In this document: positions 1 through 64,000 of the stretch, piece by piece
Layout: each line of letters begins with the position of its first letter
How positions within the stretch are numbered: the stretch's first letter is position 1
DNA from: a virus
Direction: 5' to 3' (one strand)
Virus record (IMG/VR): IMGVR_UViG_3300045972_000140
Span: 32,001-96,000 of that record
Length of the DNA: 64,000 bases
Program-made: the position numbers and the translations under genes
The notes under the pieces: model-generated
What the model was told of the DNA's origin: nothing
Database searches by the model: none
What the model saw: the letters and a program-made list of their open reading frames with translations, nothing else

Positions 1-3000
1 CGCGCTGTCCACGTAATACCATCCGGTGAAGTAGCAGCAACGGAAGTAAATTGAGCTGCTGCAAAGAAAACAGATCCATTCCACGCAATTGAGATCCACG
101 TCGCCGAGGCAGGTAATGTTCGTGCAGTCCAAGTAATACCATCTGGAGAAGTGGCTGCGGTAGTACTAGCCGATGCAAGAGCACAAAAAACAGATCCGTT
201 CCATGCAATCGAGGTCCAACTAGCTGCAGATGGTAATGTTCGTGCTGTCCAAGTAATACCATCTGGAGAAGTGGCTGCGGCCGAGCTGTTACTATTAGAA
301 ACTATACAGAATGTTGAACCACTCCACGCGATAGCAACCCAACTAGCAGAAGACGGTAATGTTTGTGCTGTCCAGGTAATGCCATCCGGAGATGTAGCTG
401 CGGCTGTGCTGTTTTGACTAATAGCACAAAAAACAGATCCGTTCCACGCAACAGAAGTCCATGTAGCAGTGGTAGGTAACGGTCTCGCAGTCCAGGTAAG
501 TCCGTCTGTAGAAGTAGCAGCAATATTACCGCTTGTGTTTGATATAGCAACAAAGGTAGTACTGTTAGACGCAATAGACTTCCATTGTGCAGCAGGTAAT
601 GGGGAAATAGTAGGTGACCATGTTGCCCCTGTTGCACTAGTAAGACACCTATTTAAATTTGTAATAGCAGCAAACTTAGAACCATTCCATGCAATGGATG
701 CAACAGTTTCAGTTGAGACTGGATTATCTGCAATTGGTTGTAACGTCCAGGTAGATCCATCTGTGGTTTTATAAACTGAATTGTTATTACCTGCAATAAT
801 ATATGTCGATGCCCCGAATGCAACACTGCCTGTAGCTGTGCCCATAAGTCGTGTAGTTGTATAAGTAACAAGATCGGTTGTAGAACATGCACCGATTGTC
901 GGCGATATGAAATAAGCAGTACCATCTACTTTAGTTGCTAAAGTACCGTTACCATTAACAGAAGGTGTTGTCTTTCTTGTCCATGTAATGCCATCGGGCG
1001 AGGTTGCAGCGACACCGTTTAATGCAGATGATATAGCACAAAATAAAGATCCATTCCATATAATTCTGCTCCAAGCAGTAACAGATGGTAATACTCGTTG
1101 TGTCCAAGTGATGCCATCTGGAGAAGTAGCGGCTATAGCACTATTTGACCCGACGGTACAAAAGACAGATCCGTTCCATGCTATAGAAATCCAACTAACA
1201 GACGACGGTAATGTACGCTGGGTCCAAGTAATACCATCTGGAGAAGTGGCGGCTACAGTACCACCTAATGCAACAGCACAAAAGACAGATCCGTTCCACG
1301 CCATAGAAATCCAGCTAGCCGAGACAGGTAATACTCGTTGGGTCCACGTAATACCATCTGGTGAAGTGGCGGCAATAGTGCTACCAGTTCCTATAATACA
1401 AAATACAGATCCATTCCAGGTGATGGCGCCCCAGCTGGTAGAGACAGGTAATACTCGTTGGGTCCACGTAATACCATCTGGTGAAGTGGCGGCTATGGTG
1501 CTAATACCCGAAGGCGAACAAAAAACTGTTCCATTCCATGCAATTGAGTTCCAATTACCGGAAATAGGTAATTGACGTACCGTCCAATTTATACCATCTG
1601 TTGAGGTCATTGCTGATGTGGCGCCCGAGGCCACTGTACAAAATGTTGTACCATTCCATGCAGGTGTAGACCATGTACCCGTAATAGAACTTGTTCCTAG
1701 TATATTTGCCGTCCAAGCAACACCACTATTTGTAGAAGTTGCTGTCGTTATATTATTACCTGCTATAGCACAGAATGTTGTGCCACCCGCTGCTATACCA
1801 GTCCACGAATCTTGAGTGGGCATTGTTCGTGCAGTCCACGTGATGCCATCGGGCGAAGTGGTTGCAGCATTGGTGCCACTAACAACACAAAAAGCAGATC
1901 CATTCCACGCAATCGAACTCCAATTAGATGGTGACGGTAGTGTCCGCGTGGTCCAGGTAATGCCATCTGGAGAAGTAGCGGCAGAGGTACTAGCAAATGG
2001 TACAGCACAAAATAAAGATCCATTCCAAGCAATTGCATTCCATATCAGTGAAGACGGTAATGTACGTGCAGTCCAAGTAATGCCATCTGAAGAAGTGGCG
2101 GCTATAGTACTAGATTGAGCAATAGCGCAGAATGTTGTGCCACCTGCTGCTATACCAATCCACGTAGAAGAAGAAGGTAATACTCGCTGTGTCCAAGTAA
2201 TTCCATCTGGAGAAGTGGCGGCTATAGTACTAGATTGAGCTATGGCACAAAATACAGATCCATTCCACGCTAACCCAATCCAAGTAGCAGAAACAGGTAA
2301 TATTCGCTGTGTCCAAGTAATTCCATCTGGAGAAGTGGCGGCTATAGTACTAGATTGAGATATGGCACAAAATACTGTTCCGTTCCATACAATTGAATTC
2401 CAAGTTGCCGAAGTTGGTAACGATCGTTGTGTCCAGTTAACACCGTCTGAAGAAGTAGCAGCATTGATAGTCGATTGATTTACAGCGCAAAATACAGATC
2501 CATTCCATGCAATTGCTTTCCAGCCGTTTGTGGTTCCCGGCATACCGGGCGACTGCCCTGTCCAACTAGTTCCATTATTTGTACTAGATATGGTTCCAAC
2601 CGATGTGATTGCTACTAGTTTAGTACCTATCGACACAACTGACTTAAATGCGGCACCTACTGCATTACTAGAAGTCCAAGTGATACCATCGGTTGAGATT
2701 GCCGCTTTACATTCAGAGGACGATACAGCGCAAAATACGGTACCATTCCATGTCACTGATACCCAAGAAGAAACAGATGGCATTGTAGTAGCAGACCAAT
2801 TTTTGCCGTCTGTGCTATAAATCGCCGTTGCCGAGTTTGTGCTACCTATAGAAATCCATTTTCCGTTACCAAATACCGGTGTTATCCAAACCTGATTTCC
2901 CGGTAAACTAACACTAGAAATCGATACAGTAGTACCATCTTGTAAATATCCTGCAAGTGCTGTATTTGTTGATTTATTAATAGATGCAGGAGAAGTGGAT

Positions 3001-3047
3001 ACATTATATCCAGATAATACGCCAACTGTCGAAAGTAATTTTGTCAT
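1..3047 (-). CDS. Large beta-propeller repeat protein, putative receptor-binding/fibre protein; runs off the left edge of the window
   Basis: Absent from the ORF track, presumably because its stop lies outside the window. ATG at 3047 (MTKLLSTVGVLSGYNV...), and the same frame at the left edge reads ATSPDGITWTAR. Roughly 24 units of ~40 aa (W..IAWNGSVFCAI...AATSPDGITWT.R.LP). Paralogue of 3056-4903. Confidence 0.8.
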   Translation of the reverse strand, partial: MTKLLSTVGVLSGYNVSTSPASINKSTNTALAGYLQDGTTVSISSVSLPGNQVWITPVFGNGKWISIGSTNSATAIYSTDGKNWSATTMPSVSSWVSVTWNGTVFCAVSSSECKAAISTDGITWTSSNAVGAAFKSVVSIGTKLVAITSVGTISSTNNGTSWTGQSPGMPGTTNGWKAIAWNGSVFCAVNQSTINAATSSDGVNWTQRSLPTSATWNSIVWNGTVFCAISQSSTIAATSPDGITWTQRILPVSATWIGLAWNGSVFCAIAQSSTIAATSPDGITWTQRVLPSSSTWIGIAAGGTTFCAIAQSSTIAATSSDGITWTARTLPSSLIWNAIAWNGSLFCAVPFASTSAATSPDGITWTTRTLPSPSNWSSIAWNGSAFCVVSGTNAATTSPDGITWTARTMPTQDSWTGIAAGGTTFCAIAGNNITTATSTNSGVAWTANILGTSSITGTWSTPAWNGTTFCTVASGATSAMTSTDGINWTVRQLPISGNWNSIAWNGTVFCSPSGISTIAATSPDGITWTQRVLPVSTSWGAITWNGSVFCIIGTGSTIAATSPDGITWTQRVLPVSASWISMAWNGSVFCAVALGGTVAATSPDGITWTQRTLPSSVSWISIAWNGSVFCTVGSNSAIAATSPDGITWTQRVLPSVTAWSRIIWNGSLFCAISSALNGVAATSPDGITWTRKTTPSVNGNGTLATKVDGTAYFISPTIGACSTTDLVTYTTTRLMGTATGSVAFGASTYIIAGNNNSVYKTTDGSTWTLQPIADNPVSTETVASIAWNGSKFAAITNLNRCLTSATGATWSPTISPLPAAQWKSIASNSTTFVAISNTSGNIAATSTDGLTWTARPLPTTATWTSVAWNGSVFCAISQNSTAAATSPDGITWTAQTLPSSASWVAIAWSGSTFCIVSNSNSSAAATSPDGITWTARTLPSAASWTSIAWNGSVFCALASASTTAATSPDGITWTARTLPASATWISIAWNGSVFFAAAQFTSVAATSPDGITWTA

Positions 3048-4740
3048 TGTTAACCTTATTTAAGTATATTGTTTAAACCACTATCTAACGATACAGGAAC
3101 ATTTAATAATGTAGCCGATGATGTCGAAATTTTACATAAATTGCCTGTGCCCACTAAAACAAAAGATCCCGTATTGCCGGCAATTGAGGTCCACGATGCA
3201 CTCGCCGGCAATACTATTTGAGTCCAGGTGATACCATCCGGCGAAGTGGCCGCAACGTTAGAAGATGAAGCTGCACAAAATAAAGATCCGTTCCAGGCGA
3301 CTGAAACCCACGTCGCCGAAGACGGTAATGTCGAATATGACCAATTAATACCGTTTGTTGATGTAAACGCCAATTGCCCGCTATTAGATACGCCGCAAAA
3401 AATAGTTCCGTTTGATGTTATTGCAGCCAATCCATTATAAGGAAGACTGTACGCTAACCAGTTAATACCATCAGTTGATACTGCAATATCTTTGGTGCCT
3501 TGAGTTATAGCACAAAGAGTTGTTCCTTTTGCCGATATACCATTCCATACCACAGAATTACCTATCGACCGTATAGTCCATGCAATACCGTCTGGAGACG
3601 TTGCCATACTAGAAGAGCTTTGTATTATCACACAAAATAAAGATCCATTCCACGCAATTGCTTTCCAATTAAACGATTGTGGCATTGTTCGTGCTGTCCA
3701 AGTAATACCATCTGGAGAAGTGGCGGCGGCGGTAGTATTAGATGCAATAGCACAAAATACAGATCCGTTCCATGCAATTGAGGCCCAGGTAGATGATGTT
3801 GGTAATGTTCGTGGTGTCCATGTTATGCCATCCGGGGAAGTAGCAGCCATAGTACTACCTGTTGCGATAGCACAAAAGATAGATCCGTTCCACGCTATTG
3901 CAGTCCAACTTGCCGGATATATAGACCAGGCAATGCCATCCGTAGAAACAGAGGCAAGAATACTACTCGATAAAGCGCAGAATGTTGTACCACCCGCTGC
4001 TATAGTAGTCCACGTTATTGCACCAACAGTCTGCCGTTGTGTCCAGGTAATGCCATCTGGAGAAGTAGCAGAGACAGCATTAATCTGACTAATAGCACAA
4101 AAGACGGATCCGTTCCAGGCGATCGAAGTCCACCCAGTAGTAGCAGGTAATACTCGCTGTGTCCAAGTAATACCATCTGGTGAAGTGGCTGCAATATTAT
4201 TGCTTGTCATAATAGCGCAAAATACAGATCCATTCCACGCGATTGCCTTCCAGTTAGTAGTTGCCGGTAGTGTTCGAGCTGTCCAAGTGATGCCATCTGG
4301 AGAAGTAGCGGCTATGGTGCTGGCAGAAGAGATAGCGCAGAATACAGTACCATTCCATGCGATAGCAACCCAATTAGTCGAGGCCGATAGTACTCGTTGA
4401 GTCCAGGTAATGCCATCTGGGGAGGTGGCGGCAATAGTACCTCCCGCTGCAATAGCGCAAAATACAGATCCATTCCATGCTAAATCGTTCCAACTGGCAG
4501 AAACTGGCATTGCTCGCTGAGTCCACGTAATTCCATCTGGGGAGGTGGCAGCGTTGGCGCTAGATTGAGCTATGGCACAAAATACAGATCCATTCCAAGA
4601 TATTACTTGCCAGTTTCCTGCTACCGGTAATGTTTGCGCTGTCCAATTAATGCCGTTTGGCGAAGTAGCAGCCACGGTGCTGCCGCCAGCAGCTACTGCA
4701 CAAAATTTTGTTCCGTTCCATACAAGACTTCGCCAAGCGG
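1..4740. repeat. Coding tandem repeat with ~120-nt period spanning two adjacent genes
   Basis: GTCCA(A/G/C)GTAAT(A/G/T)CCATCTGG(A/T)GAAGT recurs about every 120 nt. 1321-1373 and 1441-1493 are identical. Near-identical units start at 2101, 2221 and 2341. Confidence 0.9.
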
Positions 4741-4903
4741 AGGCGGATGGCATATTCACAGGAATAGATGTTTTGTAATCATTACCCGATGGTAAAAAAT
4801 TAGCAAGTTGTGGATTAGTCGACTTGCCTGCACTAGTAACACTCGGTGTAACTCTGGTGCCAGTTAATGTAGGCACCTGAACTGCTGATAAATTAACAGT
4901 CAT
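3056..4903 (-). CDS. Beta-propeller repeat protein (Asp-box/BNR-like S.DG..W blades), putative adhesin
   Basis: 615 aa. 13 S(P/T)(D/N)GI.W motifs plus a degenerate 14th unit. Lies in the fibre cluster. Confidence 0.8.
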   Translation of the reverse strand: MTVNLSAVQVPTLTGTRVTPSVTSAGKSTNPQLANFLPSGNDYKTSIPVNMPSASAWRSLVWNGTKFCAVAAGGSTVAATSPNGINWTAQTLPVAGNWQVISWNGSVFCAIAQSSANAATSPDGITWTQRAMPVSASWNDLAWNGSVFCAIAAGGTIAATSPDGITWTQRVLSASTNWVAIAWNGTVFCAISSASTIAATSPDGITWTARTLPATTNWKAIAWNGSVFCAIMTSNNIAATSPDGITWTQRVLPATTGWTSIAWNGSVFCAISQINAVSATSPDGITWTQRQTVGAITWTTIAAGGTTFCALSSSILASVSTDGIAWSIYPASWTAIAWNGSIFCAIATGSTMAATSPDGITWTPRTLPTSSTWASIAWNGSVFCAIASNTTAAATSPDGITWTARTMPQSFNWKAIAWNGSLFCVIIQSSSSMATSPDGIAWTIRSIGNSVVWNGISAKGTTLCAITQGTKDIAVSTDGINWLAYSLPYNGLAAITSNGTIFCGVSNSGQLAFTSTNGINWSYSTLPSSATWVSVAWNGSLFCAASSSNVAATSPDGITWTQIVLPASASWTSIAGNTGSFVLVGTGNLCKISTSSATLLNVPVSLDSGLNNILK

Positions 4904-4904
4904 T

Positions 4905-7900
4905 TTAGATCAACTTCCAGTTTGTATTATAGGAATTGTACATTAAGTTTATTGCAGAACCAGACACATTTATCGATAATCCTGTTGCATCAAACTCAAC
5001 TGTGTGCCCTCCGCTTGCTGCAATCAGAACAGCATTAATGCTACATTTATTCGTAATATCGACTAATCCAACTTTATCCCCATCTGCCGGAGATGCTGGT
5101 AGTGTAACAGTAAACGGAGCGGTTGTAGAATCCGTTCGGACCAGATCATTTACTGCCGCTGTATAGGCCGAAGTCTTAACAGATGTAATTGCTAGACCGC
5201 CGGCGGGTGCTGGTGCCCAGGTCGGAGCAGATGAACCATTGGATGTTAATACTTGACCAGTTGTACCGTTTGTTACAAAGCTTGTGGTACCTGGTGCTGA
5301 TTGATAATGAAGGTTGCCTGCACTTCCTGCCGCAATATTTGTTGCAGTGGTTGCACTCGCTACCGTGCCAGTAACGTTGGCACCAGTTAAGCTTGTTAGG
5401 CCGGAACCATTACCAGTTGGTGCAAGATAGTTAGTACCTGCAACAAAGTTAGCTGCTCTATAATCACTTGCATATGTTGAATTAGCTGCATTATCGCCGG
5501 TATTTGTGCCAGATAAGTTAGCTACTGCGGCATTGGCTAAGTTTGCATTAGCAATAGCTGTGCCATTCCACACACCAGTTGTAATTGTACCAACACTTGT
5601 TAAGCTAGACGAAACTACAGTCGAGTTAAGTGCTGTACCAGTTAGTGTACCTGCTGCTGCTGTTACTGTGCCACTTGCACCAAGTGCAATAGCTGTACCG
5701 TTTACTGTTATAGAACTATTTACAAGTTTAACATTAGCGATAGATCCTGCTAACATTGTATTCGTAACAACACTAGTACCGGTTGTATAAACACCATTTG
5801 TAACTGTACCTGCGTTACCTGTTACTGAACCACTAATTGGGTTCGTAACTGTTAAGTTAGTAAGAGTACCAACGCTTGTTAAACTAGAACTTACAACATT
5901 AGATGCTAGTGTTGTTCCAGTTAGTGCATTTGCAGAACCACCAAACGATGGTCCACCCACTGTATAGCCTAAGTACGTAGTGCCACTATCAACGGTTACT
6001 AATGTCACGAAGGTATAAACTGTTGCAGAAATAACCGGGGCGGATCCTGTAACCCAAGAAACAGATGCTGGCCAGGTAATAGTATAGTTACTCGGATTAG
6101 GCGCAATTTGCATTGCAATATTAGTCCAATATCCGGATATAGCGTTAACAAAGGAGAATGTAGTATTACCAGATAATGTGCAGGTATAGTTAGTACCATC
6201 ATCGGCAAAAGCAAGTGTTACGGCGCCCGATGCTGCTATATCAGTGGTCTTATAACCAATAGCACCGTTAGCCTTTATATAACCAGAAAGTGTTTGATCA
6301 CCGGATACACCAGTTTGCAATAGAATGTTAGCAGCCTGACCTGTATCAGAGTCGCCACCGTAGAAACGAATATCACCACCACGTGTACCACCGGTGCCTG
6401 GATCAGTATATAATCGAATCGCATTACCGGTTGATGCACGGATTAATAACGAAGACGAAACACCGGCTGGTTGCCATATAGAATTTGATCCACCTAATAT
6501 TAAACCATAACTATCAACACCTGTACCTACTTGGAATTGTCTAGATGCATCGTCATAAGTTAACCCATCGCTAAACACTGTTGTACTTGCTGCGCTCTGG
6601 AATGGAACTTGCATTGCTACACCTGCCGCAATATTTGTTGCTGTGGTTGCAGATGTTGCTGTAGGAACTGTACCTGTTACAGCAATTGTTACTGCACCAG
6701 TTGCGCCTGATACAGATATGTTTGATCCTGCAGAAACAGATGTTACGCCAGTGTTGGCAAAAGTATTGCCTGTTAAAGATAAGCCTGTACCTGCAACATA
6801 AGTACCAGATCCGCTGAATTGAGCATAAACAATCGGGTCTGTGCCAACAGTTACTACGGTTGCTGTCTCTGTCCATCCGGTGTCGGCTTGTGTTGTACCT
6901 ACCTGTACATATACCGCTTCGCCATCAAGTTGTGCTGCTGTTGCTGAATCTGTTGCACGAGTCCATGCACTAGCTGCCACCACATAAATACCGTTCTGAG
7001 ATTGAGTTGTTTGATTTTTAACAAGTATGCGATTACCTGCAACCAATGCAATACCGTCGACTGTTTGTGTTCCAGATAATGTAATGTTTGCTGTTGTTGC
7101 TGCTCTAACCGATGTCTTCCAGCTTAGACCTGCTACCGCTGCGTCAACATAATTCTTTGTTGTTGCATCTGTCCCCGATGTAGGTGATGTAAGTCCAGTA
7201 ACTGTACCAGCCGAGAATGTAAGTGTTCCGGTGATTGTGTCGCCTGCTGTATTTACCGGAGTATAACCAAGTGCAGTTGTGATGTCACCTGTTGTTACTG
7301 CGGTTGTTGCGGTTACCAAGCCCTTGCCGTTTGTTGTAATCTTTTGGAATGACGCTGTAACTGGCGAAGCATTAACTGTCGCTAATGTTGCATTCGTAAT
7401 TGCTGTACCTGTGGTGCCCGACATTGTGATATCGCCACCTGTTACAGAGATTGCACCAGACGGAATACTAACTGATGTGGTTGTAACGGCTGTTACTAAA
7501 CCTTTACCGTTTACTGTAACTTGTGGAATTTGTGTAGCAGAACCGTATGTACCTACATCGCTGTTAACTGTTGCAAGAGTTGCTGCAAATGATCCTGTAC
7601 CGGAACCTGTTACATCGCCTGTTAATGCTATCGTCTGATCGCCGGTATTTGTACCACTTAAATTTGATCCGGCTACTGTGCCAGTAGCTACTACACTAGT
7701 AGGTGTAATATTGCCTAAACTAAGCGAAATAGTACCGCTAGTTGTTACTGGACTGCCTGACACTGTTATGCCGTTGCTACCAGATGCTGCAACAGATGTA
7801 ACGGTACCGGTGTTAGTTGTATAACCAGATGGATTAGAATTGTTATATGGAGTAAATCCGAGTGCTGTTGTAACCTGTGCACTTGTTAAGCTTAATGCAC

Positions 7901-8744
7901 CACTAAGTGTAAGCGAACCGGTCGACGTTACTGTTCCAGATAATGTTAAACCACTTACCGTTCCTGTACCAACTACAGATGTAACTGTTCCTGTATTAGT
8001 TGTATATCCATCTGGATTAGTCGAATTGTATGGAGTAAATCCAAGTGCATTTGTTACATCACTTCCACTGATGCTAGAAATATAACCAGCTGGGTTAGTT
8101 GCGTTGTATGGAGTAAAAGTTAGTGCAGTTGTTACATCCGACAATGTTAGTGTAATAGCACCTTGTCTTGTATTAAAACTAGTAACACCGCCAATGACGC
8201 CACCATTTACTGTGGGTTCTACTGCAAAATCAACTACACCAGTAGCACGATTAATAGAGTAAACTATATTTGATGTTAATCCGTTATCTGCTATTCTAAC
8301 AAATTCGAAATCAGATCCTGATGACGCACCTGTCTCTGTCATACTGTTTGCTTGCATTAACCAACGATCAACACCCGATGTTTGAAAACGCAATGTTCTA
8401 TTAAGAACATCTGCATTAGATATGCTAATGCCAGTGTTAGTAAGTGTCGAAGTAGATGTTAATGCACCAGTTGATTTATTAATAACAAACTTAGCACTGC
8501 CACCAAATGTGCCGCCATCGTTGAACTGAATTTGGGTATCGGCGCCACCGGGCGTAATTGCTCCACTCATCCAAGAAACATTAGTTCCGTTTGTTACCAG
8601 CAGTTTGCCGGCCTGTCCTGCCTGCGCCGGCAATAACGCATTTATTGCTGTAGGTGCAGTGGTTTGTCCGGTACCGCCAAGAGCAATAGGAATGGGACCA
8701 CCATTTGATTGAACTAAAATATTACCAGCTAGTTGTACGCCCAT
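4905..8744 (-). CDS. Tail fibre-like structural protein
   Basis: 1279 aa, T/G/S/A-rich. GGTG and DATTKNYVD fibre motifs, AATTANITLSG...RILVKNQT...NGIY module, SSSLTSVGT repeats. GGAG RBS and upstream GATAAATA. Confidence 0.8.
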   Translation of the reverse strand: MGVQLAGNILVQSNGGPIPIALGGTGQTTAPTAINALLPAQAGQAGKLLVTNGTNVSWMSGAITPGGADTQIQFNDGGTFGGSAKFVINKSTGALTSTSTLTNTGISISNADVLNRTLRFQTSGVDRWLMQANSMTETGASSGSDFEFVRIADNGLTSNIVYSINRATGVVDFAVEPTVNGGVIGGVTSFNTRQGAITLTLSDVTTALTFTPYNATNPAGYISSISGSDVTNALGFTPYNSTNPDGYTTNTGTVTSVVGTGTVSGLTLSGTVTSTGSLTLSGALSLTSAQVTTALGFTPYNNSNPSGYTTNTGTVTSVAASGSNGITVSGSPVTTSGTISLSLGNITPTSVVATGTVAGSNLSGTNTGDQTIALTGDVTGSGTGSFAATLATVNSDVGTYGSATQIPQVTVNGKGLVTAVTTTSVSIPSGAISVTGGDITMSGTTGTAITNATLATVNASPVTASFQKITTNGKGLVTATTAVTTGDITTALGYTPVNTAGDTITGTLTFSAGTVTGLTSPTSGTDATTKNYVDAAVAGLSWKTSVRAATTANITLSGTQTVDGIALVAGNRILVKNQTTQSQNGIYVVAASAWTRATDSATAAQLDGEAVYVQVGTTQADTGWTETATVVTVGTDPIVYAQFSGSGTYVAGTGLSLTGNTFANTGVTSVSAGSNISVSGATGAVTIAVTGTVPTATSATTATNIAAGVAMQVPFQSAASTTVFSDGLTYDDASRQFQVGTGVDSYGLILGGSNSIWQPAGVSSSLLIRASTGNAIRLYTDPGTGGTRGGDIRFYGGDSDTGQAANILLQTGVSGDQTLSGYIKANGAIGYKTTDIAASGAVTLAFADDGTNYTCTLSGNTTFSFVNAISGYWTNIAMQIAPNPSNYTITWPASVSWVTGSAPVISATVYTFVTLVTVDSGTTYLGYTVGGPSFGGSANALTGTTLASNVVSSSLTSVGTLTNLTVTNPISGSVTGNAGTVTNGVYTTGTSVVTNTMLAGSIANVKLVNSSITVNGTAIALGASGTVTAAAGTLTGTALNSTVVSSSLTSVGTITTGVWNGTAIANANLANAAVANLSGTNTGDNAANSTYASDYRAANFVAGTNYLAPTGNGSGLTSLTGANVTGTVASATTATNIAAGSAGNLHYQSAPGTTSFVTNGTTGQVLTSNGSSAPTWAPAPAGGLAITSVKTSAYTAAVNDLVRTDSTTAPFTVTLPASPADGDKVGLVDITNKCSINAVLIAASGGHTVEFDATGLSINVSGSAINLMYNSYNTNWKLI

Positions 8745-8783
8745 ATTATGTCTCCAAAGAGTTATTAGATTGAAAGTTATTGT

Positions 8784-8791
8784 TATTTATC
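8784..8791 (-). promoter_or_regulatory. Late promoter motif GATAAATA
   Basis: TATTTATC on the + strand, 40 nt upstream of the 8744 ATG. Same motif precedes many structural genes. Confidence 0.7.
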
Positions 8792-8818
8792 CGATATTTA
8801 AAAATATCAAGTTACAGT

Positions 8819-8852
8819 CAAGAAAATAGGCACTGAAGTGCCTATTTTCTTG
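8819..8852 (-). terminator. Intrinsic terminator (possibly bidirectional)
   Basis: Perfect 15-bp inverted repeat CAAGAAAATAGGCAC-tgaa-GTGCCTATTTTCTTG just after the 8866 stop. Confidence 0.75.
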
Positions 8853-8865
8853 TAGTTAAAAAGTA

Positions 8866-11800
8866 TTAGGTTATTGCTGTACCAGAGATAATCCAAGTAG
8901 TTGCTGCTATTTTAAGGATGGTAGCAAACCCGTATGTACCTACTGTTCTGCTGCCTGTTGTACCAGCGCCTGCCAAGTACAATGTATCAGAAGTGATAGC
9001 AATTGTGCATGGTGTTGAGCTTTGATTTACAAAGCTGATCGCTGTACCAATTGGATATGCAACCGATGAGTTTGCAGGAATAGTGTAGGTTTGGCCACCG
9101 GATGCGGTATAAATGTGCTTTCCGGAATCGCTCAATCCTAATGTTGTTGTGCCTGTTACACGCTGTGGAACTTCAAGATATCCAACAGTGTATGAACCAG
9201 CGCCTGCTACAGGCACAGATGTCATTGCACCAGCTGCCGTAACTGTAGTGAAGGACGGAGTCAATGTGGTTGCAATTGTAACTGCACCTGTTGCACCCGA
9301 TACGGTAATATTTGTACCGGCTACCGCACTTGATACGCCGCCGGCGCCACCTGCTGCCCAAGTTGGTACACCGGCTGCTAAAGTTAATACGTAGCCATTT
9401 GTACCGGCTGCTAACATTGTTGTTGCGCCTGGACCTGTTTGGTATGCAATAGAACCTGCTGCACCACCTGCAAGATTAGTTGCTGCGCCGGCTGTTAAAC
9501 TCGATGCTGTACCTGTTAGTCCCGTACCTGGTCCTGTGAATTGAGTGGATGCAGTAAATGTAGTACCAGTGTATGCATTTGCTACATTAAGTGCATTAGC
9601 TGTGCCAACGGTTAAACTTGCTGCTGTGCCTGTAAGATTTGTTCCAGCAAATGTAGGTGCTGCTACTAAACCAATAGTGACTGCACCTGTTGCACTTGAT
9701 ACAGAAATATTTGTACCTGCTACATTAGATGTTACGCCGGCATTAGAAATTATATTACCGGCTATAGAAATACCTGTACCTGCCGTAAACGAGCCACCAC
9801 CTGTAAATTGTGCAAATACAATATTAGATGATCCAATTGTTGGATTAGCAGTTGTTTGTGTCCAACCTGTATCTAAGTTTATAGAACCGTTTGTAACATA
9901 CAAAGACGCATTACTTAATTCTGCAGATGTATTTGCATCAGTGGAACGACTCCAGGCACCGGATGCTGCAATATAGATACCATTTTGTGTTTGATTTGTT
10001 TGATTCTTAACTAAAACACGATCGCCTGCTAATGTTGTATATGTATCGATTGCCTGTAAACCGGACAATGTAATGTTTGCCGTTGTTGCCACTGCTGCCG
10101 ATGCTTTCCATTCTAAGCCAGCAACTGCATTATCGACATAATTCTTGTTGGCAGCGTCAGACGCATTTGTCGGATCAGGTAAGCCTGTAACTGTATGAGT
10201 ACCATCCATTGTAATAGTACCGGTCATTGAGCCACCAGTTAACAATAGATTAGATGATGCTGCGCCAGTTAATGCGCCAACAAATGTAGTCGATGTGACA
10301 GAAGTTAAACCAGCTAATGTAGTATGTGTACTACCAAGTGCAAAAGCAGTAGAACCTATTGTTACTGAACTGTTTGTTAGTGAACTGTTTGGAATATTAG
10401 AGATTGTAGCAGAGTTTGACCATGCTGCAGGTGCTCCTGCTCCTGCACTTACAAAAACTTGTCCTGCTGCGCCGACTGAGCCATTAACTGCAACAGAACC
10501 ATCTGTATTTATTGCAAGCCAATCTGTAAATACTGTCGATGTACCTGTTGACAAATATAATGCAGTATCAGATATCATTCTTAGTGGCTGACTTGTACCT
10601 GCTTCTACTAATGCAACACCTGTACCGCCCACTGTTAAAATGTTTACAGCCGGATCATATGTTAATGTAGAATATGTTGACGAACTTGTTCCTGTACCGT
10701 ATACGATCTGATTTGCTGGGTATGCCGGTGTGTGCGGGACTTGCCAAGTTGGTGCAGCACTAGGACCATTAGATGTTAATACATATAATGATGTACCCGG
10801 TGCAATATACGAAGTTGTATCTGCTGCAGACTGGTATGGTAGATAACCGATTGCGCCGCCGGCAATATTCGTTGATGTTGTTGTGCTTGTGGCAGAACTT
10901 GCCGTTGCTGCATTACCAGAAATACTAATGTTCCATGTTCCGGATGCATTTGTACCTGTTGTAGATGGCGCACCTATTGTATTATAAGAAATTGTTGTTG
11001 CGCTGCCACCATTAAACGATGATGGACTTGCTGCGCCAGTACCTGCGTTATTAAATGTTACTGCATTAATAACACTTGCTGAGCTGCCGTTAACTGAACC
11101 TGTAATTGTTCCTGTAACTGTTAAGTTTGCAAGTGTACCAACACTTGTTAAGCTTGATGTAACAATATTGGATGCTAATGTTGTTCCTGTTAGTGTGTTT
11201 GCTGCGCCAGATGCCGGTGTTGTCCAGGTTGGGATAGATGCACCGTTAGATGTTAACACTTGCCCGGATGTACCATTTGCAAGGAATGCAGTTGTATTTG
11301 TACCAGATTGGTACACAATATTGCCGGCGGCACCGCCATTAAGCGCAGTTGCTTTAGCAGCGGTTCCGTTAATAGAACCAACAATTGTTCCCGTAACTGT
11401 TAAGTTAGCTAATGTACCAACACTTGTTAAGCTAGACGAAACTACATTAGACGCTAATGTAGTGCCGGTTAGTGAGCCGGCACTAGCCGAAGTTGATATA
11501 GCCGTACCATTTACTGTAGGAGTTGTTTTAAAATCAAATACACCGGTGGCGCGGTTAACGCTATAAACTATATTTGATGTTAATCCATTATCTGCTACAC
11601 GAACAAATTCGAAATTAGATCCAGTATTTGAACCAACTTCGACGTTGTTGTTTACTTGAGATAACCAGCGATCGCTGCCTAGTGTTTGATAACTAAGTGT
11701 TCTATATAGTTCAGCTGAATTAGATATAATAAGGCCGGCATTAGTAAGTGTCGATGTAGATGTTATAGCGCCCGTCGATTTATTGATAACAAGAAATGCA

Positions 11801-12048
11801 TTACCACCAAACGTACCAGCGTCATTATATTGGATCATTGTATCTGACCCACCCGGAGTCATTACTACCGAATTCCAGAAAACATCAGTTCCGTTTGTTA
11901 CTAAGATCTTACCAGACTGATTAGACTGTGTAGGCAATAGTGCGTTAATTGCTGTTGGTGCTGTGGTTTGACCAGTACCACCCATGCTAATGGGTAACGC
12001 CTCGCCTTGTGATGATGCTAATATATTACCTGCGATTGTTACTGCCAT
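8866..12048 (-). CDS. Tail fibre-like structural protein (paralogue of 4905-8744)
   Basis: 1060 aa. Shares the N-terminal ~185 aa module and the ATTANITLSG/KNQT module with 4905-8744, but has a different C-terminus (YLEVPQ...SDSGKHIY...YPIGT). Confidence 0.8.
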   Translation of the reverse strand: MAVTIAGNILASSQGEALPISMGGTGQTTAPTAINALLPTQSNQSGKILVTNGTDVFWNSVVMTPGGSDTMIQYNDAGTFGGNAFLVINKSTGAITSTSTLTNAGLIISNSAELYRTLSYQTLGSDRWLSQVNNNVEVGSNTGSNFEFVRVADNGLTSNIVYSVNRATGVFDFKTTPTVNGTAISTSASAGSLTGTTLASNVVSSSLTSVGTLANLTVTGTIVGSINGTAAKATALNGGAAGNIVYQSGTNTTAFLANGTSGQVLTSNGASIPTWTTPASGAANTLTGTTLASNIVTSSLTSVGTLANLTVTGTITGSVNGSSASVINAVTFNNAGTGAASPSSFNGGSATTISYNTIGAPSTTGTNASGTWNISISGNAATASSATSTTTSTNIAGGAIGYLPYQSAADTTSYIAPGTSLYVLTSNGPSAAPTWQVPHTPAYPANQIVYGTGTSSSTYSTLTYDPAVNILTVGGTGVALVEAGTSQPLRMISDTALYLSTGTSTVFTDWLAINTDGSVAVNGSVGAAGQVFVSAGAGAPAAWSNSATISNIPNSSLTNSSVTIGSTAFALGSTHTTLAGLTSVTSTTFVGALTGAASSNLLLTGGSMTGTITMDGTHTVTGLPDPTNASDAANKNYVDNAVAGLEWKASAAVATTANITLSGLQAIDTYTTLAGDRVLVKNQTNQTQNGIYIAASGAWSRSTDANTSAELSNASLYVTNGSINLDTGWTQTTANPTIGSSNIVFAQFTGGGSFTAGTGISIAGNIISNAGVTSNVAGTNISVSSATGAVTIGLVAAPTFAGTNLTGTAASLTVGTANALNVANAYTGTTFTASTQFTGPGTGLTGTASSLTAGAATNLAGGAAGSIAYQTGPGATTMLAAGTNGYVLTLAAGVPTWAAGGAGGVSSAVAGTNITVSGATGAVTIATTLTPSFTTVTAAGAMTSVPVAGAGSYTVGYLEVPQRVTGTTTLGLSDSGKHIYTASGGQTYTIPANSSVAYPIGTAISFVNQSSTPCTIAITSDTLYLAGAGTTGSRTVGTYGFATILKIAATTWIISGTAIT

Positions 12049-12073
12049 GTTATGTCTCCGATGAAGTTAGTGT

Positions 12074-12081
12074 TATTTATC
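12074..12081 (-). promoter_or_regulatory. Late promoter motif GATAAATA
   Basis: Intergenic, 26 nt upstream of the 12048 ATG. Confidence 0.7.
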
Positions 12082-12114
12082 AACAAATCTTGTATTGCTT
12101 TTGTTATCTTATGA

Positions 12115-15100
12115 TTAGTTAGTGGGGAACGGTCCTGTCGGTACAGCAAACGAGCTAACATATCGACCAACGCCTTTTGTAATTCTTAAGTCGTCTATGG
12201 AACCGTTAAAGAATGAACCATTAGCTGTATTTGCATCAACACCAAGTGCAGGACGATTGACGCCATTGACATATGTGGTTGCATCTGTCCACGGTGACCC
12301 TTCTTGAATTCCATTTACAAACAGTCTTGTGACACCAGACACCCTAGATACTGCAACAAAATTCCAGGTGTTTGCTGCCAAGGCAGTGGTACTTGCAATC
12401 TGAATAGTTGCATTTACATAAACTTGAATAGTTTGTGTTGTAGTTTTCCATAGTGTAAGACCTGCGTATGTTGCTGTGCCAGCTGGTCGTGAATCATATA
12501 ATCCATATTGAGTTCCTGTTGCTCCTGCATTAAACCAGAACTCAACCGTGTAATCACCTGTACCGAATGCAAAGTTAGGGTTTGTACCAGGAACATATGC
12601 ATAGTCAGTAGAACCATTTAGTGCCAAGGCGCCGTTGCCAAATTTGGAATTAGATCCAACTTGTGCCGAGCCAACTAACATAAGATCGCTACCACCAACA
12701 TTATCAATGATACCACCATTAGTACCATTTAATAACAGTGCAGTACCGGAGATTGCGGTAAGAGGGGCAGTCGGTAGTGCAAATGACGACCCAGTGTAGA
12801 CTGCTGTACCGTTTACTACTCGAGCATTTGAAATATAACCGTTCCAGAAGGTAGCTGTGCCACGGTTACATAATCCAACTTGCATAGTCGGGTAAGTGTT
12901 AAGGATAGTATTGGTAGCACTTTGTACAGAGAGAACACCGTTTACATATGTAGACCATAGGCCACCGGTTCTTGTAACTGCTACGTGATTCCACGAATTT
13001 AAATAAATTAAGTCCGGTCCGGCCCACGATGCTGCGCCGCTGCCTCCGTTGGTAAAGAGTCTAATAGTAGTGCTATTCCCAGTTGTAGGTGTAGCAACAA
13101 TTTCAAATGCGTCAGAATTAGACGCAATGATTGCACAAGCCTGGGACGGACCAGTAAACGATAATGGATAAACCCACGCCTCAACTGTACAATCGTTCCC
13201 GGCAGATATATTCAGTGTACTACTAGCAGATACAGGTGTGGACAAATAATCAGTGCTACCATTAAATAACATTGATCCACTATTTGTTGAGGTGGAGTAT
13301 GAACTTGATACAGCAAATGGTGTAGCTGCTTGTATGGATGGTGTACCTGTTGCAGTAAGTGCAAAATTATTAGCACTGTTATCAACGAAACGGTTATTTT
13401 GCAATGTTAAAAGTGCTGTATTAGTAATAGCGGATAATGGCGATGTTGGTACAGTAAAGTTAGATGTATAAACTGCGGTGCCTTTGACGACACGTAGGTT
13501 GGAAATGTAACCTGCAAAGAAATGTGCATTAGCTGCATCTGTGTACAATCTACCGATAGTTGGCGCGGCAGCAGATGTTAAATTGTACACAACAGATGTA
13601 GATGCTGAGTTAACACCATTTACATAAAGAGTAGTTGTACCGGATAATCGAGCTGCCGCTAAATGAACCCACGTATTTGCCGAAACAGGATTTGCAGATA
13701 TTACCCCAGTACCTGTAGCAGATGTACCCAGATATACTTGTGGTTTTAAATCTGATCCCATTATTATAGCAGCGAATGTGTTAGTAGTAACTGTAGCATT
13801 GCCGCCGGTGCTATAAACTCCGGCAACCGTTAGTGCAGTCACATATACCCAGGCTTCGATTGTAAAATCTGCTGTACCTAGCACAAAAGCAGCATTGGCA
13901 GGAAGAGCTAGATAATCTGTGGTACCGTTAAAGTAACCACTCCATCCATTTTGGTCGAACGGACTGAATGTACCTTGTATTGGTGTACCAGTTGGTGTAA
14001 TTACCGATGTGTTAAGACTGCTATCTAAGAATAAATTGTTCTTAGAAACATTTTGTGTAACAGATTGAATATCACCTTGTAACAATAGCGCATTGTATTG
14101 GAAATATGGGTCAGTTGTGCCATTGTTTGGTAATGCTGCTGTAGGTGCAGTAAAGTTAGAAGTATAACGTGCAATACCGTTTGTGATGCGGAGGTCATCG
14201 ATATAACCGACAAATGCGGTCGCCCACCTTTGTGCCCATCCTACTGTCAGTAATCCAGTTGAATCTGTAATATTAGCCGATACGCCTGTAAATGTTCCGC
14301 AGGCTGTGCCATTGCAATACCAAGTCAATGTTGTACCATTTCTAACTATTGCCCAGTGTTCCCATACATTTGCAGTAGGTGTCACCGTAGATGCATAATC
14401 AGTAGCCACTGTACGGAAAGAATATGAGTTAATATTCGATGCTGTATTTCGATATATTATCCAACCAGTGGATGCATCGTTGAGCTTCTGACCGATACCG
14501 GCGCCGTTGCTAGATGTCCACGCACCAGTGAAATATTGTTGCCACTCGACTGTAAAGTTACCTGTACCAAAATTAGCAAAGCCAGTATTTGGCGCTGTTA
14601 GATAGCCGCTACCATCAAAATACATAGAACCTGTACCAAATTTAACTTGCGTAGTTGATGTAGTAGCTGTGCTTACAGTTGTAAGATTAATCTTACCTGT
14701 TCCATCAATGATACCAGAACCTGCAGCATTCAATAACAATGCCGTATTACCTGTAATTGCTAATGGTGCTGTAGGCGGAATAAAATTAGCTTTATATAAT
14801 GCAGTTCCGTTAACAAGCCTTGCATTAGATACATAACCAGAAAAATATGTTATGCCTGTAATGTTCTGTGGATCGGTACCAATTTTGAAGTTAGCACCTG
14901 CAGTAATTGTACCCGCTAATGCACCAGTACCTACGCTTAGTCCGTCAACGTAAACAGTTGCAGTTGATCCACTTCTAACCAATGCAATGTGGTGCCACAC
15001 ATTTGTTGTATACGTACCGGATGATTGTGTTATAGAATAAGCAGTAGTTCCTGCAGATCCTACTGCTGCAATAATATTGGCCGAGCCATTACTACGCTGT

Positions 15101-18100
15101 AAATAAAATCCTTGCCAAGTACCTGTTGTTCTGCATCCAAGTGCTGTAGCGTATGTTGTTGTACCTTTATCGTATACCCACGCTTCAACAGTAAAATCGC
15201 CCGGAATGGTAACTGAACCTGCTGCCGATACATAATCTGTGGTACCATTGAGATATATCGATCTACCATTTATTGTAGATGAGTATGATACACCAGTTGT
15301 CACAGGACCGCCAAAATTAATTGCGGGTGCGCCAGCGCCTGTAGTTATTGCAAATGCATTTACACTATTATCAACGAATCTACCGTTCTGTAATGTTAAT
15401 AATGATGTTCCAGTAATTGCAGGAAGTTGAACAGTAGTGGGTGTAAATGCGGACGTATAAACTGCCGTGCCTTTTACGATACGAAGATTAGACATATAGA
15501 ATTGACCATATACTCCCCACGTATTTGCATAACCTATTTTCAGAGAATCGGGATCAGTGATATTAGATGAATTAGTACCGGTTGCATCAACAACGCCATT
15601 CTTATACCACGTTACTGTTGAGCCATTGCGGACTAATGCCCAGTGTTGCCATACGCTATTTGCTGGCGTAGATCCAGTAAAGAAATCGTTTGTTAAAGAT
15701 AACCTGGCCGCCATGAGGTTTGCCTGAGAGCCGTTTCTGTAAATCTGCCAACCATTTGTTGTATCGTCGAGTTTTTTACCCATAACAGCACCGGCACCTA
15801 ACGATGCCCACGCACCCGGTACATATAACCAAAACTCAACTGTAAAGTTGCCGGCACCTAAATCGAGTGCTGTATTATTTGATACATTAGAATAACTTGC
15901 ATTATTATAGAATGCGCCCCAACCATTATTATCAAACGGACTAAATGTGCCTTGTATTGGTGCACCAGTTTTTGTTATAGTAAAAGCATTATACGAGCTA
16001 TCAATAATAGTATTATTATTGTTAGCTGGCGATGTATAAACAGTACCATCGGCGTGCATTAATAACGATACAGAGTTAAAATATGGATCACCTAAACTAT
16101 TATCTGGAAATGCAGATGTTGGTACAGTGAATCCACCTGTATAGCGAGCAATACCGGTTGTTATACGCAAATCGTCTAAGTAGCCGTTTAAATACCTTGG
16201 TGCGGTGCTGTTTAACCATCCTATTGCTAATGTAGTTAATGTGCTAATTCTAGCTGTAGCACTAGATGCGATAGCTACATTACTGCCATTAATATACAAG
16301 TTTGCGTTTGTTCCACTTACTACTGCCGCAATATAATACCATGCATTTGCAACCACAGTAGTCGAGGACGTCATATCGAATATAGTTGTTGTACCATCGT
16401 CATTACCTAATAAGAAACGAGGTTTACTTGTTGCACCTGTCAACATCAACATAACTTGTGTAGTGGTGCTACCATTAGTGATAGCATATATGCACTGATC
16501 AGTTGATACTGAGTTGAAGTTTACCCAACATTCAATTGTAAAGTTACCGGTACCAATTGGTTGTGTCTTACCTGTTATGCTGTCACTTGTACCATTAAAA
16601 TACATCCCACCTGTTCCAAATTTAGAGGAACTGGCCGTTACATAACCAGTGGTAGGACCTGCTAATGTAGGTGTCTGCGCTGTACCGATCGCCGTAAATG
16701 TGTAATTATTTACACTGCTATCTTTTAATAAAGCAGACGTGTTAAATAATAATAAGGTAGTCCCCGCAATTGCAGTAAGTGGCGCGACCGGTGGACGGAA
16801 TGGTGCTGTATAAACTGCAATACCGTCGACAATACGGAAGTTACTTATGCTTCCTGCAAAGGTTGTACCACCTCCTCCGCCTAATGTAAATACATCGGCA
16901 CCGGCAAACGCATTGTTTGCACCGATTGCAATAAGAGCACCATTTACATAAATCTTTAGACCACCGGCGCCGGTATTTTCTCTAACGAATGCAATATGAT
17001 TCCATACATTTATAGGAAGGATTGCGGCGGTCCATGCAAAGTATGTTGCGCCGCCGCCGGCGTTACCTTGAAAAGTAATACCTATATTTCCACTGAATAA
17101 ATTGCCAATTAGCCAACCGCTATTTTCTATCATCCAGTAACCTGTGGCAGTATATGATGCTGCTTTGACCCACATTTCTATTGTAAATGCACTGCCGCTT
17201 GCAGGATTAATAGATGCTGATGTAACACCGTTGGTTGTGCCTGCAAATGCAACACTGTATGGTGCAGCAATGGTAACCGCTGCATATGCATTATTGTGTG
17301 TTACTTCCGCAGTGCCTACAGTAGTTAAGTTGGATTTTCCTGATGCATCAATAGCACCAGTTGGTGTAGCCGATAATAATAATTGTGTGCCAGTTATTGG
17401 CGCAAGTGGTGTCGTGGGTGGTGTAAATGCGCCTGTGTAAACTGCTGTACCATTTACTACGCGAACACTAGATAGATAGCCAGGGAATGTCCAGTTAGCC
17501 GATGCGCCAGCATAGTACTGACCAACACCAATTGATGTAGTGTTAGGTGTTCTGATACCAGATGCAACAGTGCCTACCTGAACACCGTTTACATACAAAT
17601 ATAATGTCTGGCTACGTTGAACCCCTGCAATATGAAACCACTGATTTAGTGGAAGAATTGTAGCAGATGTTATAATACTACGACCTGGATCGTTCCCAAC
17701 AAGGAACGTTGGTTTACCAGTTGAATCAAATGCAAGACTAGAACCCCACACAGAACCTGTACCGCCGTTGTCTGTTGACATTATACCGCAAACAACACCC
17801 GGGAATGATGTTTTATAAACCCATGCTTCCATAGTAAAATCGTTTGCGCCAAACGCAAAACCTGCAGAACTAGCAGTTAATGAATCAGTGCTTCCGCTCA
17901 AATATATTGATCCACCGTTTACACTTGCAGTGTATGGTGCAGCTGGTTCAAACGGCGATACTGCCTGTATAGATGGCGTACCGGTAGCAGTCAATGCAAA
18001 GTTGTTTGTGCTATTATCCTTAAAGCGATTAGATTGTAATGTCAATAAAGACGTATTAGTAATAGCAGTCAACGGTGCGGTAGATGGTGTAAAATTAGTT

Positions 18101-20034
18101 GTGTAAATTGCTGTGCCTTTAACTATACGAACATTGGAAATATAACCAGCGTAATAGTTAGTACTATTTCCAGAGTTACGACCAATATTAAGTGCTGTAG
18201 CACTATCCGACATGGCTGTGGCAGAAGTTGCAGATGCAACTAAAGTACCATTAACATAAAGATTATAAGATGTACCGTATCTTACAGCAGCCACATGGGT
18301 CCAAACACCTGTAGTAGAAAAAGGATATGTTACACCGGCACCCACAGCAGTTGAATAAAATCCCAATGTGTTTGCTGTAGCAAAACCAATATAATAACCT
18401 GTATTTGTGGCAGACCATTTTGTTAGCATAGCGCCCGATGCAGTCGATTGAGCGTTGAACCAGAATTCTATAGTAAAGTCGCCAGACGGAAGTTGAAGTG
18501 GTGCAGCATCGGCAACACTTACATAATCCGATACACCACCAAAATATCCACTCCAGCCAGTTTGACTAAATGGTGTAAATGTACCTTGTATAGGTGTGCC
18601 AGTGGGAGTTATAGCAATATCGTTACTACTCGAGTCAACAAATGTCTTATTATTGAACGGTATCGAGTTTTGTAGAGTCAATAATGTAGTACCGGGCACT
18701 GCCGTGAGTGGAGATGTTGGCGCGGTAAAGCCGCCTGTAGCATACACTATGCTGCCCACAACAACACGAACATTAGAGATATTTCCCATAATTGACGAGG
18801 AGCCTGAAGACCAGCCACCGATACTAACGCTGTCCGTAGTCTGCGGATAGACTGCCACATTGGCCCCGGAGCCCACTAAAACACCGTTTGCATAAAGATA
18901 AACTGTACCGGCAGATCGCTGAACGCAAATATGTGTCCATACATTGGATGGCCAGACACCATTTGACGACGTTACACCGAATGCGGATATCCGGCTGTTT
19001 GTAGCTGTTGAAACACCGTTGGCGGCGCCGGAAAACCATACGCTCGTACCTGCAACTTGCATGTATGACCAGAATTCAACAGTAAAGGCGCCAGTACCAA
19101 GAGCAAAACCCGGATGAGATACAGTGCTTATGTATTGATCTCCACCAGTGCCACCATTAAACCATGCACTGCCTGTTAATAAATTTGGTGTTGTGACAAA
19201 AGGATTAGTCGATGCTGTGCCTATAGAACCTGTGTTTGTGATAGCATAATTATTTCCACTGTTGTCCTTTATATATCCGTCTTGGCAAGTTAACAAGCTT
19301 GTACCAGATATTGCTGTCAACGGTGCAGTAGGAACAGTGAAGTTAGATGTATATACTGCTGTACCTTTAACTGTTCGAATATTAGACATATAGCAACTAG
19401 CATATCCAACACCCGATTGATAACCTATATAGTTCGAACCTGTGGCAGGCATACTTGTCGCAACCGTAGCAGTACCTACCTGTGTACCGTTAATAAACAA
19501 ACGTTCTGTATTAGATGCTCTCGTTACAGCGATGTGGTACCATAAGCCAACAATCGGTGTAAATGCTGCTGTAATATCAGTTGTCGGTGTTGTATTTGTT
19601 GTAGTAGCATGGCCGGCAATAATAGCTGTACCAGTTGTATAAAGTGCAAAAGAATTAACAGTATTAGAATTTATAAGATTGCTGGCGCCGGTATTAATGA
19701 AATTAAACCACCCTTCTACAGTAAAATCGCCTGTGCCAAATTGCCATACAGTAGTATTTGTAATAGTTAGATATTGTGCTCCGCCTGTGCAATTTATACT
19801 ATAATTACCTGTGCCCTGATATGGACTAAACGGGTCAATGCGTAACTGGGTAGTTGCGGTCGGTGTTAATAATAAGTTATTCGGACCGGCATCGGATATC
19901 GCAGATGTGGTGATACTTGTTGTGGGTTCGCCATTTAATAGTAAACTAACATACTGGAAAAGTGAATCTGTAGTTGACCCTGGCGCCCCTGTTGTTGTTT
20001 GAAAAGTCGCGAACATCTGTTGCATCATACCCAT
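12115..20034 (-). CDS. Giant multi-LamG (concanavalin A-like lectin/glucanase) domain protein
   Basis: 2639 aa. 12 copies of the (F/Y/C)T(V/I/M)E.W ... W.H.A..R ... LY.NG ... GY.S/DN/D.R pattern typical of LamG-like domains. Confidence 0.85.
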   Translation of the reverse strand: MGMMQQMFATFQTTTGAPGSTTDSLFQYVSLLLNGEPTTSITTSAISDAGPNNLLLTPTATTQLRIDPFSPYQGTGNYSINCTGGAQYLTITNTTVWQFGTGDFTVEGWFNFINTGASNLINSNTVNSFALYTTGTAIIAGHATTTNTTPTTDITAAFTPIVGLWYHIAVTRASNTERLFINGTQVGTATVATSMPATGSNYIGYQSGVGYASCYMSNIRTVKGTAVYTSNFTVPTAPLTAISGTSLLTCQDGYIKDNSGNNYAITNTGSIGTASTNPFVTTPNLLTGSAWFNGGTGGDQYISTVSHPGFALGTGAFTVEFWSYMQVAGTSVWFSGAANGVSTATNSRISAFGVTSSNGVWPSNVWTHICVQRSAGTVYLYANGVLVGSGANVAVYPQTTDSVSIGGWSSGSSSIMGNISNVRVVVGSIVYATGGFTAPTSPLTAVPGTTLLTLQNSIPFNNKTFVDSSSNDIAITPTGTPIQGTFTPFSQTGWSGYFGGVSDYVSVADAAPLQLPSGDFTIEFWFNAQSTASGAMLTKWSATNTGYYIGFATANTLGFYSTAVGAGVTYPFSTTGVWTHVAAVRYGTSYNLYVNGTLVASATSATAMSDSATALNIGRNSGNSTNYYAGYISNVRIVKGTAIYTTNFTPSTAPLTAITNTSLLTLQSNRFKDNSTNNFALTATGTPSIQAVSPFEPAAPYTASVNGGSIYLSGSTDSLTASSAGFAFGANDFTMEAWVYKTSFPGVVCGIMSTDNGGTGSVWGSSLAFDSTGKPTFLVGNDPGRSIITSATILPLNQWFHIAGVQRSQTLYLYVNGVQVGTVASGIRTPNTTSIGVGQYYAGASANWTFPGYLSSVRVVNGTAVYTGAFTPPTTPLAPITGTQLLLSATPTGAIDASGKSNLTTVGTAEVTHNNAYAAVTIAAPYSVAFAGTTNGVTSASINPASGSAFTIEMWVKAASYTATGYWMIENSGWLIGNLFSGNIGITFQGNAGGGATYFAWTAAILPINVWNHIAFVRENTGAGGLKIYVNGALIAIGANNAFAGADVFTLGGGGGTTFAGSISNFRIVDGIAVYTAPFRPPVAPLTAIAGTTLLLFNTSALLKDSSVNNYTFTAIGTAQTPTLAGPTTGYVTASSSKFGTGGMYFNGTSDSITGKTQPIGTGNFTIECWVNFNSVSTDQCIYAITNGSTTTQVMLMLTGATSKPRFLLGNDDGTTTIFDMTSSTTVVANAWYYIAAVVSGTNANLYINGSNVAIASSATARISTLTTLAIGWLNSTAPRYLNGYLDDLRITTGIARYTGGFTVPTSAFPDNSLGDPYFNSVSLLMHADGTVYTSPANNNNTIIDSSYNAFTITKTGAPIQGTFSPFDNNGWGAFYNNASYSNVSNNTALDLGAGNFTVEFWLYVPGAWASLGAGAVMGKKLDDTTNGWQIYRNGSQANLMAARLSLTNDFFTGSTPANSVWQHWALVRNGSTVTWYKNGVVDATGTNSSNITDPDSLKIGYANTWGVYGQFYMSNLRIVKGTAVYTSAFTPTTVQLPAITGTSLLTLQNGRFVDNSVNAFAITTGAGAPAINFGGPVTTGVSYSSTINGRSIYLNGTTDYVSAAGSVTIPGDFTVEAWVYDKGTTTYATALGCRTTGTWQGFYLQRSNGSANIIAAVGSAGTTAYSITQSSGTYTTNVWHHIALVRSGSTATVYVDGLSVGTGALAGTITAGANFKIGTDPQNITGITYFSGYVSNARLVNGTALYKANFIPPTAPLAITGNTALLLNAAGSGIIDGTGKINLTTVSTATTSTTQVKFGTGSMYFDGSGYLTAPNTGFANFGTGNFTVEWQQYFTGAWTSSNGAGIGQKLNDASTGWIIYRNTASNINSYSFRTVATDYASTVTPTANVWEHWAIVRNGTTLTWYCNGTACGTFTGVSANITDSTGLLTVGWAQRWATAFVGYIDDLRITNGIARYTSNFTAPTAALPNNGTTDPYFQYNALLLQGDIQSVTQNVSKNNLFLDSSLNTSVITPTGTPIQGTFSPFDQNGWSGYFNGTTDYLALPANAAFVLGTADFTIEAWVYVTALTVAGVYSTGGNATVTTNTFAAIIMGSDLKPQVYLGTSATGTGVISANPVSANTWVHLAAARLSGTTTLYVNGVNSASTSVVYNLTSAAAPTIGRLYTDAANAHFFAGYISNLRVVKGTAVYTSNFTVPTSPLSAITNTALLTLQNNRFVDNSANNFALTATGTPSIQAATPFAVSSSYSTSTNSGSMLFNGSTDYLSTPVSASSTLNISAGNDCTVEAWVYPLSFTGPSQACAIIASNSDAFEIVATPTTGNSTTIRLFTNGGSGAASWAGPDLIYLNSWNHVAVTRTGGLWSTYVNGVLSVQSATNTILNTYPTMQVGLCNRGTATFWNGYISNARVVNGTAVYTGSSFALPTAPLTAISGTALLLNGTNGGIIDNVGGSDLMLVGSAQVGSNSKFGNGALALNGSTDYAYVPGTNPNFAFGTGDYTVEFWFNAGATGTQYGLYDSRPAGTATYAGLTLWKTTTQTIQVYVNATIQIASTTALAANTWNFVAVSRVSGVTRLFVNGIQEGSPWTDATTYVNGVNRPALGVDANTANGSFFNGSIDDLRITKGVGRYVSSFAVPTGPFPTN

Positions 20035-20058
20035 GATTGTATTCCTTTAAAGTTACTG

Positions 20059-20066
20059 TATTTATC
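20059..20066 (-). promoter_or_regulatory. Late promoter motif GATAAATA
   Basis: Intergenic, upstream of the 20034 ATG. Confidence 0.7.
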
Positions 20067-20115
20067 CAAAAGGATACTATGCCTCTCCAGACAACATAAT
20101 TCTGTGATTGTATGA

Positions 20116-20733
20116 TTAGTGTCTAATTTCGTAGACTATTTCGAAGTCGGCACAGTCATAGAACATCTGTGGCGTGATGCGTTTGTAATGTTGCACTAAT
20201 GCTTCAAAATTTGCAAAATTTGTAGAATATGTTGGATCAGCCAATAATGCCTGCCTAATTAATTCTACACAACTTAATTGCTGATCTTGTGCCATATCAT
20301 ATAGCGTATCATATGGTTTACCTAATTCAGATTTTGCTTTATCAAATACAGTAGTCCATTCTTTAATGGGCATATTCTTAGGCTTTAATAATACAGTGGA
20401 ACTTGTCGTAAATACTTCATCAAATGTTGCGTATGCTACGCCTTTACCGGTTGATTGTATTAATCTAAAGTCATCATCTGTTTCTACACTATCTTCAAAA
20501 TTCATTAAACCGTGTGACCAATAACTCCAACCACGGCCGATAATAAAGTCACCAAAAGAAACTGCATACGCAGACAAGTGAGAATTGGTACGAGTAAGAA
20601 TAATATAATAATCTTCCTTCAGCAGTTCTCGTACTTTGGCCTGTTCTTCTACAGTTAATGGATCGCGTAATGTCCAATTGATTTTACCAATTAATGTAAT
20701 GACAGCGTTTTCAATTTTCTGTAGTAAATTCAT
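20116..20733 (-). CDS. Permuted papain-like amidase (YiiX/YebB, NlpC/P60 superfamily)
   Basis: His motif WSHG precedes GKPYD...LSCVELI (Cys after His is the permuted order). Start moved to the ATG at 20733, just after the upstream stop. Confidence 0.7.
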   Translation of the reverse strand: MNLLQKIENAVITLIGKINWTLRDPLTVEEQAKVRELLKEDYYIILTRTNSHLSAYAVSFGDFIIGRGWSYWSHGLMNFEDSVETDDDFRLIQSTGKGVAYATFDEVFTTSSTVLLKPKNMPIKEWTTVFDKAKSELGKPYDTLYDMAQDQQLSCVELIRQALLADPTYSTNFANFEALVQHYKRITPQMFYDCADFEIVYEIRH

Positions 20734-20734
20734 T

Positions 20735-21064
20735 TTACATACCTGATGCAATTTGTTGCTGGCGGATAATAGCTAACATTTGTACCATAACAGAGTTTAA
20801 TGTAGTGTTTGGGCCTAGTGCTGCGCCGCTCGATGGGTCAACAATGGGAACAGGATCATTACCGTGTGCTACTAAATCTGCTGTAAATACAAGTGGTGCA
20901 ATTGTTTCTAAGTTCCTAACAGAACCATCTGCTAATTTAACAGCCATACATTGCGAAATTGCAATAATAGGTTTGTTACGATCGGCACCATCGGGCCAAT
21001 TTACTACTACCTGTGTGCCGCGAACATATGGCACGCCTACCTGTGTTGAATCATAATTTGCCAT
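20735..21064 (-). CDS. Hypothetical phage protein
   Basis: 109 aa with GGAG RBS, tightly packed in the operon. Confidence 0.7.
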   Translation of the reverse strand: MANYDSTQVGVPYVRGTQVVVNWPDGADRNKPIIAISQCMAVKLADGSVRNLETIAPLVFTADLVAHGNDPVPIVDPSSGAALGPNTTLNSVMVQMLAIIRQQQIASGM

Positions 21065-21078
21065 AATTTACTCCAATA

Positions 21079-21684
21079 TTAATATAAGAATCCTGTTACA
21101 ATACAAGATACTGTTGATGCTACTGCTGATATAATCTGACTTATACCTATTTGCTGGCCGGCAGCAATTTCTATGCCATCTGGGACTGTATAATTAGCAA
21201 GATTGCCTACGCCTGCTGCATTTGTACCTGTTAGGCCGGGAATCACTATATCCATTACTATCCCCGATGATGCTGCAACGGCTACTGCTGATCTAACCCT
21301 AATTCTTCCCGATTGATTTGTTGTATTTGTAGTTCTTACAGAACCGCTAATTGCTTGTAATCTTAATTTTTTACCTGCAGGTACTGTATATGAGGTACCT
21401 GTAGTAACTGTACCACCAGTATTAATATTCATTGTCACTAATGCTTCCGTTGTTACACCCGCAATAGCATCGATGTAGAAAGTCATATAAGTACGGCCCG
21501 AATCTTTGGCATCTTGCGTAGGAAAAAAGTTAGTTGCCTGTGTACTTTTAGCCGTTGCTGCAACAGCTACAGCACCTACTTGATCGATGTTTACTGGTAA
21601 ATCAGATTGATCACTTGCTATTACAACAGGTGCAGAATTTGCACTTGTTGCCTGACCGTTTGGATTATTTGGATTATATGCCAT
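21079..21684 (-). CDS. Hypothetical virion protein, beta-rich
   Basis: 201 aa. GQATSANSAPVVIASDQS and YTVPAGKK motifs of the kind seen in small phage structural proteins. Confidence 0.65.
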   Translation of the reverse strand: MAYNPNNPNGQATSANSAPVVIASDQSDLPVNIDQVGAVAVAATAKSTQATNFFPTQDAKDSGRTYMTFYIDAIAGVTTEALVTMNINTGGTVTTGTSYTVPAGKKLRLQAISGSVRTTNTTNQSGRIRVRSAVAVAASSGIVMDIVIPGLTGTNAAGVGNLANYTVPDGIEIAAGQQIGISQIISAVASTVSCIVTGFLY

Positions 21685-21698
21685 ATTCGTTATTTACC

Positions 21699-22190
21699 TT
21701 AAATGATATTCCAATTAGCACCATCGGATACTAATGTGAGAGATGTGTATCTGACCGGCAAGGATGCTGTTGTACTACCGTCAATTGTCTGTGACGAAGT
21801 TGTTGCTACAGTTGCTACACCTGTTCCCGCGTTCTTTATTGTGTAAGTATTTAAGTTACCTATTGCTGTTGGTAGTGTTATAGTAGTTGTGCCAGAAACA
21901 AGATATGTATAATTTACATTTATAACATTTGCTGCTGTTGTATTTGTTGACACACTTAATACAAGGTTTTCGTAGCCTACCAAGTTCCAGGCACTACCCT
22001 GATATAGATATAAATTATAATTTGTTACGTCAACATACAAAGAACCAGCACCGTATGTAGGGGCGCCAGATGGTGCTCCGCTGCCGCCCGTAACAGACGG
22101 AATTGTTCCGCCAGTAGAGACTGTAAGTGGATTACCGTTTACATCCGGAATTACCGTAAAACTATCTGAGCCTAAAAACTGTGTCGACAT
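21699..22190 (-). CDS. Short fibre-like structural protein
   Basis: 163 aa. C-terminal TITLPTA...YTIKN...SLTLVSDGANWNII module resembles the C-terminus of 4905-8744. Confidence 0.65.
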   Translation of the reverse strand: MSTQFLGSDSFTVIPDVNGNPLTVSTGGTIPSVTGGSGAPSGAPTYGAGSLYVDVTNYNLYLYQGSAWNLVGYENLVLSVSTNTTAANVINVNYTYLVSGTTTITLPTAIGNLNTYTIKNAGTGVATVATTSSQTIDGSTTASLPVRYTSLTLVSDGANWNII

Positions 22191-22209
22191 AATATCTCCG
22201 CTATTCTCT

Positions 22210-22217
22210 TATTTATC
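22210..22217 (-). promoter_or_regulatory. Late promoter motif GATAAATA
   Basis: Intergenic, 20 nt upstream of the 22190 ATG. Confidence 0.7.
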
Positions 22218-22232
22218 TTAATACAGGCAGTA

Positions 22233-22946
22233 TTAGCCTTGCACTAACCTAGTATCATTTGTTACAGGGCTTATAGCATATACAAAATTAACACCTGTTG
22301 CCGCACCAATGGGCGTCATTGTATTACCGTTGCCTGTATAATCTGAACATAATATCACATTTGCGCCGGGTGTGCTTTCATTAAATAATGCCGAATATTG
22401 TTGTCCAGATGTTATGCCATCGGCACAACCCGCAGAACCATAAATAGTGGCTATTTCACCTGCCGGTAAAACTCTGTTATAAACTCGAATATCGTCAACA
22501 GTTACTAGGCCTGTTTCTGTTGTAGTTCCTGTAGGAAAACCATTTATATACACTGATGTATCGGTTCCTGCTAATTGTGCTACAGTAGAGGTAGTTATTA
22601 ATGCGCCATTAACATACATCTGGTGTGTGGTACCGTTATATGTATATACTAGATGATACCAAGTATTATTAACCATAGAAAATAATCCCGAACTAGAGAT
22701 TAATACTGTGCCGCCCCAATACCATATATCAAAAGCACCTGCTCCGCTCCTTGTCCCAAACTGTAATCCACCGCCACCTGTTGTTGCATTTGTGTACAAT
22801 CCAACCATACTATGTGTTTGGCCACCTGTCCATGTAGCAGCATTTACCCACGCCGATAGCGTGAATGTCCCTAGTTGATTTATAGAGAGATTACCTGCTT
22901 GCACTGCAAGATGATAATCAACTGCGCCAGGTGATGTTACTGCCAT
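22233..22946 (-). CDS. Single LamG/concanavalin A-like domain protein
   Basis: FTLSAWV...WYHLVYTYNG...MYVNG...DDIRVYNRVL...EI motifs. Confidence 0.8.
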   Translation of the reverse strand: MAVTSPGAVDYHLAVQAGNLSINQLGTFTLSAWVNAATWTGGQTHSMVGLYTNATTGGGGLQFGTRSGAGAFDIWYWGGTVLISSSGLFSMVNNTWYHLVYTYNGTTHQMYVNGALITTSTVAQLAGTDTSVYINGFPTGTTTETGLVTVDDIRVYNRVLPAGEIATIYGSAGCADGITSGQQYSALFNESTPGANVILCSDYTGNGNTMTPIGAATGVNFVYAISPVTNDTRLVQG

Positions 22947-22955
22947 AATATCGCC

Positions 22956-24356
22956 TTATGCAAACGATATATCAAGCGAAGACATTAACCAATTAGATGC
23001 TAAGTTCGATGCTACTGTTGTATTCCGTGTAAGTTCAAATTGATATTCAACACCTGCTGTTAAACCAAGAGATGCAAGAGTAGCTGAGTATGTATAATAT
23101 TGTGTGAAAACATTTGTTGTTACACCTACGCTTGTAAACGTCTTGGCTGCAGACCAAGCACTGATAGCAGCGTTGTTAGGAATACTTCTGTAATATAAAT
23201 TCATTTGAATATTTACAGCGGCAACCGGTGCAGTCTGTGGACGACCACGATATGTAAATTGAATAGTTGTAGCAGTAGCCGGTATGGTAAGTAAAAGTCC
23301 GACGCCTTGCTCTATTGTGTTTGAAAACTGTCTTACGTTTATTGCTGCATTAGTAGGATCAGCCACAGTAGGTGCTAATGCATTTATTACCCAGTCAGCA
23401 TTATTAGGTGAATCTAAACTTGTTGCATAATAGGATAATGTTCTTATTGCAGATACTGTTGCTACACCACTTGCACCTGTGGCCGCAATAGCACCCACTA
23501 AATTAAGAGTAGTGTATGTACCGGATAATGCAACACCGTTGTTTTGAACAATAACAGAACTTGGTGTGCTTGCTCCTGCTGCAATAGATGCACCATTTGC
23601 TAATACTGTTACACGCAAAGTTTTTGTATTACCAAATACACGAACAGTTACTACTGATGCAGATGTAATTGTTATTAAATCGGGCTGAACTATTTGATTT
23701 GTGCTTACTTCTGCTAAAGACACAACTACATTTTGTGTTCCTAAACTATGGGTTACGGTAGCAGTATAATACCCGCCTGTATCAGCAACCCACGCTACTG
23801 TGCCGGATGGTCCAACATTCACAGAGAATGACGCAGCACCAATCGGTGTCCATATAGGCGCAGAACTTGTTGCACCATTACCTGTCTGTGCAAGAAATTG
23901 TGTTGTTGTACTTGTATTACCTGGAAGGCGTGCTGAAGTATTTGCACCATTTGCGTAAAGTATATCACCAATAGTTGTTAACGGACTTAATGCGTTGAAT
24001 GCGGCAGATGCAGATGTTTGTCCAGTACCGCCATTTGCAATAGCTAACGTACCTGCTAAAGTAATGGTACCAGACCCTGTAACAGGACCACCACTTGTGG
24101 TAAGACCTGTTGTGCCACCCGATACGGCAACAGAAGTTACTGTACCACCAGAACTAACAGTGGCCCAGGAAGTACCATTATAAAATTCAATAGCTGGTGT
24201 AGATAAACTTGTATTCCACCTTAATGCACCAGCTGTTGCTGTTCCAGGGCGTTGCGCTGTAGTACCTACTGGCAAAGTTAACGCCCCTACACTACTAACC
24301 GAAAATAATGTGGTACTATTAGGCGATATACTCTCTGTTGTAAAATCAAAATCCAT
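22956..24356 (-). CDS. Fibre-like structural protein
   Basis: Start placed at MDFDF (24356) because it matches the paralogous start MDFDY of 24464-27442 and a GATAAATA at 24389-24396 overlaps the ORF-track start. Has PVGTTAQRP...GALRWN and ANGGTG motifs. Confidence 0.75.
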   Translation of the reverse strand: MDFDFTTESISPNSTTLFSVSSVGALTLPVGTTAQRPGTATAGALRWNTSLSTPAIEFYNGTSWATVSSGGTVTSVAVSGGTTGLTTSGGPVTGSGTITLAGTLAIANGGTGQTSASAAFNALSPLTTIGDILYANGANTSARLPGNTSTTTQFLAQTGNGATSSAPIWTPIGAASFSVNVGPSGTVAWVADTGGYYTATVTHSLGTQNVVVSLAEVSTNQIVQPDLITITSASVVTVRVFGNTKTLRVTVLANGASIAAGASTPSSVIVQNNGVALSGTYTTLNLVGAIAATGASGVATVSAIRTLSYYATSLDSPNNADWVINALAPTVADPTNAAINVRQFSNTIEQGVGLLLTIPATATTIQFTYRGRPQTAPVAAVNIQMNLYYRSIPNNAAISAWSAAKTFTSVGVTTNVFTQYYTYSATLASLGLTAGVEYQFELTRNTTVASNLASNWLMSSLDISFA

Positions 24357-24388
24357 TTTGCGTTCTTGCCCCATTTTAACTAATATGC

Positions 24389-24396
24389 TATTTATC
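24389..24396 (-). promoter_or_regulatory. Late promoter motif GATAAATA
   Basis: Directly after the terminator at 24416-24442, upstream of the 24356 start. Confidence 0.65.
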
Positions 24397-24415
24397 ATCT
24401 AAAACGCAAATCAGA

Positions 24416-24442
24416 AGAATGCCCGGTTGAACCGGGCATTCT
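24416..24442 (-). terminator. Hairpin / intrinsic terminator
   Basis: AGAATGCCCGGTT-g-AACCGGGCATTCT inverted repeat after the 24464 stop, followed by UUCUUCU on the minus strand. Confidence 0.7.
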
Positions 24443-24463
24443 ATATTCAATTAATTAAATTGA

Positions 24464-27442
24464 TTAGTTAGTTACTTGTGCAAGATCTGCTGTAGCAACC
24501 CAACGAATTGTATTCGCTGCGATACCAGGGACAGAAATCTTCAAGCTTCCGTTTGTTGTATCAGCGGAAACTGTAGGATCGTTCGTTGCATTAGAGATAT
24601 TACCAACTCGTGCAATTGTAGTCTTAGAAACTGCGCCTGCCATTGTTGTTGTAGCTGCTGTTGCATCTTGGTAAATCATACCAGTGAAGATCCAAGAACC
24701 AAGAGTACCTGCTGCATCTGTGCGACGAGCAACTACCTTGATTGTGTATGTCCACGCAGAGTTAGCTGGTAGAACTAAACGCTGTGATGCACCTGCGCCG
24801 TCTAAGAACAATTCTGATGCACCCGTTGTTGTTGTGATAGCACGATAAACTGCTTGCAATGCCTGGGCATCGCCTGCTGAAGCAAATTGACCGTTAGCTG
24901 TTGCAAGAACACCGTATGTAGATGCCTTAGCACCTGAACCAATTGCTACTGCCTGAGACGCTGTTGCTGTTGGAGCGTTAACTGGTGCAGTTGTAAATTC
25001 AGATAAGAACTTAGGTCCTGCTAAAGTAATAGAGCCTGCTGCATTTGTTACATAGATGCTTGTACCACTTACTGCCAATGCTGCGGCAACCGGTGCTGCA
25101 CCTGTAGAACCAATCAATAATTGACCGTTTGTAGGAGCAGAAGTAGTTGTTAACAAACCTGCTGTACCGGAGTACAAGAAGCTGTTTGCTGTTAACGAAG
25201 AAACTGTAACGCCACCTGCGCTTACAAGAGCGCCACCAGCTGTAACTGTTAAACCAGTTGCTGCTGTGATTGTGCTTGTAGAAGCAATAGAGCCAGGAGC
25301 AATAAATGTTGCCGGAATGCTTAATGTAGAAGCGCCAGTTGCTGCTGAAACTGTGACTTGGTTAGCTGTACCAGATAACGATGTAACTGCAAGACCAGAC
25401 AATGTAGACCAAGATGGAGCAGCGGCTGTATTACCGATTAATACCTGACCTGTTGTACCAACTGCGGTTGCACTAACTGCACTTGTACCATTACCTAACA
25501 ATACGCCGTTTGCACCTAATGTTGCTGCACCTGTACCACCGTTTGCTACACCAGCAATTACTGTACCAGCTGTAACACGACCAAATGCATCTGTTGTTAC
25601 TACGCCATAGGTACCTGCTGTACCTGCTGTTGCAAGATTAAGTGTAACAGAACCAGTTGCACCGGATGCTGTAATATTGCCTGCTGTACCAGCAATAGCT
25701 GTAACACCACTGTTTGTGATTGTAACTGCGCCTGTTGCGCCAGATACAGAAATACCTGTACCAGCTACATTGGATGTTACACCAGTGTTAGTGATTGTAA
25801 CTGCACCAGTTGCTGCAACATTTGTAGACAAACCTGTGCTTGTTGTAACGCTTAAAACACCAGTGTTAGCAAATACGTTGCCTGTTAAAGATAAACCTGT
25901 ACCAGCTGTATAAGAACCAGAACCGGAGAACTGAGCATAAACAACGGGATCTGTACCAAGTGTGACTACTGTTGCTGTTTCTGTCCAACCTGTATCGGCA
26001 TTTACTGTACCTTGCTGAACGTAAACTGCTTCGCCGTCGATTTCGACTGCTGTATCAGAGTCTACTGAACGTGCCCAAGCACCTGCTGCAACAACGTAGA
26101 TACCATTTGTAGAAGTTGTTGTTTGATTCTTAACTAAAACGCGGTCATTTGCAACCAATGCAATACCGTCAACTGTCTGTGTACCAGACAATGTGATGTT
26201 TGCTGTTGTTGCCGCTTTTACTGCTTGTTTCCAAGATAAACCCTGGATAGAAGAATCAACATAGCTCTTCGTTGCTGCATCAGAAGAAGCAGACGGTGTT
26301 GCTAAACCAGTAACTGTACCAGACGAGAATGTGATACCTGTCATACCAGCTAACGTTGTGGATGTTGCACCAAGTGCAATGTTTGTAGAGCCAATTGTAA
26401 CGGAACTGTTTGTTAAACCTGCGTTAGGAATACCAGTAATGTTTGTACCAGTGATTGTTGGTGCTGCTACTAAACCAATTGTAACTGCGCCTGTAGCACC
26501 AGAAACTGTAATGTTAGTACCTGCAACATTGGATGTTACACCAGTGTTAGACAATGTTACTGTACCACCTAATGCAACTGGAGAACCAGAAACGCCTAAA
26601 CCTGTACCACCTGTTACAGTAATAGAATTGTTTGTTAACGCACTATTAGGAATACCTGTAAAATTTGTACCAGTAAGTGTTGGTGTATTGGACCAAACTG
26701 GAGCACCTGCAGAACCAGTTAATACCTGAGAAGCTGTACCTTGTGCTGTTACGCCCATTGCAGATGTACCGTTACCGTAGATAACGCCATTTGCTGTAGC
26801 TGTAGATAATCCTGTACCACCAGATGAAACTGGATTAATAACTACACCTGCTGTAACACGACCAAATGCGTCTGTTGTTACTTGAGCATATGTACCTGCT
26901 GTACCTGCTGTTGCAAGGTTAGCGGTTACAGAACCAGTTGCGGCGGATAATGTAACATTACCTGCTGTACCAGCAATAGCTGTAACACCGGTGTTAGCAA
27001 TAGTGATAGAACCTGCTGCGTTTGTTACAGAAATAGCTGTACCAGCTGTTAATGTTGTACGTGTGAAACCAGAACCGTTACCGATATCAATTTGACCGTT
27101 TGTTGGTGTTGTTGTTAAACCTGTACCGCCGTTTGCTACTGCAAGTGTACCACCTAATGTGATAGCGCCGGATGTAGCAGAAGCCGGAGTTAAACCAGTT
27201 GTGCCACCGCTGAATGTAGAAACAGTTGAAGCAGAACCTGTAGAAATAGGTGTCCAGCCACTGTTGATGTAACCCTCAAGATCGTTGATATCTGTGTTAT
27301 AACGCAATGCGCCATTGGAGATACCTGTCACAGGACGGTTTGCTGTAGTACCAACTGGCACTTCAATAGCGCCGGCACCACCAATTGTTAAAATCGCCGT
27401 ATTATCCGGCGTAATCGTTTCGGTTGAATAGTCGAAATCCAT
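24464..27442 (-). CDS. Tail fibre-like structural protein
   Basis: 992 aa. TDAFGRVT and GGTG fibre repeats, DAATKSYVD, KNQT/NGIY module. C-terminal domain shared with 27460-28650. Confidence 0.8.
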   Translation of the reverse strand: MDFDYSTETITPDNTAILTIGGAGAIEVPVGTTANRPVTGISNGALRYNTDINDLEGYINSGWTPISTGSASTVSTFSGGTTGLTPASATSGAITLGGTLAVANGGTGLTTTPTNGQIDIGNGSGFTRTTLTAGTAISVTNAAGSITIANTGVTAIAGTAGNVTLSAATGSVTANLATAGTAGTYAQVTTDAFGRVTAGVVINPVSSGGTGLSTATANGVIYGNGTSAMGVTAQGTASQVLTGSAGAPVWSNTPTLTGTNFTGIPNSALTNNSITVTGGTGLGVSGSPVALGGTVTLSNTGVTSNVAGTNITVSGATGAVTIGLVAAPTITGTNITGIPNAGLTNSSVTIGSTNIALGATSTTLAGMTGITFSSGTVTGLATPSASSDAATKSYVDSSIQGLSWKQAVKAATTANITLSGTQTVDGIALVANDRVLVKNQTTTSTNGIYVVAAGAWARSVDSDTAVEIDGEAVYVQQGTVNADTGWTETATVVTLGTDPVVYAQFSGSGSYTAGTGLSLTGNVFANTGVLSVTTSTGLSTNVAATGAVTITNTGVTSNVAGTGISVSGATGAVTITNSGVTAIAGTAGNITASGATGSVTLNLATAGTAGTYGVVTTDAFGRVTAGTVIAGVANGGTGAATLGANGVLLGNGTSAVSATAVGTTGQVLIGNTAAAPSWSTLSGLAVTSLSGTANQVTVSAATGASTLSIPATFIAPGSIASTSTITAATGLTVTAGGALVSAGGVTVSSLTANSFLYSGTAGLLTTTSAPTNGQLLIGSTGAAPVAAALAVSGTSIYVTNAAGSITLAGPKFLSEFTTAPVNAPTATASQAVAIGSGAKASTYGVLATANGQFASAGDAQALQAVYRAITTTTGASELFLDGAGASQRLVLPANSAWTYTIKVVARRTDAAGTLGSWIFTGMIYQDATAATTTMAGAVSKTTIARVGNISNATNDPTVSADTTNGSLKISVPGIAANTIRWVATADLAQVTN

Positions 27443-27459
27443 TATATAATTTCCTTAAA

Positions 27460-28650
27460 TTAATTTGTTACTTCGGTAGTCAACACTGTCGCTGCCCACC
27501 TAATTGTTTTACCAGTCTCGCCAATAGCCATAATTTTCAATGACCCATTTGTTGTGTTTGTAGTGAGTGATACGTCCCAAGGCGAGTCTGTTTCCCCTAA
27601 GACTGTTTTAGATGGTGTGCCAATAAGTGTTATAGATGCTGCCGATGAATCTTTCATTACAACTCCGTCAAACTGATATCCTGCTGCGCCACCTGCGCTA
27701 TCTGTCCTTCTTGCCGTTATAATAATCGAAAAACTTACTACCGAATTTAACGGTAATACAAACGATTGACTTACTCCGTCAAGGTATAATTCTGTGCTTG
27801 TAGCATTAGTTGTTATATTTCTAAGCACATAAACCCCGTGTTGTGCATCACCTGTGCTAGAAAATACTCCGTTAGCAAAAGCTTTTGCACCATATAATGT
27901 TGCATTAGCACCATCTCCAATTACTACCGTATTTATTCCGGCTGCAACTGAAGTACTTGGAGATGTAGGGTTTTCTGTATATAGTTTTAAAGGTAAGTCA
28001 GCATATGCTATATTTCTAAAACTCGGCTGGCCAGAACTACCGTTCGGTCCCAAGAACGCTGTATTTGCAGACTGTGCAACTAATGCCATCGATATATCAC
28101 CCGATGACGTAATTGGTGTATTTGTTATACTATAGATCGGTGCTATAGAAAAATCGGCAAGGCCGACTGATGTTACTGTACCTGCTGATGCATTTGTCCA
28201 ACTCAGTATTCCTGCACCATTTGTTGTTAATACCTGATTAGATGATCCATCGGCTGCTGGCCATTTTAAATTATTTAAATATAATGAACCGCCCAATGAA
28301 TCGTTAATATATAAATCATTACCAATTGTGGTAGACAACTTAGCTGGGCCAGCGCCTGCGTTAAGAACTACGCCTTTACCGGGATCTGTTACAAGTGAAA
28401 GGTCTGTTGAGGTAGCAGCTAATATAGAACTACCGGAAAACTTAATATCCGCTAACTGTGGTGCAGACCAAGATGTGGTAGGAGCAATCCAGGATGAAAT
28501 TACATTTGTACCGGAATTAAACCATACATCTCCATTCTTGGGTGTGTAGGCGAGGCTAGGGTCGATAGATCCCTGATATATTGTCGTTCCATTTTTACCT
28601 ATCGTGAAAAATGGAACGCTCGTACCCTTAGCATTAATAATAATCGACAT
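27460..28650 (-). CDS. Fibre-like structural protein
   Basis: Start moved to MSIIINAKG (GGAG RBS). C-terminus GDAQ...RNITT...ELYLDG...ARRTD...NGSLKI...IRW...VTN is homologous to 24464-27442. Confidence 0.75.
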   Translation of the reverse strand: MSIIINAKGTSVPFFTIGKNGTTIYQGSIDPSLAYTPKNGDVWFNSGTNVISSWIAPTTSWSAPQLADIKFSGSSILAATSTDLSLVTDPGKGVVLNAGAGPAKLSTTIGNDLYINDSLGGSLYLNNLKWPAADGSSNQVLTTNGAGILSWTNASAGTVTSVGLADFSIAPIYSITNTPITSSGDISMALVAQSANTAFLGPNGSSGQPSFRNIAYADLPLKLYTENPTSPSTSVAAGINTVVIGDGANATLYGAKAFANGVFSSTGDAQHGVYVLRNITTNATSTELYLDGVSQSFVLPLNSVVSFSIIITARRTDSAGGAAGYQFDGVVMKDSSAASITLIGTPSKTVLGETDSPWDVSLTTNTTNGSLKIMAIGETGKTIRWAATVLTTEVTN

Positions 28651-28708
28651 AGCTCTCCTGTTCAGGTATGACACCTGTCCGAATAAATTCGGTCTTTGGC
28701 ATTTACCT

Positions 28709-28716
28709 TATTTATC
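28709..28716 (-). promoter_or_regulatory. Late promoter motif GATAAATA
   Basis: Intergenic. Followed on the minus strand by two small leader hairpins (CCGAA/TTCGG, CAGGT/ACCTG) and the RBS. Confidence 0.65.
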
Positions 28717-28746
28717 TTCTAAATAAATATTCTAAGAGCTATCAGG

Positions 28747-29535
28747 TTAAGAGATGACTGCCGTCATCGTTAGTACCTTATTATTGGTGTCATAAGTATA
28801 TGTTTCTGTGCGAGTTAAACCGTTGTATGTAATTACTGCGGTTGTTACATTGCCAGATGTGTATGTATATGTCGACACCATTGTACCAGTTGTGTAAACA
28901 TCCGTAACTGTATTAACAGTGCTATCTACATTATAGGTATAGGTAGTAGAAAGTAAATCTATAGAAAGAGGACTCGGCGCAATTGGCTGTCCGTTTACTG
29001 TTGGTGCAGTTTTAAAATCTAAGGTATTTGTAATACGAGAAATTGTAAATATAGTGTTTTCTGTTGTACCATTATCTGCGACGGCAACTAACTGCAAGCC
29101 GGAACCGGCATTAGATCCAGTTTCTGCAACATTATTTGTTTGAAATAACCAACGGTTAGAGCCGGCAGTTTGTAGGCTTAATGTACGGTTGGTACCTGAT
29201 GCACCTGTTACAGATAACCCTACGTTAGCCAATGTGCCTGTTGAAGTTATATTACCTGTTGTTTTATTAACCGAAAGAAACGCATTACCGCCTAATGTCC
29301 CGGAGTCATTGAATTGAATTTGCGTATCCGCGCCGCCGGGCGAGCCGCTACCACCGGCTACCCACGACACATTTGTACCATCTGTACCCAATACCTTACC
29401 ATTATTACCTGCTTGATTTGGTAATAATGCATTAATAGCTGCAGGGGCAGTAGACTGGCCCGTACCTCCATTTGCAATAGGGGTTGGTTGGCCTGTAATT
29501 ACAATGCCGACATCACTTGAAATTCTTACAGCCAT
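28747..29535 (-). CDS. Short fibre-like protein with the shared N-terminal module
   Basis: Start at MAVRISS (GGAG RBS). ANGGTG...INALLP.Q...PGGADTQIQFND module as in 4905 and 8866. C-terminus has TYTY repeats. Confidence 0.75.
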   Translation of the reverse strand: MAVRISSDVGIVITGQPTPIANGGTGQSTAPAAINALLPNQAGNNGKVLGTDGTNVSWVAGGSGSPGGADTQIQFNDSGTLGGNAFLSVNKTTGNITSTGTLANVGLSVTGASGTNRTLSLQTAGSNRWLFQTNNVAETGSNAGSGLQLVAVADNGTTENTIFTISRITNTLDFKTAPTVNGQPIAPSPLSIDLLSTTYTYNVDSTVNTVTDVYTTGTMVSTYTYTSGNVTTAVITYNGLTRTETYTYDTNNKVLTMTAVIS

Positions 29536-29557
29536 TTTATTCTCCAATTTTGGTTAG

Positions 29558-29602
29558 TAGTATTTATCAATATTAGTAATCTTGCTGCATTGATAAATAC
29601 TA
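29558..29602. promoter_or_regulatory. Back-to-back pair of late promoters forming a 14-bp inverted repeat
   Basis: TAGTATTTATCAAT (29558-29571) and ATTGATAAATACTA (29589-29602) between divergent genes. Confidence 0.75.
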
Positions 29603-29617
29603 AAACAAGGATAAGAT

Positions 29618-30868
29618 ATGCCAAGAATAAGTCTTTGGAATCCCACAAAAGGTGCTGATTTCAATTTTACCGATAGAACTGTAAATGAAAATTTTCGTAT
29701 ATCCGGTGATGGCATCCTAGTACACATGTACGAAGGCCCGGAAATTGACTCAACTGGCAGTACAGATACATCCTTAACATCTATTCAAGATGTACTATTT
29801 TTAGAAAATACATCTAGAAAATATAATCCCGATGTTATTGAGTTACGTGGGCATCATCAACCGCAAGACGTAAATTACGATCTATCCCAATTTGGTATTA
29901 TGCTTAGTTCAGACACTATTCGTATTCAATTCGGGTATACAGATATGATGGATTCGTTAGGCAGAAAACTTATTGCCGGTGATGTTTTAGAGTTTCCTAG
30001 TATGCGCGATGTACCTATCTTCAACAATGCAGTAGGCATAAATAGATATTACGTGGTTCAAGATGCGTTATATGCTGCAGGTGGTTATGGGCAAAAGTGG
30101 TTTCCGCATATATGGATGGTTAGAGCTAAGTTAATGACAGCATCTCCGGAATTTACACAAATCACAGATCAAGCAGCTACAGGACTCACATCGGGTGGTA
30201 TCGGACAAGGACTAGGTATCATGTCTGAAGGATTTACCGATACAATGGATGCAAATGGCGATCCAGGATTAGGTTGTAACCCAGACATAAAGGCCTCATT
30301 GAATTTATTTTGTAAACTTATTAAAATCACAGACCAGAATGTTGCAGAAGCAGAACAAAATGCATTCTTTGATCCAAAATTCTTCGAAAGTGCAAACTTA
30401 TACATATACCTAGATCAAAAGGGTTACCCTGTTATTGGTAGTAATTATTTTAGCGGTGATGGAGCGCCACCTAATTTATCTACAGATTTATCACAAGATT
30501 TAGTACCAAGTGGTCCACTTGTTGGTGCAGGCATTGCATTTCCTCCAGGAATGACAGATGGGCAATATTATTTAAGATTAGATTATTACCCAGAACGTCT
30601 ATTCCAAAAGCAAGGTACGTGTTATAAACTCATCGAAGTTAATGTGCTAAAGAATTGGACTGCATACAACCGTGTGTTAGATACATTTATTGATAATATT
30701 AACGACACAGTTATGCCGGACGGAACTGTATTCCCAGAAAAGCAAGCTGTATCTACTGTAGTAAAACAAAAAGTTGATTTGTACGCGCAACGTAAGAAAG
30801 ATACAACAACTAAAGAAAAAGCAAGATCTAAGATTGCAGATGATCGAGCTAAGAAGAAACCTAACTAA
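29618..30868 (+). CDS. gp14: Neck / head-closure protein, T4 gp14-like
   Basis: IQDVLFLEN.SRKY..D...YDLSQFG...LGRKLIAGDVLEFP pattern, directly upstream of the gp15-like gene. Confidence 0.6.
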   Translation: MPRISLWNPTKGADFNFTDRTVNENFRISGDGILVHMYEGPEIDSTGSTDTSLTSIQDVLFLENTSRKYNPDVIELRGHHQPQDVNYDLSQFGIMLSSDTIRIQFGYTDMMDSLGRKLIAGDVLEFPSMRDVPIFNNAVGINRYYVVQDALYAAGGYGQKWFPHIWMVRAKLMTASPEFTQITDQAATGLTSGGIGQGLGIMSEGFTDTMDANGDPGLGCNPDIKASLNLFCKLIKITDQNVAEAEQNAFFDPKFFESANLYIYLDQKGYPVIGSNYFSGDGAPPNLSTDLSQDLVPSGPLVGAGIAFPPGMTDGQYYLRLDYYPERLFQKQGTCYKLIEVNVLKNWTAYNRVLDTFIDNINDTVMPDGTVFPEKQAVSTVVKQKVDLYAQRKKDTTTKEKARSKIADDRAKKKPN

Positions 30869-30882
30869 GCGAGGCATCCAAA

Positions 30883-32358
30883 ATAGATTTTTTTTACGAT
30901 AGTCAAGTAAGACGTTACTTATTACAATTTATGCGGATATTCTCTGACATAAAAGTCAGGAATGGCCCCGATGCTAACGGACTCTACACTGTCACTCGTA
31001 TACCAATTGTATACGGCGATCCGTCGTGGGTTGTTGCACAACTTATCAAAGGTGGCAGCGAAAATACATTAATGCCGGCACCTATGTTTAGCGCATACAT
31101 AGATAATATTAAGATGGTACCAGATCGCAGACAAGATACTCAATTTGTTAGTAAGATGTCTACGGTAGAAAGAAATGTACAAGGTCTATCAAATAGTCTG
31201 TGCGACGATAACCAAAATCCTACATATGGTAGTCAACCGGGATTTAGATACGATGTAGATCGATATATGCCTGTGCCCTACGACATAACATTCAAATTAG
31301 ATTGCTGGACAACAAATACAACAAACAAATTGCAAGTCTTCGAACAGATTAGTACAGTATTTAATCCATCGATACAATTGCAGCAAAATAGCAACCTTCT
31401 AGACTGGACAAGCATCTTCGAAGTATGGATGGAAGATTTTACTTGGACAAATCGCTCTGTACCGCAAGGCGGAGAAGCAGAGCGTGATGTAATGAGTTGG
31501 AAATTTAAGGTACAGGCATGGATTAATCCTCCTGCCAAAGTTAAACGTAGTTCCCTTATCGCTGAAATTGTTACAAACGTGTTCAGTGATATTGATGTGG
31601 GGTTAGCTGCCGCAACTATAGACAGTAATGAATATGATGTATTTAGGACTTGTTTTGAAGGCATACCAATGCAAATTATTACAACAGAAGGCAATTATAA
31701 GATTTCTGTTACATTGAACGGTACACAAAACGAAATCGTATTACTGAACCAATATGGGCAAGAAGATCCATTGCTGAACTGGCAAAGCCTTATACAAAAG
31801 TACGGGCAGATTACCCCTAATATCACCAAAATTAGGCTTAAATTAGACCCTAACATCGAAGTAAGCGATTCTGACATTATAGGCAGTATTACACAAGATC
31901 CTGCACGTCAAAATGTACTGTTTTTCGTACCCGATGTGGACACAATGCCTGCAAGTACGATTCCGCCCATTAACGATATTATTGACCCAACTGAAGTCAC
32001 GCCGGGCGATGGTCTCCCTATTGCAGCCGTTGGTCAACGATATCTCCTAACATCGAGCGATAGTGCAGGTGAAGAAACTGCTATACCTGCTGGTGTAACT
32101 ACTAGTCCGTGGGGCCCTAATATCATTGCATATCCTAACGATGTTATCGAGTTTAACGGCGGTAGCTGGAAGGTCATCTTTGATTCTAAGAACTCGACAG
32201 GGTTAAATTATGTAGTAAATAATTCAAATGGCATACAATATACATTTGACGGTAAGAATTGGCACTACACATACCTAGGTATCTACAGCCCGGGATACTG
32301 GAGAATCGATAATATTATTTCAGCGCCAAATGGAACTACAGTCAACCAATACGACTGA
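30883..32358 (+). CDS. gp15: Tail sheath stabiliser / tail terminator, T4 gp15-like, C-terminally extended
   Basis: RIPIVYGD, MPVPYDITFKLDCWT...KLQVFEQI...FNPS motifs. Frame extends 16 codons upstream of the track's ATG (30931) to ATA at 30883 (IDFFYDSQVRRYLLQF), with GAGG 8 nt before it. Confidence 0.7.
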   Translation: MDFFYDSQVRRYLLQFMRIFSDIKVRNGPDANGLYTVTRIPIVYGDPSWVVAQLIKGGSENTLMPAPMFSAYIDNIKMVPDRRQDTQFVSKMSTVERNVQGLSNSLCDDNQNPTYGSQPGFRYDVDRYMPVPYDITFKLDCWTTNTTNKLQVFEQISTVFNPSIQLQQNSNLLDWTSIFEVWMEDFTWTNRSVPQGGEAERDVMSWKFKVQAWINPPAKVKRSSLIAEIVTNVFSDIDVGLAAATIDSNEYDVFRTCFEGIPMQIITTEGNYKISVTLNGTQNEIVLLNQYGQEDPLLNWQSLIQKYGQITPNITKIRLKLDPNIEVSDSDIIGSITQDPARQNVLFFVPDVDTMPASTIPPINDIIDPTEVTPGDGLPIAAVGQRYLLTSSDSAGEETAIPAGVTTSPWGPNIIAYPNDVIEFNGGSWKVIFDSKNSTGLNYVVNNSNGIQYTFDGKNWHYTYLGIYSPGYWRIDNIISAPNGTTVNQYD

Positions 32359-32388
32359 AGATAGATCTATTTTGTTGATATATACATT

Positions 32389-32835
32389 ATGGACAACATA
32401 GATCAAAACAAGATGGGTGTAGGGGCATTAATTGTCTCAGTAAAAACCAGCAGGGTTCTTTTAAATATGAGAGCCCCGCATAAAACGCACGCACTCCAAT
32501 GGTCGTTGTTTGGCGGTATGGTTGAAAAGAATGAACAACCTAAAGATGCATTACTACGCGAACTTAGCGAAGAAATGAATTTTATTCCCGACATCGAAAA
32601 AATTTACCCGTTTGATGTGTATCAAAGCAAAGATAAACATTTCAAATACTATAGTTTTATATGTATTGTAATGGATGAATTTGTTCCTGAACTTAATCAC
32701 GAAAATTGCGGATACGCCTGGATAGATGTAGGTGTTTGGCCTAGACCAATGCACCAAGGTGCAAGAATAAGTTTCTGTAATTTAAAAGCAGAAGAACGAA
32801 TTAGAATGATTTTAAATCAGCATCCGATAGCATAG
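32389..32835 (+). CDS. NUDIX hydrolase
   Basis: Nudix box GGMVEKNEQPKDALLRELSEEMN. Confidence 0.9.
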   Translation: MDNIDQNKMGVGALIVSVKTSRVLLNMRAPHKTHALQWSLFGGMVEKNEQPKDALLRELSEEMNFIPDIEKIYPFDVYQSKDKHFKYYSFICIVMDEFVPELNHENCGYAWIDVGVWPRPMHQGARISFCNLKAEERIRMILNQHPIA

Positions 32836-33475
32836 GCACTGCACCGCGGTATGTACTAAGTTCGTACCACTTCTTCATTTCTTTAGTAATATCTCTATTA
32901 GAATCAATAAATATTTTATGTACATCTTGACGACGATGATGTTGTTTATCGTGCTGTACCCAATAATATCCGTTAATCGGCACGCATAGAGCGCCATTAT
33001 TGTATGCCGCATCTGTACGCATTAGCCATTCTATTGTCCCACGTATACCTGAACTATTGGCAAGATCAATACACCTAGATGTTATACATTTTGTATTGAA
33101 TGCAGTCATATGGTGTACTATTTGTGGATTAAGCGGAAACTGATCATATTTAACTTTTTTCTCACCTAATTCTTGTCTACCATCTTTATATACTTTTGTT
33201 TCATATGTATAAACAACGCCTGGTTGATATTTACGCATTGCCTCTAATACATAATGCAGGCTGTCTTTAGGAATATAATCATCATCATCAACAAATACAA
33301 CTATATCATTTAATTTAATTGCATCATATCTAGCATATGCTAGTTTTTCTGGTTCTTTTAATTCTATTATTTCGTGTTTGCACCCGGCGGGTAGGGCATC
33401 CTTGACAGATTGAATGCACTTAGATATATCTCTATTCCAATCTGGGTTAGTGTGAGTTATTACTGTTAAATTCAT
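32801..33475 (-). CDS. Glycosyltransferase family 2 (GT-A fold)
   Basis: N-terminal LTVIT strand, CIQSV, AR, and VVFVDDDDYI (DxD motif). Confidence 0.75.
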   Translation of the reverse strand: MNLTVITHTNPDWNRDISKCIQSVKDALPAGCKHEIIELKEPEKLAYARYDAIKLNDIVVFVDDDDYIPKDSLHYVLEAMRKYQPGVVYTYETKVYKDGRQELGEKKVKYDQFPLNPQIVHHMTAFNTKCITSRCIDLANSSGIRGTIEWLMRTDAAYNNGALCVPINGYYWVQHDKQHHRRQDVHKIFIDSNRDITKEMKKWYELSTYRGAVPMLSDADLKSF

Positions 33476-33491
33476 TATTATATTTAGTCAC

Positions 33492-33517
33492 AAAAAAGCC
33501 CCTTGCGGGGCTTTTTT
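33492..33517 (-). terminator. Intrinsic terminator after the major capsid gene
   Basis: AAAAAAGCCCC-ttgc-GGGGCTTTTTT. GCAA tetraloop on the minus strand, U-tracts in both orientations. Confidence 0.9.
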
Positions 33518-33555
33518 ATTTGACTTGTCAAAGAGTTGCAAGCAACTCGGTTGGA

Positions 33556-34728
33556 TCAATAGAACTTCAATGTAGAAGAGTCGATACCAACTTTAGACAA
33601 GTAATCCGCTGCGTTACCAAAGGAATTAGCTGTATTTGTAAGTTCCAAGTAACCGTAGCGTGTCATAAACGAAACTACTGGTTCAAATGTTTGTGGATCC
33701 ATAACTGGACCAACGCTCATCAATGGAATGTATGGGCAGTAGTATGCTGCTGCGTCTGTTTCTGTAGGACCCTTGTAGCCCATAAGAATAGCATCGCCAT
33801 CAGCTGCGTACTGGTTAACATAAACGCGCATTGTGGAGTTCAATGTACCAACAAACTTTGTGTTTGTAGGTGCTTCGAATGTACCTTCTGTTGTACGTGC
33901 AAACGATGATGTTGTTGCAGACTGAAGAATTGTTAACGCTGTAGGCGAAACAACACACCAGTTAGCAGCACCACGACGTGTACGTGCAGCAATCAAGTTA
34001 GCCTGTTGGTTGATCATAACTGCAAGAGCAGCCATTTCGTCACCAACGTATGTAGCTGTACCAGAAACCGCAGCTTGGTTGAATGTTGTTGGTGCAACTG
34101 GAACTAACGAACCTAGTTTGAACAACATTTCTTGGTCGATTTCAACTGTAATTTCTTGTGCAAGAGCTTGCATAATTTCAGCTTCAATGTCGATACCGTG
34201 GATTGCGTTTGCATCTTGTGCAGCTTCAAATGTCCAACGTGCAGATAACTTACGTGTCTTAGCTTCTACTGTCTCTTTCAAGATTTGGATGCTAAGTTTG
34301 TTACCTGGTACGCCTTCCATACGTGCTGTAGAAGCAGCGCCTGGATCAGCAACAACTTCATTACCCGAATATGCCTTAGCAATTTCGAATGGACCTAATG
34401 CTTCAGTACCAGCAGTAACGCCAGCTGCTGTGTTCGCATAACGAACGCGCAATGTATGGATTTGACCAACAGGGCCAGTCATAGGCTGAACGCCCATGAT
34501 TTCGTTAGCGATAACAGTCGGCATAACACGACGGATAAGCGGTAACATTACCTTGTTAAGTACAGCGATATTACCCGCTTGTGTTGCACCTGCAGTAGCC
34601 GATTCAGCTAAGTATCTACGAGTGTTTTCAAACACTACGTCCATAGACTGACGACGGGTTCCTTTAAGGCCTTCTAAAAGGGCTTCTTTTGTAGCGCCCC
34701 AGTTTGATTCAAATAGCTTTGTTGCCAT
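33556..34728 (-). CDS. gp23: Major capsid protein, T4 gp23-like
   Basis: LIRRVMP..IANEIMGVQPMTGPVGQI, VEAKTRKLSARWT.EAAQD...HGID.EAE, YCPYIPL, MTRYG. Confidence 0.95.
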   Translation of the reverse strand: MATKLFESNWGATKEALLEGLKGTRRQSMDVVFENTRRYLAESATAGATQAGNIAVLNKVMLPLIRRVMPTVIANEIMGVQPMTGPVGQIHTLRVRYANTAAGVTAGTEALGPFEIAKAYSGNEVVADPGAASTARMEGVPGNKLSIQILKETVEAKTRKLSARWTFEAAQDANAIHGIDIEAEIMQALAQEITVEIDQEMLFKLGSLVPVAPTTFNQAAVSGTATYVGDEMAALAVMINQQANLIAARTRRGAANWCVVSPTALTILQSATTSSFARTTEGTFEAPTNTKFVGTLNSTMRVYVNQYAADGDAILMGYKGPTETDAAAYYCPYIPLMSVGPVMDPQTFEPVVSFMTRYGYLELTNTANSFGNAADYLSKVGIDSSTLKFY

Positions 34729-34741
34729 TATATTCTCCTAT

Positions 34742-35860
34742 TTACTTTCTAATTCCGGCTAAGGATAAAATCTTTTGTAAGTCTGACGTATCTTCAGATA
34801 CTTCAGTTTGAGCGACCACCGCTCTGTCGCCTGACCTGGCCGACAATGTTGCTTCATTCAACTGCGTCTTTCCAGGCGCAGGTTTACGTGCTTCAGCTTC
34901 ATTTAGAACGCTAGGCAAGTACTTGTTGTACGAAGCCTGTAAATTCTTTGTCTGAACCGACTCAAGCAATTCCTTCATTACCCCGCGTTTGTCTTTCGAC
35001 AACGGAGCAAGCAACTCATTCATAACTTTCTGTCTTACGACTAAGTCTTGTGATGCCTTAAGTTTTGTATCCATTGACTCAACTAAAGTCTTGCTCTTTT
35101 TAACAGTTTCCTGTAAAGCTTTCATTTGTTGATTCTTAGATTCAACTACCTTCTGCATTTTGCTGATTTCTGTACCTTCGTTAAGGTAAGAAGTCATAAA
35201 TTCAGCAGCAACGCTTTCAAAAATCTTACGACCGAAGTCGTTTTCACGAGCAACGCGAATGTCTTCTTTGAACTGACTAATTTCAGTACGAAGAGTCTTC
35301 TCGATGTTTGACTCGATGATTTGTGCAGCACGCTTGATGAATTGTGTCTTTGTCTCTTGTAACTGTTGCTTGCCTTCTGTAACCATCTTGACTTTCTGTT
35401 CAACTAAGGACTTCTTATCAATACGGAATTCACGAATTTCTTCTGCAAGTTGCTTCAACAAGAAATTTTCAAGTTTTGCGAAGTTTTCTTTCATCGCTTT
35501 CTTTTCAGAGTAAAACTCTTTCATTTCTCTTGCTACTGACTCAGTGATGAATTTGTTTAACATTCCAGTGTGTTCTGTTAGCTTGCTCTTATAAGCAATG
35601 CGTTCTTCGACAAGTTTTCTCTTGTCATCGGCGAATTCTTCAAGTTCAACGCGGACTTTGTCTGTTAAGAAACGATCCATTGATTCAACTAGGACGCCTT
35701 TGTCGTGTTCGAACTTACGTGCAAACTCTTCACGGAGTGTTGACGCAACTTCTTCACGGGCTTCAGCAATCTTAGATTCCCACAAACCTACGATTTGTGT
35801 TCTAGTATCTTCGGATAATCCAACGCTTTCACTCAAGAGTTCATCTAATTTTTTTGCCAT
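34742..35860 (-). CDS. gp22: Prohead scaffolding protein, T4 gp22-like
   Basis: Coiled-coil E/K-rich 372 aa located between protease and major capsid genes. Confidence 0.8.
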   Translation of the reverse strand: MAKKLDELLSESVGLSEDTRTQIVGLWESKIAEAREEVASTLREEFARKFEHDKGVLVESMDRFLTDKVRVELEEFADDKRKLVEERIAYKSKLTEHTGMLNKFITESVAREMKEFYSEKKAMKENFAKLENFLLKQLAEEIREFRIDKKSLVEQKVKMVTEGKQQLQETKTQFIKRAAQIIESNIEKTLRTEISQFKEDIRVARENDFGRKIFESVAAEFMTSYLNEGTEISKMQKVVESKNQQMKALQETVKKSKTLVESMDTKLKASQDLVVRQKVMNELLAPLSKDKRGVMKELLESVQTKNLQASYNKYLPSVLNEAEARKPAPGKTQLNEATLSARSGDRAVVAQTEVSEDTSDLQKILSLAGIRK

Positions 35861-35871
35861 CTTGAGTTCTC

Positions 35872-36504
35872 CTAAATTTTTAACTCTTGAATAAATCTCT
35901 GAAGGTCTTTGACAAGCTGTTTCTGTGCTGCGGCTTCAGTTAATGCTTCCCTTGCGGTTACCATTACTCTAGAGCCACCTCTCATGTTCATAAGACTTTC
36001 ATATACTGTCCTCGGATACGCATTAGGAGCACTTGGTTGTGCAACGATGTCAACTGTTACAATTTCAAAATCTGAAACTGAACCGTCGTCACCAACGTTT
36101 CCGGAACCACGGGATGAAACCCCCAACTTTGCGCCCGACTTCAGCAATGTACTAATAATGCTACCCATCGGAGTTGGTACGATCTTCAACTTACCGTAAC
36201 CATCTGCACCTTCCATCCACATCTCGGTGATAAGGTGACTAACGCGGTCAAGGTTAATAGAAAGCTCTTCCGGGTGGTCAAGCTCTCCCATAACTGATTG
36301 TCCGCTACTTAACTTTTCAGTAATAGTTTTAACTGCTTTAGCAATTTCTCTAGCAGGATAGACACGCTGGTTTTGGTTTCTTACGTCACCCTGGATAAAG
36401 ATCCCTTTCATGCAGAGATCTTTACCACCAGACTTATTATCTTCTTCTAATAGAGTTACGTGTGCCTTATCAAAAGACAAGTACTCGTATAGTTTATTTG
36501 CCAT
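35872..36504 (-). CDS. gp21: Prohead protease, T4 gp21-like
   Basis: GIFIQ...NQNQRVYP, GELDHP, LGVSSRGSG, DIVAQPSAPNAY. Start is either GTG 36513 or ATG 36504. Confidence 0.95.
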   Translation of the reverse strand: MANKLYEYLSFDKAHVTLLEEDNKSGGKDLCMKGIFIQGDVRNQNQRVYPAREIAKAVKTITEKLSSGQSVMGELDHPEELSINLDRVSHLITEMWMEGADGYGKLKIVPTPMGSIISTLLKSGAKLGVSSRGSGNVGDDGSVSDFEIVTVDIVAQPSAPNAYPRTVYESLMNMRGGSRVMVTAREALTEAAAQKQLVKDLQRFIQELKI

Positions 36505-36519
36505 AGTTGCCACTAATCC

Positions 36520-37566
36520 TTACGCTGGCTTCTTTGTTAATGGTGACTTGGAGAATCCGTCGCCTGCAACTTTTCCGCCTGTGTACTTAGCTGTAGTATC
36601 GGCCTTAATACCGGAGTTCTTAGGAGTGATTTTTACATTGTCTGTAATTGTCTTGTCTGCCGCTGAATCACCGTTATATTTGCCGTACTCACCACCAGAG
36701 CCGCCGTTGCCGCCGATCTTAGTTGGCTTACCGCCGTAGTCTTTACGTGCTGGAATAGATGTATATGGAGACTTGTTTTGTTCAGCACCTAATGGTGTGT
36801 CTTTACCAGTTCCAACTAACTTAGCTGTACCGCGTTGACCTGTATCGGCTACTTTAGACAAAAATTGTGTTTCTTCGTCTACTTTCTTTTCGCCTTTCTT
36901 CTTAAGGTCACCCTTCTTAGCTTGTTTAGCTACTTCAAGTTTTTCTGCTTTCTTCTTTTCGTGAATACGTGCAACAACTTCGCCAACGACTTGTTCGTCG
37001 CCGCCCATACCTGGCATTCCACCTGGTGCGCCGCCCATTTCATCATCGCCGCCGAATTCATCATCGCTGCCGAATTCATCTTCAATGCCTTGTTCCATAC
37101 CACCTAAGTCTGCGTGATTTGGCTCTTGCACTTCTTCGCCCATAAGTGCGTCAAATTCTGCACGAAGTTCAGCAAGTTGAGACTCTAGGTCTTCAACGCG
37201 ATCTTCAACATCGCCTTCGCCCATTTCTTCGCCACCGAATTCATCTTCTGCGTCGTCATCGGCAAAATCATCTTCTGCATCACCGCCTTCTTCGTCGTCG
37301 CCTTCTGCTTCGCCGTCGTTTTCTTCGTCGGCATCAATTTCTGCTTCGTCGTCGGATATTTCTTTTGTAAAGTCTTTACTTGGATCGCCACCGACTTCGT
37401 CATCACTGCCAGCTTCTTCTTCGACATCGTCTTCTTCTGTAACAATGCTTTCGTAGATAGTTCTTGCTTTTTCAACGATAATCTGATGGAGAATTTCAGC
37501 TGCCTGGTCGGAGTCTTCAGATAGTAATAGATCCAATACTCTTTCTAGCTTTTGTTGTTGTGACAT
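36520..37566 (-). CDS. Highly acidic prohead core / internal head protein
   Basis: Start MSQQQ at 37566 (GGGAG RBS). Long D/E tract, short coiled coil (RVEDLESQLAELRAEFD), basic K/G-rich tail. Between portal and protease. Confidence 0.65.
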   Translation of the reverse strand: MSQQQKLERVLDLLLSEDSDQAAEILHQIIVEKARTIYESIVTEEDDVEEEAGSDDEVGGDPSKDFTKEISDDEAEIDADEENDGEAEGDDEEGGDAEDDFADDDAEDEFGGEEMGEGDVEDRVEDLESQLAELRAEFDALMGEEVQEPNHADLGGMEQGIEDEFGSDDEFGGDDEMGGAPGGMPGMGGDEQVVGEVVARIHEKKKAEKLEVAKQAKKGDLKKKGEKKVDEETQFLSKVADTGQRGTAKLVGTGKDTPLGAEQNKSPYTSIPARKDYGGKPTKIGGNGGSGGEYGKYNGDSAADKTITDNVKITPKNSGIKADTTAKYTGGKVAGDGFSKSPLTKKPA

Positions 37567-37756
37567 GTATAATCTCCCTTGATTAAATAAAGTTCCAATA
37601 ACCATCTTAAATGGTATTAATGGTATTTAACTCAAAGAGGGAGAATGTGCGTGGATATGGCCGTAAAAGGCGGCTTTTTGTAAGTTTGTGTGACGCTGTA
37701 TTTATTTAGTCTGGTATGTGCGCTCATAAACAACTGCTATAAGTTGTTATTAAGTA

Positions 37757-37984
37757 TTACATACCAGGAAGGCCGCCGCCTTCCGGTTCTGCTGATACGC
37801 CATACATATCTGGTAAGAAATTAACGTGCTGGGCTGTTTCAAATCGTTCTATGTCGCGTGCTTTTCTAAGTTTCTGTATGTGAACCATAGTAAGGCGTGG
37901 GCGACGAGTATCATCCATTTGGGCAATGCCTAACTCGTCATCTGCAGGATTGTAGAATTCTACTAACATTTCTTTTGCTTTCAT
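37757..37984 (-). CDS. Small head-module protein
   Basis: Start MKAKEMLVEF at 37984 avoids overlap with portal. DDTRRPRLT...LRKAR...MYG. Confidence 0.65.
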   Translation of the reverse strand: MKAKEMLVEFYNPADDELGIAQMDDTRRPRLTMVHIQKLRKARDIERFETAQHVNFLPDMYGVSAEPEGGGLPGM

Positions 37985-37997
37985 ATTAATATTTACC

Positions 37998-39719
37998 TTA
38001 TTGAGAGCCAAAATTATCGACTTCTGCACCAGATGCACCACCTTGCATACCACCGGCATCAGCACCTGCTGCACCATCCATGTCGCCTTCTGGTGCCATT
38101 CCATCGATACCGGAACTAGTAATACCTACATCGGAAAGACCGGCTGCTGGCGAACCTACACCTTGTTGTGGTGCAAACGTCTTAGTAAGTCTACTACGTT
38201 CTTCCTTCCACATACGCTCGTTTTCTTCCATCTGTTGCTCTGTCCAAGCAAGATATGTTTTTAGTACAAATCGTTTAGAAATAAAAGGAACATCCATTAA
38301 CGCCGTGAATGTGTTAATGCGTGCAGAATCTAGTTCAAGCTGACGATATTCACTAAACGATTGTGCAGGAGTAAATTTAAGATTGAATAAACTGTTGTCA
38401 ATGCTTACGCCGCGGTGCTTTAAGAATAACTTAAATTCATCATCGAGCGGTTCAATGACTTGCTGTTGATAACGTGTAACAACTTTAGAGAATCTAAATT
38501 CCTGAATAAATGCTGTACCTACCTTACCATCGTTTATTGTTGCTGTACCATCCTCTGGTCCAGTAGGAAGATACGAAGTAGGAACGCCTAACGCACGCAT
38601 CATTTTATTATTGAAATAACGCAAGTCGTCAATATCGCCTAAGTTATCACCGCCCGGTAATGTTTCTACTTTAGATCCACGACCGTCGCTTGTTACAGCA
38701 AAGAAGTAATCTTCTAAGATAGACATTGGATTATATGTAGAGTCCATTACATTAGCGCCGCCGCCTGTGCGGCTAGGAATACGCTTTTGCTGAACTTCAT
38801 ACTTAACACGCTCTAGGTATTGCTGTGCTTTGTTAGGAGGCATTGTGCCTACGTCAATAAAGAACATACGACGCTCAGGTGCACGATGTATACGATAGAT
38901 TAGAATAGCGTCTTCTAGTAGTTCTTTCTGCTTGTAAACCTTATAAATTTGTTCTAAGATGCTTAGACCAAAGGGCCACGACGCATTCATACCGTCAGTT
39001 AAGGAAATATGCACAATATGCTGTGCATCGACAGCCGTAGCACTACCGTCTTGATAGTTAGCTGTACCGCCACCGCCGAAGCCGCCCGAGACATAATTCA
39101 TATTGCCCGTCATAGGAGGGGAGAATACAATACTATTAGATCCAAATGCAGATTGCGAAGCTTTATTTAATTGATTTGTTGCAACAAGACTCTTCATATT
39201 TAAGTCAATGTCTTTAACAAAATAGCTTTCTATCTTTTTGCCTTCGCTTTCGTTTACAATGACTTTTTCAACTTTAGCTGGATCAATCCAGAAAAGTTCA
39301 AATGTCTCAGGATCGCGAATAAAGAATTGATCACCAAACACTAATGTAGAACGAAAAATTCTCCATAGTCGGCGACTTAATTTATTTACTCTAATCCATT
39401 GTCCTAGAGATTTCTCTAGAATTTGAACTTCAGAGGGAGTAGGATCATCATTATACTCGATTAACAGAGGAAGTTTTGTAATTTCATCTGGATCAGTAGC
39501 AAAGTCAGCAATGGTATCCAGCGCCGCACTGATTTCGTGATCAAAGTTCATTTGATCGTAAACAGAATATCTTTGTAGTCTGTCTGGTGGCCCAGCATAT
39601 ACTTCTGGTAGCCAATTACTATATTTAGAAGTGGCGGTAAAAGTCGATGTACTATCGACTGCCCGTTGTTGTACAGGTAGCACCGAGTTAACAGGCTTAA
39701 AGAATTTTTTCCACGTCAT
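37998..39719 (-). CDS. gp20: Portal vertex protein, T4 gp20-like
   Basis: LLEDAILIYRIHRAPERRMFFIDVG.MP..KA.QY, EDYFF, RGSKVETLPGG.NLG.IDD..YF. Confidence 0.95.
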   Translation of the reverse strand: MTWKKFFKPVNSVLPVQQRAVDSTSTFTATSKYSNWLPEVYAGPPDRLQRYSVYDQMNFDHEISAALDTIADFATDPDEITKLPLLIEYNDDPTPSEVQILEKSLGQWIRVNKLSRRLWRIFRSTLVFGDQFFIRDPETFELFWIDPAKVEKVIVNESEGKKIESYFVKDIDLNMKSLVATNQLNKASQSAFGSNSIVFSPPMTGNMNYVSGGFGGGGTANYQDGSATAVDAQHIVHISLTDGMNASWPFGLSILEQIYKVYKQKELLEDAILIYRIHRAPERRMFFIDVGTMPPNKAQQYLERVKYEVQQKRIPSRTGGGANVMDSTYNPMSILEDYFFAVTSDGRGSKVETLPGGDNLGDIDDLRYFNNKMMRALGVPTSYLPTGPEDGTATINDGKVGTAFIQEFRFSKVVTRYQQQVIEPLDDEFKLFLKHRGVSIDNSLFNLKFTPAQSFSEYRQLELDSARINTFTALMDVPFISKRFVLKTYLAWTEQQMEENERMWKEERSRLTKTFAPQQGVGSPAAGLSDVGITSSGIDGMAPEGDMDGAAGADAGGMQGGASGAEVDNFGSQ

Positions 39720-41782
39720 GTTCTAATCCGAGTTAAAGATATCATTGTATCGTTATCTTTGTGTATCTTATCTAACTTTTCCAACACTTGTTGGGTAAGG
39801 TTATTTTGTTGCATCATTAAGGTATTTATGTTCGAAGACGAACCTGCTCGATCCATACCGGTGCCCGATGGCTGGTTTGTATCAGGTGATTTGTTAGAAT
39901 CTGCTTTATTAGCATCAGATGGCGTAGCAGGTACAGCAGATGGACTATTTATAGTAGATGATGCAGGAGCATTTAGTTTTGATAATTCACCTGCCGCAAT
40001 TCTAGCCTGGGATTCTGGACTTAATTTTACACCCTCTCTGTGCTTTATATCGTACAGATCTTTAAGAGCCAATCCTAATCTAGAAGTTTCGTATGCTGCA
40101 AAAACACCTGCTGCTATAACACCCAGTGTTGCTGCGCCACCAGCACCTGCTACACCGCCGGCAGCGGTACCTGTTGCCCCGGAGGCACCCCCGGCAGCGG
40201 CGGTGGCAGCACTTCTACCGAAGAAATTTGCTATACCTTTACCGGCACCGTATATACCTAGTCCAGTACCGACAACACCTGCTGCTGCTCCTAATCCTAC
40301 TGCACCTGCACCAATGGCGCTTCTAGCGTGCGGGTTTATTGTATCTATAAGTCCGTAAATTGCTTTGTTTAGTAATTCCATAGCAGATGTTACTGCCTTA
40401 ATTTGATACTCAGCAGGATAAAATGCTGCCTGCATTGATGCTGCTAACTTTTCTTGCTCTGTGCGTAAATTTGCCACAGTAGATGCTGAACCAGTTGCTG
40501 CATCTTTTTGCGCTTGTGTAGCTTTAGAAGTTGTGTCTACCATTCCCTGAATAGATTGCATAGTACGTAATGCGCTTGCTGCGTGCTGATCCCCTGCCAC
40601 AGCAAGTTGCTGCTGTTTAGCAATTTCTGCTTGCCACATAGGACTATTTGTCATCCCTTGAAATCTTGCTCTGATTTGTTCGGGTGATTCATTGGGTAAT
40701 GCCTTAACTAACGAATTCATTTGTACAGTAAAACGAGATCCCGATGATGCAAAGTCATTTACAATATTATCAAAACCAACTTGTAACCCCTGTCCTGCTA
40801 ATGCAGAAGATTTCATTAATCCCTGCGAAATATCCTCGGGCATACCCATTAACGATGCAGTAATATGTTTTGTAGCTTCGGGACCTAATATTGCACTTGA
40901 TGCAAACGCGTCGGTAGACTTAGATAATGATTTAGCATTAGCTAAAATTTCTTCCCTTGACTTACCAAAGGCCTGCATATTATCGCGTACACCCTTACCA
41001 AATGTTTCTAATTCTTTTGCTAACTCTTTTTCAGATTTACCACGCATGTCGGTATAACTAGACTCCATCGATATGTACGCGCCCATCATATCAGCGGTCT
41101 GAGTAGAATTGAATCCTAAATTACCCATCGCTTTTGTAGCCGTGCCTACTGCTTTCGCATATTTTTGGAAGTTTACCGCACTCATAGAGTCTGCGTATTT
41201 TGCTGCCGCTGCTTCTAAATTTTCTAAACGTATGCCTGTAAGGTTAACAACCTGGTTGAGAACCTCCATTCCGTCTTTTGTTCTATTTGTAGCATCGTAA
41301 ACACTTACCCCTTGGTCGGATAAGTTTTCCATAGTCTTTAGGTATTGACTATCAACTGCTAATACTTTGTCGCCAATGGCCTTGGCAACCATTAGCCCAC
41401 GGGCCAACATATCCCACTTACTGGTAAAGTCTTTTATGCCAAGTAATTGCTTCTTATCCCAATCTTCGCGCTCTTTATCTTGCTTCTTTTTCTTATCGCC
41501 TGTTCTTACACCATCATCGAACAACTTAAATAGGCGTTTTAGCGTTGCTTCAGTCTTAGGATCACCTAGTGTACCGCCGGCACCCCCGGTGCCACCTTTG
41601 CCACGACCTTTTAGTTCGCGAACAATATCGCGCAATGCTTGCGTTTGTACCGCAGAACTTTTGTTGAGTACCTTATACAGTTTAACAAGGGTAGCCTCTG
41701 TTGCCCAATCGGGCAAACTAGAAAAAGCCTTTTCAAAGGCACCGTCTGCTGCGCCGGTAATGAATACAGAATTATCAGCCAT
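39716..41782 (-). CDS. Tape-measure-like protein
   Basis: 688 aa, helical A/K/Q/M-rich, with a G/A-rich hydrophobic segment near the C-terminus. Divergent from the gp26-like gene. Call rests on composition and position only. Confidence 0.55.
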   Translation of the reverse strand: MADNSVFITGAADGAFEKAFSSLPDWATEATLVKLYKVLNKSSAVQTQALRDIVRELKGRGKGGTGGAGGTLGDPKTEATLKRLFKLFDDGVRTGDKKKKQDKEREDWDKKQLLGIKDFTSKWDMLARGLMVAKAIGDKVLAVDSQYLKTMENLSDQGVSVYDATNRTKDGMEVLNQVVNLTGIRLENLEAAAAKYADSMSAVNFQKYAKAVGTATKAMGNLGFNSTQTADMMGAYISMESSYTDMRGKSEKELAKELETFGKGVRDNMQAFGKSREEILANAKSLSKSTDAFASSAILGPEATKHITASLMGMPEDISQGLMKSSALAGQGLQVGFDNIVNDFASSGSRFTVQMNSLVKALPNESPEQIRARFQGMTNSPMWQAEIAKQQQLAVAGDQHAASALRTMQSIQGMVDTTSKATQAQKDAATGSASTVANLRTEQEKLAASMQAAFYPAEYQIKAVTSAMELLNKAIYGLIDTINPHARSAIGAGAVGLGAAAGVVGTGLGIYGAGKGIANFFGRSAATAAAGGASGATGTAAGGVAGAGGAATLGVIAAGVFAAYETSRLGLALKDLYDIKHREGVKLSPESQARIAAGELSKLNAPASSTINSPSAVPATPSDANKADSNKSPDTNQPSGTGMDRAGSSSNINTLMMQQNNLTQQVLEKLDKIHKDNDTMISLTRIRT

Positions 41783-41805
41783 TTTATTTGTTAGTTAAGT
41801 CCCGT

Positions 41806-41841
41806 GATAAATAAGAGAAAGAGTATTTAAAGCTATTTATC
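41806..41841. promoter_or_regulatory. Face-to-face pair of late promoter motifs
   Basis: GATAAATA on + at 41806-41813 and on - at 41834-41841 in the 82-bp gap between divergent genes. Confidence 0.65.
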
Positions 41842-41864
41842 AAAGATTTTTCACAAGGGATATT

Positions 41865-42710
41865 ATGGAACATTCAAAACACACAAATCCGCTCCAGAAA
41901 TATTTTAGACAGTTCAAAACTTATCTAAAATTACCAAGCGGTACATCGTATTATGCAAAGGATGTTATTGAGTTCAACGACATGAACGAGTTGGGAATTA
42001 TGCCAATGACCGGCAAAGATGAACTTATTCTTAAAAATCCAGATGCATTACTTAACGGAGAAGCATTAATTGAAGTTATCAAAAGCTGTGTTCCTGCGGT
42101 AAAAGATCCAAGAGTATTACTTACAAACGACATCGATGCGCTCATTACTGCTGTAAGGTATGCTACATTCAATGATAGTTTAGAAACTACATTATTCTGC
42201 CCAAGTTGTGGTGCTGAAAATTCGTATAAGTTAGATTTGCAGTACGCACTAGACAATATGGAATATTTAGATGACGAATATGTTGCTAATCTAGATTCCG
42301 GTGTAAGTGTGTATGTTAAACCTTACGCATTTCCAGAAATCTTAAAGAATCTACACGCAAAATTCGAACAAGGAAAGTTATCTAGGGCAATCGAAGGCAC
42401 TGATATGTCCGAAGAACAACGATCGCAGGTGTTTGCCAAAGCATTTGAAAAGATGTCTGTATTGACATTCGAGTTGATGCTCAATTCTATTATTAAAGTA
42501 GTAGATGAAGAAAATGATATCAATGTAAATAGTAAAGCATATATAAATGAATTTCTATATAACATAGATAAAAAGAGTGTTGATAAGATTTCCGATCTAA
42601 TTAACGAGATTAACGAAATAGGTATAAAGAAAACATTTGTGGCCAAGTGTGAAAAGTGTGGTCACGATTGGGAAAGTGCTATTGACTTTAATCCTGTAAA
42701 TTTTTCATAA
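41865..42710 (+). CDS. gp26: T4 gp26-like baseplate hub / tail assembly chaperone
   Basis: YLKLPSG, MTGKDELILK.PDALLNG, DIDALITAVRYAT, and two CxxC motifs (CPSC, CEKC). Ends ...PVNFS. Confidence 0.7.
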   Translation: MEHSKHTNPLQKYFRQFKTYLKLPSGTSYYAKDVIEFNDMNELGIMPMTGKDELILKNPDALLNGEALIEVIKSCVPAVKDPRVLLTNDIDALITAVRYATFNDSLETTLFCPSCGAENSYKLDLQYALDNMEYLDDEYVANLDSGVSVYVKPYAFPEILKNLHAKFEQGKLSRAIEGTDMSEEQRSQVFAKAFEKMSVLTFELMLNSIIKVVDEENDINVNSKAYINEFLYNIDKKSVDKISDLINEINEIGIKKTFVAKCEKCGHDWESAIDFNPVNFS

Positions 42711-42750
42711 GGTCCCTAATAGTATTACCACCCGACCAATTAGGCGACCT
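42698..42750 (+). promoter_or_regulatory. Candidate -1 programmed ribosomal frameshift signal (slippery heptamer plus stem-loop)
   Basis: A-AAT-TTT at 42698-42704 in the correct phase. After a 5-nt spacer, AGGTC-CCTAAT (42710-42720) pairs with ATTAGG-c-GACCT (42739-42750). Confidence 0.7.
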
Positions 42751-42937
42751 CATTGATTCATTTGAATCAGAGTCGGAATCACTTAAAGAGCAGATATCTG
42801 ATCTTTGTTTTCATATGAGGGGTGGTTTAGAGTATGACTCTGCGTGGGGTATGAGTTTCATGGATAGGGAAATAGCGATTAGAGTAATAAACAGACGTCT
42901 AAAAGAACAGAACCCTGGCGGTAAAGAATACTTGTAG
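42698..42937 (+). CDS. gp51-like ORF in the -1 frame of the gp26-like gene; probable frameshift extension
   Basis: Not in the ORF track. Open frame FFIRSLIVLPPDQLGDLIDSFESESESLKEQISDLCFHMRGGLEYDSAWGMSFMDREIAIRVINRRLKEQNPGGKEYL* to TAG 42935-42937. First ATG is only at 42815, with no RBS before it. Confidence 0.7.
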   Translation, partial: KFFIRSLIVLPPDQLGDLIDSFESESESLKEQISDLCFHMRGGLEYDSAWGMSFMDREIAIRVINRRLKEQNPGGKEYL

Positions 42938-42945
42938 TATATAAA

Positions 42946-43524
42946 ATGCATAAGAAAATTGAGATAAACGAATTAGATATTCCTAAAGATGATATTGAGT
43001 GCTGGGAAAGATATCCTAAGCATAGATGGGTTTACGATATTTCGCGATTACTAGATTCGCAGAATATCAAGTGGAGTCCATTCAAGACAATTGATTTGCA
43101 AAATATGGTTGCTAATATGTATCTAGAATCAATAGGTTCTGTTGCATATGCACCAGGATGGATTTATATAAACAATCCATTTGGGAAGCAGATACTCTCA
43201 GAGGTATACATCATTAAAGGAGAGATTAGGCATATACGATATATCGATAATATCACTAGAGCTCAATTAACAGATAATGTGGGAGATATAGAGTTACGCA
43301 TCAGCGCATTCGTAACAATGCACTTTCAGAAGTTCACAGGTGTAATCTCAGTAGAAACCATCGGTAACGACATATATTCTATTCGTTTAAAACCTATTTC
43401 AGGGATATCCTTAACTATAGATGCTAATATAGCAAAACTGGTAAAGAGAATATATAAGAAAAACGATTTAGTTCATATAAACGGTCTTACAGACCGTACA
43501 CTGCATGAATCTTATGCTTCGTGA
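42946..43524 (+). CDS. Hypothetical protein, possibly degenerate ATP-grasp-like
   Basis: 192 aa. DDIECWERYPKHRWVYD N-terminus and GVISVETIGNDIYSIRL C-terminus recall phage ATP-grasp-like proteins. Family call is tentative. Confidence 0.5.
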   Translation: MHKKIEINELDIPKDDIECWERYPKHRWVYDISRLLDSQNIKWSPFKTIDLQNMVANMYLESIGSVAYAPGWIYINNPFGKQILSEVYIIKGEIRHIRYIDNITRAQLTDNVGDIELRISAFVTMHFQKFTGVISVETIGNDIYSIRLKPISGISLTIDANIAKLVKRIYKKNDLVHINGLTDRTLHESYAS

Positions 43525-43559
43525 ACTCAGCATCGATTCATTTGTGTAATTTTTTAGAG

Positions 43560-44000
43560 ATATAAAGACTAAGAATAAATGCTTGACGGTAGAGCCAGAG
43601 AAAGGGTATACAAACAAAGATTAAAAAATAACCGTTGTTTGTATACCCTTTCTGTTGCGCATTTGACAGCGGCACCAGAGACTAAACAGACTATTCAAGA
43701 AGCATTGGATTGATTATGTCAGCTTCACGCTATTACGCGGCCTGTAAGGGGGAATCAGTAGGTTTGCCTACAACATCCTCGCGGCTTTAATTGTAACTCC
43801 TCTTAGTCAGTTGTTACGCCGCTCGCGGGCCATACCTTACTTTCACTTACCCGCGACAAATTTTAACTCGATCTACTTACTTTGTCCACTGGGACATTTC
43901 TTTAAACCTTGCCACTGTGCATCCAGCGGTCCTGACTGTTGCGCTCCATCCCGAACGACGCGTCACCCGATATAAAGGTTCGGCAACCTGTAATGCATTG
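43560..44000 (-). ncRNA. Candidate structured non-coding RNA of unknown family
   Basis: No ORF of 60 aa or more in 43525-44287. Many nested stems and a possible loop-to-3'-end pairing. Two helices gain G-U pairs only on the minus strand. Confidence 0.45.
43599..43653. repeat. Perfect 19-bp inverted repeat
   Basis: AGAAAGGGTATACAAACAA (43599-43617) and TTGTTTGTATACCCTTTCT (43635-43653), 17-nt spacer. Confidence 0.9.
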
Positions 44001-44044
44001 AAATTCTATGTGCTGATTGTAGCTTGTTTGATTTTGTTTGTAAA

Positions 44045-44132
44045 GATTTTCGTTTAGATTTGGGTAGATTTGTAAAATTTTAATTATTGTGTATGATTTT
44101 TAGTTAGATTCGTGTGGATTTATAAAATTTTA
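44045..44132. repeat. AT-rich direct repeat with 50-bp period and phased GATT motifs
   Basis: 44045-44082 versus 44095-44132 match at 31 of 38 positions. Confidence 0.8.
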
Positions 44133-44252
44133 TATATGCTATTGCTTTAGACGTAAGGCGCATCAACCCTACAATTTTTATTTAAAACAACTTTTGTTGT
44201 TGCTGTATTTTATCTCTATTACTGACGTACTATCGACAAAATTGGCATAAAT

Positions 44253-44280
44253 TAAAATAGCGCAGTTTTGCGCTATTTTA
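44253..44280 (-). terminator. Intrinsic terminator after the lysin gene
   Basis: TAAAATAGCGCA-gttt-TGCGCTATTTTA, 8 nt past the 44288 stop. Confidence 0.75.
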
Positions 44281-44287
44281 TTGCTCA

Positions 44288-44863
44288 TTAGTCGAAAGAA
44301 TTGCTAGAATCTGTTACAAACGCACGCATCTCGTTCACACGACGTAACCACCCTTTTAAGTACTTTCCTTGATCGGGACGTTTTGCCACAATTGCGTTGT
44401 AATATGCCACACGCGCATCACACACTGCATTGCACAGTGTTATTTCATCCTGCTGTTGAATAAGTGCAATAGTTGCAGGGCCAATATCTCCATCTGCTGC
44501 TGCACCAACTGTTGTTTGTACAAACTTAGCCATTCTGCCTACGCCGTGATTAATACAGCCGTCGAAGTGTAAAGCAGCAAGGCGCGGTGGCATGTTATTG
44601 CAGTCCCCAAGCAACCAATATTCTTTGTAATAAATGCGGAGTACAGCATCCCAATCTAATCCTGCTACGTCTAATTGCAAGTGGGAATTCTTAGCAATAC
44701 CGTATTTTGTTTCACCACCTGGGTCTGTAGGATCATTTACGTATCCACAGGCACGTTTATTCGTACCATCGCGTGCACCAGGTGCATCTACATTCCAAAA
44801 TCCGCCAACTTCGTAAAGCATAGCGTGGTCAACTGCCTTTAAATATGATGTTTCGTATGCCAT
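44288..44863 (-). CDS. Glycoside hydrolase family 108 lysozyme (endolysin) with C-terminal peptidoglycan-binding domain
   Basis: GYVNDPTDPGGETKYGI, YYKEYW, FDGCINHG, ADGDIGPAT, YLKGWLRRV. Confidence 0.9.
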   Translation of the reverse strand: MAYETSYLKAVDHAMLYEVGGFWNVDAPGARDGTNKRACGYVNDPTDPGGETKYGIAKNSHLQLDVAGLDWDAVLRIYYKEYWLLGDCNNMPPRLAALHFDGCINHGVGRMAKFVQTTVGAAADGDIGPATIALIQQQDEITLCNAVCDARVAYYNAIVAKRPDQGKYLKGWLRRVNEMRAFVTDSSNSFD

Positions 44864-44885
44864 ATGTTCTCCATTCTAGTTTTGC

Positions 44886-44906
44886 TATTTATCTAATTGG
44901 TAAATA
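44886..44906. promoter_or_regulatory. Divergent late promoter motifs
   Basis: GATAAATA on - (44886-44893) before the lysin and variant GGTAAATA on + (44899-44906) before the resolvase. Confidence 0.6.
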
Positions 44907-44922
44907 GTAAAAAGGGGATTTA

Positions 44923-45429
44923 ATGCCATCCAAATCGAAAACTAAGGGAAACGCATGGGAACTAGAAGTAGCTAAGTTCTTGTCGGCTACATACAATGAA
45001 TCGTTCTTACGTATACCGAGCAGCGGCGCGTTTGTAGGCGGAAAAAACAGCATACGCAAGGCTGGGCTGGGCGATGCACAGCTACAGAGCAAAAAGGGCG
45101 ATATTCACCCTCCGCAAGACTGGAAACATTGGAATTTAGAATGTAAGAGTTACGCTGATTTTCCGTTCCACCAGTTGTGGACTTCAGACGTGAAAATCCT
45201 CGACTCATGGATTGCACAGCAGCATGAAGTCGAGGATGAGGGCGATTTAAACTTGATACTAATTAAGATTAGTCGCAAAGATAAATGGGTAGTGTATCAG
45301 GAAAATCTAGGGTTTGCGTCTGATCGCTCGATACACTACAAGGGTTGGTACTTTACAAGTTGGGATGATTTTTGGTCTAAACAAACGAACTTAGACCTAG
45401 TAAAAATGATTTCAACAATATCAGTCTAG
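44923..45429 (+). CDS. Holliday junction resolvase, Hjc-like PD-(D/E)XK nuclease
   Basis: SKTKGNAWELEVAKFL, RIPSSGA, GDI...NLECKSY. Confidence 0.8.
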   Translation: MPSKSKTKGNAWELEVAKFLSATYNESFLRIPSSGAFVGGKNSIRKAGLGDAQLQSKKGDIHPPQDWKHWNLECKSYADFPFHQLWTSDVKILDSWIAQQHEVEDEGDLNLILIKISRKDKWVVYQENLGFASDRSIHYKGWYFTSWDDFWSKQTNLDLVKMISTISV

Positions 45430-46257
45430 TTTAACTATTGAATTCTGTAAATAAAATGCGTTAAGTCTTTTATTGATATATTCTATTTCACTATTAGGTA
45501 ATTTAGTTTTCTCTGCATAACTATTGATGGCATTTTGTTGAATATATGAATAAAAACTACCATCATATTTTGTCGAGTATTCAAATTGTGTACATAACGA
45601 ATCCGAAAAACGTCTGTAGAGAGCCTTCTTTTTAGTGAATTCTTCTTTGTATTTAGGTGAAATATGTTCTGGCCAATAGTCAGAAAGATATTCTAATTTT
45701 GTGGTAAATTCGTGGGCCCAGTCATTATACATAAATCTAGGTGCAGTTTTATTATTCCTCGACGCGTAGTCTATCATTCGATCTGCAGCAAGCGGTGTCT
45801 CGCTTAATAAAAAGGTGTTGACAGCTAGTAATCTACCATCAGCAAACATACCTTGTGCAATAACAGGATCATTGGCAATTATTGATTTTATCATGGCCAC
45901 ATCGTTTGTCATGCCGCCAAATAATCCAACTCCTTGAAGTTGTCCGTTATCACCGTATCTACGACCGTCGTTTCCGGAAGTATGTTGTTCTGTCTTTACT
46001 TCGTAGTGTGCTAATGATATAGGGTGGGTTCCATCGAACGTTGTACTACCGTCAGATGTACTGAACATATTAGGGTTATTGGTTACACCTAACATTCTGC
46101 ATACTATTTTTTCTCTAATCAGCGAATTCCCTAATTTATCGTGCATTATACATTCAATCATTTCTTGATGATCGGATGTTAACTGATTAAACTCAGTATC
46201 ATCGTGCATTGCGTATTTGTAAAATCTGTCAAGTGTGGCTTCGCTGTATGTTTGCAT
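45421..46257 (-). CDS. Hypothetical protein, possible restriction-endonuclease-like PD-(D/E)XK fold
   Basis: 278 aa. RE...FDG-x8-YEVKT resembles an E...D...ExK active site. Function tentative. Confidence 0.45.
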   Translation of the reverse strand: MQTYSEATLDRFYKYAMHDDTEFNQLTSDHQEMIECIMHDKLGNSLIREKIVCRMLGVTNNPNMFSTSDGSTTFDGTHPISLAHYEVKTEQHTSGNDGRRYGDNGQLQGVGLFGGMTNDVAMIKSIIANDPVIAQGMFADGRLLAVNTFLLSETPLAADRMIDYASRNNKTAPRFMYNDWAHEFTTKLEYLSDYWPEHISPKYKEEFTKKKALYRRFSDSLCTQFEYSTKYDGSFYSYIQQNAINSYAEKTKLPNSEIEYINKRLNAFYLQNSIVKLD

Positions 46258-46326
46258 AGTGTCCCTGTTGTTATGATGCTCTTATTTTATAGACTCTTTT
46301 TGCCGAAACGCAACGGTATTCACCGT

Positions 46327-48108
46327 TTAAACCTGAGTATCTGCGGCTTCCAGTGTAGTATACCCACCTTCCTTAATAACTTTCAGCACAGTTGACACTC
46401 TACCCACAAGCTCATCTCGGTGCGAAATTAAGAAAATGTTTCTCTTATGATCTCTTGCCATCTTCTTTAAAATAGCTAAAGATGCTTCCACACCACTTGT
46501 ATCTAATCCAGAATCAATTAATTCATCAATAAACAATAGATTAATTTTGCTATTCATAGATTCGAAAACATCGCGCATAGACCAGCTTAATGATAAGATT
46601 AAGCGTGTACGCTCTCCCCTAGAAAGATTATCAAAGTCAAACTCTTTTCCGTACATTTGAATTTCTACTTCTAAGTCAGATTTAAACTTAACTTGATGTG
46701 GCAATCCAATTTCTGTAAGATAATGTGCAAGCCTGTGATTAAGATATGCAAGATTTTGATCAATGATTTTCTTTCTAATAAAGCTATCTTTGTTTGTTAG
46801 CAGTTTCAGTAAGAAATCCTGATGATCGCGCAATTTAACTAACTCATTTACTGTATCGAAATTAATTTCTTGTAAACCATCTTTCTTAAGAGATTCAATC
46901 TGCTCAACATACGGGTTAGATGTTGCTAATTCAATTTCTAAGCTATTTCCTAAATTACTAAGCGTTGTCTTATGTCTATAAGCTTCATCGACTGAATCAT
47001 AAAAGGTGCTAGGCAATGTAGGAATAAGCGATTTAACAGTTGACGCAAGAGTTTTTACTTCGTTACATTTCTCTGTTTTAGTTGATAACTTTACTTTTTC
47101 TTCCTGATGGCTTAATAGATATTCGTTATGCACTTGTGCGTGAGTTTCTTTATCCATTTCCTGCGAACAAGTTGGGCAAATTTTCTCAACAGAAGATAGC
47201 AATACTTTGTCCAATCTAGTTAACGTTTTAGTAGAATCTGCTACATCTCGCTCTAATGCCGCAAGTTCCTTTGTTAGCGCACGGTATTCAGTTGATAAAT
47301 CATCGACTTCTTTCTTAGCCTTATGTAATTCAATTTCGGCATCAATATCTACGGCCATAAATTGTGTTACTGCGTCTTGCAATTCTTTTACTTTGCGCTT
47401 CTTTTCGCGGTCCCACGTAGATGATTTTGTTTCAAGCCCAGTAATGTTTGTCTCAATTCGCTTGTTTGCCGCCGAAACCGCTGATATTCGAAGTTCCTCT
47501 TCTTTAATTTCATCTTTTGTAACCTTAGATTCTTCTTTAAGCTTTTCTGCTTTTTCAGATAGCTTAGTAATACCTAACAATTGCTCAATGATAACTCGTT
47601 GATCGTTCGTACGCAAAGCAAGAAATGGCTCAACATACGTGTTTAGCGCAAGAATATGCTTAAACATTTCGTGCGTGATTCCGATAGTACGCACAATTTC
47701 TTCTTGTGTATGTCTACCTTCACCTTGCGATTCGTCTGTATCTGTTGCGGTTTCCTCGTCGACATCAGATCCGTCTTCGATAAACTTAAACACATTTGGC
47801 CTGCGCCCACGTTCTATAGTATAGCCCTTACCATTCATTTCGAATTTTAATGTAACCAACATATTTTTCATATTAGATTTGTTGATTAAATTGTCTTTCT
47901 TGATGTTGGTAAGTGCTGTACCAAACAATGCATAACTTAATGCATTCACAATTGTAGATTTACCTACACCGTTACGATTATCGTTGCCGCCCAAATCTAG
48001 ATTTTCACCAAGGACAAGTACTAATTCATCCTTGCTAAAATTAATAGACTGAGTAACATTACCGATACTCATAAAATTCTTAATTGTCAAACCATTTAGT
48101 TGAAGCAT
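46327..48108 (-). CDS. gp46: Recombination endonuclease ATPase subunit, T4 gp46 / Rad50 / SbcC-like
   Basis: KNFMSIGN, NGVGKS Walker A, CPTC zinc hook, LSRGE signature, LLFIDE Walker B, ISH. Confidence 0.95.
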   Translation of the reverse strand: MLQLNGLTIKNFMSIGNVTQSINFSKDELVLVLGENLDLGGNDNRNGVGKSTIVNALSYALFGTALTNIKKDNLINKSNMKNMLVTLKFEMNGKGYTIERGRRPNVFKFIEDGSDVDEETATDTDESQGEGRHTQEEIVRTIGITHEMFKHILALNTYVEPFLALRTNDQRVIIEQLLGITKLSEKAEKLKEESKVTKDEIKEEELRISAVSAANKRIETNITGLETKSSTWDREKKRKVKELQDAVTQFMAVDIDAEIELHKAKKEVDDLSTEYRALTKELAALERDVADSTKTLTRLDKVLLSSVEKICPTCSQEMDKETHAQVHNEYLLSHQEEKVKLSTKTEKCNEVKTLASTVKSLIPTLPSTFYDSVDEAYRHKTTLSNLGNSLEIELATSNPYVEQIESLKKDGLQEINFDTVNELVKLRDHQDFLLKLLTNKDSFIRKKIIDQNLAYLNHRLAHYLTEIGLPHQVKFKSDLEVEIQMYGKEFDFDNLSRGERTRLILSLSWSMRDVFESMNSKINLLFIDELIDSGLDTSGVEASLAILKKMARDHKRNIFLISHRDELVGRVSTVLKVIKEGGYTTLEAADTQV

Positions 48109-48111
48109 GTA

Positions 48112-49128
48112 TTATAACCTGTCGTAAATTTCTATCAAGGTTGCTGTTTCGTACGAATCACTGTTGATATTTGTAAGTTGTTCAACAACTATCTGATCAA
48201 CAGTCTGGAATGTAATATCGCCCTCGTAGTCTTTATTTGCATCCTCATCGGGATTTCTAATTAACTTAAATTCGCGAACACTATATTGATCAACAAATGT
48301 TTCGCGCAAGAATGTTGCTTCTTCGTACGTAATGTCGCAATCTAAAATAACCTGTAGATATGTTTTGGGCTTAAGATAGATATCTGGATTAGCAAGTAAC
48401 GCAGATAAATTAATGCTAATGAAGCGTGGACCACCTTCGTAATCAATGTACTCAGGCACGCCGCCCCACTCTAAGTACATTGCACCTCTTTCGAAATCCC
48501 ACACATCGGCATAATTATGGCCAAAGGGATTTCCAATATAATGTACTTTGCCTTTTTCTTGACGCTTGTGGAAATGACCAGAAAACACTAAGTCCTGGTG
48601 CTCAAAGTGTGCAGGGTTTAATGCGCCGTGATCTGGCATTACAACAGATGCATTCATCTTGAAGCCAGGCAGTTCTAAGTGACCAAAGATATACTTAGTT
48701 TTTAGTTTTGCTACTTCTTTCCATTCCTCTTCTACTAGCCACGGAATAAGTGCAACATTACCTTCTACTATTGTTTTATCAACGATTTCAATGTTAGCAA
48801 ACTCGCCGCCGACAATCATAGAATGGATATCGCGTTTCTCGCGATAAAACAAATCATGATTGCCAACCATAATATAAGTTTTCTTAAAATAGTTGTTTAG
48901 TCTTCTTAGGGCCTGCATTGTATAATCCAGCGTAAGAATACTTACGTTGGATCTGTGGTGATGCCAATCTCCTAAGAAGAAGCAGGTATCACATTCGCGC
49001 AAATCGGCTTGTTCTATAACCCACTCGACGAAATCTAAACAATCCTGATTGTGATCTTTTGAATTGTGTCGTAAGCCGAAGTGGATATCAGTAAAACAAA
49101 TAACCTTTTCAAATAGATTAGTGTTCAT
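48112..49128 (-). CDS. gp47: Recombination endonuclease nuclease subunit, T4 gp47 / Mre11 / SbcD-like
   Basis: DIHFG, GDWHH, GNHD, GHFH metallophosphoesterase motifs. Start MNTNLF at 49128. Confidence 0.95.
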   Translation of the reverse strand: MNTNLFEKVICFTDIHFGLRHNSKDHNQDCLDFVEWVIEQADLRECDTCFFLGDWHHHRSNVSILTLDYTMQALRRLNNYFKKTYIMVGNHDLFYREKRDIHSMIVGGEFANIEIVDKTIVEGNVALIPWLVEEEWKEVAKLKTKYIFGHLELPGFKMNASVVMPDHGALNPAHFEHQDLVFSGHFHKRQEKGKVHYIGNPFGHNYADVWDFERGAMYLEWGGVPEYIDYEGGPRFISINLSALLANPDIYLKPKTYLQVILDCDITYEEATFLRETFVDQYSVREFKLIRNPDEDANKDYEGDITFQTVDQIVVEQLTNINSDSYETATLIEIYDRL

Positions 49129-50107
49129 CTTTAGCAGATTCCTGTGCATCTTCGCGCAAGTGTCTAATTTCGTTTTCTAATGCAAGCTGACGAGAAAAGC
49201 TAGGGCTTGCACCGCTATCGATTAGTAAGTCGTCACGTAGATCTTGATTTTTCTTTTCTAAATTAAATACACGAGTAAAGCTGTTAGAAACGCTTGCTGT
49301 ATAATAGGAGAATGGGTTATCTGATTTATATTCATCAAATTGAAGTCCCATTTGTGACAGTTGCAATAATGCCTGCCCTTTCATTTCGTCTAAGTAAGTG
49401 TAACCGCGCCAGTTACCGCGTTGACCGTACTTATTAACCATTAAGATAAACATCTTTGCTAGTTTGCTAGTAATAGAACCGTGCTCTAAGCTAAATTTAC
49501 CTTTTCTTGTGTGACTTCTACCTACTTCTTTAACCGCATTATTTTCAATAATGTAATGCTTGAAGGGATAGAAATTTAATTTAAGATAACTGTCGGCTGT
49601 AGATTTTGGATTCTTCTTACGTCCGGGTGCAAGCGGAATATGTTCAAAACTTAATACGCGGAATACTAAATCGTCTTGCGATATAGTGTCTGGTTTAATT
49701 TTGTATTCTGCTAGCCTAGGTTTGGTATTCTTTGAAGTTACAATTGTTGTTGCTAGTGCTACTTCGTATGCTTGTGCTGCAATTCTTGCTGCTTTAGTTG
49801 CCTTAGCTTTTTCGATTGTTTCTGGCTTGAAGATATCATTTACATCTTCAACAATTACATCGTAATCGCAATATTTAGGATCAATGTATTCACAGAAAGT
49901 ATTCTTACTCTTGTGAATTTCTTTTAACATATCCTTGTTGTTTAGATAATTTATTTTCTTTGCAGGAAATACAGAAGGTGCGGCAACAACGTCTTCAACT
50001 TCTTCATCATCTTCGATTAGCTCCTCGACTGCTACTTCGTCTATTAATTCTTCTGATTCATCTATTTCTTCTAGAAAATCTTCGTCGGGGGTATCAATAT
50101 CTGTCAT
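49118..50107 (-). CDS. gp55: Late-transcription sigma factor, T4 gp55-like
   Basis: NYLNNKDML, NWRGYTYLDEM, FDEYKSDNPFSYYT...F.R....EKK. Upstream of gp47/gp46. Start MTDID at 50107 with GGAG RBS. Acidic N-terminal extension. Confidence 0.85.
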   Translation of the reverse strand: MTDIDTPDEDFLEEIDESEELIDEVAVEELIEDDEEVEDVVAAPSVFPAKKINYLNNKDMLKEIHKSKNTFCEYIDPKYCDYDVIVEDVNDIFKPETIEKAKATKAARIAAQAYEVALATTIVTSKNTKPRLAEYKIKPDTISQDDLVFRVLSFEHIPLAPGRKKNPKSTADSYLKLNFYPFKHYIIENNAVKEVGRSHTRKGKFSLEHGSITSKLAKMFILMVNKYGQRGNWRGYTYLDEMKGQALLQLSQMGLQFDEYKSDNPFSYYTASVSNSFTRVFNLEKKNQDLRDDLLIDSGASPSFSRQLALENEIRHLREDAQESAKDEH

Positions 50108-50135
50108 TAAGTTTCTCCTAAACAGGGTTAATAGT

Positions 50136-50164
50136 AGTATAGCGGTGGACTTCGCGATAGTCAA
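50136..50164 (-). promoter_or_regulatory. Sigma70-type promoter for the gp55-gp47-gp46 operon
   Basis: TTGACT (50164-50159), 17-nt spacer, TATACT (50141-50136). Confidence 0.8.
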
Positions 50165-50198
50165 GAGTTTCAGTATAAAAGTAGCCGTTTATGACCTT

Positions 50199-50206
50199 GA
50201 TAAATA
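50199..50206 (+). promoter_or_regulatory. Late promoter motif GATAAATA
   Basis: 22 nt upstream of the 50229 ATG, at the head of the baseplate operon. Confidence 0.7.
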
Positions 50207-50228
50207 AGTAAAATAAGAGGATACAGAT

Positions 50229-50912
50229 ATGCCAGTACAAGATTTCAGAGCCAGATTGCAACCAAAAAGTAGGAGTGCGGCTGGAGATATTCTTGGTGAT
50301 AACGATTTTACTAATATCTTGTTTCCTTTATGGCAAACATTTGGGGTATTATTTCCATACACACCATCAGTTTCGACAGGCAGTGTCGCGGATTACGACC
50401 CGACTGGATTTATACATTCCAACTACGGGTATAACGCTTACATTAGGTCATACCCTAAGCCAATATCGATAAGTGCGGAATTTACAGCGCAGACAAACGA
50501 TGAGGCACTATATTTATTATCGGTCATCCACTTCTTCCGTGCAGTTACGAAATCTTATTTTGGTGTGAATCCATATAACAAGGCTGGCACGCCGCCGCCC
50601 GTATTAGTTTTCAACTACTTAGGTCAATATCAGTTTAATAACGTACCCGTAGTTGTTAAGAACTTCGACTATACATACGAAGCCAACATTGATTATGTAC
50701 CAATCAATACATCTATGTTTGCTACATCCACATCTATTACTACCAAGCCTGTAAATTTAGCAGGAGCTTCTTCTAACGGATATACATACGTGCCAACGCA
50801 CTTAACTGTTAATTTAGAATTAGATACACAATATGTACCAATCGACTTAAGAAATAATTTTAACTTAGACGATTTTAGAAGTGGTAAGTTATATAATAAG
50901 GGATACATTTAA
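50229..50912 (+). CDS. Baseplate / tail-tube initiator protein (gp48/gp54-like)
   Basis: GVLFPYTP, ISAEFTAQ, GTPPPVLVFNYLG...FNNVPVVV..F...YVP motifs. First gene of the baseplate operon. Confidence 0.6.
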   Translation: MPVQDFRARLQPKSRSAAGDILGDNDFTNILFPLWQTFGVLFPYTPSVSTGSVADYDPTGFIHSNYGYNAYIRSYPKPISISAEFTAQTNDEALYLLSVIHFFRAVTKSYFGVNPYNKAGTPPPVLVFNYLGQYQFNNVPVVVKNFDYTYEANIDYVPINTSMFATSTSITTKPVNLAGASSNGYTYVPTHLTVNLELDTQYVPIDLRNNFNLDDFRSGKLYNKGYI

Positions 50913-51199
50913 TGGCTAATAATTTTAAAGATACAAGCCAATATCTCAATACACCGATTGTAAATTGGTATTTAGATTTGTGGGTACCTAGGAATGTACC
51001 GAGTAGCGAGTTTGATAAGATCATAGTAATTCCTGCAGCGTTCGATCAACGCCCCGACTTATTAAGTCAACAGGAATATGGAACACCCAGATTGTGGTGG
51101 GTATTCTGTATGCGTAATCCGGATTTAATAATAGATCCTATAAACGATTTCCTAGCAGGACTAGAGATATTTGTTCCACAAAACATTTTAAAGCAATAA
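50912..51199 (+). CDS. gp53: Baseplate wedge subunit, T4 gp53-like (LysM-like)
   Basis: RPDLLS...YG...LWWVF..RNP. Confidence 0.75.
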   Translation: MANNFKDTSQYLNTPIVNWYLDLWVPRNVPSSEFDKIIVIPAAFDQRPDLLSQQEYGTPRLWWVFCMRNPDLIIDPINDFLAGLEIFVPQNILKQ

Positions 51200-51200
51200 T

Positions 51201-53864
51201 ATGGCATTCGGACCACCAGAAAATTTTAATACTGATTTTTATGCAGGTAAAGGAAATCAGGGAAGCAGGTATTACGGAGTAAGTGATAAAAAATTCGGTG
51301 GCGGTCGTGGAAGTCGAGGTGGTCCCACCTTAGCCCAGGCAACGTCTGCAAATAACGGCAGCGGCCGTGGCTCCATTTACGAAACAGTTAACGGAGAAGA
51401 GCACAATGCATATGTGCATAAGACAGATAACGTAAATGCGTCAGCTGATAATATTAAATTAGATTTCCAGCCTAATCTGTTAGATAATTACGATGCCGTA
51501 ACATACCATTTCAAATTCTTTATGACATCCTCACAAGATGCATATAGTGGCAATGTATTAGATCCTACAGCTCAGGTTATTATTGCAGAAAGCGGGGTAT
51601 CTGACTTAACAATTGACGGTGTAACATTTGATGCTATTGCTGTACCTTCTGTTGAGGCAGGTACAGGAACACAAATACGAGTTAAATTTGATATTGTAGA
51701 ACCTGCAGGCGCCGGTTTATTAGATAAGATATTTTATGAATCGTTAGATTTAGGAATATCTAATTGGGCTACCATGCCTATATTTTTGCAATTAGAATTT
51801 AGAGCCCGGAACCCCGACACATCTAATTCTGACGCCGATGGCGCACCAGGATCATTAGGTAACTTACGTTGGTTGTGGGCATTAAAAATTAATAATATCA
51901 AAGCCGACGTTACGCAAATGGGTACACGATATACATTTGAAGCAATTTTGTATAATGAGTTTGCCCAATCTAATGCGTGCTTTACTTTATTAAATAACGT
52001 ATCTCTAGAGAAAATTGATACAGTGCAAAACGCAATTAGCGAATTACAAGATAAATTAAATAAAGATCAATTATTAAGAACGCTAGATAACTACGGCCTG
52101 CCCGATGTTTATAATTTTGTGATTGATGACAAAATTAAAGGTTATAAGATACATCCTAATAAGAATAATACAGATCCTAAACGTAATGACTCATTTGCTA
52201 CATGGGATGCTAAGTCTGCGCAGTTTACATCTGGTACTAGTATTGATAAGATTATAGACTCTATATTAGCGCATACCGAAGAATATCAGAAGGCAATGAT
52301 AGGTGCCACTGCCACCGGTAATGACGGTGAACCCATTAACGCCGAAATTAGTAAAATGAAAAGCTTCTGGAGAATTATCACAGAATCTAGACCGTTTGCG
52401 TTTGATAAAAGGCGCGGCGATTATGCTAATGAATTTTCTATATTTGTTATCGATTACGATATCGGTGTATTGGATGCAAATATATTTCAGACAGCAAACA
52501 TAACAAAAGAAGATAGTTTAAATAGATTTGCTACCTACGTTAACAAGGGCATTCTTAAGAAGAAATATAACTACATTTTTACAGGGTTAAATGACCAAAT
52601 TCTGGGACTTGACTTAGTTTTTAACCAGGCATTCTCTGTTGCATCTTCTAGATACGGCGGTGTATATATTAATTCATCGGCAAGTGATTACGGACCTGTA
52701 GCGCAAGATGATTCAAAAGATCAACTCGAAGTAACAAAAAAACTGCGTGATTATATAAAAATGCAGAATGATGCTACAACATCAACTACATCGTTAGTTA
52801 GGGCGCTCGATGATTATATGATATCGTTAGATGCGGCAAAATTACCGGAGCAAACAAAAAACCAGTATGCCGCTGTACTAGCGGCTCAAAAGCCTGGCGC
52901 TAAAATTGATTTATCGGTATACGGCAATAACTATAAACGATTAACAGATAAAACTGTTGAACCAGATAAAGCTCAGTACCCTCGCCAACTAGCAGGTTAT
53001 ACACAAAATGGATCTGTAGTAACTCCGGCGTTTGTTTCGGACATTAATTTAAAATCAGAACAAACGTTAAATGTATATAAGAACTATCTAGCCGGTGGTG
53101 CCGGGGGTCAAATGCGCCCTATGTCATTTAGAGAGGGTTCGCAGGAAAAATCAACAGGACAAGGTATTGAATCTGGTAGCGATTCTGGTGTCGTAAAACT
53201 AGCTAATATATTTTCATTGGCACTACATTCCGCGAATGATGTTAATCTCATCAAACTTAAAATTAATATCAAGGGAGATCCGTTTTGGCTATTTCCACAT
53301 CCTGTGTCCGGCACATCGATTATACCTAACGCCGAGAAAGACCCAACTGAGGCAATTAATTTCTTAAAAGGTAGTCAGAATACAATACCAAATGCTGTAA
53401 ATTTATATGGTGCCGATAATTATATTATTGTTAGATTTAGAACTCCGCGGATATATAACATACAAAACAATGACGGCGACTTAGATCCGTACACCGAAGT
53501 TGACACATTTAGTGGAGTGTATAGAGTTATTAGGGTAAACAGCACATTCGAAACCGGAAAGTTCTCTCAAATGTTAGATTGCCAACTTGATTATATTATA
53601 AAAATGGAAGACATTCAGGATTTAATAGAAGAGAACGCCAAGTTAAAAGATATTCCTTCTACAGTACAATCATTTTATCCTGCAGCACCAGAAAGTACAT
53701 ACGATGCATCTAATGCGCCAGATCAAACTACGGCTGAAACAGCAAGGCTGAATGCCGGCACAATAACACAATCGGCTGCAGAAACAGCAAGATTAGCTAG
53801 AAGTGGTTACCAAACTCAGTCAGACGCACTACAGGCAAGATTAAAGAAGGCAATACAGACATAA
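51201..53864 (+). CDS. Baseplate hub protein (gp27 / late control D-like)
   Basis: 887 aa between gp53-like and gp5-like genes. IKGDPFWL and FSGVYRVIRVNSTF..GKFSQ.L C-terminal motifs. Confidence 0.6.
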   Translation: MAFGPPENFNTDFYAGKGNQGSRYYGVSDKKFGGGRGSRGGPTLAQATSANNGSGRGSIYETVNGEEHNAYVHKTDNVNASADNIKLDFQPNLLDNYDAVTYHFKFFMTSSQDAYSGNVLDPTAQVIIAESGVSDLTIDGVTFDAIAVPSVEAGTGTQIRVKFDIVEPAGAGLLDKIFYESLDLGISNWATMPIFLQLEFRARNPDTSNSDADGAPGSLGNLRWLWALKINNIKADVTQMGTRYTFEAILYNEFAQSNACFTLLNNVSLEKIDTVQNAISELQDKLNKDQLLRTLDNYGLPDVYNFVIDDKIKGYKIHPNKNNTDPKRNDSFATWDAKSAQFTSGTSIDKIIDSILAHTEEYQKAMIGATATGNDGEPINAEISKMKSFWRIITESRPFAFDKRRGDYANEFSIFVIDYDIGVLDANIFQTANITKEDSLNRFATYVNKGILKKKYNYIFTGLNDQILGLDLVFNQAFSVASSRYGGVYINSSASDYGPVAQDDSKDQLEVTKKLRDYIKMQNDATTSTTSLVRALDDYMISLDAAKLPEQTKNQYAAVLAAQKPGAKIDLSVYGNNYKRLTDKTVEPDKAQYPRQLAGYTQNGSVVTPAFVSDINLKSEQTLNVYKNYLAGGAGGQMRPMSFREGSQEKSTGQGIESGSDSGVVKLANIFSLALHSANDVNLIKLKINIKGDPFWLFPHPVSGTSIIPNAEKDPTEAINFLKGSQNTIPNAVNLYGADNYIIVRFRTPRIYNIQNNDGDLDPYTEVDTFSGVYRVIRVNSTFETGKFSQMLDCQLDYIIKMEDIQDLIEENAKLKDIPSTVQSFYPAAPESTYDASNAPDQTTAETARLNAGTITQSAAETARLARSGYQTQSDALQARLKKAIQT

Positions 53865-53865
53865 G

Positions 53866-56157
53866 ATGGCATATTTAGATACAAATGCAAGGACAGTTGG
53901 TGTACCAACAAATGATAAATTTCAACCGTTAGGTAGATCAAATTCCTTATTTGGTGTTTTTAGAGGATTCGTAAAACGTGCCGATGATGTGCAGAAAATG
54001 GGTCGACTTCAGGTATGGATTCCCGAATTTGGTTCAGCACCGGCAATCGAAGAAGGTTGGATAACAGTAAGTTACTGTTCGCCATTTGCTGGGTCTACCA
54101 ATACGGCAACCGCAAGTAAGGCAGATATTAAACAATTCGAGGGCACAGAAACTTCATACGGTATGTGGATGGTTACACCGGACGTAAACACACAAGTTCT
54201 TGTGATGTTTATTAATGGCGAATCCGATAAGGGTATATGGATAGGATCGTTGTATAACCAATTTATGAATAATATGGTACCTGCAATGGCAGCAAGTACT
54301 GACAACTATCAATACAACGGCAAATATATACCTGTAGCTGAATATAATAAATGGGACACAAGCGTGGTGCAACCCGATGCTACAACTAAACCATATGAAA
54401 GCACGAAGTTTAAGGGCGTGGGAAATCAAGGATTAATCAATGATATTCAGCGTGGCGTCACCAGCACAAGTGCTAGGCGTGAATCACCTAGTAAGGTATT
54501 TGGTATTATTACACCGGGCCCAGTTATTGACGAAAGTGCAACACCCGAAAATATTCGCCGTAAGGGTGGATCATCTTTTATTATGGATGATTTGACAGGT
54601 AGTGAATATGTTAAGTTAGCTACAAAATCTGGTGCACAGATTACATTAAACGAAACCACAGGCGAGGTTTATTTAATAAACAGAGACGGTACTGCCTGGG
54701 TACAAATGGATCAGTATGGCAATATAGATATTTTTGGTGCAACTAATATATCTATGCGAGCTCAGCGTGATGTTAATATTCGCGCAGATAGAAATGTTAA
54801 TATTGAAGCTGGCCAGAATATCTATATGAAGGCTGCAAAAGATACAACTGAAACCACAACTACATTTACATACGATGTGAATAATGTCCCTAAACCATCA
54901 ACAATACCTTACTGGAAATATGTAGGTGAAGGCAAAGGCCAGGGCGGTAATATTGTTACACAAGCACTAAATAGTACACACACTACTGTTAAGAATAACG
55001 CATATATTACAGTTGATGTTAATATGGAAATAAAAGTAGGTGGCACAATTGACACATCTGCAGCACTTCATAATTTAACAGCATCCGTTATCACAAACGA
55101 AGGTGCAGTAAAGATTGGTAGCGGTAATACCGGGACCCTTGATGTAACAGGTGCAGTTGCGTTCGGATCAACACTCGGTGTTCTTAACGGAATAAATGCT
55201 GCCAGTGGAAGTTTTCTTGGCAATGTAACAGGCGACCAAGGGCTATTCTATAGTATACCCGGTGTACAAGACGGTAGTGGTGCAACACCAAAGGCCGGTC
55301 CCGGTACAGCTGGTAGTTCTGTAACAATTACACCACCTGATCCTCCTATCTCTGCAGAAGTTAAACCAATGCTAGATAAAATGAATATTTTAGCAGTATG
55401 GAAAGATCCCGAGTCTAAATTTAAACGTAATGCCGAAGCTATGTCAACTACGGTAACAAGATTACCAACATACGAATCCTGCCCAGAACACGAAACATTT
55501 ACCTATAAAGCTGTTTCTGGATATACGCCTAAATTAAATGAAGGCGATAAAACATACGAGGGATCTGGTGGCGCAGGTAATACACCACCACCAACTGTTC
55601 CCGTTAATACTACACCCGGTGCTAACAACACAGAAATTCCGCAAGAATCGCCAGCAGACAGCGTTGTTACAAAAGATTTTAATATGGCTGCGTATCAGTG
55701 CCAATTAAAGATTCACGAAGGTGTTAAATATGTTTCATATCTAGACTCAGTTGGTTTACCGACAGGTGGTATTGGGCATCTACTACGGTCTAATGAAGTG
55801 CCTCTATATCCGGTCCCAACGCCTATTCTTGAATCGCAGGTTGCAACGTGGTTTAATCAAGATGCGCCAACATCTATTAAAGGTGCACAAGAATTACTAG
55901 GCATTGATGTCTGGGGTGATCTATCCGATGTTAGAAAACGTGCGTGCGCAGACTTATGCTATAATATGGGAAAAGGTCGACTTTCTAAATTTACACGCTT
56001 CATTGCAGGTATGAAATCGGGAGACTGGAATCTTGCAGGCGCATCTTTAAGAGACTCAAAATGGTTTACACAGGTTGGTCGCAGAGGCCCTAACATTATT
56101 ACAATGGTAGTACAAAATGTGGACCCTAACGGATGTGATAAGAAATTCCCTGCATAA
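53866..56157 (+). CDS. gp5: Baseplate spike gp5/VgrG-like protein with C-terminal T4-type lysozyme domain
   Basis: OB-fold motifs (GRLQVWIP, YGMW..P...VLVMF), beta-helix region, and HEGVKYVSYLDSVGLPTGGIGH (E-x8-D-x5-T) ...DSKWFTQVGRR. Confidence 0.85.
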   Translation: MAYLDTNARTVGVPTNDKFQPLGRSNSLFGVFRGFVKRADDVQKMGRLQVWIPEFGSAPAIEEGWITVSYCSPFAGSTNTATASKADIKQFEGTETSYGMWMVTPDVNTQVLVMFINGESDKGIWIGSLYNQFMNNMVPAMAASTDNYQYNGKYIPVAEYNKWDTSVVQPDATTKPYESTKFKGVGNQGLINDIQRGVTSTSARRESPSKVFGIITPGPVIDESATPENIRRKGGSSFIMDDLTGSEYVKLATKSGAQITLNETTGEVYLINRDGTAWVQMDQYGNIDIFGATNISMRAQRDVNIRADRNVNIEAGQNIYMKAAKDTTETTTTFTYDVNNVPKPSTIPYWKYVGEGKGQGGNIVTQALNSTHTTVKNNAYITVDVNMEIKVGGTIDTSAALHNLTASVITNEGAVKIGSGNTGTLDVTGAVAFGSTLGVLNGINAASGSFLGNVTGDQGLFYSIPGVQDGSGATPKAGPGTAGSSVTITPPDPPISAEVKPMLDKMNILAVWKDPESKFKRNAEAMSTTVTRLPTYESCPEHETFTYKAVSGYTPKLNEGDKTYEGSGGAGNTPPPTVPVNTTPGANNTEIPQESPADSVVTKDFNMAAYQCQLKIHEGVKYVSYLDSVGLPTGGIGHLLRSNEVPLYPVPTPILESQVATWFNQDAPTSIKGAQELLGIDVWGDLSDVRKRACADLCYNMGKGRLSKFTRFIAGMKSGDWNLAGASLRDSKWFTQVGRRGPNIITMVVQNVDPNGCDKKFPA

Positions 56158-56180
56158 TAAACATACCATATAATTTTCTT

Positions 56181-56188
56181 GATAAATA
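56181..56188 (+). promoter_or_regulatory. Late promoter motif GATAAATA
   Basis: Intergenic, upstream of the 56205 ATG. Confidence 0.7.
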
Positions 56189-56204
56189 ACAAAAAGAGAA
56201 TAAT

Positions 56205-56624
56205 ATGGCATCAAATCAATCCGGCTTAGTTCAGAAAACAGTAAAAACAAGGAAGCCCTACTTTGTAGGCTTCAACACGGTTGACCAACCACTGCCACCT
56301 TATTCGCTAACGAATGTCGAGTTAATTAAAAGAGATCTAAATAACCAATTTGCAACACCTATGGGTGCTCGTGTAATGCTGCCAACATTTGGCACAAGAA
56401 TTTACGAGTATTTGTTTGATCCTTTCGACGAATATACTAAGAATACAATCATAGAAGATGCAGTTCGCGTTGTTCAGTCCGAACCACGTGTTGAACTAGT
56501 AGGAATTGATGTTTACCAAGAAGACCAGGCATTAAATATTGTTATGGTTTTGTTATTTAAACCAGAGTCAATTACTGATAATATGTTTGTTACATTCTCA
56601 CTTAAAGACAAGGAATCATTCTAA
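56205..56624 (+). CDS. gp25: Baseplate wedge subunit, T4 gp25-like
   Basis: LIKRDL...TPMGARVMLPTFGT.I...LFDP...EPRV. Confidence 0.9.
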   Translation: MASNQSGLVQKTVKTRKPYFVGFNTVDQPLPPYSLTNVELIKRDLNNQFATPMGARVMLPTFGTRIYEYLFDPFDEYTKNTIIEDAVRVVQSEPRVELVGIDVYQEDQALNIVMVLLFKPESITDNMFVTFSLKDKESF

Positions 56625-59600
56625 TGTCAGAATCAATACGCCAGAGTAACTTATTTGCAGCCGAAGATTATCAAAAGGTTTTTAAAGCCTATCAGTTTAT
56701 TGATTATACAGCGTATGACTTTGATACTCTTAAACAAGCACTAATTAATTACATACAAACATACTACCCGGAAGATTTCAATGACTATATTGAAAGTTCT
56801 GAGTTTATTGCTATTATTGAATTGCTTGCATACTTTGGTACAAGCCTTGCATTTAGAACAGATTTAAACAGTCGCGAAAACTTTATCGATACTGCTACAC
56901 GTAGAGAAAGTATTATACGTTTAGCGCAAATGGTCAACTACGTTCCGCGCAGAAATATACCTGCTAGTGGTTTATTTAAAATTGCTGCGGTACAAACTAA
57001 TCAGCCATTAACAGATGCAAATGGTATTAATATTAACGACTTAACAATATACTGGAACGATCCTAATAATCCAGATTGGTTTGATCAGTTTGTACAAATA
57101 TGCAATGCTTCGTTTAGTACATTAAATCCATTTGGCCGCCCTACAAAGAGTGGCACAATCGGCAGTATTCCTACAGACTTATACCAACTTAATAATGTGT
57201 TACGCCAGAATGTTGTTTATGCTACATCTATAACAGTTAATGGTCAGTCATTCCCTATCGATGTTTGTAACCCTAATTTTATTACAAATCAGTCTATATT
57301 CGAACGCGCCCCTAACCCGTTAAATCCGTTTAACTTTATATACAGAAACGATAGCTTAGGTGTTGCATCCAATAACACCGGGTTCTTCTTATACTTTAAG
57401 CAAGGTAACTTAATTAATATAGATACTAATTTTGAGTTTCCTGTGCCTAATAGACTATTTCCTATTACTACACAAAATATTAACCAAGATGACGTGTATG
57501 TTCAAGAAACAGATCAAAACGGTAATGTTATTAACCAGTGGCTAAAAGTACCAGCATTGGCAGGTGAGAATATTATTTATAATAGTATTCAATATGGCGA
57601 ACGAAATATTTTCGATGTCATATCTGGTGCTAATGATACAGTTACTATTCGCTTTGCTGATGGTAATTTCGGTAATGTTCCTACGGGATTATTTAGATCT
57701 TGGGTACGTGTAAGTGCTAATCAGGACCTAGTAATCAGGCCAACTGACGCGCAAGGGTTACAGATAATAATTCCGTATATTGGCAACGACCAGCAACAAT
57801 ATAATTTAACAGTCTATTTTAATTTAGAAACAACAAGTGGTAATGCTGCTGCGTCTGAAACAAATGACCAAATTAAATTACGTGCTCCAGAAGTATTCTC
57901 TACACAATCACGTATGGTTAACGGTAGCGATTACAATGTGCTACCGCTTGTTTATGGAAATCAGATTGCAAAGATCTCGGCAATAGATAGAACCTATAGC
58001 GGCCAAAGTAGATATATTGATTTAAATGACCCAACCGGCTTCCATCGCGACCTAATTATATTTGGTCAAGATGGTGCACTATATAGAGATAATGCCGATG
58101 TGCTAGTCCAGGTTTCCAGGGATGCGTCTAACGCCGGAAATATTAATACTATTTTAATCAATTCTATACAAGAAATGTTAAGAGATACAAATGTATCTAA
58201 ATTCTTTTATGATGAATACATAACCCAATTCGAAGAGAAAATAAGAGTTAATAAGCAAGTACCATCGGACACAGGGTATTCTATATTAGATTTAAATAAT
58301 CCATACCAGACACCACTTATCTGGAGAACAAGTCCTGCTAAGTTTAAGAATACAACAGGGTACTTTTCCGATGTAATAAACGGTGACACATCTACAGCGC
58401 AGGTTTTAGTTAATTCTCTTGATCCATTAAATACGGCCAGCGGCACATATCAACCTTGGGGTATGATAACAAGTGGATCAGTATTAGAATTTAATGTGCA
58501 ATCTGCATCAGTAAATTCTATAATACAAAACGGTTTGCCTCTTATTGCTAATCCATTAAATCCTTATGCAGATATCGGGCCAGTAGAATTAGGCGTAGAC
58601 GTGCAAACTAACACAGCAGCTACAAAGTTATATCCCGAATTTAGAAACGAATTAACTACAAACGAAATAAACGAAGTAATATTCAGAATAAACGACGGTA
58701 TTTCGTTCTGGTTATATTACGATCTATTAACTAATGAGTGGCATACTTCGACTGCTGCTACACCGGGTATTGCAGATCAATCGCAGCAACCGTGGATCTA
58801 TCCGGTACCAACTGCAGGTAGTATATATTCGACGTGGTCAAATCATCCAGACAGCGGCTTGTTATATGTAACTATTGCAAGTAATAATGAAATTGCGAGT
58901 ACAACATATGATTTAACAGCACGTGGTCGTTCGTATGTTTTTGAGTCATACAGAGATGTTAGATTCTATTGGGAACCTAATCAAATTATTATTGATAATG
59001 CATCGGGTCTTGCATTACAAGATACTATTGAGGTTATGCCTTTTGTTAATACAAATTCTCTTGTGAATAATAATGATCCCGTTATTCCACCGGCACCTGT
59101 ACAACCATTTCTTCAATCCGCTGTCAATTTTACTATATCGGGTGTATACACACAAGATGATGGCTATCAGGATGAATCTAAAGTTCAGGTATCGTTAATA
59201 GATGCTAATAACGACGGCATACCAGACGATCCTGCGGGATTCGATAAAGTAGTATCAGAAAAAGATAGAATTGTATTTGAATATTACACAAACGAAGTAT
59301 CGGGCTACCAAAGTACTCGTCCGTGGGTTGCTAACTGGGGATTAGAGTTATCAACTTGGACAGATAAGATTTACGTTTATATTCCAATATACTCCGGTGC
59401 ATTACAGGGTTCTCCGTATCTAACTAATACATATCAACCTGATCCATTAAACCCGGTAGCTACCAAAATTATATACATGAATGATACAGATCTTGTGTTC
59501 TTACCTAATTCTATAATCCCTGGTGGCAAAACACAAATGGAAGATATAGCTATTCAATTATCTGCGTTCTTTAACGACCCAACAATGGCAGGTATTGATC

Positions 59601-60442
59601 CAAGTACACGAACAATACTATCTACTTATTTCTTTAATAAGTCTTTCTTAAAATCGGATACTTTACCCGGCCACGGGGTATATTATGCACTCGAATACAC
59701 AAGCACAGCCGACATAGGTACATATTATACCGGTACCATAATTACATCTGTTATAGACACATATCACTACGATAAAAATGGTAAGGTATTTACACAGAAC
59801 ACATCAATTAATACTGACAATCAATTACCGTTTTACTTTAAGTGGAGTCATTATTCCCCAATTGATCAACGAGTAGACCCTGCAGCAACAAATATCATCG
59901 ATATGGTTGTTATTACTAACAGTTACAACACCGATATGATTAATTGGAAAAACAATAACGGTACATTGATTACAAAACCAACACCACCAACTACTGAAGA
60001 TTTAAGAATACAGTTCCAAAATCTAGATCAGTATAAAATGGTCAGCGATTCTATGATATGGAATTCAGGTGAATTTAAGATATTGTTTGGACCACAGGCC
60101 GTACCAGAATTACAAGCAACATTCAAAGTTGTTAAGGCACCTTCGTCTAGTATCAGCGATAACGAAGTAAAAACATTGGTAATACAATCTATTGACTTGT
60201 TCTTCGATATTAGAAATTGGGATTTTGGTGAAAAGTTCTTCTACACAGAGTTGGCTGCGTTTATTCACCAGCAATTACAAGGCTATATTAGTTCTGTTGT
60301 CATTGTCCCAAATAACGCAACTTCGCAGTTTGGTGACTTATTTGAAATTGTTGCAGGTCCAACACAGTTGTTTATGTCAACAGCCACAGTAAACAATGTT
60401 CAAATTATTGCCAATCTAACAACTCAAAATATGCGTATTTAA
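56624..60442 (+). CDS. gp6: Baseplate wedge subunit, T4 gp6-like, enlarged
   Basis: DFDTLK..L..Y, FNDY.ESS, LLAY, ENFIDTATRRESI..LA...NY.P, FADGNFGNVP, IKLRAP..FSTQSRMVNGSDY. Confidence 0.85.
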   Translation: MSESIRQSNLFAAEDYQKVFKAYQFIDYTAYDFDTLKQALINYIQTYYPEDFNDYIESSEFIAIIELLAYFGTSLAFRTDLNSRENFIDTATRRESIIRLAQMVNYVPRRNIPASGLFKIAAVQTNQPLTDANGININDLTIYWNDPNNPDWFDQFVQICNASFSTLNPFGRPTKSGTIGSIPTDLYQLNNVLRQNVVYATSITVNGQSFPIDVCNPNFITNQSIFERAPNPLNPFNFIYRNDSLGVASNNTGFFLYFKQGNLINIDTNFEFPVPNRLFPITTQNINQDDVYVQETDQNGNVINQWLKVPALAGENIIYNSIQYGERNIFDVISGANDTVTIRFADGNFGNVPTGLFRSWVRVSANQDLVIRPTDAQGLQIIIPYIGNDQQQYNLTVYFNLETTSGNAAASETNDQIKLRAPEVFSTQSRMVNGSDYNVLPLVYGNQIAKISAIDRTYSGQSRYIDLNDPTGFHRDLIIFGQDGALYRDNADVLVQVSRDASNAGNINTILINSIQEMLRDTNVSKFFYDEYITQFEEKIRVNKQVPSDTGYSILDLNNPYQTPLIWRTSPAKFKNTTGYFSDVINGDTSTAQVLVNSLDPLNTASGTYQPWGMITSGSVLEFNVQSASVNSIIQNGLPLIANPLNPYADIGPVELGVDVQTNTAATKLYPEFRNELTTNEINEVIFRINDGISFWLYYDLLTNEWHTSTAATPGIADQSQQPWIYPVPTAGSIYSTWSNHPDSGLLYVTIASNNEIASTTYDLTARGRSYVFESYRDVRFYWEPNQIIIDNASGLALQDTIEVMPFVNTNSLVNNNDPVIPPAPVQPFLQSAVNFTISGVYTQDDGYQDESKVQVSLIDANNDGIPDDPAGFDKVVSEKDRIVFEYYTNEVSGYQSTRPWVANWGLELSTWTDKIYVYIPIYSGALQGSPYLTNTYQPDPLNPVATKIIYMNDTDLVFLPNSIIPGGKTQMEDIAIQLSAFFNDPTMAGIDPSTRTILSTYFFNKSFLKSDTLPGHGVYYALEYTSTADIGTYYTGTIITSVIDTYHYDKNGKVFTQNTSINTDNQLPFYFKWSHYSPIDQRVDPAATNIIDMVVITNSYNTDMINWKNNNGTLITKPTPPTTEDLRIQFQNLDQYKMVSDSMIWNSGEFKILFGPQAVPELQATFKVVKAPSSSISDNEVKTLVIQSIDLFFDIRNWDFGEKFFYTELAAFIHQQLQGYISSVVIVPNNATSQFGDLFEIVAGPTQLFMSTATVNNVQIIANLTTQNMRI

Positions 60443-60493
60443 TTTCCGTGATAAATACGAGAGTAGGTAATGTCCTACTCTTATTGCGGAAAT
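60442..60493 (+). promoter_or_regulatory. Late promoter motif GATAAATA (60450-60457) inside an RBS-sequestering hairpin
   Basis: ATTTCCGTGATAA (60442-60454) pairs with TTATTGCGGAAAT (60481-60493) using two G-U pairs. Inner stem GAGTAGG/CCTACTC at 60461-60480. Confidence 0.65.
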
Positions 60494-60497
60494 CTAA

Positions 60498-63400
60498 ATG
60501 ACACAGTATATTCAAAAGCTTCCTGCCGTTTTTCAGACGGTAACAGAGAAGAAATTCTTTGATGCAACATTCGACCAGGTGTTCTCTAAGAAAGATAGCG
60601 ACCAGTTGCTTGGCTACTTGGGACGTAGAACACCCGGCTTATATAATCCTGTTACAGATTTCTATGTACCGGAGCCATCTAAAGATCGCACTTGGTGGCA
60701 ATTAGAAGCTACTGCGTTTTCAAGAAATGCAGATAGTACACGCTCGAATATATTTTTCTATGATGACTTATTAAACCGCATAAACTATTATGGCGGTAAT
60801 ACATTAAATCAAGATAGATTATTTGAGTCAGAATATTATAGCTGGGCACCTCCAATTGATTATGATATGTTTACTAACTATCAAAATTATTACTGGGTAC
60901 CCGGTGGCCTTTCTGCAATTCAAATTACAGGCATGACAGATGCAGATATTGATGCTATTTTAGGTCAATATTCTTTCAACACAAATCAGATACCGGGCGC
61001 CTTACCTGCTAATTTGCAATTTACCACTGGGTTAACTGTGCAGTTTGTTGGATCAGCAAAATATCCCGATAAACTTATTGTCGAGGTCATCGGTGGTACA
61101 ACAGGTATTAGATTAGTACCGCCTTGGCCAGGATATACTCCGGGTACATTGTTTGAATTTTTGCCATGGGATGGTATAACAAATCTTGCGACCGGTCGCA
61201 CAATACAAAATATATTTTGGGATTCTCAGACCTGGGACGTTGAGCCAGCACCGGGTAATAGTGATTATATTACTATTGAGCGTAGTTCACCTGACGAAAA
61301 TGCGTGGTCTAGAACAAATAGCTGGTATCATATTGATGTAATTAATGAAACATTAAAATATACAGGATTACCATTTCCGTCCAATGCGTCGCGTGCATTG
61401 CGCCCTATTATTCAATTTACAGCAGATCTAATTTTATACAAATCTGGCACAACATTTAAGAGTGATATTGAATATGGATTTAGAGGTGATTTACAAAGTA
61501 ATCCATTGTTACTATCGGCATACAACAACATATACACTAGAAATCAATTAGATTTGCTATTTGGAATACAATTGCAACAAGGACAACTTGCTATTTTTAT
61601 GCAAGATGTATCTGTTAATAATCAGCTACTTCAGGTCAACATAAATCCAAGTACCGACATAGTTACATTTGATAATGTAGGCTCTGTTGCTGTAGAACAA
61701 GACATTGTATTTGCGACGTTAGATTCGCCGTATAACGGCTTAAAACGCGGCCAAACATACTACTACAGTGCAGGGCAATGGGTAGAAGCAGTCAACGAAA
61801 AATACAAGGCAAATCAACCGCCTATTTTCCAATTATACGATCACAACGGTGTAGCATTAGACGATCCTGCAGTTTATCCAGAAAGCTCGTTTGCCGGTAG
61901 CAAGATATTTTCCTATCAGATTAATTCTACGCCTGGTGCAACAGTCGACCCTGTATTAAAATTCCCAATAGTTTACACAGGATTAGGCCAATCTACTGAT
62001 ATTATGTTTGAAAATAATTTAGTAACAGACAGATACAAATTCAATCCAGATGGCAAAGATATTAATGGTTATTACTACTATAAGTCGTACGGTTCTGAAT
62101 TAATATACAATGCTTGGAATTTATATAATTCAAACTCAATAAATACGCCTAGTTCAATTAATAGTGTTAGTAAACAGCGTGTCATTGATAAATTTGTAGT
62201 CGGCTATGGTGTTGAATATCAGTTTGCATTAAGTGTAACGCCCAATGATTGGTCATCATATAGCCCGGATATTATTGTAACTGTTAACGATGTTGAGGTT
62301 AAACTAGGTGGCGAAGCTAATCCATCGGGTTACTCATTAGCACTTATAAACAATACGCCATATGTTATATTACAGCGATATTTAACAGAATTAATGTTAA
62401 CACCGCAAACAGTAGCACCTGTTGTGCAAGTAGATTCATATATATCGGGTTATTTAGATCCTAATAATCTTGGCCTCTTAAATCCTGCCAAGCCCGGCTA
62501 TTTTGAGATTCCGCAGCAACTAGAAGCTAACCCAACTCAACAAGAAGTTACAACAATTAGCGGTAGTGACTTAATTAATCAGTTTACATCGATTATTGCT
62601 AATCAAGATAGCATAACCGGTAGAGCATTTGGCGGCCCAAATAATTATAGAGATACATTTAAAAATAATACATTAGGTTCTTTTATCTTACAGAATGTAG
62701 CGCCTGCACTCAAGACAATGCTAATATCGTCCGGCGATGATGTTGACTTTATCACTGGTGTTCGCTTTAGTCAAGACGAATACACTAAGTTTAAGAACAA
62801 ATATTTAAAGGTTGCACAGCAACTTATTAACCAAGAATTTAGTCCAGTACAATATCATAACAATACAATTGTAATTAATGCATGGGTTGATGAAATCATT
62901 AAGGTTGTTAATATATCGAAAGAGTTTTCTAATGCATTTGCATACTCTTATATGATTGCCAATGGTACGCCGTATTTAACAGAAACAGCTACAGTACCTG
63001 CAGGTGGCATAGTTACCTTAACAAATTATATAGACATTACTGCTGATACAAATGCATTGTATATTTACGATACCACACAGAATCAGCGTTTGCTAATACT
63101 GGGCGTAGATTATATTGTTACATCAACTACAAATCCTATTTCGGTAGAAATTATTAATCCAGATATAATCGGTGATGATATTTATATTGCGTTATATAAG
63201 AATCCGTTACCGGCGTATATCCCATCTACACCTACAAAGGTAGGCGCGTATAATGCATCTGTACCTAGAATAGAATTAGACGAATCTTACTCTATACCTA
63301 CATTTGTTATTATAGGCCACGATGGATCCAAGACTATTACTTACGGCGATTATAGAGATCAACTGTTATTAGAATTAGAAATACGAATTTATAATTTGTT

Positions 63401-64000
63401 GCAGGCACGTTTCCGCGAAGAATACAAATTACCTCTAAGATTAGAAAATGTAAAACCCGGATACTATAGAGCAACACGGTACTCTAGAAAAGAGTATCTA
63501 AATATAACCGAATCTTATCTTAACAAATGGTCTGCAAAAAACAGAGCTAACTATCGTCACAACGACTGGAATACAGCAAGTGCAGATCTAATTGCAGCGT
63601 ACCCAACTACTTGGCAAGATAGAATTTGGATGCTGTATAACTACTCATTGGCAGTAGCCACCGTTGGTGGTGAAGGTGGTCAGCACCTTAATTTACCAGG
63701 TAACTGGAAAGGTATTTTCCAATATTACTACGACACTATATATCCTAATACTCGTCCGTGGGAGATGTTAGGATTTTCTGCTATGCCGTCGTGGTGGATA
63801 AGCGAGTATGGCGCGCCTATGTTAAATTCTTCGGGGGAATTAGCATGGGCAGTTGATTACGGCAACGCACAGTATATGCAGATGTGGACAGATTTGTCTG
63901 AAGGCATTATTAGGCACGGTCCGTCTGCTATATTTGATCCTATAACAAATATTGCACAGCCGCAGCCAATGTGGGCACGTTCGGGATTATTAGATTATAG
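60498..64000 (+). CDS. Very large baseplate/structural protein (position of gp7); runs off the right edge of the window
   Basis: Absent from the ORF track, presumably because its stop lies outside the window. ATG at 60498, MTQYIQKLPAVFQTVTEKKFFDATFDQ..., directly after the gp6-like gene with its own late promoter motif. Confidence 0.75.
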   Translation, partial: MTQYIQKLPAVFQTVTEKKFFDATFDQVFSKKDSDQLLGYLGRRTPGLYNPVTDFYVPEPSKDRTWWQLEATAFSRNADSTRSNIFFYDDLLNRINYYGGNTLNQDRLFESEYYSWAPPIDYDMFTNYQNYYWVPGGLSAIQITGMTDADIDAILGQYSFNTNQIPGALPANLQFTTGLTVQFVGSAKYPDKLIVEVIGGTTGIRLVPPWPGYTPGTLFEFLPWDGITNLATGRTIQNIFWDSQTWDVEPAPGNSDYITIERSSPDENAWSRTNSWYHIDVINETLKYTGLPFPSNASRALRPIIQFTADLILYKSGTTFKSDIEYGFRGDLQSNPLLLSAYNNIYTRNQLDLLFGIQLQQGQLAIFMQDVSVNNQLLQVNINPSTDIVTFDNVGSVAVEQDIVFATLDSPYNGLKRGQTYYYSAGQWVEAVNEKYKANQPPIFQLYDHNGVALDDPAVYPESSFAGSKIFSYQINSTPGATVDPVLKFPIVYTGLGQSTDIMFENNLVTDRYKFNPDGKDINGYYYYKSYGSELIYNAWNLYNSNSINTPSSINSVSKQRVIDKFVVGYGVEYQFALSVTPNDWSSYSPDIIVTVNDVEVKLGGEANPSGYSLALINNTPYVILQRYLTELMLTPQTVAPVVQVDSYISGYLDPNNLGLLNPAKPGYFEIPQQLEANPTQQEVTTISGSDLINQFTSIIANQDSITGRAFGGPNNYRDTFKNNTLGSFILQNVAPALKTMLISSGDDVDFITGVRFSQDEYTKFKNKYLKVAQQLINQEFSPVQYHNNTIVINAWVDEIIKVVNISKEFSNAFAYSYMIANGTPYLTETATVPAGGIVTLTNYIDITADTNALYIYDTTQNQRLLILGVDYIVTSTTNPISVEIINPDIIGDDIYIALYKNPLPAYIPSTPTKVGAYNASVPRIELDESYSIPTFVIIGHDGSKTITYGDYRDQLLLELEIRIYNLLQARFREEYKLPLRLENVKPGYYRATRYSRKEYLNITESYLNKWSAKNRANYRHNDWNTASADLIAAYPTTWQDRIWMLYNYSLAVATVGGEGGQHLNLPGNWKGIFQYYYDTIYPNTRPWEMLGFSAMPSWWISEYGAPMLNSSGELAWAVDYGNAQYMQMWTDLSEGIIRHGPSAIFDPITNIAQPQPMWARSGLLDY

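Follow-up and report, generated by a model that had tools for sequence, protein, structure and literature searches.

Background

Most large structured RNAs of known function are either ribozymes or form the core of an RNA-protein machine. The GOLLD (RF01998) and ROOL (RF03087) RNAs are carried by phages or prophages, and their function is unknown. The logic of ColE1/pMB1 RNA II involves a G-rich loop and a C-rich template, with a word of the upstream RNA repeated near the transcript end. The Polynucleobacter-1 RNA motif (RF01718) comes from freshwater metagenomes. In the sections of Kretsch et al. 2025 (PMC12286853) used here, GOLLD and ROOL are described as RNA-only homo-oligomers formed via kissing loops with covarying intermolecular pairs, and the small number of orphan classes (GOLLD, ROOL and OLE) as forming RNA-only assemblies that had not been expected.

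The window analysed here (the whole stretch of DNA, 64 kb long) comes from an uncultured, giant, T4-like phage and contains a gap after a lysis-enzyme gene. We consider it likely, with good confidence, that this interval holds a stand-alone gene on the minus strand for a large structured non-coding RNA of an undescribed family. This RNA resembles GOLLD and ROOL in its size of several hundred nucleotides, its many covarying helices and its long conserved loops, but it has no sequence or covariance model (CM) similarity to either, is smaller than GOLLD, has no tRNA neighbors in the 64-kb window and occurs as two diverged paralogs per genome. The Polynucleobacter-1 model has no CM match to the window RNA or, at the gathering score, to 15 homologous loci. 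Like ColE1/pMB1 RNA II and T4 oriF/oriG, the window RNA would be folded, non-coding, several hundred nucleotides long and followed by no gene, and an AT-rich tract adjoins it; a short upstream word that comes back in the DNA close to the transcript end may be comparable to that of RNA II. It differs from RNA II and the T4 origins in the absence of homology and of a GC-skew turn, in the length of the repeated word (just 4-6 nt) and in the presence of a putative intramolecular partner column.

The gene-free interval

The gap at 43525-44287 lies between two stop codons, that of a 192-aa ORF (43524, plus strand) and that of the endolysin ORF (44288, minus strand), and it is the largest in the window when ORFs of at least 100 aa are counted. 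The earlier note, which had been made from the letters of this DNA, called it gene-free, and indeed the only ORFs within it are 36-54 aa long. The endolysin, a GH108 enzyme, is encoded upstream of the RNA and on the same strand, and the 192-aa gene is convergent. The same arrangement recurs among the 34 type-1 loci, that is, those of the kind found in the window, with the convergent 192-aa gene in 32 and the upstream endolysin in 30; loci in which a neighbor is not seen are truncated where the contig or locus stops. An inverted-repeat search detects one further feature directly after the endolysin stop codon:

44253..44280, no strand assigned: perfect 12-bp palindrome

From its sequence, this palindrome, which lies outside the RNA core, looks like a terminator of the endolysin gene, and comparable GC hairpins follow the endolysin stop in part of the relatives.

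The RNA element is non-coding. The region has no three-base periodicity (mean column entropy by phase 0.71 / 0.75 / 0.70) and no conserved reading frame, the longest open frames varying in frame and strand among the homologs; ORFs of at least 80 aa occur in the gap in just 3 of 12 loci, at differing places. A cis-regulatory leader or riboswitch would be followed by a gene that it controls, whereas in 32 of the 34 type-1 loci the gene after the RNA 3' end lies on the opposite strand; because this next gene is convergent, no gene is found downstream on the strand of the RNA. The type 2 RNA, a diverged paralog described below, is preceded by unrelated genes. We infer that no neighboring gene is regulated by this RNA in cis.

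Covariation, strand and extent

The covariation analysis is based on an alignment (A3) of 30 distinct homologs, all from uncultured phage contigs. The conserved core was delimited by nhmmer and this alignment, with columns mapped to the window:

43582..43999, minus strand: conserved core, ~418 nt

Read on this strand, the core starts close to 43999 (5' end) and finishes close to 43582 (3' end). The CM R1 matches the window at 43686-43863 on the minus strand with 152.7 bits. In A3, 74 pairs are predicted in 15 helices, and 98.1% of the cells pair, compared with 83.1% in shuffles. Forty-eight pairs have changed on both sides (hereinafter double-changed) vs 29.9 +/- 2.3 in shuffled alignments, with none of 500 shuffles reaching 48; slid controls yield 8-19 double-changed pairs, and their covariation score is 0.06-0.08, compared with 0.470 in A3. 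In total, the fold comprises about 16 helices, of which 14 show compensatory changes.

The minus strand is indicated by the pair cells, which include 1910 Watson-Crick, 228 G-U, 7 A-C and 34 other combinations, and by RNAalifold, which yields -63.8 kcal/mol with 74 pairs for the minus strand vs -52.2 kcal/mol with 60 pairs for the plus strand. It is highly likely that this is a real structured RNA encoded on the minus strand. The earlier note had proposed a highly structured non-coding phage RNA of ~450 nt at 43560-44000 and had listed its stems in plus-strand terms. The structured, non-coding character is supported by the strong covariation among homologs of the syntenic interval, a check suggested there, and by the lack of a conserved frame; the extent is close to that of the core, although a conserved leader additionally reaches ~44215; the strand has to be reversed. 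The note had also held that a folding energy no better than that of dinucleotide shuffles would refute the RNA, and this is what was obtained for the single sequence at 43660-44010 (z = +0.12 for the plus and -0.07 for the minus strand), but the covariation outweighs this result. The sequence of the window itself folds no better than chance, and the case therefore rests on covariation rather than on energy.

Helices and invariant loops

The helices of the core, derived from the A3 pair analysis unless indicated otherwise, are the following (all on the minus strand):

43981-83 / 43966-68, minus strand: H2, 2/3 pairs double-changed
43962-64 / 43934-36, minus strand: H3, enclosing H4
43953-57 / 43942-46, minus strand: H4, with a GNRA-like loop
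43924-31 / 43911-17, minus strand: H5, 3/7 pairs double-changed
43903-08 / 43870-75, minus strand: H6, 6/6 pairs double-changed, enclosing H7
43883-96, minus strand: H7, variable hairpin, covarying in alignment A2 (columns 118-121 / 151-154)
43850-56 / 43823-29, minus strand: H8, 6/7 outer pairs double-changed
43818-22 / 43781-85, minus strand: H9, 5/5 pairs double-changed, enclosing H10
43809-16 / 43794-801, minus strand: H10, 6/7 pairs double-changed
43776-78 / 43751-53, minus strand: H11, enclosing H12
43767-71 / 43758-62, minus strand: H12, hairpin
43688..43743, minus strand: three-way junction of H13 (43740-43 / 43688-91), H14 (43737-39 / 43728-30) and H15 (43722-26 / 43699-703)

The H3/H4 region (43934..43964) contains an invariant U-G pair (A3 columns 67/78), and H5 has a G-U at columns 96/109 that would read A-C on the plus strand. 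The H6/H7 element (43870..43908) includes a conserved AUGAA / GUAAG internal loop. Three long single-stranded segments are strictly conserved: the nearly invariant 20-nt loop closed by H8 (43830-43849); an invariant CCCC that follows H11/H12 at ~43747-43750, as placed from alignment columns; and the 18-nt loop of H15 (43704-43721), which shows no variation among type 1 and type 2 RNAs. One further helix suggested by alifold, H1 (columns 27-29 / 479-481), shows no covariation, clashes with the covarying 3' hairpin and was discarded.

Of the seven main stems in the earlier note, five survive the comparison with homologs, as does a nested GTAAC/GTTAC. The stems at 43823-29 / 43850-56 (H8), 43781-85 / 43818-22 (H9, with the nested pair corresponding to H10) and 43758-71 (H12) show compensatory changes; that at 43883-96 is the variable hairpin H7, which covaries in A2; and that at 43912-17 / 43924-29 is H5, which covaries and is complete on the minus strand only, exactly as had been observed. 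The remaining two are not conserved: one arm of AACCTT/AAGGTT (43905-10 / 43975-80) lies in the covarying H6 and the other is not complementary in the consensus, and one arm of AATGCTT/AAGCATT (43578-84 / 43700-06) is the 3' strand of the covarying H15. The long-range pseudoknot proposed between 43801-08 and 43567-74 does have a 9-nt complement in the window, yet it is not conserved among 29 homologs, where the longest complement between the loop and the 3' flank is 4-9 nt, no better than with shuffled flanks (means 5.7-8.3). A different candidate pseudoknot, AGGGUAU / AUACCCU (columns 221-227 / 475-481), pairs in 94.8% of the cells with no double-changed pairs; four of its seven pairs never vary, and the other three depart by unpaired cells only, with 8 non-pairs at 222/480.

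The 3' module

The 3' part of the core consists of a hairpin flanked by two short repeated words, the twin boxes:

43662..43678, minus strand: twin box A, CUGGUGCCGCUGUCAAA in the window (direct-repeat search; changes in concert with box B in 30/30)
43597..43655, minus strand: 3' hairpin H16, long form, ~19-bp stem (inverted-repeat search)
43582..43600, minus strand: twin box B, CUCUGGCUCUACCGUCAAG (direct repeat and alignment; conservation stops at this box)

The foot of the H16 stem covaries, with GAAAGGG / CCCUUUC in group 1 and CCAAGG / CCUUGG in group 2. H16 has no U tract. In all 30 of 30 type-1 RNAs, the two boxes have the same 4-nt core, which occurs in five spellings. Boxes A and B differ by a fixed U/C at one position (18 vs 0); otherwise, the differences between them show no wobble asymmetry, with four of the 'wrong' kind at position 9. 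The change of the twin boxes is tracked by column 215 in the H8 loop; as this column lies inside the RNA, it suggests a partner made of RNA. No conserved cis partner was found for the 6-nt twin-box word as a whole. Local hairpins of the form UGAC...GUCA around the boxes were rejected, being devoid of double changes and broken by variant boxes.

The leader and possible transcription

An alignment of 27 upstream regions reveals a conserved leader adjoining the core:

44000..44215, minus strand: conserved leader
44207-44212, minus strand: -10-like TAAAAT
44186-44201, minus strand: hairpin L1
44153-44172, minus strand: hairpin L2
44045..44137, no strand assigned: tandem repeat, 2 copies of a 43-nt unit, spaced 50 nt start-to-start and 79% identical

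L1 and L2 retain pairing despite sequence change, with G-U on the minus strand here as well, and the leader also includes an A-rich variable spacer. The tandem repeat in this spacer is specific to the window and represents an insertion relative to 12 relatives in alignment A1. The AT-rich tract at 44000-44199 (GC 0.265) adjoins the fold and lies upstream of it. No conserved -35 is found in the leader at the correct spacing from the -10-like TAAAAT. As a general promoter word, TAAAATAG was dismissed, given that it neither recurs in the genome nor is enriched upstream of genes. A search with the leader pattern TAAAATAGTGTAACARC returned 17 stretches, of which the 6 on additional contigs are coding sequence with no RNA match.

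In the RNA library X17, two 151-nt Logan contigs cover 43625-43775 and 43848-43994 with 95-99% likeness; they reveal neither strand nor ends, and an RNA library may contain DNA. X17 is the only RNA library with the stretch, and the run itself was found by this stretch. In the DNA run X2, contigs with a likeness of 99+% cover the flanks and the greater part of the core, as far as 43892. The comparison covered four of the 24 runs listed; uncovered parts of the stretch in X17, X3 and X15 are not evidence of absence, and the small shares in the listed runs say nothing about habitat. Judging from the sequence, the transcript would be about 420 nt long if limited to the core, or about 640 nt if the leader is transcribed.

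Distribution and paralogs

A blastn search matches the window region 43576-43965 in 11 of the 12 loci found via the 192-aa neighbor, at 67-82% nucleotide identity (three of the 11, L012, L009 and L004, match in pieces only), and the neighboring 192-aa protein is merely 52-58% identical in the same 11 loci. In the two complete genomes examined, 364,576 and 385,394 bp long, the CM finds exactly two copies each, one of type 1 and one of type 2; the copies share a strand and are separated by 52.9% and 47.3% of the genome length. Type 2 is a diverged paralog located beside a convergent PhoH gene; it shares H8-H15 with type 1, with further compensatory changes. In one of the complete genomes (G001), a CTTGACGG repeat at 218.5 kb hinted at a third copy, which was rejected because the stretch reads like reverse-strand tRNA genes.

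As far as seen, the family is confined to uncultured freshwater phages of 365-385 kb. Among cultured phages, the region has no blastn match in 50,697 phage records. The 17-nt loop pattern has at least 120 loci in cellular genomes; among the matches listed, 0/120 hold the RNA, which is a sample rather than proof, and nhmmer produces from them 17 weak matches, short, centered around the seed word and with E of 0.0018 or worse. A core pattern of the type found in one odd locus, L003, matched its own contig only.

Comparison with phage PA5oct

The carriers of the RNA family are, in all likelihood, uncultured T4-like jumbo phages from freshwater; among cultured phages, Pseudomonas phage PA5oct is their closest relative (portal protein 58.6% identical at the amino acid level). 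The syntenic slot of PA5oct (NC_071039.1, 75,800-76,800, where four tiny ORFs are annotated) holds an ORF-poor, GC-richer stretch with a consensus promoter (TTGACA-17-TATAAT) that points in the same direction as the window RNA. A 130-nt module of this slot recurs at 12,900-13,029 and at 246,155-246,276, the second time inside ncRNA004, which is annotated from RNA-seq in the portions of Lood et al. 2020 (PMC7318152) used here. Therefore, related phages transcribe multi-copy non-coding RNAs from such slots. CM R1 has no matches in the whole PA5oct genome, nhmmer finds none in three PA5oct stretches (L224-L226), and PA5oct ncRNA001 and ncRNA002 show no similarity. The sole sequence link to PA5oct is a 24/26-nt match with L003; L003 and the PA5oct slot RNAs were not retained as remote homologs, the best hit of CM R1 with filters off having an E of 0.18 on the wrong strand.

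Alternative explanations

The size of ~420 nt and the multi-domain fold are within the range of known classes of large RNAs, namely RNase P RNA, tmRNA, group I/II introns, GOLLD/ROOL and Polynucleobacter-1, and jumbo phages carry tRNA genes (12 in PA5oct according to the portions of PMC7318152 cited above). Nevertheless, it is very unlikely that the element is a highly diverged member of one of these. At the gathering score, the 4227 covariance models of Rfam 15 produce no match in the 64-kb window or in 15 homologous loci (113 kb), the best sub-threshold match being a miRNA model on the 3' hairpin (21.8 bits vs a gathering score of 107). In E-value mode, only sub-threshold miRNA or sRNA matches appear, again on the 3' hairpin, with none on type 2 (L053) at E up to 1, RNase P models included, and nothing usable on L003. 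Models of RNase P, tmRNA, group I/II introns, GOLLD, ROOL and Polynucleobacter-1 give none at E up to 10 in 43400-44400 and in three further loci (L034, L062 and L010), and ARAGORN detects no tRNA and no tmRNA in the 64-kb window. An intron would be flanked by exons, and there are none because the element sits between the stop codons of convergent genes. The earlier note, which had seen no likeness to tRNA, tmRNA, RNase P or introns and had recommended cmscan against Rfam, was right on this point. The family is thus very probably new rather than a diverged known class. Fremin et al. 2023 (PMC10690425) may already include it in their list of 10,006 candidates; their main text has none of the words endolysin, lysozyme, PhoH, jumbo, T4-like and baseplate, and the RNA is not described in the titles and abstracts of the literature searched on structured and non-coding phage RNAs. 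A role at the DNA level could be envisaged for TTGAC-N7-CCAGAGA repeats that flank a 19-bp inverted repeat, either as protein-binding sites of the operator or iteron type or as a site for packaging or recombination. Direct repeats around a long perfect inverted repeat would suit such an element, and concerted change of the repeats is expected from co-evolution with a DNA-binding protein. This, however, could account for the 3' 100 nt only; the remaining ~320 nt consist of compensated helices with the 228 to 7 excess of G-U over A-C that is a strand-specific signature of a single strand, and no conserved -10 stands at a suitable distance from the TTGAC words of the plus strand. A DNA-level element is most improbable.

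A further possibility is a structured pre-primer RNA of a replication origin, similar to ColE1 RNA II or the R-loops of T4 oriF/oriG. The 3' end of the transcript would stay paired, or pair again, with the template DNA and prime leading-strand synthesis, and pairing of the box A RNA with the template strand of box B would force the identity of the boxes. The common core of the twin boxes in 30/30 type-1 RNAs despite five spellings, the two same-strand copies roughly half a genome apart, the adjoining AT-rich tract and the end of the RNA where transcription converges are all compatible with such a role, and T4-type phages start replication from R-loops. On the other hand, the identical core is only 4-6 nt long; beyond the fixed U/C position, the wobble asymmetry predicted by pairing of RNA A with DNA B is not seen; and loop column 215 follows the boxes, pointing to an RNA partner instead. 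In addition, the AT-rich tract is upstream of the fold, not downstream, cumulative GC skew in G001, one of the complete genomes, does not turn at either copy, and fifteen conserved helices with long invariant loops exceed the known needs of priming. On balance, a pre-primer appears unlikely.

We favor, at about even confidence, a trans-acting ribonucleoprotein, ribozyme or assembly over a replication pre-primer: its invariant loops would enable the RNA to act in trans, whether it works as a ribozyme, scaffolds proteins or assembles with itself as an 'ornate' RNA. More specifically, the paralogous RNAs could be self-assembling 'ornate' RNAs or ribozymes that use the twin boxes as docking sites, which we regard as quite doubtful. 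Under this docking scheme, the boxes would share a word because both must fit the H8-loop triplet U214-G215-A216; one box might dock intramolecularly and the other intermolecularly, or both might alternate as a conformational switch. By analogy with GOLLD and ROOL, kissing-loop oligomers would offer one explanation for two identical boxes with a single loop partner.

Conclusions

It is rare for a large RNA to combine many conserved helices with long invariant loops, and two short words that change in concert within such an RNA present a testable puzzle. If the docking scheme is correct, a giant phage constructs, while infecting its host, a higher-order machine made solely of RNA or scaffolded by it. 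Should the RNA be catalytic or self-assembling, it would represent a new natural RNA architecture. If it is instead a replication pre-primer, it would locate the origins in this phage group, for which, to our knowledge, no origin is known. The retention of two diverged copies in each of these uncultured phages suggests a phage-specific RNA function that is invisible to protein annotation.

Structure and strand of the RNA

The source IMG/VR record is 126,686 bp long (completeness 32% by CheckV); genes for a T4-type portal and for a baseplate hub resembling gp26/51 are found in the window, together with gp46/47-like SbcCD genes. By the portal protein, the nearest cultured relative is the Pseudomonas jumbo phage PA5oct (287 kb, 58.6% amino acid identity); the related contigs include complete genomes of 364,576 and 385,394 bp. 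The gene-free interval reported from the sequence holds up: between the stop codon of the 192-aa ORF (plus strand, 43524) and that of the GH108 endolysin ORF (minus strand, 44288) there are ORFs of 36-54 aa only, and this is the largest gap in the window between ORFs of at least 100 aa. GC content is 0.46-0.50 at 43700-44000, where the plus strand is C-rich, against ~0.35 in the flanks. Directly after the endolysin stop codon, at 44253-44280, lies a perfect 12-bp palindrome flanked on both sides by A and T runs, which could be a terminator in either direction.

The convergent 192-aa protein retrieves 12 IMG/VR loci, all with a gene-free gap of ~630-800 nt (measured as far as the following ORF of 80 aa or more, or as the locus end). 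In a blastn search, 11 of the 12 match window positions 43576-43965 with 67-82% nucleotide identity, three of them in pieces only, whereas the neighboring 192-aa protein is only 52-58% identical in the same 11 loci. The 17-nt pattern of the most conserved loop yields 82 further stretches, and an nhmmer profile gives 56 matches representing 37 distinct sequences. Alignment A3 comprises 30 full-length distinct sequences in the RNA orientation; the shortened L025, L038, L046 and L057 and three divergent sequences were left out.

RNAalifold predicts 74 pairs on A3, and 48 of these stay paired through changes on both sides. Given that the structure was predicted on the alignment on which it is tested, the share of paired cells is favored, and it is the measures based on pair counts that are robust.

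Independent count of the A3 structure
Cells paired: 98.1% observed; 83.1% in shuffles
Pairs with double changes: 48 observed; 29.9 +/- 2.3 in shuffles (0 of 500 reach 48); 8-19 in slid registers
Covariation score: 0.470 observed; 0.06-0.08 in slid registers

In 13 of the 15 helices, one or more pairs change on both sides, the other two being H1, which was dropped, and a small hairpin around box B (see below). Hairpins H7 (variable) and H16 (at the 3' end), which fall outside the A3 consensus because their length varies, covary too, so that the total is about 16 helices, 14 of them with compensatory changes. Thus, the covariation that the earlier note proposed to look for among homologs is present, and its stems at 43823-29/43850-56, 43781-85/43818-22 (with the nested GTAAC/GTTAC), 43758-71, 43883-96 and 43912-17/43924-29 are all confirmed. 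Folding energy, another measure named there, is no better for the window's own sequence than for dinucleotide shuffles (z = +0.12 on the plus and -0.07 on the minus strand). Two further stems do not survive the alignment: one arm of AACCTT/AAGGTT belongs to the covarying H6 and one arm of AATGCTT/AAGCATT to the covarying H15, and in neither case are the arms complementary in the consensus. The suggested pseudoknot between 43801-08 and 43567-74 fails as well, its 9-nt complement being confined to the window, with the other 29 sequences within the range of shuffled flanks.

In the H4 loop (window 43947-43952), the first and last bases (A3 columns 70 and 75) co-vary without forming a standard pair; 18 sequences have G...G (GGAAUG, GGAAAG, GGAGAG and the like) and 9 have A...A (AGAAUA, AGAGUA). 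This pattern points to a GNRA-like tetraloop closed by a non-canonical pair.

On the minus strand, the 74 pairs comprise 1910 Watson-Crick, 228 G-U, 7 A-C and 34 other cells. The G-U count is biased by a prediction that rewards G-U, but what defines the helices is Watson-Crick covariation, which is strand-blind. Several G-U pairs are invariant in 30 of 30 sequences (e.g., columns 67/78 and 213/227) and become A-C mismatches on the plus strand. The reverse-complement alignment folds into 60 pairs at -52.2 kcal/mol, compared with 74 pairs at -63.8 kcal/mol on the minus strand. Neither a three-base period in column variability of the alignment nor an open frame conserved among the homologs was found. 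These sequences represent a real minus-strand structured RNA gene of ~420 nt; that they would be an element at the DNA level only is the least probable of the readings considered, and hardly credible.

Leader and expression

Upstream of the core, four features are common to 27 loci.

Leader features
TAAAAT, -10-like
hairpin AACAGC/GCUGUU (window form AACAAC/GUUGUU)
second hairpin CGGGAC...CCCCG (window form GUAGGG...CCUUAC, with a G-U pair on the RNA strand)
words GCGUAUAGGUUU and AAACCCAAAUCU

No conserved -35 element is found at the right distance from TAAAAT in the aligned upstream regions, and TAAAATAG is not borne out as a general promoter word in the window's genome. The leader features are followed by an A-rich spacer, which is short in the relatives; in the window it holds a private repeat at 44045-44137, in which an AT-rich unit of 43 nt stands twice in tandem, at a spacing of 50 nt and with 79% identity between the copies.

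Among 24 sequencing runs with part of this stretch, there is one RNA library, a wetland metatranscriptome. It has two 151-nt contigs that resemble the window at 95-99%, one covering 43625-43775 and the other 43848-43994; both are inside the RNA core and none is on the flanking genes. Contigs reveal neither the strand nor the ends of a transcript, DNA is possibly present, and the run was picked via the same stretch, so they are a weak hint of RNA expression.

Genomic context and paralogs

The type-1 RNA is always on the endolysin strand, downstream of the endolysin and facing the 192-aa gene; this gene is present in 32 of 34 loci and the endolysin in 30 of 34, the remaining loci ending too early. 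In L061 and L078, ~1.0-1.4 kb separate the RNA from the upstream endolysin, compared with the usual ~0.2-0.3 kb; extra DNA is inserted between them. The divergent L045, L050 and L053 (type 2) lack these neighbors and adjoin a convergent PhoH gene. Helices H8-H15 are kept in them, with new compensatory changes (alignment A4, which includes type 2), as is the invariant 18-nt loop, and they score 119-144 bits with R1, a covariance model built on the H8-H15 domain. When whole records are searched with R1, both complete genomes have exactly two matches each, on the same strand.

Paralogous RNA copies (R1 matches)
G001:C1:139194-139357 and 331901-332078, same strand, 192.7 kb apart in 364.6 kb
G002:C1:13018-13184 and 195162-195342, same strand, 182.1 kb apart in 385.4 kb

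The spacing is almost half a genome (52.9% and 47.3%, respectively), which is one observation and not two if gene order is common to both genomes. The window's own record, only a third of a genome, contains one match, and the PA5oct genome none. Elsewhere in the first genome, the minus strand of a 705-nt gap between convergent genes (G001:C1:218291-218995) resembles tRNA 3' ends in reverse-complement form (TGGTGCGGG...), so these are probably plus-strand tRNA genes.

The locus L003 encodes the 192-aa protein closest to that of the window (65%). At L003:4574-5367 (minus), the same conserved leader precedes a GC-rich core unlike that of the window, in which two direct repeats of its own (CAGGCAAAGU) stand on either side of a hairpin; neither the nhmmer profile nor R1 matches this core. 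The syntenic slot of PA5oct is ~0.8 kb long, ORF-poor and richer in GC (0.35-0.45 against 0.25-0.32).

PA5oct slot
L224:7900-8900, minus strand = NC_071039.1 ~75,800-76,800, plus strand

It has a consensus TTGACA-17-TATAAT promoter at ~75,798-75,826 in the same direction as the window RNA, is annotated with four hypothetical CDSs of 38-50 aa, and matches L003 at 24 of 26 nt. A 130-nt module of the slot recurs at 12,900-13,029 and 246,155-246,276, the latter inside ncRNA004, which was annotated from RNA-seq by Lood et al. (PMC7318152). The module resembles a non-coding RNA family with three members, partly misannotated as tiny ORFs. Both slots are comparable to that of the window RNA by position; neither R1 nor nhmmer finds the window RNA in them.

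Twin boxes and possible functions

Near the 3' end, on either side of H16, are two boxes, A and B, with the consensus CYGUCAAG (window 43662-69 and 43582-89, respectively). Their 4-nt core is identical in both boxes of each of the 30 RNAs, although it has five spellings across them (GUCA, GUUA, GGCA, GGUG and CCCA). No conserved cis complement of the whole word was found in the 30 RNAs, and local hairpins around the boxes fail to account for the variant spellings. A column scan points to a single candidate partner, column 215, which lies in the H8 loop and has G against C 26 times, A against U three times (L008, L026, L095) and G against U once (L013), the same for both boxes. When these columns are excluded from tree building, the window groups as the sister of L008, and therefore at least two coordinated triple changes are needed. 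Three points speak against a simple 3-bp UGA/UCA contact: the neighboring pair is broken in L011 and L062; the type-2 L053 has A at the loop position yet C in both boxes; and the local partner U225 is equally open to G215. Pairing of box A, as RNA, with the template DNA of box B would leave a wobble asymmetry, which is seen at one position only (18 versus 0), with four contrary cases at another; this pairing is not supported. A role of the RNA as a replication pre-primer appears unlikely.

The comparison with Rfam 15 detects no family, including GOLLD, ROOL, RNase P, tmRNA, introns and Polynucleobacter-1; the last identity was rejected, there being no covariance-model match. A diverged member of a known RNA class is accordingly very improbable. 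No published description of the RNA was found in the literature searched; the main text of an IMG/VR-wide candidate screen (PMC10690425) mentions no neighboring gene, and its supplementary candidates may include the RNA. The RNA gene belongs to an undescribed family, and the earlier reading is upheld in part, as to structure and the absence of a match to known classes, with the strand corrected to minus. The closest resemblance is to large ornate orphan RNAs as a class, which are described in PMC12286853 as forming RNA-only oligomers via covarying intermolecular contacts. The chances are about even that the RNA of these phages acts in trans, as a ribonucleoprotein, a ribozyme or an assembly.
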